From positions 248,001-312,000 of the forward strand of contig NW_027272031.1 in assembly GCF_040938485.1 (NCBI RefSeq): DNA of 64,000 bases, read 5' to 3'. Under the pieces are notes generated by a model. It saw nothing but the letters and a program-made list of their open reading frames with translations. It was not told the DNA's origin and did not search any database. The stretch is from Diadema antillarum. Taxonomy: Eukaryota. Numbering within the stretch: the first letter of the stretch is position 1; every line of letters starts with the position of its first letter. Made by a program: the position numbers and the translations under genes. Below, in pieces: positions 1-64,000 of this stretch.

Positions 1-114
1 CGGACAGAAATGATGAGGAAGATGAGGAGGAGGACGATGACCACGATGATGAGAGTGATGACGAGGAAAGTTTAGGAGTGTGCGAGACAGAAGCACTAGA
101 CGCAACAGCACCAT
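1..114 (-). CDS. Possible Ser-rich neurabin exon running off the window edge (GAVASSASVSHTPKLSSSSLSSSWSSSS...)
   Basis: Open Ser-rich frame in phase 1, matching the 2769 donor. The acceptor is ambiguous (aag/aag/tag). Confidence 0.4.
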   Translation of the reverse strand, partial: MVLLRLVLLSRTLLNFPRHHSHHRGHRPPPHLPHHFCP

Positions 115-2768
115 CTACGCCTTCTTTTTGTGTGTGTGTGTGTTTTGACAGAGGAAAGAAACATAAACACTAACAGATAGACAGACAGACAGAGACAAAC
201 AGACAGACATGAAAGCGCAATACATAACTAAAGGTAAGCAGCCCTCCACTGCACAACTTTCAAATTGAAAGTTAATCTGTATTCATAAATTCACAACATC
301 AGGAAAAGTGTGTCATGTGTACATTCAAAGCTCCTCGTCACTTTGGTCAAAAGAAGAGTGTTGAATTTCAACTCTATTTGATATCAATGTTTTCATGATA
401 TTTACATCAGTCTGTCTTGCAATGGAAATAAACCATTTCTATTGTAAGCATCAAACTGTCACCATAAGGAAGAGGTTTATGCTCTTTTAATCAAGGAACA
501 TTCACTCAAAATGTTTAGGAGTGCAATGATTTTGTTTTGCTTTGTTTTGTTTTTTCAATCCCGTGATGCAATGCAAGGGAGGGTCTACTACCTCTACAAG
601 AGAACAATGGGTAAAAGCTAGAGAGACTTCACAAAAACTCACGCAAGATGATAAGAAACATAGCAACAAGCACATTCAAAGCTACCTAGAATTTAGATCA
701 GTTTGCGAGTGTATAAAGAAGCATGGCACATAGCTACACTGAGGCACAAGACTCACATGTGGTAAAAGCGAGGCAAAGTATGTTAAACACAATGAATGCA
801 TTAAAGGCCAGCATGGTTTTTCTTTTTCCACACATTGTTAGGGAACGAAAAGAGCGAGGCTCTCAGCCAGAAAATGAAGAGTGGCTTGCATTGATGACTA
901 CATGTATCTATTTCTAACAATGGTTGAATGATAATAATTATATAATATGCCAGCTATTAAAAGAGATAAGATATCAAGAATTGATCATGGGAAAAAAAGT
1001 TGTAATAATTATAAATCTTTTTGTGTTATCACAGCTTTGTGCTTTTCATTTTACTACAGCAAAAAAAAAAGGCAACAAAAATTGAGAAGACTGCACATTT
1101 CTCATGATTTCTACCAAGAAAATACAAAACTGGCAGCAGAATACATTTGCTTTGTTGTGGATTGTTTGTTTGTTTGGTGTTTGTTTGTTTTTGTGCCTGC
1201 TGCTGCTCATTAATTCTCAAACAAATCAGAATCATTATGCCAGATGATACAATATCGTATTCATTGCAGTATGAATCATTTTTAATGCATCATTCATTAC
1301 GATACATAAAGTATGGTTGCAGTTTATTACCCACCACCCTGGGGTAAAACATATCATCCCAGATTAACAGAAATGCAGATGCGGCAAAGATGCTGCAGGC
1401 ATTATAATCCGTTTGGCACCATTGATGGCAGAGGGAAAAAAATCAAGGAAATGTTAAGAGGAGATCAACGAAGCAAAGAAGCGCCTCAAGAATAATGGTG
1501 TTATTGATTCTTGAAGTCACAGCAAATATGAGTGACACACTTTGTGTTACTTAGAAAGCTCCTAGGGCACAAAATGAGCAGCAAAAGGGGGCATGTGATT
1601 AAAGTTCAGAAAATAAGCAATGCAAAGTTTATGAGACAGAGGGCAGTTCAGACAGAAGAAGAAATCTTTTTGAAAGTATGGAGCTTTTTATGTCAAAAAC
1701 ATTTTCAAGAATGTATAAACTTTGAAACAGAGAACATTTCAGAAAAAAAAGAGAATCATCTTTTGGAGAGTATGGAGCTCTGATATTCGAATATTTTCAA
1801 GGAATGTATACAGCTGTAGTTCATCAGGACCGAACTGATGTTGGCATTTAAAACAAGCAAAGCAAACACTAACATTTCAGACATCCTTAAGACCTCTGTC
1901 ACATCTCAAGAGCCTACCTTAGGCGGGGGTCTTAGCATCGCAACAAGCCCCTTCGAGAATGGCTCAAAAACCACTTACACCTACGCCTTACATATACAGT
2001 GTATGCATCTGGGTATTTCTTCTTCTCTACCCTTCTATTTTTGCTTAAACCTACACCTTACATGTATGCATCTGGGTATTTTTTTATTTCTTCTTCTTCT
2101 TCTTTTCTTTTCTTTTTTTGCTGGTTTTTTCTATGCCATGTTTTAGTCATTACATGCACAACACAAATCACACCATTTTGCAAGCTTTTCTCTTTTTTTT
2201 TCTCTTTTTCTATCTTTCTTTAAAAAAGAAAATGGGTTCCAACAGTGAGCAAGGCAATGCTCTTTAACATAAGATGACATTCGTATGCAGATGGAAAATA
2301 TGAACACACACACACAGATGGATGGCAGATAGACAAAGAGCAACATGTAGCTGAGCTAAGACAGAGCGCACAGTCTCTCCTTGTACAGAAGTTACACACT
2401 TAATGAACCAAGATGAAACCAAAAAAAGAGGAATATGCAGGTGTTTGGAGCTAGTCTCGAGCACTTGAACAGAAATTCCTTCACACAAGGAGACAGAATG
2501 GTAAAGGCATTGACACCAAGATAATTATATAGAAGGGGTACAGATGACACCCGGGGTGATAAATCAATCAATTAATTAATTGAAAGAGGCCACATTCTAA
2601 CCAGTACCCTGAATGTGAGAGAAGGATTAGGTTCGTTCGTTTGAACTTATATTGCTCCCTTGGCTGGACAGCTCCGGACTCAGCTGGTGCTCGGGGGGTA
2701 CGTCCACCGCCCTCTCCTTCCTCGTGCTGGTGCCTGCCGTGGAGGGGACGGGCGGAGACCAGACTCAC

Positions 2769-2833
2769 ACCCGACGCCTTCCGGTGAGGAGGAGGAGGAG
2801 GACTCAACCTGGGCACTTGTGTTGGGTTGTAAC
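2769..2833 (-). CDS. PPP1R9A: Probable neurabin exon: LQPNTSAQVESSSSSSPEGVG (alternative frame GYNPTQVPRLSPPPPPHRKASG)
   Basis: Acceptor cccattccctcttccag, donor gtgagt; 65 nt. The GC-rich sequence continues past the donor, so the 3' boundary is uncertain. Confidence 0.6.
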
Positions 2834-3180
2834 CTGGAAGAGGGAATGGGTAGAATTTGGGAGATGAAGACAGCATTCGGTTTATATCGTACGTCACATG
2901 AAAATCAGGAGTAATACAAAATGACGTCATGCAGCAAAACAGTTGTAGTCACCTAATACAATTAATGCAATTCAGACTTCCTTTCAGTAAGAATATATCA
3001 TCCATGTGTATAATTAAAATCAAATTTGCTGAATAAATATAATAACAAAGACATTGATGTGCATAACAATCCTAGTTTAGCTCACTATACATGCTGCCTT
3101 TATTATCTCTCCAAGGTTCAAGGGCTGACCTACATGTATCCCAAAAGAACAAAGATATGTTTTGTGAAATGATGACTTAC

Positions 3181-3188
3181 CAGTACAT
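3181..3188 (-). CDS. Candidate 8-nt microexon ATGTACTG (MY-W)
   Basis: Pyrimidine tract ctttgctctctttttgttttatgctacatgtag and consensus donor gtaagt. It bridges phase 0 (3571) to phase 2 (2833). Confidence 0.5.
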
Positions 3189-3570
3189 CTACATGTAGCA
3201 TAAAACAAAAAGAGAGCAAAGTGACTTTAACCAACTGGACAATCAATGACAGTCAAAACATTTCTATCATACAGTGCCTGCCATGTCTGTTTGATTACAA
3301 TTCAAAATCAAAACTAGTGTTTACAAAGCATTGAAATCCCTCAGACTGATTGTAAAGGACAATCAAGCATATCAGACTGATAGGTCCGATACAAGTGTGT
3401 CTTAAACCTACATGTACGTCCATGGTTCTCATTATTATGTGATGTTAATAGGACTGGCGTTAACCTGTTCACTTCAGAGATTCTGAAATCTCAATAGGTT
3501 TTTTGCACAGGACCAACAAAGCTCCTGTGCACCAGGGGGTTAATCTGGGGGTAGAACCCACTCATCTCAC

Positions 3571-3700
3571 CTTAGGATAGGCATCGCTGGTGGTAGGCCT
3601 GAGGAAGATGTTGGGGCGGGGACTGGAGACGGAGGAGTCTGGTATCCAGACGCCGCCGAGGCAGGAGGAGAGTTGTTGGTCACTGCTTCCCTCTGGTTCC
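3571..3700 (-). CDS. PPP1R9A: Probable neurabin exon: (K)EPEGSSDQQLSSCLGGVWIPDSSVSSPRPNIFLRPTTSDAYPK; also open in a second frame
   Basis: Acceptor aatccttttctgatag, donor gtgaga; 130 nt. The phase-2 reading has a strong C-ending codon bias. Confidence 0.75.
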
Positions 3701-6624
3701 CTATCAGAAAAGGATTATTTAAAGAAAACAAATCACCCAAACAACATAGTTAGACACTGATCCAGATTACAGTCCTGTGGCAGATCACCACATTCAAAAC
3801 TGACTTAAACTACTTTACATAGCATACAATTCTGGTGATGTCAGTAGCTACAACACATGATGGGTGCTGCTTACTTCTGGTCTACTAACAACAGTATGAA
3901 ACAATGACACTGAGTCATAATCCATAATAATACATATATAATGATGATGATAATACTGACAATATCATGATAGGACAAGAAGAAAGAAAGATAGTGAGAT
4001 AGAAGTATGAAGCAATGTGGATATAGCCATGACAAAACAAACAAAGAAGAAGAGATAAAAAAGAATAAAAACCTTATAAAATCCCCTTACCCCAAAGATG
4101 TCACTGACGGAAATTATTTATCTATTTTTTTATTTAATTTGGGTTTTTTTTTAGAAATAAAAAAAGAGGTGTTGTGGAAAAAGTTTGAGCAACTATGAAA
4201 GTTGGAGATATTAACATGATTTGGCAAACATCTGAGGTTAACAGACAAAATAGAATTACACATTTGACAGGAATGGCGTGAAACATGGGATAAAAAAATA
4301 ACAGATATAAATAAAAGCATGAAAAACTCTGTGAAAATAAAACAGCATTAACATGAAGCAATGTGATACATTATACAAGAAAATGTAAAGAACAGAGGTA
4401 TGGGAGACGGGCAGACTGGTGGACTAATAGTTGAGAAAGAAGAGGAGTAAAAAGGAAACAGGAATGATAGAAGAGGTGTGAAATTTCAACATCAGAGACA
4501 CGAAATAGAGTTGTTGGGGAACACAATATAAGATTGGGAGGGAAATATACTGAACTTTTAAAAGGAACTCTAGTACAGCATGTATATTTGTACATGTATG
4601 TAAATGATAAGCTGTTAACTGCAATGTGCTTTGCTAGACCCAATATTCCAAAATGGTTGTTACTTGTCCATTAAGAGGGGGGGAAATTAATGATCAGTGA
4701 TTTTTGGAACCGTAGCAAAACATAGATATATGACTCATTAATTGAAATCTAGTCTGTAACTAGCCTCCACTTCTGACTTCCTACAGTTTACTCTCGGTCA
4801 CCAGACTTTTCTCTCCTAGGGTCTTCCTTTTTTTTTCTCCTCTAAACCCCCCCCCCCCCCTCCCCCAAAAAAAAAAAAATAAAAAAAAACATCACCTGTG
4901 CAGAGAAGGTAATAATCTTCACTTTGTGCACATTAATAGCCCAGAACCAGGTCAGTGGTGCGTTTGTAGGAAAACTCGAGAGAATGGATAATCCATCTCT
5001 CCGATCTCTTTTAAGACTCCAGGTGAAGTGTGATCACTTTCCTTTCCTTTCTCGCTGCCAAAAACGGCTGGCCTCAAAGGGCACATGAATACATTCCAAG
5101 ATGGTTTCCGTAATGACTTCATTTCGGGACAATTAGAGCCAGAAGGGACGGGAATTTTTTGCAGAACATGAAAAAAAAACATCATCCTCACGGTTCATCT
5201 GATAGATGGGAAGGGATTAGCAGGAGAAAATTGTATAGATTCTCTGTGCAGTCAACGATTTGTGACCTGCGAGATACACCACTAATGCCTTGACACTCGA
5301 GTGAAAGGCGATGAAACCAATCCGGCTGAAAACATTAGAAACTTTGCACCACCATTGTTGGCAAAAAAGAAGCCTTCTTCACTTCAAGCCAACATTAACG
5401 GGTAAACCATCCTGGTATTTGTGATGATTAGCACCAGGCCTATAGTTCTTGGAGGAGCTCCAAAACCACAGGAATCTTATTAACCTCGTCCCAACAGGCA
5501 AGAAGAAGTTGGATTCCAACCTCCGCGTCACTCAATACTGTTCGGAAATCTACAGCTGGGCAGCCTGACTTTGTGTCGGAAATGTGGAAATTAGCAGACA
5601 ATAGTTGTGCAAGATTGGTGTAAAACTTGTGGCCAAATCCACAGAGGGTTGCTTGATGTCATGTATCTCTATTTAAATAACATCTGATCATCCAATTCTT
5701 TTGGTCTTCCCAACACATCTTCACTGTTCTTAATCTTTACATTTGTAAAAACAAAACAAAAAAACATTTACTATCCTGTAGATCTACACTGTATATGGCT
5801 CCTCCTTTCAGTGAGAGTCAATAGCACAGCAAGAGTCATCTTGCAAAATATTCAACTAATGCTGCTCCTCTTATCTCAATTTGTAAAATGCACTGAAACC
5901 AAATGTAATCATGGAAGTTAATTTACACATGGAGACGTACACTGTAGTAGCTGATCAAATGTGAACCATGCACAACGGCTACACAAGTGAAAAATACTGC
6001 CGGTTAACACTTGCCCCATACATTTCTTACAGTGCATATAGTTCAAAGAAGCTGGCTAAAACACTCGCAATCATGCGGTTTATTTTCTTTGTTGTTGTTT
6101 TTTTCATTCAGTTGAAGAATTCCTGGTTTCAAAAAGGTCGAGGTGTGAATCTAATTTAATAATGCAATTGTTCCAAAGTTTGAAAGTTCAATTTAGGGAT
6201 TAAAAAAAAGTATAAAAAGAGTTGAATCACACCTTATGACACTGAACTGGCACAGATCACACAACACTGCCATAACCATAGCATATCTGAGTGGATATAA
6301 AGATGGTTTATCAACTTCCATTCACTAGAATGCTCTAAACAGAAAAAAACAAAACCACACAAGCTGGAGATTAGATACAAAGTAGAAGTTGGCTGCAGTA
6401 CAAATTTCACCAACACAAAAATGAGTTTTCCTCTTCTTCCTCAATCCACAAAAAATGAAATAATCTCACAGAAAATATCACTGCAAAAGCTAAAAGCAAT
6501 GTCTGATATTGATCACAAGGTAAAAGCTAAGTAGCGCCGGTCCACAAATGGAGTCTGCACAAAATACATGAACACAAGCTACATGTTTAAATTATTATAA
6601 TTGGTGTCACTTATGAAACAAAGC

Positions 6625-6685
6625 AAAATAAAAATGTCTGAGACCTGCCAAAAATAAAAATGTCTGAGACCTGCCAAAAATAAAA
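6625..6685. repeat. Perfect 26-bp tandem duplication
   Basis: aaaataaaaatgtctgagacctgcca x2 plus a partial third copy. Confidence 0.9.
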
Positions 6686-7089
6686 GACACTCGCACAAAT
6701 GAGAATCAAGAGACAGAGATGCAAAGAAAATATATATCAAGATTTAGAAAAATCTGAATACAAAGTCTAAACAATGACCACAACTTGGCACTAAAACTTG
6801 CAGATTAATATGAAGAATACGATGCAGTTTCTTAACAGCTGTAAGGGCAACTGTCAACAACCCCTTTTAAACTTGTAAAAACTTATCTAATCAGCTTGTT
6901 ATTAAAACCTATCCCTAAATCCCCTAAATTCTAAAGATACTTAGAATTGATTAGAATTTTACTTCAAGAATTCAGATCATCTTTCCACAAACTGTTGCAT
7001 AACATACTAGCAAGAACTTTCTATTTATCTATCTACAAATTAATAGACAGACACAAGAGTGATAGATTTAAAAGACAGGCAAATAGATC

Positions 7090-7090
<1 letters not shown>

Positions 7091-7158
<68 letters not shown>
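7091..7158. repeat. (AGAT)17 microsatellite
   Basis: Read directly from the sequence. Confidence 0.97.
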
Positions 7159-7161
<3 letters not shown>

Positions 7162-8529
7162 GAAAGAGAGAGATTTGTAAACTAGACTGATTGACCTCCC
7201 CTTGACAACTACATATTCACAACTTTGTAAGAATATACATCTAAAAGCTACAGCAATGCTACATGTACAATTTGTACCTACTACAGAGACATTCACAGTA
7301 TTGCCTTCTACTACGATAACTTAAGGACAGAGCAATATTAGAGAAGAGAGAATTTTGTGTATGAGAATTTCTATACTGAAAATTTAAAAGTGCATTGAAC
7401 TCTTATATATTGGAAACGCTACAATGTATAGAATCGAAGCTGATCAGTTACAAGTTGACCAGTGATGTAGCAAATAATTAGGCTATCCACAAAGTGAAGA
7501 TTAAAATACAATTGACAGAGCTTATATGTTTAAACTGTTGCCCATTATTGCTCCCCCACCCCCACCCCCCAAAAGAAAAAAGTTAATACATTGTATAAAA
7601 CTTTATATATAAACATTCAAATAAATTTTGATCTGTAACTCTGTTTTTCTTCAGAAAATAGTATATCACAGAACATGCAAAGTTAGATCTTCTAACGCTG
7701 GCATGGCTATTAATGCTATCAATTACAAAATGAATATAAACAGAATTTAAAACAGATAATGGAAAACAAATTGAATGTACGCCTGCATACAATCAAAATT
7801 ACACAATTTTCTCCACCTTAGGCAGAAGAGAACATTAAAATACAAGCATTGAACAACACTTTCCTGAATAGTACGCAAAAAATTAAACGATGACAAAAGC
7901 TGCACAAAGTCTGAAAACATGAGACTAACAAATTATAGGTCCATGTCATAAGATCTGTAATAGGTTCAAAAATCTAAAATGATCTCCCCAAGATTACTTG
8001 CCAAACTTCTGCAAGCAGACAAATTTAGATTGAAATTTGAAACATATGTATTCAACCTTTAATTCGCCATGTCTTACTTATATTCGAACTGTTGTTTAAA
8101 TTGCTACTCATTTCCTGTGATCTCATTTCTTGAGTTGTCTCAGATGTTATGACTAGCTACAACTGTAGTATCAAAGTGCCAGAAGCATTGAAAGGTGGAC
8201 ATGCGAACTGTACAAGAAGCCACCATCTTTATTATTATCATTATTATTATCATTATCATTATCAACAAACTGAAAGCCTGAAAATGTGTACTTGTACCTG
8301 TGCTAGCAAACTTCTGATAAAACTCCCGAATATATCCTTCCTCACGCAAATCCCATAAATATTCTTCTAGAAAATTCTGTATTCTCTGCTCAAAGAAAAT
8401 AAATATTCTATTTGGGGCCCTCCACAAAAATTGTGTTTCATTGCAGTAGAATTCTGTTTTCATTTTCCACATTTTTGGAAGCATTGTTTCTGTAGCCCTC
8501 GGAGTTCTACATACTACAGTACTGACAGA

Positions 8530-8810
8530 TATGCGTAGCTACGGCAAAATGTGTTGATTACAGTGGCGGCGAAAGAAAAAAGCTGCTCAGGGGCATGTCT
8601 ACCGCACACAAAACGTGCGAGACATGATGGATGTTCACTGACCTACATCGGGTAAGCCTGACAAAATATAATCCCTCCCAACCAGTTTGGTTCGGTAACG
8701 CCACCCTAAGTCCGCCCGGGGGCGTGGCATGGATACGAGAAGCTAAAAGGGCGGATGGTTCACGATTGGTCAACAACTGATGCAGACACGCGCAACAAAC
8801 CAAGCGATGT
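8530..8810. promoter_or_regulatory. CpG-rich intronic island with GC-boxes and a CCAAT box; candidate internal promoter or enhancer
   Basis: ccgccc 8712-8717, gggggcgtggc 8718-8728, gggcgg 8749-8754, gattgg 8764-8769. Confidence 0.4.
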
Positions 8811-9229
8811 TGGATTACATTCCCCCTTTACAACTGTTACAGTCGTAGTGTTTATTTGTCCCTAATCACGAGGTGAAATGATCATTAATAACAACAGAGG
8901 CTCATATCATCATCAACATGTCCCAACAATCAATCCACGCTTGTATGCATATGATGGTTTAGACATATCATTGACTAGACAACACTACTACCATGTGCAT
9001 AGAGACAATCAGCTGAGAAACAGAAGGACATTAATGCTGTACAGAGACTATGGTAATCAGTGCCTTTCTGGCTCTAAAAAGCTGCAGTGCATTCAAATCT
9101 CTTCAAAGTAATATTTCCTTTAATATCTTACTACAAGACCTAACTACTTGTTTGGGCTAAAATCTAACAGAGACTTTTTCTGAAACCATGTCTCAAGTGA
9201 TTGCAAATGAAAGAACATTGGTTCCTTAC

Positions 9230-9238
9230 ACATAAGTG
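9230..9238 (-). CDS. Candidate 9-nt microexon (TYV in phase 2)
   Basis: cctaatttcttttgctttgcggcaaagtttag|CACTTATGT|gtaagg; TGC motifs in the tract; frame-preserving. Confidence 0.3.
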
Positions 9239-9477
9239 CTAAACTTTGCCGCAAAGCAAAAGAAATTAGGCTGCAACACAACATTTACATGTGAACGATG
9301 TAAATATATCACATCCATGCATGAAAAAATACACGCATTTCATTCCACACAGTGTGACATCACTGACTGGCCCGTCTACCATATATTTGCTGTAAACGAC
9401 ACCAAAGCTGCAACTTAAAGGCGCCCAGACAAAAAAGCATGTTGGTACTAAGATTCACACTTCACTCGCAGACTTAC

Positions 9478-9492
9478 GGAAAATAGTGTCGG
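9478..9492 (-). CDS. Candidate 15-nt microexon (RHYFP in phase 2)
   Basis: T-rich tract ...ttttttaatgtctccgcgacaaatgcag, donor gtaagt; frame-preserving. Confidence 0.4.
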
Positions 9493-9991
9493 CTGCATTT
9501 GTCGCGGAGACATTAAAAAAAAAAGAATAAGTAAAAAAAAAAAGTAGTAGTAGGATGCAATACACATGAGTGTTATTTTTTCACGGAGTGTACAGTGTAG
9601 ACAACCAACATGCAACAAAAACTGTATCTTAATTATAGTAATAGCTACAACAACAAAAAATATAGACCCTTTCAGTTACAGTTAAAATTCTGAGTTCAGA
9701 TGGCAATATGCCCCATCCCACCCCAACCCCCCCCCCCCCCTCCCTTCTTAAAAAACTTTCTGATTGGCAAAATCACTTAATTTGTACTGTGAAGAATACA
9801 GTATTATGTGATTTTACTCTTTTCTTTCCAGTTTTGGAATAGTATCATACAGGTCTTTTATTTCTTATCACAATGGTATAAATTATTTGCAATGTTGCAA
9901 TATCACCACACTGTATGGTGCAGTCACTGTGAGGTGTGTCCTTAGATCCAAAACTACAAAATTCTGCATCACACTCATCTTTTTCCTATTT

Positions 9992-10367
9992 GTAAAGGTC
10001 CAGTTTACCTTTGGGAGCAGTGATTTCAAAAATGTTCAAGATATCACATTTGATGCATATGTGTAGGTCTGTTTGTATCATAAAACATCCTATCCAGTAT
10101 GAAATATTTTGCAATAAAACCTAAAATATAAGGAGATATCAGGGTTTTTCTCAATAAACCATAACTGTGTACGGTTTAGTCTAGAAACATTTTTATTATA
10201 AATAATTGTTCACATTTTGTGTATCTAAGCAACACTTAACATTGATTATACGGATTCTAAATTTTGACAGTGGTTGTTCTCTATAGTAACTTCACATTTT
10301 AGAACTATTTTAAAAGCACTAATGCTGAGTTTTTGTTTCATCTGCAAATGGTAAATTATGCCTTTAA
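9992..10367. mobile_element. Possible old Kolobok-like MITE
   Basis: gtaaaggtccagtttacc ... ggtaaattatgcctttaa; only partial terminal complementarity. Confidence 0.3.
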
Positions 10368-13274
10368 GCTGTATAAATACTCCAACTCTGGAATAAATCT
10401 CTTAACTTTACAGCGAAAATTGTCTCAGCTCTTGTGATTAAACACGAAGCCCCATTCGGCCAATGCTGCATGTTAGAGTGTTGACCACTAAACCATTCAG
10501 ATGCTGACCATGCATAGGTACACTGTATACTTCAGAGGCAGCAAACAGCAATACGATTGTAAAAGGTTCATTGGGTAGACCATTAGCCTACATTTATATG
10601 TACATTGTCATCAAACAGAATAACACATTTTCTGATCGACAGGACACAAAGGATCACCATTGCACAAATAAAGGCACAAGACTCCAGTTATAAACTAGCA
10701 CAAGACAAGCAACACTCAACAAACACATACACAATTATTATACTGTAGGGTGTCTGACAGACAGATTTTACATACCTACACAGATCAATTCGAGTGGAAG
10801 GACATGAACACAATAATCAAATTTGCAGTAAATTACTGCATAACTGAGATGTATTCCTAAATATATAACAAAACTACCTGTACTAAGATCTATTCATTTA
10901 CCACAACTCCAATTCCTACATGTACTTCAACATTATTACTACTATTGCTAATACTATTTTCTTTATAATTACTGCTACTAATACGGAGACTGATACGGTG
11001 TACTACTACTAAAACTACTTCCATTACTATCAGCAACTAATAAGACGGCATGTAATGCTACTGAAATATGTCAAAAACTGCAAATTCCTCATTTTCACGA
11101 TTTCACAATTTCCACAAATTTATCATATTCAGACATGTTCAAATGAGATTATCTTTATTTTGTGACCCCCAACAACTTTGTTCAGCATTTATACATAAGA
11201 ACTAATCAATATAGACTTCCTTTGAAAATATTATGACCAAAATTCTAATCCCAAGCCACTTGCTTTTCTTCAATTTGAACATGGTTGACAAGTGACTAAG
11301 ATGTTTGTATGGCAGTCCATATCCATAGTACCAGGTCATAGTTAACTGAGTTTGAGTATCATATGACCTATGTGTCACTAACTATTGTGTACACGGTGCT
11401 GTATAAAATGTGATGCAATAAGTGAAAAAAAGTACATCCAACGTTTTGTAAGGGTTGGTGGAAGCAGGGTGGGGGTGGGTGGAAAAACAGCAACAAAGGA
11501 AAGCATGTAACAACTCTAACCACCCAAATTCTTCTCTAAATATGAACTTCTATCACATTTCGTAAGCTGTATGTATGGTGGCTATTCCATAGATTGAAAA
11601 TGTGGTTATGAATGGTAATTCACTCAGTTCATTGATATCACATAGCAACAATTACTTTGGTAAATGTTTGTAGAAGTAGTAAATATCTAGGATACTGTTG
11701 ATGCCAAAATCTCACAGGATTATAGTTACCTTCACCTATGACCATCTTCTAATATTGTGTATAATGTAATAAAAAAGGAACAGCCAATCATTTTAGTCAA
11801 CCTCGTGAATATATCTCTCATAGTAACCTTTATATATCAGGATTAGGCTAAAGTGCATTACTCCCTTTTATAGGGGCATTTTGGTACATGTCTGAAAGTG
11901 AATCTCTTTTGTGGCAGTCTTGTAGAGGTTCTCATTAATCATACATACATGTAAGTACATTTTTCTCTGACAAATCTGTCAGAATGTTAGTAAGCACAGT
12001 CTCCCCAATTCTTCTGAAATAGATTGGCTACGACTATTGGCTGCTCACTGATGATCTAAATAAAGGTATTACCCACAGAAAATTTCAAGCTATGAAGTTA
12101 CTATGGTGTACATGTACTTTTAAAACCAGTGCCCATCAAAAGCCTACCTAATGAAGAGTCCATGAATTTTATCTGGAAATAATATGCACTAAAAAAAATA
12201 AATAATCACACTTTTGTTGTTTCACTTGCTCTAGTGACTGGAGCAAAATCACCTACAGTGACTGCATCTGCTATAGATTCTACATATTGTACCTGGACAG
12301 CATACAATAAACACACAAACAGACACACATGAAGGGAGAATAAACACATTTTTGACCGGTGGACAATGGCAAGACATGCTCACTGGACAACTGACTATAC
12401 GGATTGCAATATGTGCAAGCTGTTTAGACAGAATCACGATATAATTGCATCGATCTTCATCAGTGCCCTAAGTCTCGTCTACGTGAAAGTAAAAGGCAAC
12501 CACTACTTTAATAGACTTTTAAATCTGCCAAAAGTCGCAAAGGCTGGACGCTTTTGCGAACTCTGATCCTGGATGGAGGCATTTTGCTTTTCAAAAACAC
12601 TGGACAGATTCCAAGAAATCTCTCATTTGTGTACAAGGTACATACATGTATGTGCCAGTATGACCAAAGGACAAAGATTTGAATCTGTCAAACCTAGATC
12701 CTCAAAAATGAATTACAGGTTTTATGACCCTTGAGATTTTATAAATGCTATTTCTAAAAAAATAAAATCATCAATGTCATTTTCTATTATAATAATGACA
12801 ACACCTTTTACAGACCAGTGTGAAAGGAAGAAAAAAATCCTTACTTTAGTATGATTCTAAATTGTTACATGAATGGTTTTTAGGCTTTAAATCTAATAAG
12901 CACCAATGTCTGTATCATTAGTATTCAGATTTTGAGTAGATTGCTGTGGATTAAACTTGAAACCATTTGTTACATCTATGTGGTCTCGTAGCTTTCTAAC
13001 CGTGTTCCTCGGAAACATAAATACCATGTGACCTGCCTGGTTGATTGCAAGGCATGCTGGGAACAATCTGCAACCACTGACAGCCATTTTTTGTCACTGT
13101 TATAATTTTGCTGCCACAACTGGCCATTGCTGCACATGGGAATGGTGCATGTCCATCATGCAAATACATTTGACCAAAAATAACTTTAAAAAGTCAAGGT
13201 TTTTAGGCCACATTTTCTTTCAAATTTCATCTAACATTGACCACTATGTGCATGTTCTATTAAGAAGCTTTTAC

Positions 13275-13301
13275 CTTCTTATCCATGGGTTGTAGTAGAT
13301 T
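13275..13301 (-). CDS. Candidate 27-nt microexon (IYYNPWIR in phase 2)
   Basis: Long upstream pyrimidine tract ending ctcattcacag, donor AAG|gtaaaa; frame-preserving. Confidence 0.35.
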
Positions 13302-14587
13302 CTGTGAATGAGTTTAAACACAGGAGCAATTGGGCGTGATAGAAAGAAAAAGGAATACATGACGCAAGTAGAGAAAGAAAGTATAGCGGACAGGTCAAGA
13401 CGACGTGTTATTTCACACATGAGCGAGGAATGGGATAATGCTAGCAAATAAATGAATTTGTTGTAAACATTACATTACAGAATACACATTAAATATGTAC
13501 GTTCACATCAATATCAACCAGGTACAAAAATTAGTTGGGAAATAATGAATGATTAAGAAACAAAATCTGTGAAGCAAAGTAAATTAAATTGTGCAAACTC
13601 ACATGAATATAATTTTCTCATCCCAGAGTAAATTATGACTTCTAAATAGCTTCCAAATTCATTTCAATATCATATTTTAAATGCTTTTGGATTTAAGTGG
13701 CTATAGGAGAAATTATGACATTCTGACATGTAACAGATGTCTAAAATTTCCATCATACGCATTTTATGTGTGTACTAGCCATGAGGCAGATATCCAGCAG
13801 AATCATAAATTAAATAAATAAAATCACTTTTATGCTTTCCACTGGATGTTTTATAATATTATACAAGTGCTTCCACAAACAAGAGTATAATTACACTGTG
13901 CTAGAAACAAGCGAGCAAAGAAAATAACATGTGCTGGTATATGTCACAAGATTGCAAATAAACATTCGCTGAGTGGTATCGAGAGTCGTCTAACACAGAC
14001 AACATGTGCACAACCCATGTCTAGATCTAACACAGCTACATGTCTTTCTTTAAATTTGTCTATATCAAAGAGAGCTCTGATGGAATCGTGAAAATTGTTC
14101 ATCAGTAAAGGTGCAGTCTGCTCGAACACACCTTGAGGTAAATGTAAAAAAGCAAACTTCGTTGATTCCACAAAGTAAGTATACTTTGTTTTGAACAGTA
14201 TATCACTCAACTACAGAGAAAAAAAATGGCCCCTGCTAACTATGCTATGGAAGATATATATTATAAAAAAATGTATGATACAGGGTGAAATATAATTGTC
14301 CCACAAATCTCACACTTTCATATGATTCCCTATTACTGTGCTTCTAAAAATCTTTTAACCCACAGTCCACTTTAGCTCCAATAACTTTTTTTTCGAGGCC
14401 CAATTTGTTGGAATGCAAATCTATTTTATTTTTTATTTTTGGCCAAAATTGCGGCCCATCAGAGAGAGCTTAGCGGGCCATCAGTGGAACACGGTCCACT
14501 GGTTGAGAAGTGCGACCCTATTAGACTCTGTAGCGTATCATCCAAATGCTATGTCTAATTAGAATTTCCCTTGCTTTGAATACTCAC

Positions 14588-14853
14588 TTTTCTGCCGGAA
14601 GAGGCCTTCCCAACTTGGGTGACCTCGGCGGTGACCTCTGACCTTCGTCCCTGCTGACCTTTGGCCCTCCTGTCTCCATAAGCACCCGACCCAGCTGGGG
14701 CGAGGCGGGCTTGTTGCGGGCGACCTCGCTGGGTTTGGTGGACGGAGGCATGCTCGGGAGGACTCGAATCATCTGCGTGCGCTCGGCGGAGACCGGCTGG
14801 GTCTTCCTAGGGGCCACCGGACTCTCCCTCGTGGGGACCAATTCATCCATCAA
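14588..14853 (-). CDS. PPP1R9A: Neurabin exon: Pro/Ser-rich LMDELVPTRESPVAPRK...RSPPRSPKLGRPLPAE(K)
   Basis: Acceptor caataatttcag, donor gtgagt; 266 nt, phase 0>2; GC-rich open frame. Confidence 0.85.
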
Positions 14854-15280
14854 CTGAAATTATTGTAACCACGGTGAAAAGACAACGATTCAGATTTCAC
14901 CCATAATAAGCAACGCCTCGAGAATTATAAACATATCAGAGGGCATACACACATACACAAAATGCACTTCCGAACAGACATGTATAAAGAGACACATAAA
15001 AGTCTAATTTTGATGTTAGTGGTATTAAAGTTCGTCTTTAGTGTGAAATAACCCTTCAAATAACAGTGAAAACAATTAACACAGTTAACCACTAGACAAA
15101 CAAAAAATTAACAACCATAAGGCTACAAAATTTTCACATGTTATCATCTTCTTTTTAGTTCTTAATTAGTGTCAAGGGTCATAACAATTTCAGGTGAAGG
15201 TATATAACGATGTAAGCAGGAATGAGAGGGGGTTCTCGGATCCTTCCTGCTGCTACGAAAGGTCTAGAGTCTGCCATGGA

Positions 15281-15377
15281 TTAACCTGCCGAGGACGAGT
15301 TCCGAGACAGTATACTCGTGCAGGTGTCTATGGGAAATGCCTGTTATAGCAAAATCAGCCCGTCCTCAATGGGTTAA
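15281..15377. mobile_element. piggyBac-like mini-MITE (~90 bp), copy 1
   Basis: TTAA-cctgccgaggacg ... cgtcctcaatggg-TTAA; family core ctatgggaaatgc. Confidence 0.75.
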
Positions 15378-15396
15378 AGATATAATCACTAAAGGC

Positions 15397-15962
15397 TTAA
15401 AGGACAAGTCCACCTTCATAATGTGGATTGAGTGAATGCAACAATATTAGTAGAACACATCAGTGAAAGTCTGAGGAAAATCTGACAATCCTTTCAAAAG
15501 TTATGAATTTTTACTGAGCAATAACTGCTGAATGAGACGACTACTACAGTGTATGATGTCACATGCATACAACAATAGAAGGAAAATAAAAAGAGAATTT
15601 CACAAAACTTTACTTTTTGAATTAAGTGCACACTTCTTTGACTTGTTACTGACGTATGTTAAGGGTAATATTATTCCCCTTGCCTTCTGAAAGAGAGAAG
15701 TCGAGTGTTCTTTTGTTACACGAGAAAAGTGAAAATAAGTTGAATTTTCTTTATACTTTCTTCATATCGTTGTACACATGTGACATCACAAGCTATAGTA
15801 CATGTGTAGTCTTCTCATTCAGCCGTGACTGAACAGAAACTTTAAAAATTCGTAACTTTTGAACGTACTGTTCGATTTTCCTCAAACTGTCACTGATGTG
15901 TTCTACTAATATTGCTGCATTCACTCAATCCAAATGTCTATGAAGGTGAACTTGTCCTTTAA
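15397..15962. mobile_element. Foldback MITE family A, Kolobok-like (TTAA target, AGG termini)
   Basis: ttaaaggacaagtccaccttcata ... tatgaaggtgaacttgtcctttaa; the imperfect inverted arms extend for well over 100 bp. Confidence 0.8.
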
Positions 15963-16211
15963 CTGAGGGTAAGTGGTCATGTAAGAAGACGGATGAGGAC
16001 AGCAGGCTGACGAAGTTTCCTAATCTTACACTGGCTGGTCAAGTCATACAGGGTCAATCCCAAAATGTATTGGGGGGGGGGGGGTAATGTCTGGAGAAAG
16101 ACACAGGAGAGCGAAACCATGTTGATGTGAGTTGGATAAGATGATATGGATAAGATGATATGAATAAGATAATTTGAATAGATGATATGAATAAGATGAC
16201 ATCATAGAATA

Positions 16212-16526
16212 TGTGACCCGCTACAACAAAAGGATCCGAAAGTCGGGGGAGGACAATTTTCTGAAAATGACATGACATTATTCCCATACTCTTCTACATG
16301 TACTTTAATTTCATATATAACACAACTCATAAAAGTACTTGTTGCGGAGATATCGATGATTTTATTAGCGTATGTCAAGTGGTTGAGGAAATCAGAGTTT
16401 CGAGAAAAACGCCTTCAAAGTTTTCCTTCCGACGCTAACATACAGTAATCAAGGGGAGGTGAGACAGTTTTCACCGCTTGACAATAGAAAGGATCCTTTA
16501 GGATCCTTTTGTTGTAGCGGGTCACA
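16212..16526. mobile_element. TA-flanked TIR element (MITE), 315 bp, TGTGACCC termini
   Basis: Perfect 26-bp TIR tgtgacccgctacaacaaaaggatcc / ggatccttttgttgtagcgggtcaca, with TA on both sides. Confidence 0.85.
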
Positions 16527-16730
16527 TAAAATTAGTATCTTCCAGAATGTAAAAACTAAGTTTAGTCATGCATGAGAATGATGATGTTGAGTCTGTGAAA
16601 TGATGGTAATAACTTGTTCTTCCACCAAATATACATCATCTTCCCAATGCATCTAGATGGGAAAAGATCTCATCTGTTCATCGCTCTGTTCTTAAGTACA
16701 ACAGAGCTCTCCGCATCGCTTGACCTTTAC

Positions 16731-16883
16731 CTCTGTGCTGGACTGGACACGATCCCTCAGGTGGGTCAGCGAGGGTCGGCTCCGTCTGGCCAGCTGACTA
16801 TTTGCATTGGTCACCAGGGAGATCTTGGACCGCTCCACGCTGGTGTCCAGTCTCTCTTTAGTGGTCATCATGGAATCAAACAC
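16731..16883 (-). CDS. PPP1R9A: Neurabin exon: VFDSMMTTKERLDTSVERSKISLVTNANSQLARRSRPSLTHLRDRVQSSTE (neurabin-1/SAMD14 shared motif)
   Basis: Acceptor tttggcgttgcag, donor gtaaag; 153 nt, phase 0>0. Resembles the remembered neurabin-1 RQRPSRTRLYDSVSSTD motif. Confidence 0.87.
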
Positions 16884-17563
16884 CTGCAACGCCAAACATC
16901 AGCACCCCACCCCCAATATGATACCAATGATGCAACACATACTGAATGGATCTCGAGCAAGAGTTGATAGTGATTTGATACAGGTCATGGCATCCCCGTG
17001 TGCCCATTTTCTGGATACATTCATGGAGATGTTGAGGGGAGCCTGGACTTGAATGATAGACTGAGGTTCACTAATCCCCTCTTTATGATACATGCAGGCG
17101 ATTAATAGGTAGGGCATCTAAAAAAATGTGGTATCACATCAGCTCTATACATGGAGATGGTGTACATGATCATGCAAGTTCTAACAACCCATCCAGCGAT
17201 ATATGGGTGGATAAAACAAGAGGAATGGCATGGTATAACATTCATTATGCATGGAAATGATGGGGTATTGATATTTGGCTCCGCTTAATCATTGTGACGT
17301 TTGCGATTTCATTAAAGAATCATTGCATACTCAGGTGCATTATAATGTTATCGCTCCATGCAGGTAAATATTTGGTAAATATACATGTATATCACAAAAT
17401 GATTATGTCATAAACATGTTTTAACTTCAAATGATCACCTCTTACATGTAGCTCAGTCCTTAAAATGCTATATGTGATTCTACATTGTATTTCAATGTTT
17501 TCTGCAAATTGATGTAGGCATTCATATCATACTTGTTTCTCAAACTGGTTGATCATGACTTAC

Positions 17564-17757
17564 CTCAACAACATTTTCTTCTTCTTCATCCTCCTCCTCT
17601 TGGATGTCATCTGGTAGCCCTGAGATCTGGTAGGTGCCCTCCATTCCCGACAGGTCGCTGTCGGAGTCGTTGGGTGACAACCCTACGTCATCATCATCGT
17701 CGTCGTCTTCGTCGTCGTCCTCGCCCTTGATGAGGGTCGGCGCAGACTCTAACGGAG
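17564..17757 (-). CDS. PPP1R9A: Neurabin exon: acidic linker (A)PLESAPTLIKGEDDDEDDDDDDD...EEEDEEEENVVE
   Basis: Acceptor tatcactcctccag, donor gtaagt; 194 nt, phase 1>0. Confidence 0.85.
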
Positions 17758-19888
17758 CTGGAGGAGTGATACAGGAATGAGTGCACAAAGAGAAAAATAA
17801 ATTAACCCATCGGCAACTAAGTCTCTCTTACTGGCTATGAGGACAATAGAAAGATTATGTCACAAGTTGCTAGAACATTTTTTGAATTAATGTCCTTTAC
17901 ATTGACAGCAGGTTAGAAGTAATATTGATGGTGTTACAAAATCTTCTTGATGGTAGGACTGAGAAAGAAAGATAAACATTTCTCGAGCCATTCCGTGAGA
18001 GTAGCAATTCTTTCTTTCCTGCATCTGATTTATGTTTAGTTGGCCCCGAGTGGGTTAAAAGTGAAACTTTGAACAGCCTCTGTTATTCTTGCTGTGAAGT
18101 GACGCTGATATCGACAGAGGGTCAAAAACTTATCTCAGTAACAGTTTTGAAATCAGCCTGCATCGATTTCAGTGACAACACTGCCCACGTGAGGTACATC
18201 TTGGATGACAGAATATTTAGTTGCCATGGAGACTAAGCAGAGAGAATATTTTACAAAATAAACAAAGAGTAATGATCCCCTCTAGGCTACGCAGATGTTT
18301 CGATCATTCCAGTGATGTAGGACAGACGGAATTATTGGCTACAGATTCCTCGGGGCCATAGACATTGACAAAAGGGTCATATAGTCTGTAGACCTTTGAC
18401 GGAGAAAAACTAACTGCTGTTAGCAATCTTAACTTTTTGCAAAGTCATGAAACTTTTATGAACGAGTTCACGTCATCCTAGATGGATGTGAATTCGCGAT
18501 TGCCAAGTTCTGAATTCCCTCAGGGACACACCAATAACTATGTATATATGATGACACTGATGAATTCAGCTGCGACACCACTACTTTGTATAATGAGAAG
18601 GCAACATTTCACATGAAGGCTGTATGGGATCTCTAGCTAGGCGACACTGCAAATACATTTTGACATCGTGGTCTTCTTGACACAGACAAGATAATACAGT
18701 AGTGGGTGGTGACTGAATATATTTCTACTTAACATTTGAAATTGCAAGTCCTGTGTCTTCTATCCGAATCAATCATAACTATTAAACTGTGACCAGCAAT
18801 CGTTAGACATCTATTTGTACTTGACAGTGAGTTCTGGCTAAGTTTTAGGTCGTTAGAGCTGAAAACTGGATTCTGTTCTAGTTCTGAAATATATTTCAAA
18901 CTAACGAGGACACAGTGCTGACAAGTAATGATGATAATGTTCAGGCTTAAGTATCAAATCTGGTCTTTTGATGGATTTGAATATACAGGTTTCAAGTGTT
19001 TTAATTAGGGTTCCAGAAAATATTAATCATGAGTTAAGCCGCCTGATGTAGAATTATAGCTCAACACACTTGAAAACGTTTCAATGCATGGGAATTCATG
19101 AAACTGTCCTATAATTCATACATTATTCAACAAAAGATCTACATGTATAAACCCTTGTTTTGGAACATTTGAACTGTACACATTAGGCAAGCAAATATGC
19201 CCTGTATTTAGGTATATGTATGTTAGTAACCTTGTGGACAGTACTTGAAAAAGTTTTACACAAATTAGCAAGGATAAGATATTGATATCATTTAAAGACT
19301 GGCACTTTGGCATAGTATGATTTGATGGTCTTCATATTCAAAAACATAAAATATTTAGCTTGTTATTTCACATGGATAGCTGACCACATCAGTGCTATCT
19401 TGCTCTTTGAGAATTATCAAAGAGTGAAGTCATAGTTATCTACACTACAACTAAGACTAAAGTTTCTCATTATAGTCCCTATCATACATTTTCATGGAGG
19501 CAAGAAGATGGCAAATCAGTGAGGCAAATCTGACTTTCTATCTTGCCTGTAAAAAAAAAAAGAATATCCTTCCTCTGTTCCCTTCATGACTTCTAAATGT
19601 TTTACCATTAGAATATGACCTGGAAGAAGCAGCATCAATGGAAGTATGATTTAAAATGTTAATTGTCGTTTTATGTTTAATTCATTCAAGCAACATCAGA
19701 TTTGCACAGTAATGGTAAGTTGAAATAATGAAAGAAAGTTACAACTTAAGTATGAAATAAAACAAGACACATTTAATATAGACAATGAGGTTATCATTTA
19801 AAAAAAAAAGGAAAACCAACAAATCTTTTATCCTGCAGCTGATAAAAAAAAATAAGCAAAATCAGCAAGTTTATTCCTGGTCTCCTCC

Positions 19889-19929
19889 GACAAGATAAGA
19901 CAAGACAAGACAAGACAAGACAAGACAAG
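19889..19929. repeat. (CAAGA)n microsatellite
   Basis: Read directly from the sequence. Confidence 0.93.
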
Positions 19930-22510
19930 CAGACAAACAAAGACATCACATCTTTCACAGCACATGCCCAAACTCTCAAACAAGACACAAGGGGAGGGTG
20001 GGGGTGGGGAGATATATCCCATTGGCAAACACTGTGTGGGGGAGTTTGGAATATATGACGCAAGTGTGAGGTCAATGCAAACAAATGTGGTAATCTACAT
20101 AGCTGTGACATATTTGATGTACTGTTTCAAATATTTCTTGCTGAAAGATTTTCAATGTCTAGAGGATCGTCTAATCATAAATTCATACTTCTTAATACAG
20201 TGTATTTCCTAAACAGACTAAAACTGTCATATGTTTCCTACAATCAATCTATGAGTGGCTTTTGATATGCCACTGAGTTCCTATTTGTTAAGACTTTCAT
20301 GACCATGATATATTTATTTCATAATTCATTCTTAATACTGTCTCCAGTGATGAAACTTCTGATTTGGGTTCTATTTTCTAATCAATAAATCTTTGTACAC
20401 TGTACTTGTTTGTTTTCTGAATGTCTGCATGTGAAAGATCATCTCACTGAAATGAATAAATCAAACAACTGGACAAATGAATGAATGAATAGATAGATAA
20501 AAAGAAAACCAATGAAATACTTAAATAGATATATAATCAAATAGAAATGAAAATATTAATTACAAAAATCACAAGTATCATTAATGCTCTATGAAGGACT
20601 GGACTATCTTACAAATCTGTCAATAAACTATCCATGGCAGGGGACTCACATGAAATATAACAGATTTGTGTAGTTTTCTGGTGAATGAAAATCATAGTGA
20701 AAAACAATTCCACCACACAGGTATTAAACCAAAGCATTCACATTCAAGGGAGGGGTGTGGGTTATGTTGGGTGTACAACTTAATGTCAGTGATTACAATT
20801 CAATCTAATCATGCATATTCATAAACCTTACTGACATGACTTAACATGCACAGGAATACATCAAGGAAAATACTGCAAATCTCAGTGCAAGCCGTGCGTC
20901 TAACAGAAAATAAACAACAATCAGTTCTTTGAGAGCAAGACTGAACTCCAACTTATTTTATCCTCGTGGCTTCTTTGTCAAAGTTCTTACCACAAATTAG
21001 CTGTCCCATGTCGAAGTCCCACTCAAAGTCTGTTATTTGTGAATTACAGTTATTGTATGACATGTGTTAATCATGACTGACTGATAAATAGCTTAAACAT
21101 GAATTAATTCAAAAGAAATATATGTGAGATGGAAAGAGATATATATAAAGCTGAAAAGATTTGAGACAGATTCAAAGGCAAACATTTGGACAAATGAAAG
21201 AAACGACACGTAATAAAACAGATGCAAGAAATCATATAAAGAAAATGAACATTTTACAGCAGGAAATAAGGGAGAAAAAACATAGGAACAGATATGGAAA
21301 CAATATGATCACAATATTATGATAGCCTCAAGGATTTGAGTTAATCCCTAGCAAAAAAGAAAAAGAAGAATCATTGAAATAGCAAGGTAAGAAGAAAGTT
21401 AATAACTGAATAAGAGGAGATTGAAAGATCAGAAAACTTAAATCACTGGAAATTTACTGGCAGACTTCTTGTCAAGCAACACTGAGGCAAATTTATTTGT
21501 TCAGCACAAGTGAAAGTAAAACAAGCAAAATATGAGGGGTTTTTTTGTTTTGCTTTCAGAAACATTATACAAAACAACAAAACTTTAAGCTCCAGTACAA
21601 ATTTAAATATAGTAAACAGAATAATCTCAAGGTTATGTTCACCAATCCACTTCAAATAAGTTCTTTGATAAGTGTAGCGCAATAGTATATATTCAATTTT
21701 AGGTTCGGCAAAGAACAATCATTTTGGCAAATGATTCCCGACACTTGCATTGTTTTGACTTGTGAGTTTAATACATTTGTCAAAAAGTCTTTGTTCTTTA
21801 AAATAAATGATAAGAGCCTTAGAATCATATTCATGAATCCTATCAATAAAGAAGAAATCAATGTTAGTATCCAATTCACTTTTGATAAAGACATTTTGTC
21901 ACATTAGATATTTAAGAACATCATTCCCCAGCATTAAACTCCCGCAAAGCGATATCATGGGACACAGTTGAAAGAAAGAAAAACTGAATAAAACAAATTG
22001 GCACAGAATGGTGAAAGACAAGACAGGAGATAGGTATCAAAATGGCAATGAACATGGCAAAGTAAAAATTGATGACAAAAGCTGAATAAAAAGATGAAAA
22101 GAAAGAAAAAGAAGTAGAGATGGCTTCATATGTTTGATGTGAAATGTACATGTAGATTGATTAATTGATATACATGAAAAATTGATATAAAATGAGTTAA
22201 TTGCTGTATGGCATACTTTGGACGGATGGACACATTTTCACTGCTACCTAAAAATTGTGAACACTATCTGAGAATTTAAACCTTGGATATTTTCAACTTT
22301 GTGATGTTATATCGCTGACATCATTCATTTTCCAACAAAGTAGTTGACATACAAACACACACACATACACACATACATGAATCAAGACATAAACTTTAAG
22401 ATATTGAAGATATTAACAATGAAATGTTGTTGGAATTTGAAAACGCTCAAGTGTTACGCTGAAGGTATACATCTGAAAATATCTCATGAAATTTCAAGGA
22501 TAATTCTTAC

Positions 22511-22513
22511 TTC
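22511..22513 (-). CDS. Candidate 3-nt microexon GAA
   Basis: cacttcttttttgtttag|GAA|gtaaga; frame-preserving in the phase-1 intron. Confidence 0.35.
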
Positions 22514-23822
22514 CTAAACAAAAAAGAAGTGAATTTCATTTCCGTAGGGAAAACTGCATTTTTGATGTTTCTGACTCAAATATGTCAATACAAACAGGGT
22601 GGGTTATCCAAACACTTTTTTACATTGTTTCATGACAAACAACAACAACAACAACAGTTTAACAATACGACACTTATGTGTGACATATACAGTACTCTTC
22701 AAGACATAAAGTGGCATAAGAACAGCAACAGTAAGAATGATTACTTCTTTAGAAAGATGGATTTTAGTACAAAAAGAATACATGAATACAAGAAAGAGCA
22801 GAAACAATATTGCCATTCATTACGTAAAAAGTGAGGAGTATATAGATTTTACTAGCACTTCGTTGCAGCAGAAGCAGATGCCCTATCTTAACTTTTGGTA
22901 TTATTTGCATCATATACAAGGAATGCTACTTTTGCTGACAGACTCAAAACAGCCTTCTATTTTGTCAGTTCTATCTCTTTCTCTTCTTTTTCCCCTTGCA
23001 AACCACTGGGAGCATAATGCCTTTGTACAGTATTTTTTTTTGAAAGCTGCACACTACAGCATACCACTATTTTATGTAGTAAAGTGAATTAAGCCAGCCT
23101 TTCACTCTTATTGAAGAAGAAAGAAACTTTTAATTTCTATAAAAATGTATGAAAATTGTACATTTAAAAACTTAATTTGATTTGTAGCTACATGTATTCA
23201 TGTATGCATGTACCTGACTAAATATGTCACAGAATCACTAAAGACAATCAATATCCAGGAAAAGAAGATTACATCTCAAAAGCTGGCTTTTCCTTTGAAC
23301 CACTTTTATCAAATTGCATTCAATTTGTCTCTTTTTTTCTGCAGAGATATTTCATCTTGTGAAGATCACTGTTCTTAACATGTGTAACAAGTAATATCCA
23401 TTTTCTTTCCAGCATAAAAATGGAAATATTTTGAAATATCTAAACTAACTTCATTATCATCTTAATCTTCCAATTAAACTTTTGAGATTAAAATCAAAAC
23501 GAAACCTGTGATCACATTATGACATGAATCATCAGGTTGTGTTTTTTTTTTCTATATAATCCAATCTTCACTGCAATCGTGAAATTTGACCAAACAAATT
23601 AAGTTTACCACTTATTTGTAAATATGACAGATGTGTGTATAAAAAAAAATAAAACTTTAAAGGAAGCTCACACCACTATACTGTTTCATATGATGAAATG
23701 TGCTTCTATATGACTTTCTTATCATGGACACTTTTCTAACCTATTCTCTATTTTGTATCACGATGGCCTAAAGTTGGTAGAATTTTGAGGTAACAAAACA
23801 GACGGTCATACTTGGTTAATAC

Positions 23823-23849
23823 TTGGACGGCACAAGGCGGAATGCAGGA
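23823..23849 (-). CDS. Candidate 27-nt microexon (VLHSALCRP in phase 1)
   Basis: Acceptor ccttttaccttctgttctttgttag, donor gtatta; GC-rich, frame-preserving, no stop. Confidence 0.3.
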
Positions 23850-24821
23850 CTAACAAAGAACAGAAGGTAAAAGGTTACTACAGTAGGTTGGCATGGATGC
23901 AAACTTTAAAACATGCATGTAGATTACAAAAGCAGAGCTGTGAATAATGAACACAAGTAATCAAACTCATTCTGCAGTGTTTCAAGTCGTGTATACGGCT
24001 CTTGATTGCAGCGCCGTTGAAATCGTTTGACCCCGTTTTTTAATGGAAAAATGAGAACACTTTGGTGAGGGACATATTTGGCGGTGATGTGAGTCATTTG
24101 TGTTCACATTAGATGGATGATTTTTTTTTTTTTTTTAAAGGATAATAAAACCAAGTCTGGTTGTTCCATTGCCAGCATCAGCTCTGCTAGATATGAAAGT
24201 ATCTCTTGGTGCTTGAGTCTAGATGCATCTGAGATTTTTTTGGAGTAATTGTATCCACGCTCAAAGTGGATTTATGGAGTGACCTCTTAGAGAATGCTTC
24301 CCTTGCACTATTCTGTCTTAAATTTCATATTTTTTGTTATGGTATTGGTAACCCTGCTATGACTGTGCTAATTTCTCAAGTGTGAACGGCGACTGAAATA
24401 TGATGTTTTGTGCTTCAGTCTCACGTGGTTATCGCGCCTCATGACTTTCCATACATAAATGAATGAATGCAACACAGGAGAATCCTGCTATGTTATAGAG
24501 ATCAGTCTCTAGACTTGATAAACATATTCATACTGATTTCATGGGGGGGGGGGGGAAATCAGTTTTCAGCGAAGGAGGGTAGCAAAATACAAGCAGCATT
24601 TCAGCTAACTTTCATGACAGGGCATCCAAATGATTTTGTGCCACCCAAATAATCACTAGGTGGATTGGATAGTGACACAGTAAAGGCTCTGCAATATTAG
24701 GAAACTCTGTTTCAAATGAGTCTATAAAAAAAACAAGGCAATCGCCAAATTGTGTCTCGCCCATTCGCGTACAAGGAATTAATATTTTTTATAACTCCCA
24801 GAAGTTAATTGACCTGCTTAT

Positions 24822-25340
24822 GACCTTTGATCTTGTGGTGACCTTGAACACCCTAAGGGACATTTACCATCCAAGTTTGGTCACAAACGGACAAAGGGAT
24901 CAAAAGTAATGAGCCGTAATCGAAACGCGCCATAAAAACTTAACATTGGGCCCTAAAAATTTGTTTACCCCTTTCTGTGACCTTTGACCTTGTGATGACC
25001 TTTAACTCCCCAAGGGACATCTACTGTCCAAGTTTGGTCACAAACGGACATAGGGATCAAAAGTTATGAGCCACAATCAAAACGTGCCCTAAAAACATAA
25101 CATTGGGCCCTAAAAGTTTGTTGACCCCTGTCTGTGACCTTTGACCTTGTGACGACCTTCACCTCCCCAAGGGACATCTTCCATCCAAGTTTGGTCACAA
25201 ACGGACAAAGGGATCAAAAGTTATGAGCCATAAACGAAATGCGCCCAAAAACTTAACATTGGGCCCTAAAAGTTCGTTGACCCCTGTCTGTAACCTTTGA
25301 CCTTGTGGTTACCTTCAACTTCCCAAGAGACATCTACCAT
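24822..25340. repeat. Satellite A inside the HINE: ~157-bp unit, ~3.3 copies
   Basis: The gacctttgacc/aacctttgacc anchor recurs at 24822, 24979, 25136 and ~25293. Confidence 0.9.
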
Positions 25341-25342
25341 CA

Positions 25343-25920
25343 CCCAAGTTTGATTGCCATTGTAGCAACATGTGCTGAGTTACGTGTGATAAGAGTCTCG
25401 CAAGTAAACTTTAACGTATGACCTCAAATGACCTTTGACCTTAACATGTGACCTCCAACGGTACCATAACATGAAGGTACCCCCAGTGCATCCATCACCC
25501 AAGTTTGATTGCCATTGTAGCAACATGTGTTGAGTTACATGTGATAAGAGAGTCTTGCAAGTAAACTTTAACGTATGACCTCAAATGACCTTTGACCTTA
25601 TCCTGTGACCTCCAACGGTACCATAACATGAAGGTACCCCTAGTGCATCTATGACCCACGTTAGGTTGTAATCCAAGCAACTTATGTGAAGTTATTTGTC
25701 AAAAGAGAGTCTTGCAGGTAAACTTTAACATAGAAAAGAGAGTCTTGCACATACTCTTTAATATATGACCTCAAATGACCTTTGACATCATCACATGACC
25801 TCTGACAACACCATAACATGAAGATACCCCTAGTGCTTCTATCACCCAAGTGTGGCTGCCATTGCTGTAACAGTTGCCAAGTTATGCATCATAAGAGAGT
25901 CTTGCAGGTAAACTTTAACA
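25343..25920. repeat. Satellite B inside the HINE: ~155-bp unit, ~3.5 copies (last copy lengthened)
   Basis: The cccaagttt/cccacgtt anchor recurs at 25343, 25498, 25655 and 25845. Confidence 0.88.
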
Positions 25921-26447
25921 TTTGTGACGGACGATGGACGACGGACGGACGACGGACGGACGCCGTTTGGATCCCTTAGTCTCGCCTTCACCTCCAGTGG
26001 GCGAGACAAAAAAATCAATGGATAAAAAAAAGAATGCTCTGCGTGGCTACTGTGTACTTTTAATGTATGAATGTCCTGACTGAACCATTTTGTATAGCAA
26101 AGAAAACAAAATTATAAGGTACTTTCCTTTCTTCAACTTGGTGTTTTTATCGCAACTGATTCAAACCAATTTGAATTGGTATTAAAGCTGTTCATTTGAG
26201 ATTTCATGCAAATTGGTACCATGAGTATGTAAAGTCATCATTCAGTTTGATACTGACCGTTTTTCTACATTAGATCCACAAAATGTACTTGGTTTTTTCT
26301 CTCTCCCTTCTGATTTCAACTTACATTGTTCCTCTCAAAGTTGTTATAAAGGGACTAACCTTGCCTTTATTTTTTTCCCTTTCTGTTGGTTTCCAATTCT
26401 TTGGTGTACTACACCCCCATACCTGACAGTATGATCAATTCTCTATG

Positions 26448-26838
26448 TTAAAGGGATGGTACAGTATTGGTGGAAATGAGAATTGGGCTTTTAACTTTTT
26501 GCGAGATACCAAGAAAACACTTCTGATATAGTACAGAGCATATCATTTTAAGAGGAATTCAAAGTTTATTTGATGAAAATCGGGTTTGGAATGACTGAAA
26601 AATCCAAAAACAAAGTAAAACAAAGTGTTCGTAATAAAGTGTGGGTCCCACACTTTATTAGAATCACTCTTTTTTGGATATCTCAACCATTTCAAAACCA
26701 ATTTTCATCAAATAAACATTGAATTCCTCATAGAATTACATGTTCTTTCATATTTCATAAGAGGTTTCTCATTATCTCACCAAAAAAATGTTAGAAACCT
26801 GAAATTAGGTCTCAACCAAAACTATACGATCCCTCTAA
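26448..26838. mobile_element. MITE family B, Kolobok-like (~390 bp), copy 1
   Basis: ttaaagggatggtacagt ... actatacgatccctctaa; internally colinear with 30643-31032. Confidence 0.8.
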
Positions 26839-28001
26839 GTAACACCCTATGCTGTTTTTTTTTTCTCCCCCTCTTTTCTTTATTTAATTTCATCTCAAGG
26901 CAAGAATCAAGACGGCTCAAAGAGTTACATTAAAATGGATGAAATATTTGCTTGGTACTTCTGCCTGGATTTTAGTAGGCAGAGGTCATGGTTAATATGT
27001 CAGTGTTTTTTATTTATTTATCTATTTTTTTGACTGACTTTATAGCTGCAGGCTGTTGTCTCAGATAGCTATGGGAACTGTGCTGAGCAGTATGACACAT
27101 CATCACTGTATCAATATTTTGAGTACTTATCGTGAAATATAATGATTTCTGAAGGACGGTCTATCTTGGAGTCCTCATTGATTAATAGCCATTGACACTG
27201 ATGTAGAAAAATATTTTTGCAAAATGTCAAAATGTCAAAATGGAATTCAGGTTAGTGTAAGAGAGGCATTAGGTTTTTGGCAAAATAAACTATGACCATT
27301 CTAAATAATCCCTGGGTACATCCGGACGTATCTATCAAAATCACAACTAAGTGATTCCTGATTGATGTTGACATATTAATGACTCAATCTAAATACATCT
27401 TATCATCTAAACCAATAGAATAACAGCATTGCAGGAAAGAAGCAAGTGTAGCTTTCAAAGATTACAGACTTTCCAAAACTCAAAGACAACAGCTTAATGT
27501 GTCAAGAAGCATAAGAAGACCGTCAGAAGAAGTGTAGGATAAGATTATTGTTGTTGTTGTTTTCAAAACAGCATTGTATTGGTAAAGCAAGAATAAGAAG
27601 ACTTTGAAAGGGTTCTGAAAATGCATATGGTTAGGTGTTAGAAAACCAGGGAGCTTTCACATTAACATTTAATCCCCAGCTAGCACAAGCATCAAGAAGT
27701 TTATGTTTAATAATCACCTAAAGCATTTCAGCAAAAGATGACCAAATCAAAGATTACTCATCAGAGCATAAATGACAAAATGTCGACCAAATATCTCAAT
27801 GGACATTGCAAATCATCTCAAAACCATGTGAAAAGTTTCATTATGACACCAGTTCATTCACACGAGATTTAAGTGGCAATGTGAAAGCTACCAGCAGCAT
27901 GTCAGTAACTAGCAGTTAATTACTGCAAAGGTTAGGAGGGTTAGTTGAAGAAGTTGAAGTATTAAAGCAGCTTTGCAGATGAGTGCATTGTTTGGGCATA
28001 C

Positions 28002-28100
28002 CTTCCATCGCCTCATCTACTATCAAGTCCTTCCCTTGCTCTTCCAAAATCTCCTCAAATGAGGGAACCTGGGCTTGCCTTAGGAGAATAACGCCCTCAT
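28002..28100 (-). CDS. PPP1R9A: Neurabin exon: (D)EGVILLRQAQVPSFEEILEEQGKDLIVDEAME
   Basis: Acceptor ttctttcctgttttag, donor gtatgc; 99 nt, phase 1>1, open frame. Confidence 0.7.
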
Positions 28101-28344
28101 CTAAAACAGGAAAGAATCATTTTCGTGTTTTTCAATTGCTTTGCAAAAAAATCATTTCAGAAAATGCATGCAGGACAAAGATGCAGTGTGATTCTTCCCT
28201 CAATTGCAGCATTACCTTTAGCAATGGCAGAATTACAGAGTGGTTCAACCGTGGCTAAGAAAAATGTTGAAAAAGGCGGTGATTTACTGGAAAACCCTGT
28301 TATTCAGTGTATGTGATGTAGAAGTATTTCATAGATGGCATTCA

Positions 28345-28575
28345 TGATGATAATGATGATGACGATGACAACAATTGAGGTGGTGGTGGTAACAGAAAAG
28401 ATGATGATGGTGATGATAAAGGTGATGAAATGAAGACGATGATGGCAGTGGTGATAGTGGTAGTGTTAAAGATGACAGTAACAATAAAGATGTACAAATC
28501 ATGAAATTAATAATGGAAATGATGAGGGTGACAATGAAGATGATGAAGATGGTCAAAGAGGTGGTGGTGCTGGTG
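28345..28575. repeat. Degenerate (GAT/GGT)n low-complexity tract
   Basis: Read directly from the sequence. Confidence 0.8.
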
Positions 28576-29361
28576 TAACATACACTGTATGACATATGAC
28601 AGTAGAATTAATAAACATGTAATTTTAAAGAAAGTGTTTTTGCTCAAAAATGTGTAATGCTAATCAATCCCCCCACAAAAATAAAATTAAATAATACAAA
28701 AATGATGCATGTTTTAACAAAATCATATATGTGATTCAATCCAAGACTTTCAATGTGAGATGCATGATACTTATTGAAAGAATGACATGGTTGTACACGA
28801 TATGCAGCATCAAAAGATATATTTGTAATGAGCAGGAATGCAAGCAAGAAAAGTAAATATCACACTTTCTACTTCGGAACTACAAAGCAACCCTTCATAT
28901 GCAATTTTCACATTTTCTTCCTTCAAAGGGCATGCTACATACAAGTTTACTGCCCACTGTGGGTCTCAACATTTTTTTTTTTTCTAAAAATGAGAGTATA
29001 ATTAGATTCTCCTGTTGACCTTTATGGATCACACTGTATTCACGACTGATTTTACAGCACAGGTAATCCTCAATTATCCCGTTTTTACTCTGTTTACCTC
29101 TTAGTAAAGTCTTTTCTGCAGTCAACTGATTTTATCCAGCAGTAATCCCTAGGTAAATCTATTACGGGTACCTAGAAAGTGCTGGATTACTGACACATTA
29201 TGTTGGCTGAATACTAAGAAGGCACCTCAAGGGTTGAACTGTAGTTCTTCCATGTCCACTACAAAAAAACTTTAAACAAAATAATTGCTGAAAGAGCAAG
29301 GTTGCATATTGAAAGTGTACATTCTTATAAGGATACTAGCAACACAAGATTTATCAGGACT

Positions 29362-29908
29362 TTAAGGAAAATGTAACCCACATGTACATGTGGATTGAGT
29401 GAATGCAGTAATATTAGTAGAACACATTGGTGAAAGTTCAAGGGAAATCAGACAATCCATCAAAAATGTATGAATTTTTCAAGTTTTGGTGCTGCCATCG
29501 CTGGATAAGAAGACTACTACAGATCGTGATGTCACATATGGAAAAGGATTTCACAAAAATTCACATTTTATGGAAAGTATGTATTCCCTCAACTTGTTAC
29601 TGACGTATGTTGAGGGTAATATTATTCCCCCTGCTTTCTGCAAGAGGAAAGTCAAGTGCTCTCTTTCATGTGCTAGAAATGTGAATATATGTTGCGTTTT
29701 CTTTACATTTTCTTTAAATGATATCCACATGTGATGTCACAAACTGTACTAGATGCCTCATCAAGCAATGATGGCACCAAAATTTTTAGAATATATTACA
29801 TTTGAATGGATTGATTGATTTTCCTAAAACTTTCAACTGGTGTGTTCTAATAATTTGCTGCATTCATTCAATCTACATATGTATATTTGGGTTTCATTCA
29901 CCTTTGAA
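29362..29908. mobile_element. MITE family A, diverged copy
   Basis: Shares the atgtggattgagtgaatgca..aatattagtagaacac and tgacgtatgttgagggtaatattattcccc blocks with 15397-15962; termini are degenerate. Confidence 0.7.
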
Positions 29909-30642
29909 AAGTGAACTAAAAATAAACATCATGGAGTCACTCACATATATCATGCATGCATTGGATTCCAAATTATTTCATGAAAAGATAATATTGCAGA
30001 AAGGAAGAGACTGAATGATTTATGAAACAACAAACATGTTCTGAATTGTTGTTTTTTTAAGTGGATGACTTAAGAAGATGGTGAAAGTGAACATCATTTT
30101 TTTTTTTACATCTGTGAATACATTTTAAAGACCAAAGCTGTCCATTTATTAGACATTTTTAGCTGTATTATGCTAAAAATAATGACATTATCAATGAAGC
30201 CAAGAAATGCAGCAGCTTTGCTACTCCGCACAATTTTTTTCTTTTTCTTTTTTTGCCATAATTGCACAAAGTCAAATTAAGCTATTAAAAACAAGGCACA
30301 CTACAGAGCCAACAATTCTAATTCTGAGCATAAAGCAAATTTCACTATTTGAAAAGAAAAGGATATTTAAGGGAAAATGCATAGATTGCAATTAGCTGGG
30401 ATGACAATCATTGATCTTTGTTGTTCAAATCTCAAAAAAGACTAACAACAAAAAATATTAAGAAGATCAATTTCTTGATTACTTGGCAGTATATTTGATA
30501 TTGACAAACGAACTAAGAGCAAGACTAGGTGAGGCTATCTAAAAAGTGATTATCTAATGAGGTAAATTGTGATAAAATGGTGCAAAACAAAATGAGTATT
30601 CTTCCCCTGGCCCAAAGTCAGGGAACATTTTTTTTTTTCATT

Positions 30643-31032
30643 TTAAAGGGATAGTACAGTTTTGGTTGAGATGAGAAATAGGCTTTCGAATTTTTGCAAG
30701 ATACCAAGAAAACACTTATGATATAGCACAGAGCATACCATTTTAAGAGGAATTCAAAGTTTATTTGATGAGAATCGGGTTTGGAATAACTGAAACATCC
30801 AAAAACAAAGTAAAACAAAGCGATCGTTACAAAGTGTGGGTCCCACACTTTATTAGAATCGTTCTTTTTTGGATATCTCAGCCATTTCAAAACCAATTTT
30901 TATCAAATAAACGTTGAATTCCTCATAAAATTGCATGCTCTTTCATATTTCATATGAGATTTCTCATTATCTCACCTAAATATGTTAGAAACCTGAAATT
31001 AGGTCTCAACCAGAACTGTACGATCCCTTTAA
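30643..31032. mobile_element. MITE family B, Kolobok-like (~390 bp), copy 2
   Basis: TIRs ttaaagggatagtacagttttggttgaga and tctcaaccagaactgtacgatccctttaa, with TTAA at both ends. Confidence 0.85.
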
Positions 31033-31267
31033 GACTGATACAAATTTTCACTGGATTATGAACAAACTGTGAATGAAAGATGACTACTTAGACAAAGGGT
31101 CGCAGTGCAGATCACTATTTTAGCAGTTTTTTTTTAAAACTTTGATGATTAATGGTTTCTGATATACCACAGGGATCGTTACCATTGGGAAACCAAAGTG
31201 TGTGAGTGCAAGGAGACACAGAGTGAGACCATTATATGCAAGACAGAAGTTAAAAAGGCAAACCAAC

Positions 31268-31385
31268 CTCCGTTATCTGGGGAGCTTGACGGGGAATCCC
31301 CCACTATGGACACGCCCATTGACGTCTGGCCCCAGCCATTGGTCAGTTTACTCTGGTTGCTGACTGATGATTCCAACTCTTGTAT
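31268..31385 (-). CDS. PPP1R9A: Neurabin exon: IQELESSVSNQSKLTNGWGQTSMGVSIVGDSPSSSPDNG
   Basis: Acceptor ttttaccccctccag, donor gttggt; 118 nt, phase 0>1. IQELE corresponds to the spinophilin ISELE end of the coiled coil. Confidence 0.8.
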
Positions 31386-31489
31386 CTGGAGGGGGTAAAA
31401 CATGAGAAGTGGGGACGTTATCTCAAATTTGTCATCTTGGCATATCTCACCAACCATATAAAGTGAATGACATCTTCTCAGTCACGAAG

Positions 31490-31860
31490 ATGTATCCACA
31501 ACGTCTCCAATAGGTCGCCAATGGGTCTCCACAAAGTCCTGGAGACTTCTTGGAGACCTGGCAAATAAAATTAGTCTCCGTGAATTGACCGTGACTAGGA
31601 GACGTTGGGGAGACATTGCGGAGACATCGTGGAGACATCGTGGAGACATCGTGGAGACATCTCCACGACCAGCTGGAGACTGGAAAGAGTCTCCCAAAAA
31701 CTTGCACACATTTGATTTTTTGTGACTCCCTGGAGATTTAGCTACATTCCAGGAGACATCGCCGAGACATTGTGGACACGTCTTTGCAACTACAACGCAA
31801 CCACAGAGACTCGAGTTGTCACCAGGTCGCCAACTATTCTGTAGCCCAATGAGATACCCA
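31490..31860. repeat. GGAGAC/GTCTCC-rich element with an 11-bp tandem (ggagacatcgt); probable TIR-transposon remnant
   Basis: About 16 GAGAC/GTCTC motifs in both orientations within ~310 bp. Confidence 0.55.
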
Positions 31861-32013
31861 CTGTACTACGGTGGGTAGCAAATCAAGATCGGTTCACTCA
31901 AAGAACCATAATATCTGGCGATCTGTTCCCCTGCAACTCTTAATCCATTGCCTACAGGTACATGGTACAACTGTACATGGCAAGTCTGGTTAAAGGATCT
32001 CCTGGAGAGTAGG

Positions 32014-32107
32014 TTAACCCCGTTAAGGACGAGTCCAAAGTATGCTCAGGCAAGCGTCTATAGGAAATGCGTGTTGTAGCAAAATCAAACCGTCCTCAAC
32101 GGGTTAA
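32014..32107. mobile_element. piggyBac-like mini-MITE, copy 2
   Basis: TTAA-ccccgttaaggacg ... cgtcctcaacggg-TTAA. Confidence 0.8.
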
Positions 32108-33059
32108 AGGAATCATGGAATGATTACGAGATTGAGGAGTCTTTTTATCTTTAAAAGCAGAGGTCCAGTAGTTACAAAGAGTGGTTTACATCAGAAGCAA
32201 GCAATTAGCTTCACCATCCACAAATATTTTGCAAGAAAAAATGGAGTTGTGGATCCAATTGTGACTGTTATTCATGTAAAAAAAAAAAAGACATTTCAAA
32301 GGTGACATTTTGTTTGAAACTCATTTCAAGCAAGTCATGCAGGATGGTCAGATGGACAAATGAAACAGATGACATAAATCTCTTTAAGGAGGTTCCTTCG
32401 TCTTTCTTGGCGTTTTTTCAAATAAACATCGCTATCCGGTATCTCTCAGCACATGCTCACGCATTGATTCAATTTATTCTGTAAACAATCGGTCCCTTTA
32501 TTAGGTTAAGTGAGACAAAAAGACCTCGCTTTTTGTGTGACTGAATGTTTTCGTTGTTTTTTTTTCTCTCTCCCCATAGCATCCCAAGGAGAAAAGCTTT
32601 GTGAAGCCAGGAATCTAATTATTCGGCATGCCTGCAGGCTGTTGGATTTTCTCGGGAAATCACTTCAGTGTCGGTGTCGTTTCAAAGTCTCAGATCTTGG
32701 AGTGGTGTTAACTGGAATACAGCCATAGTAAGGAGATTTCTTGCATATGAAGGAAAACAAACGTGTCCAGATGAGTAGGATTAAAAGCACCTTTCCATTT
32801 GGACAGAAGAAACTTCTTAAGACAAGCGCCAAACTTGGCAGTGATCACTTTTTATTCTCTTTCTCTCTCTCTAGTCACGTTCACACAATGTTTCTAATCT
32901 TAGGGATGAGCTCGACGTTTCAAACTGTCATGATTAGCTCGAGGTTTAGGCCAGTGCAGATGCACTCAAAAGTTTGCAATCTTAAAGTTTAATCGATGAT
33001 TACAACCACAAGATTTCTTAGGATTTATGTTCTATCCACAAGCCTGGGGGGTTCCCACT

Positions 33060-33700
33060 TGTAGATTATCGTCACGTGGACACAATAATAAAAAACTCAA
33101 AAGCTAGCATGATGTTTCCGTGAACCCCATTCCCCCTTAGCTTCCGGGTCAACTTCAAGGATGTGTTGTCCACATACTACATCGGCGCATATTATCACGT
33201 TCATCGCGACACTGCATGCATGTATTTCTTCTGGATCTATGGTTTCATCTTTGAGTGCACCTCTCCTCAACGGTTTAATGTTGATTATAAAATGGGTTCA
33301 AGAATGTAGCCAATTGGAAGCGCTGAAATGAGTCACGTGTGCGTGCATTAATTTCTCACTAACATGCACGGCCTGACGTTACAATAGTTACACTAGCAGT
33401 GCGCACTCAATCAGTTGCTACAAATGCGTCGCGCGCTACTATACGCGCTGTCAATCCTGTAAACAACTTCTAGTCCGGGCTGCTGCCAGCCGGCCTTTCT
33501 TGTGCATACATGTGGCGCACATATACTCTTATACGTACACATCTCACAGTATTTATATGTGCGGGATTTCCGAGTGCGACGTGCGTAATATGTTTGGGAC
33601 TCACATCTTCGGACATCTTGACTTTTTGACTTGAGCGAGTGCTACATGTAGCTGACTGGTATTGACCCACAAAGGTACGTGAAAAATGCTGTTGGTTTTC
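33060..33700. promoter_or_regulatory. CpG-rich intronic island; candidate internal promoter or enhancer
   Basis: Dense CpGs; agccaattgg 33308-33317; overlapping AP-1 and E-box motifs tgagtcacgtg 33329-33339; gtgagt donor at 33604. Confidence 0.4.
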
Positions 33701-34498
33701 GACCCATTTTATAAAACAAATGATGCACAGGATTATTTCGTGGCGTTAGTGGAGGTCCACTAACGCACTCTATCCTGTGCATCATTTGTATACTATCAGG
33801 TGTCCCGTGGACGTGCATTGTAGTTTAAAACTACAAGCTACATGTTCATGTAATTGTCAAAATCTAAAAATCTTGAAGATTTCAAACGTTGTGTGAACCC
33901 AACTTTTCTCTCTTTTTTCCATCCACACAAGGGTGGAATGCTTAATCAAGTGATATCTAAGAAGCAGATTTCTGCCACAGGATTAAGTGAACATTGAACG
34001 ACCGAGAAACCTTTGAACTAAATTCTGGCATTGATTGGTAACAGTTTACAATCCAGGAACTCATCCCTATTTCCTTCCGAATGTCTCTAACAGGTAGGGT
34101 TTTCATCCAGCATATGACAAAACAGCCCCAGATCTCTTTCAACACGGTATGTCCGAAGATGAAATTACAAAGCCCTTGTCTACAGGACATTCATCTCGGT
34201 GCACCCATGAATATCAACCCAGTAATTCATGCCACTGGAGAAGGCAACCATAACCACAATATCACTTGTTTTGATAAAATTTCAGTATCTGGAGCTGAAT
34301 TCACTAGCAAGCAACCACGTCCATGGCATGTAACCTCAGTTGGAGAAGTCATCTTACAGGATTATCTACAGGAATCTGTAGTGCCTGTGATGTATTTAAA
34401 CTATTGGTACCTGTACCGTCCGACCTCTCTTATCCGGACATGTCAGGACCGGTGCTCATCCGGATAAGGGCTATGACCAGATATGGGACACTCAATGT

Positions 34499-34588
34499 TT
34501 AACCCATTGAGGACAAGTCCTCATACTCGGGCAAGTGTCTATGGGAAATGCGTGTTGTAGCAAAATCAGCCCGTCCTCAACGGGTTAA
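34499..34588. mobile_element. piggyBac-like mini-MITE, copy 3
   Basis: TTAA-cccattgaggac ... gtcctcaacggg-TTAA. Confidence 0.8.
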
Positions 34589-35078
34589 TACACGCAGCTG
34601 TCTACCCAATGGCAGCTACATTTTGTACATGTAACCTACACACTTGTATTGCAGGTAGCAAGTACTGATTGAAGCTATTTCTTGCTTTCAGCACAAAATC
34701 ATAGGTGGGTATAATTTTTACCAAAATGAAATCAATTTGTTGTCAAACTCTTGGGAAGATTCACCTGCTTAAATATTGAGGAATGCATCAAGCAGGTCTC
34801 GAATGCATGTTATGTAGATGAAAATCTGATGTGAATGTATGTTAATTATGTTGGAAATAATATGTAATTCATATGAGTTTCTGTAGAAATTTTGTTTGAG
34901 TTTGAAATCCCCTTTTCCCAATGACTATCAGATTGAAAAAAAAAATAATGGCTATATCGGATAATAGAGAAATCCGCATAAAGGGAAGCCTGATAAGAGA
35001 GGTTGGACTGTACATATCAACAGGTAGGTGAGATGGGAGTGGGGGGGGGGGGGGGAATGGGGGGGTGGTTGAACTCAC

Positions 35079-35175
35079 CCTGGCCTGAAGGTTCTCCACC
35101 TCCTTGGCATGCCTCTCATCCTTGTCAGTTTCTATCTGTTTCTGGAGTCGCTCCTTCTCCTGAAGTTCCTCCTCC
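35079..35175 (-). CDS. PPP1R9A: Neurabin exon: coiled coil EEELQEKERLQKQIETDKDERHAKEVENLQAR
   Basis: Acceptor ttctgtcaatcttccag, donor gtgagt; 97 nt, phase 2>0, fitting both neighbours. Confidence 0.88.
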
Positions 35176-35356
35176 CTGGAAGATTGACAGAAGGGAGAGA
35201 GAAGAAGAAGACAGAGATTAGATAGGTGAGAAACTAAGGAAAGAGTAACACAGATGTATAAATGCTTGGTAGTCTTTCTCACATGCACACACACAACATT
35301 CACACATCATATAGACATATTGAAACACACATTATAAATGTAAATTGATGGATTGC

Positions 35357-35497
35357 NNNNNNNNNNNNNNNNNNNNNNNNNNNNNNNNNNNNNNNNNNNN
35401 NNNNNNNNNNNNNNNNNNNNNNNNNNNNNNNNNNNNNNNNNNNNNNNNNNNNNNNNNNNNNNNNNNNNNNNNNNNNNNNNNNNNNNNNNNNNNNNNN
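35357..35497. other. Assembly gap (141 N)
   Basis: N-run. Confidence 1.
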
Positions 35498-35605
35498 GAA
35501 GGAAAAAAGACTACAGGAAAAGAGGTAGGGTAAACAAAATATATCAAAAGAAAGAACAGAAAATGTTCTAAAATGGCACACAAAGGAAAATGGGGGCAGC
35601 AGTTT

Positions 35606-36186
35606 CTAAAGTAAATTGCGACCCAAATACCTGGCTTATAACTATGTGGACTGAGGGAATACAGCAGTATTACTAGAACACATGGGTGAAAGTTTAAGGA
35701 AAATTGCACAATTAAATCAAAAGTTATGAATTGTTAAATCTTTGGTGCCACCATTGGTGGATGAGAAGACTATTACAGTTCATGACATCATGCATGTAGA
35801 ATGATATGAAGAAAATATAAAGATTTTAGACATACACTATATTCCAACTTTTCTAGCATAATGAGAGACAACTTGGATTACCTCTTTCAGAAGGCAGGGA
35901 AATATCACCCTCTATATTTTATGTCAGTTAGTCAGTGAAGGGAATGCATACTTTTTCAAGAAAAAGGAAACGTGGAATTATCTTTATATTTTCTTTGAAT
36001 CACTGCACATGCATGATGTCATGAAATGTAGTCTTTTCATCCAGCAATGGCTGCACCAAAAATGTGAAAATTCATAACTTTTGAACGGATTGTCCAATAT
36101 TCCTCAAACTTCATGGACGTGTTCTACTAATATTGCTGCATTCACTATATAATCCACATGTATACTTGGGGAAACTTGCCCTTTAA
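35606..36186. mobile_element. MITE family A, diverged copy
   Basis: Right end gttctactaatattgctgcattcac...acttgccctttaa matches the family; left end is degenerate. Confidence 0.7.
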
Positions 36187-36699
36187 CTGTGTGAATTACA
36201 CTGTCTTGAAAACAAAAGGTTAATATAAGTAATGAAAAGTATTAGAGGGTTTTTTTGTGGAAAGGATTTTATGTAAGTTATAAAATTAGGGCACAAACAT
36301 TGTAAAAGTAAAGCATAGATACAAGTACATGGGCACCAACTTTTAAACAATTATGCACAGATATCACTGTTTACATCCTGGTGGAAGAAATTCTTAATTA
36401 TCAACAAAATATGGATGGATCTGTTATCTGAAATTCAAACGTGTCACAAATAAAAAGTACAAACATAGAAAAATAAATATTTTTGATTTTGTTTTCCAAC
36501 AAAACATTGCACAGTTGAATGTATGCTTATGATATAATTCCTGATTAATTTTGTGTTATGTTTTGTTGGGGGGGGGGGAAGAGAATGAAAGTAAATGAAC
36601 TGAACTGAAATAAAAAACAAAACAAATACAAAATGAGCTAAAACTACACTTCTAGTTCTGTTGATATTCAAGGTGTTTGTATTTGCATGACATAACTGT

Positions 36700-36995
36700 A
36701 GGTGGTATTTGTGATTCCAAAGGTTTGTTAATTTAGAAATGAAATGGGTTTTTTTTAGATCCAAACATTAGTGGCATTAATCCAAAGGTTTGTTGATCCA
36801 AAAATGAAATAAAGTTTGTTATTCCACAGGTTCAATAGTCTAAATGATATAAGATTCAGTCATTCGAAAATGAAAATAAAAGATGCGTACTGACAAACCT
36901 CTGAAATTACAAACCTTACAATGTATATCGCTTTGGGGTTAGGAAACCTTTGAAAAAGCAAACATTTTTTGCATTTATGGATTCACAAACCTTTT
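36700..36995. repeat. Degenerate foldback element with repeated aaggtttgt / acaaacct subterminal motifs
   Basis: Motifs point one way in the left half and are inverted in the right half. Confidence 0.4.
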
Positions 36996-38451
36996 TTCAT
37001 TTTTTCCCCATATTAATGATCATTCTAAATAACATACTATGCCTTATGATTTGCTGAGTTGACATTTAGTTTGAGTATCAGTCGTTTATTACTATCTTCA
37101 AAGTTGTATATTCTCTATTCTCTCTTTCTTTCTCCCTCTCTCTCTCTCTCTTATGCCTCGATACAAGTCTCAAACAGTTTCTAAGCAATTTTTTTTTTTT
37201 CGGAAAGACAAACAAAAAAATGCAGACGTACCTTAAATAAGGCACATTATATAGAAGAGAACCAACAAAATCTATGTTGCAATGAAAATTAATCTTGCAC
37301 CTGACGGGCAAGGCACAATTATAGTTCATATTTCTTGCCATTCTAAACTCCAAGACGAAAACAGAGCAGACAATCCGAGTAAGTGATGCCGGTAATTTTA
37401 ATCATTAGCCCCAAAATAGTTGTGAGAAGGGACAATGAGGGGTACTTTCCCCTGACAGACTGCTCATGGCCGAACGCATCGGACATGAATTGAAAAGGGG
37501 TACAGAGAAGGGGATTATGAGCAAATAAGTGAGGCACAAGACGGCCGACGAGGCAGGCAGACATAGAGAGGTCTCAGAGAGAAGGAAAAAAAAGTCTGAA
37601 ACTAGGTCTCTCTTCAAAAGGTTCGCTCAACTACCACACCTCTTCTTGACAACAGGGAGTGGAGTTGAATGCCTGTTGCAATAAGCTGTGAGTACCAGAT
37701 TCTACTTTCTCTACGAAAGACATAAAACACCCCTGTATTTCAGAATTAAAGACTGTGTTCTAGCTTATATTATATATTCAGTACAAGTGCACATTATTAT
37801 GAATTCAATTCCCTCAAACCATGCCTAACATGGTCAAGATGAAATGTCTGAAAAGATGATTACAGAAAAAGAAAGTTGTTTAGAATATCTTGGGTCTCTG
37901 CTGAATGCTTAAAGATACATCAATTCATTCACTGTTATTATTGCCAGCTGATATTCCTGACGATCATGCAAAGAGTAAACTCATCCTTATTGTCTGCTGT
38001 TGTTGATGTTCTTTGCTGAGAAATAAGTAAACATATCAATAGCACTTTGTTTGATGAGGAAAAATGAAATCTTGACATGTCATTACCAATTCAAGACAGG
38101 GAACAATAATTTTTCTCCAAGAGCAAAGGACATTGCAAGCGGCTAATTCTGGGTCAAAAGTCTTCCTACTGGTTGACATGAGAGAGGGAATGTGTTCAAT
38201 AAATGTTTTATAATCCCTGAACAGTACTATGTGGCCGCAGCATCCTTCAGTGAACACACATTACTTTTTGAAGTGACTATCACTACATTACTGCTAACAA
38301 TAGCTAATATTTGGTTTAGTCTTATTAATTTTGCTCACTTCCTCTGCGTCTCAATTTTTTCAATCAGAAATGTATAAAACATTCCATACAAAAAACAAAA
38401 TTGACCAAAATGCAATCAGTATGCTCGATTCCTAAATAATCATCCTCATTC

Positions 38452-38544
38452 TTAACCCGTTGAGGACGGTTTGATTTTGCTAAAACACACAATTCCCATA
38501 GACACCTGCCCAAGTATACTCGGGACTCGTCCTCAACGGGTTAA
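38452..38544. mobile_element. piggyBac-like mini-MITE, copy 4 (opposite orientation)
   Basis: TTAA-cccgttgaggacg ... cgtcctcaacggg-TTAA; 13-bp perfect TIR; internal part is reverse-complementary to copies 1-3. Confidence 0.85.
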
Positions 38545-39241
38545 ACCCTAATCCTAATCCAAACTTCCTTCCACTGGGGTTGTCCTACAACAGGAATTAG
38601 AACATTAGAACATAGCCAAATGCCAGATTATCCATCCTACAATTAATCTCAGCTACTATGTGTATAAACCTCGTCCACAAGAAAGATGATCCACTCCCTA
38701 ACAATTAGCAAACAACGACTGATTAAGAGCTCTTTACTCTAGATCTGACCACCATTACACGCCTTCAGAGCTGTTTTACCTCCAGCTGAGGACACAAAGA
38801 ATGCAGAAGATGCGGTAGAAAAAGAAATGGAGCAAGTGACAAGCAGGTGACATTGACCTCACTTTGGCAATCGCTGCAAGCAGTGACCTCAGCCAATAAT
38901 TTGATTTTCCCTCAAACTGCATCTCCAATTCCACTTAAATTTGCTCAGACCTCCTTAATTTTCACCAATACTTGCAGAGAATTTGCCCAGAATCCCCAAA
39001 AGCGCAGGCCAGGCCGTTTACATCTCGTTCGTTCGGGGGAGGAAATTTCCCGCCATTTAGAGATGCTGAATTTAAACAGACAGATGAGAGATGGGTTTTG
39101 GAAGACTTGCCCACCACCAACAGGTTGTGGGGGGAGGGGTGGGGGAGGTGGGCAAAAGGTAAGGGATTGATTTCTAAGGAAGAGTCTTCATTCTGATAAA
39201 GTGCAGAGGGCTGGGTGGCATTCATGAGACCCAAATGTCAG

Positions 39242-39660
39242 ATTCATTCCAAGCTTTTGTCTATCCCTTCATCCCCCCACTTGTCATTCTTAGTCCACTT
39301 TCACTTTCAAAAAAGAATTTAAGAAAAAAAACACCTCACACAGAACTTCATCTGTAGTCTTCTTTCCAGGCTGACTGACCCCATTGCAAACATTCAAGCC
39401 TCTGTCTATCCCTTCATATCCCCACCTGTCAAGCTAGTCTACTTTCATATTCAAACAAACTTATACAGAACATCCTCTTGTGGCCTTCTTTATGGGCTGA
39501 TTGATCTCATCTAAAAAAAATCAAGCCTTTGTCTATCCCTTCATCCCTTCATCTGTCATTCTTAGTCCACTTCCATATATATCAAAATAACAATTCAACA
39601 CAGAACTTCATCTGTTAGCCTCCTTTACAGACTGACGGATCCCATTTCAAAATTCAAGTC
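39242..39660. repeat. Diverged tandem repeat, ~130-145-bp unit x3
   Basis: tgtctatcccttcat and cagaac(t)tc anchors recur three times. Confidence 0.7.
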
Positions 39661-40117
39661 AACAAAACATCTGCAGTTTTACAAAAATGCTAACCGATTA
39701 ATCACCCCTCTAGATGGCAACGATGGTAAATGAGGTAAAGTAAAGTGAAATTATTCAATTACTTCTTAAATCAGCCCTTGTAAAAATCTTCCCAACATTC
39801 ATCTCACTAACGCTGTGCTATACTTTGATGAGATAGGTGAATATCAGTTTGCATTGACAGCATAGAGCATCATTCATCTGGTCTACGACTGTGCAAATTG
39901 CACCACACATCTCCCATCAGAGTGAAGTAATTAAGGCACTTGATCAAATGCAATGACTTTTACAAGGAGCTTCATGTTTTTAGTGAAAAATGAAAAACTG
40001 CAACCCTTAATATGCCCAAGACTTGCCTCCTTAGGAAGCAAAAAAAAAATAACTAAAAAACAACTACAACATTCACCTGTAACTAAGAACTTACACAAGA
40101 TTCATCATAAAACTATA

Positions 40118-40810
40118 TGTGACCCTGCACCACAAAACCAACAAAAAGTTGCCAGACATGGATTTCTCAGTGAAAAGCAGATTCTGAAAAACAAGACTCT
40201 AAGCTTTAAAATGAGGTATAACTCAATTCAAATGGATTCCCCTAACCTACCTAAATACTGGAAAGAAAGCAAACACTCTGGAAAAGTGTGAACTGAGAAA
40301 AGAGGCTCTGAAGTACAGTGTCTATTCCAGCACTTAATCTTTACCAAGCCATGCTAGCTGTGCCATGAAAGGGACAAAACACAGGACATAAACCACTGGA
40401 GCAACAACAATGAAGGGATTATCAGATTAAGCTGAAATTAAGCATGTTCTATTAGCTTATTCTGCCCATGATTAAGGCTAACTTTCAAAGCAGTAGTGTC
40501 ATCCATTCAAAAGCTATTAGACTTGAAAGTGAAGAGTGCGCAAAGGATTTCAAGACATAAAAAGCGGCCTCTAAGACAAACCTGATCATTCTACTCTTCC
40601 CCCAAAAAGGGTTGTAGAAAAACTGCTAAAAACACACTTTCCCATCCATGTTATGATCCCAAACTGAAAACTACTGTAGAAAAAGAATAGCTCTTTCAGA
40701 AAATATGAAAAAACTCAAGATTGACTTGGTTGAACCATTTCACCTTTTTTGAGTCCTCACTTATAATCAAGGGGTGCGACTTTTTGTTTGTTTTGTGGTG
40801 CACGGACACA
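40118..40810. mobile_element. TA-flanked TIR element, ~690 bp, related termini
   Basis: tgtgaccctgcaccacaaaaccaacaaaaagt ... actttttgtttgttttgtggtgcacggacaca; ~32-bp TIR with about 3 mismatches; TA flanks. Confidence 0.78.
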
Positions 40811-42063
40811 TAATTATGTAGTCACTTTCTTTGGAGGAAAGCAACATCAGTTGTGCTTAGGTCACTGTCTTAATGGGCAGAGTTCCTTGCAGTATGAAGT
40901 TAAGGGTGAAGTGAAATGAGTGTAACAGGTGTTTTTGCATTTAAATCGTAATCTCTGACAAAAATAGAGCCCTGTGTAGAATAATGTGTTCAGGATTTTA
41001 ATACAGCGATTATTATCCTGGATTAACTAATTAATGATAGAACTTACTACTTAAATAACTAATACAGATACTGGAACTCATATGACATTTGTACTGATTG
41101 CTGATCCACAGTAATTCTTTTTGGGACAAAATAGAGAGACTTGACTGAGTACAATCTTCCATGAATTATGTGTTAGTTTTGTTCTCATTTAGCACGCGGC
41201 AGGATGTTCATTTTGTTTTGATTTCCCTTGCGGGGAAACAAGCAGCATTAAACTGAATTGAAAGATGGAAGGAGAAAAACAAATCCTGGGAGATTGTGTT
41301 CTTTTTCTGTTTCTTTTCATTTTTAAGGCAGATAATGAAACAGACATGACAGATGAGTGAATATTTGTGCACAGTGAGACAAATATTAGAAGAGTTGAAG
41401 TCATTTGCAAGTCGGGGATGCGTCTGATGTGGTATCCTATGGGAACTGTTCGGAAGACCATGCCAGACTAATTTCTTGTGCTTGACTACAGTTTTGATAA
41501 TAAAAGTTTCATTGCGATTCTGCTGTAACTGGGTACACATTGAGGACACCGTGCTTAAACTCATCATCCTGGATAGGGGAATTCTATCATTTCTTTGATA
41601 TTCATATATTCAGTCTTGTTATTGTATTTTTGTATAAATTGCAATAAAGATATCCCATGGGATGCAAAATCAGCTGTTTTACTAATATTCAAGTGGCACA
41701 AAAACTATTTACTTAAAGTTACTGTAGAGTTCCATTCTGTAAGGGATGGGAAAATAAGTTTCAGTGGGGTAAGTTTCATAAAGGGTCTTTTTTCCACAAA
41801 AAAATTCTTATCATTTGGTTTAACAAAAATTTGTAAGGAGTGTCATTCACATGACAAACTTTTTAATCTATCACAGACATTTATCAAATTTTTAAGACTT
41901 GCTTTCATAGTCCTCACCACATATTGCTTGTGCTTCTTTTAGGAAAACATCACAGCAATGAAAGTGATACTAATCAAGTGAGCTCTAAAAGATAGTGCCT
42001 AAAAGGCTCAAGAAAATCTAATTTTTTTTTTCTCACTGTCCATTTTTTCAAGTACAAGTCTAT

Positions 42064-42216
42064 GGCAATTACCCCCTCGACAATTATCCCAGACCCTTCC
42101 CCTGACCCTAATCCTAAACCTAATCCTAACCCTTACCCAAACCTAACCCCAATCTTTCCTTTGACCTTACCACTAGCCAGCATTTAAGGGGGGGGGGGGG
42201 GGGGGGGGTAATTGCC
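42064..42216. mobile_element. Small TIR element with an internal CCTAAC/CCTAAT-like repeat and a G-run
   Basis: ggcaattacccc ... ggggtaattgcc inverted ends. Confidence 0.55.
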
Positions 42217-43559
42217 TTGATATGTTCAGTATAGAAAGAGAGTTTTTGTGGTATTCTAATTGCTACATGACACAAATGCGGTAAAGATAAAACCTGTTGC
42301 ATGTCATTCCTTTAAGCGACACCTTTTCACTGTCCTCCGGAGTCAAGTCAACTTGACCACTGCCCCGTTTCCCACTCAACCCCTTTCCCCACTCAACCCT
42401 TACCCCACGTCAACACCCCTGCCCCCACGTCAACACCCCTGCCCCCACGTCCACACCCTAGCCCCCAGGGCCGGCCGACACCCACACGCAGACAGGAGTC
42501 AGTGACGCCGGCCCCTTCAGCTCGCCAAACATTTACTCTCGTTCCGGCATCGGTCCACGGCTGTGACTTCTTGACATCGTGCGCCCATCGAGGGCCCTCC
42601 AAGAAGCCCCCTGTCCCCGCCTCGAGTGCCCGGAATTGCATCACTCTCGTACGCGCTCACCCTTTTGCGTTCTTCACCATCTCATTTTCTCCTTCTTACC
42701 CCATTCCCCATTCTGTCTTCCCTCTAACTGTATACTGCCTCAGAACCTTGAAGTGCAAACTTTCTTTCTTTCTTCATTTTTTTTGTGTACAAAAATTGAA
42801 TCCTTTAACTGTTCTTTGCAATGTTCTTTGAACTTAATGTGATTTCTTCATGCAAATACAGCATTCATCATGCAATAAATCACTGACAATGGGATTACCA
42901 AGTCACCCTTGGTTGTACCTCTTGACTGTGTGTGTTGATGATATTTCTTACAAGAAATCCAGCCAATTTACAGGTATAAAGTTAAAAAGTTATGAGTTAA
43001 ACTGTTATGAGCTCCCTCGTGGAGACATCATTATATATATCTAATATTCTTGCTTGATACTTTTAAGATTTTTTATGTTTGTCTTACATGTACATATGTC
43101 AGTATTGTCTGGGACAGATTATTTATTGTTTAGGGCCTCATTTTTCTCTCTCTCTTCTTTCTTTAAAACACAACATTATGCAGTTAAACAGTTGCTGGAA
43201 GGATATCATCCATAGCTATCATATATTCATGGTTACACCAGTCATATCCCATCATTTTGAGACTATCACCTTGTCTGGCAATATCTCAGAGAACAAAATA
43301 TCTTTCTTTTGCCATCATACATGTATGTGCTTAAATTTCTCTACAGTACTGGTACACGTGTAGGTGCTCACTCTTCAAATGATATATCTCATCTTCAAAT
43401 ACTGTATTTCTTTTCTGTTTCTTGCTCCATCCCCACCACTTGGTCTCCTACTGTTCCCCGTTATGTTTCCAACTGAACTGTTCTCCCATTTCTGCCCCCC
43501 TAGAAGCCTTTCTCCGGTCCACACGTGACTTAATCTGGGCAAACATTTATCACCCCCTC

Positions 43560-43720
43560 TCTGGCGACGTTGGCAAACAGACTGCCCGCCACGGCCGGCC
43601 GCGCCGAGGACCCTCACCACGCCACACGATGCCCTAGAGGGCGCCGCGACATGCGTCAAATCTGAAGCCAAGCATGTGTCAGCCATGGGCGCATGCAATT
43701 ATCGATGCTACCGTTTCCAC
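43560..43720. promoter_or_regulatory. CpG-rich intronic island; candidate internal promoter
   Basis: About 20 CpGs in ~160 bp within a CpG-poor intron. Confidence 0.4.
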
Positions 43721-45311
43721 GGCGATGGTGTGCTGAGTTCATCTCTCCCTTGCATCATCTTGAACATCCTTGCCTCCCGAGAAAGTCCTCCACAAGCCCA
43801 CTGTCCCCCCTCCCACCATCGCTCCATCTTAATCATGTCTTCCACACCCCCACGCCCACCTGTCTTCAGTCTTTCCTCCATCCTTTCTCTCTCCTCCGCT
43901 TTCTTCTTTTCATCTGTTCTATCTTCTCATCTTCATCCTCATACACATCTTCATGAGCTCTGTGGATATCCACAACCATTTCTTTTTTTTTTCCATTTCC
44001 ATATTCCTCTCAATGTACCAAAATTTTCAGAGTTTAAACATTGATGGTCACACTGTAAAGTCATCTCTTACTTTTGGCATAGCCTTCCCTCAATTTCTTT
44101 TTTGCTTCCTTTTCATGTTCCACATTTTAAATCACTGCACCACAAATCTATCTGGAAACTCTTTTCATCTTAAAGAGCATTTGCTGCATGTCATGTAGTC
44201 TTCTAACCGACATGGATCAACCATATCTAAGGCCTCACCTGAAAATTCTCTTTATTGCACAAATTATCATGAAAGGTTATTTGCTTCTGGAAGAAGAAAA
44301 AAACCAAAGAAGTAATGTCTTTTGCAGTCTGTGAAAGAATGGCATGCCATGATTTTATGGAATGCAAGAGTTTTTCCCGCAAATTCTATCTTCTTAGTTA
44401 CAAGCTGTTCAGAAAATCAAGCTGAATCAAAGTGTATATATCTGAAATATTGTAGGGTTGTTTATACAACGTAGTCCCATGTTGTGCCCAAGTTATCACA
44501 GCGAAAACTCGCAAATTAATCGCCACTAGCCAAATTGGCAACATCCTTGGTGTGACTGGGTGATAGGTATCCCACGAGGCAACAGTTATTGCAGGGTTTG
44601 CCTTCTCTTTGGCAAAATGTCAAAAAAAGAAGGCATTTATCTCAGTCACACACTAATGATATTCACTCCTCATGCTAACCTTTGAAAGTCCGTACCCAAG
44701 GACGATACTTCACAAACCCTTATCTGGTGTTTACACTGAGTTCAGCACCACTGGGGTCTTGACCGAGATATGCAAACTACGGTAATCAAAGGATCACAGA
44801 TATCCATCACAAAATATGCAAATGCTCTTTCGCTTTGACATTAAACAGGCTACTTTGAAGGCAAAATGGCCACTTCTGTTTCATGCATATTCTGTGGAGG
44901 AGACTTCCAGATCTACTTTGTTGATTGTTCTTTCAAAATCTATTTAAAGAAATGTACTTATAAAGTGTGGGGGGGTTACTGTTTGTATTAAATTACAGTT
45001 ACATGCTTTGTGATTATGCATGATCCATCAAAACATATCAATAAAAAAGTATTGCAGGCAATGTAAATTTCTAGCCTTAGGGTCTCAACAAACATTACTC
45101 ACAATACATTCATCATGGGAAAGTCTCACGTTAAAAAAAAAAAAAAAAAAATGTCTGCAGAAAAAGGAACTTGTATGTGTGTGTGGGTGTCTGTGTTTGT
45201 GTGTAGGTCTGTATGTCCGTGTGTGTATACGTATGAGCCTGTCTGTGTATATGTGCTTGCATCTGCTTATTAATGAGAGCACGGTTTCTACTTTTCTCTG
45301 CAATTACTCAC

Positions 45312-45529
45312 CTGGCCTGCAAGTCTTTAATCAGTTTCTTGGCTTTGTGATATTTTTTCTCCAGCGCCATGTTCTGGTCCTCCTTGGCGTTGACGGCGTT
45401 CTTCAGTGAGTCGATGTCCGCCTGCATCTTTTCTAGGGCGCCCTCTAGCGTGGCGATGCGTCTGTCCTGCGAATCGATGTGATTCTTGAGGCGTTTCTCC
45501 TCCGCCTCCCATCCCTGAGCTTGGAGAGC
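45312..45529 (-). CDS. PPP1R9A: Neurabin exon: coiled coil ALQAQGWEAEEKRLKNH...ALEKKYHKAKKLIKDLQA(R)
   Basis: Acceptor ccctttaacag, donor gtgagt; 218 nt, phase 0>2. The KKYHKAKKLIKD motif is characteristic of neurabins. Confidence 0.93.
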
Positions 45530-45879
45530 CTGTTAAAGGGGTGTGGTGGTGACGGTGGTGGTGGTGGTGGAGGGAGGGGTGCAAAAAGGGGGCAAGATGG
45601 GGGCAAGATGGGGGTGAGTGCGAGGAAGGCATGGAGAAAAAAGATTTTAACTTTTCTAAAGTTGTCAGCACATCATTTATTCATCAATTTATACCTGCTC
45701 TCATTCAACTGGTTGAATTATACTAGAATACAAATATCTGTTTTAAGAGGCAATGAACATGAAGAAATATAGAAAAGGGTGCACTCAGAAATTTGAAGAA
45801 GCTGTGGGCTTATAAATAAATACCATACTGGCATTTACAAGTGTACAATTTTATGTGCAACTATATAGTTTGTTTCACT

Positions 45880-46011
45880 NNNNNNNNNNNNNNNNNNNNN
45901 NNNNNNNNNNNNNNNNNNNNNNNNNNNNNNNNNNNNNNNNNNNNNNNNNNNNNNNNNNNNNNNNNNNNNNNNNNNNNNNNNNNNNNNNNNNNNNNNNNNN
46001 NNNNNNNNNNN
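45880..46011. other. Assembly gap (132 N)
   Basis: N-run. Confidence 1.
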
Positions 46012-46115
46012 ATTTAATTCAATGCCAATGAAACAGTTTCCAAGATACAGCTAAATACAAGGGCATACAAATAGGTTAACAGAGCCGTGAGGGTCAAAAC
46101 GAGAGAAATATTGAC

Positions 46116-46352
46116 CTGTATCTTGAGGTTAGGTATCTCCGCCTCGGCAATGGCCAGCTTGTACTGCGTCTCCTTGAGCTGAATTCGCAGGTTGGCGTAG
46201 TCTTCGGCAGTGGCCTCGGAGGGGGACACCACCGAGCTGCCGCCCCCGCTGCTCAGGGTCTCATCCAGGTCGTAGGTGCCCTGTATCAGCTGGCTGTCTG
46301 TCGGAGACTCGGCCGGCATCTCTACCGAGGGGGTGTCCTCCTCCGGCGAAGG
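46116..46352 (-). CDS. PPP1R9A: Neurabin exon: PSPEEDTP...YANLRIQLKETQYKLAIAEAEIPNLKIQ (start of coiled coil)
   Basis: Acceptor ctacattgcag, donor gtcaat; 237 nt, phase 0>0; GC-rich codons in an AT-rich background. Confidence 0.9.
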
Positions 46353-46381
46353 CTGCAATGTAGACAGAAATCAGGCTTGAT

Positions 46382-46849
46382 TTAAAGGAGACCTCCGGAT
46401 GATTTTCATATTTTTACATTTGAACCACTATAAATTAGTTATACTGAGGACAGAGTTTCAGTATTTATGATAATTGGGATGAAAAATAAGAATATTTTCA
46501 AAATTCATAACAAATTGCAATGAACAAGGATGATGACATGGCAGGTTCCCCATTAGAATGCATGACTTGGGGCTCTTGGAAGCAGAACAAAATAAGAAGG
46601 CATGCATAGATTATACACAGGTGAACTCGCAAGCAAGCGGTATTGTAATGGAATTACACTGCTATCATTTCTGGAATATGTGAACCTCCTATGTCATCAT
46701 CCTTGTTCAGTGTAATTCGTTTACGGTTTTTCAAAGTATTGTTTCTCTGCTCAAGAACCACAATAAATTCCACAAATCTATACATGGAGCTATTGATTTA
46801 TGTACTACATGATGTAAAATTATGAAAATCGCCTGGAATGTCCCTTTAA
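46382..46849. mobile_element. Kolobok-like MITE (~470 bp)
   Basis: ttaaaggagacctccggatgattttcata ... tatgaaaatcgcctggaatgtccctttaa; inner inverted block aacaaggatgatgacat/atgtcatcatccttgtt. Confidence 0.75.
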
Positions 46850-57660: not shown

Positions 57661-60489
57661 ATTACCAGCAACTAATTATTATACTTATTATATAGAGACT
57701 CATTTTTACTGTTATGATGGAGAGCAGAAAAAGAGAATAAGTAAATGATAGAGTGAAACAAACAAACAAACAAAAAAAAAACAAGAAGAAAGATGGAGAA
57801 GTACAGTATGCAAGAAAGAGCAAAAGAAACAGATTTCACAGAATACCATCTGCAAGATACTTCTTCACGATATCGTTATTTCTGTATATATATCACATAG
57901 AATTTTTATTATTCTCATGTCAAGACTATCTCACTGGTTGGCAAATCATACCATGAAGGCACTGGTCTTTCCTGGAACTGAAACATAAAGTATATCTTAA
58001 ATCAGTACATACAGGGATAAAGTGTACAACAGCATAGAGCAATAACTCTTTGCCTGTGACGTAAAGTGCAGGTAATTTTTTCTTTGCTAACTTCACCCAC
58101 AACATCTGAAATTTTAAACATTCCCATGTCTATCACACACCTGCGTCCCCTTGGTAACGGTTTGAGGTGATCTCAATATGAAAATTGTTTCACACTTCAA
58201 CCCCTTTTTTTTTCTTTTTTTCAGACACTTGAGGAGGATGAATATAACATGTCTCAATTTAATCAAACAAAAATAACAAAAACTCTCTCACTTCCACGTC
58301 CGCCTCATACGACTTGGACTTTTTAAAAGTATATTGACTAATCACACATTAGGCACACCCGTTAATCTAGAGATGTTAAAGAAAGAACAAAACAACAACC
58401 CATCGCTGATATTTCAGCCACCAGTTTAGATGGAAAAGACGCAATAGGAAAGCACCAGTACCCCAGTTTTGCTGCTTCACAACTTGGCTCTAGGTAGACA
58501 ATGAATGCGCATATACGGCAGGAAAGAAAGGTGGTTACTGTACTTTTCAGACAGCTTCTCGCTATTGCACTAAATTCACATGAAATATAGACCATCCTTT
58601 TTGCTTTCTCTCTCTCTCTCTTCCGTCCTCTCTTTCCCTCTCAAGCGATATACACTCTCAGTTTCTATTTCATCTGATCAACCATCACATTAGGCATCTA
58701 GAAATTATTCCAAATATTTGTGGCATTTAGTGTCTATTTAATGTTCAGTGAAAAGGTCAGTATTAGGTATGATATTGAGTTGCACTTTTACGTTAGCCAG
58801 CATAACGTTTCAAAGGAATAAGTCTAAATGTCTCTAATAACGCCTCTGTCTCTAAACTTGTAGAGCTGTGCTTCCCATGGGAATAGATCCTCTCAGTGAT
58901 AGGTTGTGATTTTGTAACATTACCCTAGATACAGACCTATACCTGCAATTTCAATGCCCACTCTGTCTGCTCACAATGCAATGATTCTGAACGAGGGGTG
59001 AAATGAAGACTGCTCTTGACTTAAATTGAATACATATACCAAAAAATTGGCAACAGTCTATGCAAAAAATGAATGCACACCAGCTACAGACATTTCAGAT
59101 TGAGATGACTATCAGTGTATCAGATCCTCACTATGAAACTAATCAGTGAAGTTGCAGCCATATTGAAAAAAGACAGCAACAATATTGAGCTGTTTATTTC
59201 ATCTTTCAAAATTGCTTTTCTTCTCTTCTCTAGATCACATCATAATTGTCCAAATGCATCTTATTTCCTCCAGAAGTACTTGTTCTAAACTTTGGCTTCA
59301 TGACCAATCATCCATTTTGATATGCTATCACAGTAATCATCTCTACTTTACGCTCACGCATGGCATCAACTTACTATCAACATGGAAAGAGGAGACTATG
59401 AAAAGTTTGCAGTCTCTTCCACAAAAGTTCAGTGTAGAAACACAATAACAATAAGAGAAATAGCTTACGCAAGACACCCTTTCATCAGACACGGATGGTC
59501 TGCAGCGGAAATCATCCAGATCTAAATTGAGGATGGAGTAAAGACTAATAGCCCTGGACAGTCATCTTGGGCTTATCTATGGCCAGGGAATGAGGGTATC
59601 TATGCAAATGAGGCGTCTTGCCCATTAAGAAGGTCATTGCATTCTTTAAGGTGGTGAATTTTCCCTCCAGGTCTGTTGTTATCTCCCCTCCATTAAGCGT
59701 ACAATTGACAGTTCATTTTCTATCGTCATCCACATCACGCAATATCAAATGTATATTTGCCTTGATGCAATCGTACTGATGCCTTTATCTCTGACATCTG
59801 GCTCAGAAGGGAATCATTAGTCCCATTAATACTTAATTGTGTCATGTCTGCACTCTCCACCTTTTAAAAGTTGGTATCATACATATACACTCATCGAAGG
59901 CATCAGTAGCAATTATCAAGTTCATAGATATCACAAATGTAGCATGCATCACTTTCTAAAAGGGCAGATTTTCACATACAGACCATGAAGAATATTCCCT
60001 TTTGTCCTATTAATTATTGTTTTAGCCTTGCAATGTGTTCAGTAAAATATTTCCTTGCATGGTTGATACTCTTTGACCAAAGGTTGTATATGATTTGTGG
60101 AAGTGTCTGAACTGACTAACTGAGTTTATTGTAAACTTATCATCTGACTTATTTTCCATGTTTGGGCAATGTCTCACTACTTCTTCCTACAGCCATCAAC
60201 ACTGCTTGCTTTATTCATCCTTCTCTCCTATTTCTCTTCTTCCATCTCTTTCTTTTTCATCTTCTGTCTATCCATGATTGTGAAACACTGAACTCTACTT
60301 TATTACAGTCCTCCCATATCAGACAACTCTATTGCCTCTGAAGGTTAGCCATAGCTAACTTAGGAAATCAAAAGTGGTATGATATTGGTGGAGCATTCTT
60401 TCCAATTGTGCTACAGCATACTCTGGGCAAACATCATCCAAAATAAGATTGAACACAACCGCAATGAACCATTAAAGAATTGTGCTGCT

Positions 60490-60805
60490 NNNNNNNNNNN
60501 NNNNNNNNNNNNNNNNNNNNNNNNNNNNNNNNNNNNNNNNNNNNNNNNNNNNNNNNNNNNNNNNNNNNNNNNNNNNNNNNNNNNNNNNNNNNNNNNNNNN
60601 NNNNNNNNNNNNNNNNNNNNNNNNNNNNNNNNNNNNNNNNNNNNNNNNNNNNNNNNNNNNNNNNNNNNNNNNNNNNNNNNNNNNNNNNNNNNNNNNNNNN
60701 NNNNNNNNNNNNNNNNNNNNNNNNNNNNNNNNNNNNNNNNNNNNNNNNNNNNNNNNNNNNNNNNNNNNNNNNNNNNNNNNNNNNNNNNNNNNNNNNNNNN
60801 NNNNN
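60490..60805. other. Assembly gap (316 N)
   Basis: N-run. Confidence 1.
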
Positions 60806-61932
60806 TTGTCATTTCAGCATCAAAGCTTTGATACATTTCTTGCCATACTTCCTGGTATTTCATTGAAATATTTCATTGATCGATGATGATTCATTTTCAC
60901 ATCTAATTCAAATAATCTTATAACTGATCGCAGATTGACTGACATTGTATGCACAAATGAAAATGAATTATGAATGAGTAGACTTCTACAAAAAGAAAGC
61001 ATGTTATAAACAAGAAGTTCCCTATAAAAGCATGAAAGTTACAAATAAATGTCACACAGTCATGGCATGTAGAAATTTGAAGGTAAAAGAATACCTACAG
61101 CAAATAATACAAATGACAAAACAATTCCTGCTCTTCAAATAGTCATAAGGGTCTTGACCCTTTGATTACACAGAAAAGATAATCTTTAGTCTCAGTGCTT
61201 ATATCATCCCTTTGAACCTGTGCTTCATAATATTTGCTGCCCTCTGCCCTACACAAAGAACAGCTCCTCATTAAATAAAATCTTTCCCTTTCTGTTTCTT
61301 TAATACCTGATCTCGACACCAACATAAAAACTTCCCTCTAAACCATCCGTCATGTTAAAAACAAAATGGTCACAGATTTGTCTCTACGAGAACTTCGTAA
61401 AAACTCTACAAAGTTCACTGGCTCCAGCCCCTCAAAATGAGGAAATGAAGAGACACTGCTGTAATGGATATGGGTCTGTCAGCTCCTTTCAAGCTGGTAA
61501 TAAACTTTTTTCGGAGGAGAAAGACTCTGACATTCTCTTGGATAAATAAATTTCATTCCTAGCAGTGGAAGCCTCCCTTAGGCAATCCTGCTATGCTCAT
61601 GCACGGACCTACCCCTGACCTGCCACTACACAAACCTCATATAAAGCTAACAATAGCATACAATTTATAAACAAAAACAACTTATAAAGAAAAACAAAAT
61701 AAAGAGAAATCCAAAATGACCTCAGCCAGAAATTGGCATCAAGTACAAGCAAAATATATGCCCTAGCCAAAGATAGTAATCTTGGCATCACAGTGCTGTA
61801 CTGCCCATAGATCTTCACCATCACAAATAAGTGATAAGCATAAATCTGTAAATGTGGCAAATATCTACTATATCTGACTTGATGTCAGAGCTCCAAAGAG
61901 CAAATTCATTTTTCATCCATTGCTCTCATTCT

Positions 61933-62130
61933 CCACCTACTAAGTATCATTTAATCTCATCTTGAAAATTCTCTGACACTAAGTGTCTATCTTATCTTAT
62001 CATGAAGACCCCTGGCCACTAAGTATCTTCCTAACCTAATTCAGAAGATTTCCAGTCACTAAATATACCTTTAATCTTATCCTGGAAATTCTGAGTTGCT
62101 AAATATTTTTCACTCTCATCTAGAGTACCA
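61933..62130. repeat. Diverged minisatellite, ~39-bp unit, ~5 copies
   Basis: A ctaa(g/a)tat...atctt motif recurs at a regular spacing. Confidence 0.5.
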
Positions 62131-64000
62131 GCTACATCACAATGACACAAAACTTCTCCGAATGGTATTTCCGTGACCATTGGACTGAGAAAAAAAAATC
62201 ATCTATGTTGTAATTTTTCATTTTGTTGAAGTGTTTCCTTTCAAGTGATCTATATCCCTTAAGGGAGGAAGTTGTCCTTTTTAAGGTGATTACAAAATAA
62301 TTTATGTGCAAGTTATACAAGTTTGTTTGCAAAGTGATTACTGGGGGAAGGGAGTAATTATTTCAGTTCCAGACAACTTATTCTGTCAAGGTGCAGGTTT
62401 CTTTAATGATGAATTTATTCAATGTTCATCATAGACCCTTTGTTTCAAATTGACCAAACCCTACCACAATTTAAAGATCCTAATATGTGTAAGGATCAAC
62501 AGATTCTGGTCAATATCTGTTTCCCCTTCAAGACAATCATGGTGTATTACATCTTATAAACATCTGCAAAATCTTGTTATTCAAGAACAAATCTTGAAAC
62601 AACAAGTAACTGAGATTTAGATTCAATATCTTATAAGGATAGTAAAGAGTTTTTGTTTTTGTTATTGTTTTTTTTTTTTTGGGGGGGGGGGGTTCTCATA
62701 CGTGGAAGCTTTAAAAGTGCCATGCAGCTAACGATTCTTCGGTCTTCACATTTTGTTATTCCTCAGATCATAAACTGACTAGTAACTAAAACAATAATAC
62801 GGTATATCCAAAACACTGGCAAGATGCTTACATTATCTGTACTTAGAATGTTTAGGTTTATTCTTAACTTTCCTAGAAACTTATCCCAGTAGGCTAGTGA
62901 ATATGACACAAAAACATTTCTTCGTATTTCATGCCAATGAGAGGTAAAAAAAAAGAATTTATTAATATTTCTCATGGGAAGGGGACAAACATGAGAAAAT
63001 GTCTGTATTTTGGCACAAACAATCTGGGAAAACATGCGAAAGCTGACACTGATACCATCAGCACAAGAGAGGACTCGCATTTCACTTTCACAAATTAAAT
63101 GCAACGTCCAGATCACTCCAAGTTTGAATTCCTCAATTTGTAAAATCCTTTGGTCCACTTTGCAACAGGTTAACAAATAACATGTGTGAATTTTGATAAG
63201 GGGCGGATCACTAAGAAATAGAACAATCACAAAACAAAGCAAAAATGACAAAATGAGGGACTCCATAAATTGAATCATCCTAAATATCACCACGTTGCAA
63301 AGTCCAGAAATGCAGCAAAATTTCATTAAAGTGTTCCTTTCCGTCTGCCTCTCGACATGCAGAAAAGAAAGTGGTCTCAATGATGTAACTCAAGAAATCA
63401 TTGCACAAATTAAGGGGCAAACCAGTGCTCCAGTCAAAACCATTGCAAAATTTCTTTCCAATATCAAATCTCTTCCAAACACTGTCAAATCTAGGCAGAA
63501 ACTGGCGTCGGTTTGGCTGGGCAGCACAATTCCTTCAGTTTGATCTTGCTGGGGTAGTATAGGCTTGTTGATCTTTTTTATGATTATCAGAGCCTCTGCC
63601 TTTGGTTTCTCAAATATCTGCAGGATTCTAAAATCACGTCGTGCAAGGGATTGGTATGCTGGCATTCAAAAGACAATTGTAATGCAGTGCTTCTGTGACC
63701 AAAACCAATGCCACAGATACATTCAAGGTATCAATTTTTGTTCAGTACATCCAAAAAACACATGAACACTTAACTATTTCTTTCTCCCACTGTGTGTATT
63801 CCATGAAAACATTCGGAAACTTTAAAACTTCCATAGCTTTCTTATTTCATATTTGATGATTATGAAACTTTATCACTCTCTTAGTCTGATATTTAAATAC
63901 TTTATCTATAGTTAAAATCAATTTGTCGTGGTGTGGAATTGGACTTTCATTTATTCATGCTGTGCCAATTAAACTTCCTGGCAGAGGCAAAACACTACAT

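What the first reader, a model, noticed from the sequence alone, without database searches (positions are those of the whole stretch)
9230..13301. Three frame-preserving microexon candidates (27, 15 and 9 nt) that together encode a Tyr-rich insert
In the phase-2 intron between 14588 and 3700, three tiny segments each have a pyrimidine tract plus AG and a GTAA donor: 13275-13301, 9478-9492 and 9230-9238. All are multiples of 3 and stop-free alone or combined, giving K-IYYNPWIR-S-RHYFP-TYV-E. TGC motifs lie in the tracts of the 9- and 15-nt candidates. Established: neural microexons in bilaterians are typically 3-27 nt, frame-preserving and driven by SRRM3/4 (eMIC domain) through UGC motifs, and neurabin is a synaptic scaffold. 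Inference: a combinatorial microexon cassette that adds tyrosine motifs to an invertebrate neurabin. Caveat: I found these by eye and discarded weaker 7-nt candidates, so selection bias is possible.
Basis: partly seen in the sequence, partly recalled or inferred. Interest (0 to 1): 0.72.

Follow-up and report, generated by a model that had tools for sequence, protein, structure and literature searches.

The report
Two real neurabin microexons, one false
Two of the three tiny candidate exons (27 and 15 bases) in this sea-urchin neurabin gene are genuine, old, optional mini-exons that add a 14-residue peptide to a synaptic scaffold protein and are missing from this species' annotation; the 9-base candidate is a chance match.

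Summary
The window lies in the neurabin/spinophilin gene of a sea urchin, almost certainly Diadema antillarum. Motif counting alone does not distinguish them: about 3.7 such sites are expected per intron of this size.

Other evidence supports two of them.
- **27-nt (13301-13275) and 15-nt (9492-9478):** these are the only true conservation islands in an otherwise unalignable 10.9-kb intron when compared with Lytechinus variegatus and Strongylocentrotus purpuratus. Each differs by one synonymous change, and the AG and GTAA sites are kept.
- **Annotated isoforms:** nine L. variegatus RefSeq isoforms read ...TEK-IYYNPWIR-S-RHYF-P-EPD..., exactly the predicted 14-residue insert. Two isoforms skip it.
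- **Starfish:** Asterias has a 27-nt exon at the same phase-2 position (FMCSPWIR) plus a 45-nt second exon, annotated in all four combinations.
- **9-nt candidate (9238-9230):** it has no counterpart in either urchin and appears in no isoform. A contig of a related genome lacks both of its splice sites.

Neural specificity and SRRM/UGC control remain untested because no RNA run was available. The four D. antillarum isoforms fetched, and every D. setosum, L. pictus and S. purpuratus isoform fetched, lack the insert.

This scan earlier reported a similar unannotated Diadema microexon elsewhere in the genome (s1-224586).

The parts
14588..14853 (-). Constitutive upstream exon of the neurabin gene (..LMDELVPTRES...GRPLPAEK). 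It ends in phase 2 (..GAAAA|GTGAGT).
   Evidence: It matches L. variegatus neurabin-1-like residues 519-600 and D. antillarum XP_071487704.1.
13275..13301 (-). 27-nt alternative coding microexon A. It encodes (K)IYYNPWIR plus 2 nt. Acceptor cacAG at 13303-13302; donor GTAAAA at 13274-13269.
   Evidence: One search gives the sequence. It is a conservation island against L013, L014 and L015 (E 3e-11 to 4e-11 against Lv/Sp; alignment A1). Changes are synonymous, or nearly all synonymous in L013. Its peptide is present in nine L. variegatus RefSeq isoforms. A homologous 27-nt exon exists in Asterias rubens at L016 75033-75059.
9478..9492 (-). 15-nt alternative coding microexon B. It encodes (S)RHYF plus CC, which gives P. 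Acceptor tgcAG; donor GTAAGT. A long T-rich tract lies 20-55 nt upstream, and UCUC..UGC lies next to the AG.
   Evidence: One search gives the sequence. In Lv (L014 82575-82589) and Sp (L015 63307-63321) it is identical except TTT/TTC, with AG and GTAAGT kept. The peptide SRHYFP is in the same nine Lv isoforms.
9230..9238 (-). 9-nt candidate (TYV), rejected as a chance AG-N9-GT match.
   Evidence: No isoform in any species carries TYV. No orthologue exists in the Lv/Sp interval, and local alignment is at shuffle level. A contig of a ~90-95% identical relative has AG>GG and GT>GC here, plus two changes inside the 9 nt. There are 27 AG-N9-GT segments in this interval alone.
3571..3700 (-). Downstream exon (K|EPEGSSDQQ...GYQTPPSPVPAP...AMPILR). 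This copy carries a 1-nt insertion relative to the sister copy on contig C125.
9316..9321 (-). UGCAUG (Rbfox-type hexamer) 157 nt downstream of the 15-nt exon. It is also present at +122 in Lv and +113 in Sp. It is a candidate downstream splicing enhancer (inference).
Evidence: The GCATG background is 0.10-0.18 per 200 nt in the three introns.

Best explanation
The window covers the coiled-coil-to-SAM part of the neurabin/spinophilin (PPP1R9) orthologue of a diadematoid sea urchin, almost certainly Diadema antillarum.

The 10.9-kb phase-2 intron between 14588 and 3700 contains two genuine cassette microexons:
- a 27-nt exon (13301-13275);
- a 15-nt exon (9492-9478).

Both are multiples of three, so each can be included or skipped without changing the frame. 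Together they insert IYYNPWIRSRHYFP into the proline-rich, low-complexity linker between the coiled coil and the C-terminal SAM domain.

The 27-nt exon is old. An exon of the same length and phase, ending ..PWIR, sits at the same junction in the starfish Asterias, so it predates the urchin-starfish split. The conserved core is [N/S]-P-W-I-R. The tyrosines are an echinoid feature.

Inferred, not shown:
- The insert is a short linear motif that changes a protein-protein contact of the scaffold, as is usual for microexons.
- Inclusion is tissue-regulated, probably in neurons. Candidate cis elements are a distal pyrimidine tract plus UGC near the acceptors (SRRM/eMIC type) and a conserved UGCAUG downstream of the 15-nt exon (Rbfox type).

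The 9-nt candidate is a chance match.
For: **Gene identity**
- PDZ exons upstream of the window hit Drosophila Spinophilin and neurabin-1/2 PDZ structures at E 1e-19 to 1e-11.
- A SAM exon lies downstream.
- The locus is collinear exon by exon with L. variegatus neurabin-1-like X1.
- The RKVTF PP1 motif lies 58 residues before the PDZ core, at the same distance as in primate neurabin-1.

**The two microexons**
- Against an ENA contig of another echinoid (L013), L. variegatus (L014) and S. purpuratus (L015), the only real intronic blastn islands are the 27-nt and 15-nt segments. They are collinear, with AG and GT kept and length kept.
- Changes against Lv/Sp are one synonymous third-position change in each exon.
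- Against L013 there are 6 changes. Four are synonymous and two fall in one codon (I>T).
- RefSeq isoforms X1, X2, X3, X5, X6, X7, X8, X10 and X11 of L. variegatus read TEK-IYYNPWIRSRHYFP-EPD. Isoforms X4 and X9 skip the insert.

**Starfish**
- Asterias rubens and A. amurensis isoforms show none, A only (FMCSPWIR-R), B only, or A+B.
- The genomic exons are 27 and 45 nt in phase 2 with AG/GT.

**Second copy in this assembly**
- Both microexons are identical in the second copy on contig C125.
Against: - No RNA from this species could be examined. The one run found is DNA of a relative.
- The four D. antillarum isoforms fetched and the one D. setosum protein fetched all skip the insert.
- The L. 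variegatus and Asterias isoforms are automated RefSeq models. I could not see their read support.
- The 15-nt exon was not found in the 7 kb of L013 downstream of the exon, although that contig ends there.
- UGC positions are not conserved between species, and L013 has none within 80 nt of the 27-nt exon.
- The window's own copy of the gene has frame-breaking indels in two downstream exons. This particular copy may be a poorly polished haplotig or a broken allele.
Confidence: 0.88

Rival explanations
1. All three segments are chance splice-like motifs in a long AT-rich intron, picked by eye.
For: The density of such motifs equals the shuffle expectation: 6 observed against 3.7 +/- 1.9 expected, and 3.6 per 10.9 kb over the window's minus strand. 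No RNA evidence exists in this species.
Against: The 27-nt and 15-nt segments are the only conserved islands of the intron in three or two other echinoids, with synonymous-only change. Their exact peptide is in nine L. variegatus isoforms. A homologous 27-nt exon is annotated in Asterias.
Confidence: 0.02
2. The two conserved islands are non-coding intronic elements, for example recursive-splicing exons or splicing enhancers that help remove a long intron. On this view they never remain in mature mRNA, and the RefSeq isoforms that contain them are model artefacts.
For: They sit in a long intron and have strong 5' splice sites directly after a 3' splice site, as recursive-splicing exons do. The RefSeq models are automated.
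Against: - Substitutions fall at synonymous positions.
- Lengths stay multiples of three, at 27 nt from starfish to urchins.
- The junction codons are kept.
- Independent annotations in two classes (Lytechinus, Asterias rubens, A. amurensis) contain them, and in Asterias in all combinations.
Confidence: 0.05
3. The 9-nt segment is also a real microexon, but is specific to the Diadema lineage.
For: It has a YAG acceptor, three UGC motifs within 40 nt upstream and a GTAAGG donor. It is identical in both copies of this assembly.
Against: - The two assembly copies are 97.6% identical overall, so identity there says little.
- A contig of a ~90-95% identical relative has lost both splice sites and changed 2 of the 9 bases.
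- There is no counterpart in Lv/Sp and no isoform with TYV.
- 27 equally shaped AG-N9-GT segments lie in the same interval.
Confidence: 0.04

Closest known systems
Annotated microexon pair of Lytechinus variegatus neurabin-1-like (XP_041467142.1 and eight other isoforms; gene on CM031015.1)
   Same: The junction, phase and lengths (27 + 15 nt) are the same, and the peptide IYYNPWIRSRHYFP is identical. The DNA differs by one synonymous base per exon.
   Different: In the Diadema proteins fetched (four D. antillarum isoforms, one D. setosum protein) the insert is absent. The intron is 10.9 kb here against 4.7 kb in Lytechinus. The upstream intron sequence, including UGC positions, is not alignable.
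Asterias rubens / A. amurensis neurabin alternative exons (FMCSPWIR, 27 nt; PVDYHMDAVYRQLI, 45 nt)
   Same: The position in the protein, the phase 2 and the 27-nt first exon ending ..CCG TGG ATA CGC AG|GTAA are the same. The serine junction codon into the second exon is the same. Both exons are optional.
   Different: The second exon is 45 nt, not 15. The first exon has no tyrosines. All four combinations are annotated, whereas Lytechinus shows only both or none.
Bilaterian neural microexon programme (3-27 nt exons driven by the eMIC domain of SRRM3/4 or Srrm234 through UGC-containing intronic enhancers)
   Same: Size, frame preservation, deep conservation, location in a synaptic scaffold gene and in a disordered linker, and pyrimidine tracts placed far from the AG. 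In Diadema there is a UCUC..UGC arrangement next to the AG of the 15-nt exon (architecture as described in bioRxiv 10.1101/2024.09.17.613571).
   Different: Neural inclusion and SRRM dependence are not shown. The UGC position is not conserved among the urchins, and L013 has none for the 27-nt exon. No vertebrate neurabin representative among the 120 listed hits carries a PW[IVLM][RK] insert.

Membership tests
Microexon (alternatively spliced coding exon of 3-27 nt) | Length of 27 nt or less, with canonical AG/GT borders | tested here: met
   27 nt and 15 nt, with AG acceptors and GTAAAA / GTAAGT donors. The same holds in Lv, Sp, L013 and Asterias.
Microexon (alternatively spliced coding exon of 3-27 nt) | Frame-preserving and under coding constraint | tested here: met
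   Both are multiples of 3 and stop-free in phase 2. Differences from Lv/Sp are synonymous only. Against L013, 4 of 6 changes are synonymous.
Microexon (alternatively spliced coding exon of 3-27 nt) | Present in mature mRNA of some isoforms and skipped in others | tested here: inconclusive
   Met in the orthologues: 9 including and 2 skipping isoforms in L. variegatus, and four combinations in Asterias. These are automated models. No RNA of this species was available, and the Diadema isoforms fetched all skip the insert.
Microexon (alternatively spliced coding exon of 3-27 nt): the 9-nt candidate | Any support beyond AG-N9-GT | tested here: not met
   No orthologue, no isoform, splice sites lost in a relative's contig, and 27 similar segments in the same interval.
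Neural SRRM3/4 (eMIC)-dependent microexon | Neural-enriched inclusion | not testable with these tools
   The only run found is DNA contigs.
Neural SRRM3/4 (eMIC)-dependent microexon | UGC motif between the branch point / pyrimidine tract and the AG, with the pyrimidine tract far from the AG | tested here: inconclusive
   UGC positions are Diadema 27-nt at -27 and 15-nt at -5, Lv -53 / -33, Sp -57 / -33, Asterias -19, and L013 none. The best pyrimidine window lies at -50 to -78 in most cases. About one UGC per 60-80 nt is expected by chance.
Neural SRRM3/4 (eMIC)-dependent microexon | An Srrm234 gene with an eMIC domain in the genome, and dependence on it | tested here: inconclusive
   The Pfam SRRM_C (PF15230) six-frame search of the own genome gave no match, and the controls gave none either, so the search is uninformative. 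Dependence needs an experiment.
Neurabin / spinophilin (PPP1R9) scaffold | PDZ domain of the neurabin type | tested here: met
   PDZ exons at L008 6064-6234 and L007 6553-6657 have as best hits Drosophila Spinophilin 4xhv and neurabin-1 2fn5/3hvq, at E 2.5e-19 to 2.5e-11.
Neurabin / spinophilin (PPP1R9) scaffold | PP1-binding RVxF motif just N-terminal of the PDZ | tested here: met
   RKVTF sits 58 residues before the PDZ core in XP_071487704.1 (sister copy of this locus). Primate neurabin-1 has RKIKF at the same distance.
Neurabin / spinophilin (PPP1R9) scaffold | Coiled coil followed by a C-terminal SAM domain | tested here: met
   Coiled-coil exons at 46352-45311 and 35180-35076. The SAM exon lies about 1.8-2.0 kb below the window's first base. 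The locus is collinear with L. variegatus neurabin-1-like. Precomputed Pfam hits are PF00536 and PF07647.
Neurabin / spinophilin (PPP1R9) scaffold | N-terminal F-actin-binding region | not tested
   It lies far upstream of the window and was not examined.

The most novel reading that the evidence does not exclude
The 27-nt ..PWIR exon and its partner form an echinoderm-wide combinatorial microexon cassette, roughly 450-500 million years old by my own estimate of the urchin-starfish split. It places a conserved short linear motif ([N/S]PWIR, tyrosine-rich in echinoids) into the neurabin linker specifically in neurons, under Srrm234 (eMIC) and/or Rbfox control. That would be a deeply conserved neural microexon outside vertebrates and insects, with a testable effect on a PP1/actin synaptic scaffold.
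Probability: 0.35. Interest if true: 0.55.

Novelty: new member of a known kind. Interest (0 to 1): 0.4.

Why it matters
It fills an annotation gap. None of the D. antillarum, D. setosum, L. pictus or S. purpuratus neurabin proteins fetched here carries these two exons, although the DNA is intact in D. antillarum and S. purpuratus.

It also gives a clean non-vertebrate example of microexons held under coding constraint from starfish to sea urchins in a synaptic scaffold gene. The conserved PWIR core is a concrete peptide to test for binding partners.

As a point of method, motif counting alone would have dismissed candidates that comparative data then confirmed.

No paper in the searchable library mentions microexons together with neurabin or PPP1R9A.

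Tried and rejected
- **RNA evidence.** The look-up of sequencing runs with the upstream exon gave a single run of unknown kind. Laid on 9000-14950, it turned out to be DNA contigs of a ~90-95% identical relative. It was useful only for the 9-nt site. The differences at the 27-nt and 15-nt sites were not among the rows listed.
- **Word search with the 89-aa exon.** No hit, because of the length filter.
- **Pfam on window ORFs.** Only the LINE ORF hit.
- **Sister copy on C125.** It is 97.6% identical, which is too close to test conservation.
- **Alternative acceptor at 3690.** I considered it to explain the two open frames of the 3700 exon. I rejected it once the C125 copy and XP_071487704.1 showed a 1-nt indel instead.
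- **Third blastn 'island' at 11039-10896.** It is a (GTA)n microsatellite, not conservation.
- **15-nt exon in L013.** Not found.
- **Loci that returned no DNA.** Amphiura, Acanthaster and D. setosum have gene ranges over 100 kb. Apostichopus is not on record.
- **SRRM_C family search of the own genome.** Uninformative.
- **Joined spliced model.** Exons were searched one by one by reference.
- **N runs.** The N runs at 35357-35497, 45880-46011 and 60490-60805 were left alone.
Full report
**Observation**

- cacAG|AATCTACTACAACCCATGGATAAGAAG|GTAAAA (13301-13275)
- tgcAG|CCGACACTATTTTCC|GTAAGT (9492-9478)
- tttAG|CACTTATGT|GTAAGG (9238-9230)

The upstream exon ends ..GCAGAAAA|GTGAGT at 14588 in phase 2. 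The next exon starts at 3700 after ctgatAG. The predicted reading K-IYYNPWIR-S-RHYF-P-TYV-E is correct.

**Is the motif count more than chance? No.**

- The sense strand of the 10,887-nt intron (36% G+C) holds 21 stop-free AG-(3n)-GTAA segments of 3-27 nt.
- Six remain after adding a YAG acceptor and at least 60% pyrimidines in the 25 nt upstream.
- Dinucleotide-preserving shuffles give 3.7 +/- 1.9 (P of 3 or more = 0.73; P of 6 or more = 0.16).
- The whole minus strand of the window gives 3.6 per 10.9 kb.
- The antisense strand gives none, but that strand is purine-rich.

The motif pattern alone says nothing.

**Gene and organism**

- PDZ exons upstream of the window (L008 6064-6234, L007 6553-6657) hit Drosophila Spinophilin and neurabin-1/2 PDZ structures best, at E 2.5e-19 to 2.5e-11.
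- A SAM exon lies just below the window.
- tblastn of L. variegatus neurabin-1-like X1 lays the whole C-terminal two thirds of the protein collinearly over the window and its flanks.
- The best non-Lytechinus, non-Strongylocentrotus relative is XP_071487704.1 of Diadema antillarum. It is encoded on a 640,249-bp contig, which is the length of contig C125 of this assembly.
- C125 carries a second, 97.6% identical copy of this locus. Its exons translate to that protein without a break.
- That protein has RKVTF 58 residues before the PDZ core, as primate neurabin-1 has RKIKF.

So the gene is a neurabin, and the genome is almost certainly D. antillarum.

**Comparative test**

The 89-aa upstream exon, searched by reference against the representative library, found a genomic ORF on an ENA contig of another echinoid (L013) and L. 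variegatus neurabin-1-like X4.

- *L013.* blastn of the window's sense strand against L013 gave one collinear intronic hit, window 13305-13269. L013 reads ctacgtacAG|GACGTACTACAACCCCTGGATTCGAAG|GTAAAAAG. It is 27 nt in the same phase and encodes (K)TYYNPWIR. Of six changes, four are synonymous and two fall in one codon.
- *L. variegatus (L014) and S. purpuratus (L015).* I fetched both loci. Both hold tacAG|AATCTACTACAACCCGTGGATAAGAAG|GTAAAA and tttAG|CCGACACTATTTCCC|GTAAGT, in order, between the same two exons. Each differs from Diadema by one synonymous base.
- *Rest of the intron.* It does not align otherwise. The only other hit is a (GTA)n microsatellite. Alignments A1 and A2 show identity collapsing within a few bases of the splice sites.

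**Isoform test**

- Nine RefSeq isoforms of L. variegatus read ..GRPLVTEK-IYYNPWIRSRHYFP-EPDTSTDH.., which is the 27 + 15 nt insert residue for residue. X4 and X9 skip it.
- None has one exon alone, and none has TYV.
- All fetched isoforms of L. pictus, S. purpuratus, D. antillarum (X1-X4) and D. setosum skip the insert. In those species the exons are unannotated, although in S. purpuratus and Diadema the DNA is intact.

**Depth of conservation**

In Asterias rubens and A. amurensis the same junction shows four forms:
- GESS|ELAS (no insert)
- GESS-FMCSPWIR-R-ELAS
- GESS-S-PVDYHMDAVYRQLI-R-ELAS
- both inserts together

On the A. rubens locus these are a 27-nt exon (L016 75033-75059..CCG TGG ATA CGC AG|GTAACG) and a 45-nt exon (76802-76846). 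Both are in phase 2 with AG/GT.

The 27-nt exon is therefore shared by sea stars and sea urchins, and its conserved core is [N/S]PWIR. The ophiuroid Amphiura protein has ..CFYAYSPGMKR.. at the equivalent place. This may be the same exon, but I could not get its DNA. Among the 120 listed hits, mostly vertebrate neurabins, none carries a PW[IVLM][RK] insert. These are one isoform per cluster, so absence is not shown.

**The 9-nt candidate**

- It appears in no isoform.
- It has no counterpart in the 1.2-1.5 kb Lv/Sp interval between the 15-nt exon and the next exon. Local alignment of its +/-60 nt scores at shuffle level.
- The single contig of run X1 that covers it (about 90% identical) reads AG>GG at the acceptor (9240), GT>GC at the donor (9228), and changes 2 of the 9 bases.
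- Twenty-seven AG-N9-GT segments lie in the same interval.

I take it for a chance match.

**Mechanism**

*Shown:* two frame-preserving cassette exons under coding constraint, optional in the annotated orthologues.

*Inferred:*
- The 14-residue insert sits in a proline-rich, low-complexity linker between the coiled coil and the SAM domain. It most likely acts as a short linear motif.
- The tyrosines (YYN fits the pY-x-N pattern of Grb2-type SH2 ligands, from my own knowledge) are not conserved in Asterias. The constant part is PWIR.

*Regulation is open:*
- In Diadema the 15-nt exon has a long T tract 20-55 nt upstream, then UCUC..UGC abutting the AG. The 27-nt exon has UGC at -27 and its best pyrimidine window at -54. 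This resembles the SRRM3/4-type architecture described in bioRxiv 10.1101/2024.09.17.613571.
- The UGC positions differ in Lv/Sp, and L013 has none.
- A UGCAUG lies 113-157 nt downstream of the 15-nt exon in all three urchins, against a GCATG background of 0.10-0.18 per 200 nt. This is a post-hoc hint of Rbfox control.
- No RNA run was available, so tissue specificity is untested.

**Verdict**

Microexons in synaptic scaffold genes are a known kind, and this pair is already modelled by RefSeq in Lytechinus and Asterias. The finding is a new member of a known kind. No paper in the library links microexons with neurabin or PPP1R9A. The scan has already reported a parallel case in this genome, an unannotated RBFOX microexon (s1-224586).

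N runs were left untouched.

Noticed in passing
window 3571-3700 and 2639-2847 (minus strand): Relative to the sister copy on contig C125 and to XP_071487704.1, the window copy has a 1-nt insertion (G, near 3652) in one exon and +1 (T) and +4 (GAAG) insertions in the next. These break the reading frame, while C125 reads through. This explains the 'dual-frame exon' of note s1-215157 without any 8-nt frame-switch microexon. The window copy is either a poorly polished haplotig or a broken allele.
   Followed up: partly
window 20992-21030 (minus strand): A 39-nt exon encodes DFEWDFDMGQLIC. It is 92% identical to the L. variegatus exon that isoform X2 skips, so this is another small alternative exon of the same gene.
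   Followed up: partly
window 51531-54626 (minus strand): An uninterrupted 1031-aa ORF with endonuclease/exonuclease/phosphatase and reverse-transcriptase domains (RVT_1, E 7e-37). This is an apparently intact non-LTR retrotransposon inside a neurabin intron, in the gene's orientation.
   Followed up: no
window 9995-10392: Contigs of run X1 pile up here to a summed depth of 360,000-670,000, with many internal joints. This is a very high-copy short repeat inside the intron.
   Followed up: no
window 10896-11039; L014 81380-81485; L015 62329-62443: A (GTA)n/(AGT)n microsatellite sits between the two microexons in all three urchins. It is collinear, but it is low complexity, not sequence conservation.
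   Followed up: yes
L015 60939-60965 and 63307-63321 (S. purpuratus AAGJ06000869.1): Both microexons are intact with splice sites in S. purpuratus, but none of the S. purpuratus isoforms fetched contains them. This is a probable annotation gap there too.
   Followed up: partly
G000:C125:270001-300000 against the window: The assembly (1.75 Gb, 2963 contigs) holds this locus twice at 97.6% identity over at least 22 kb. That fits both haplotypes being assembled separately.
   Followed up: partly
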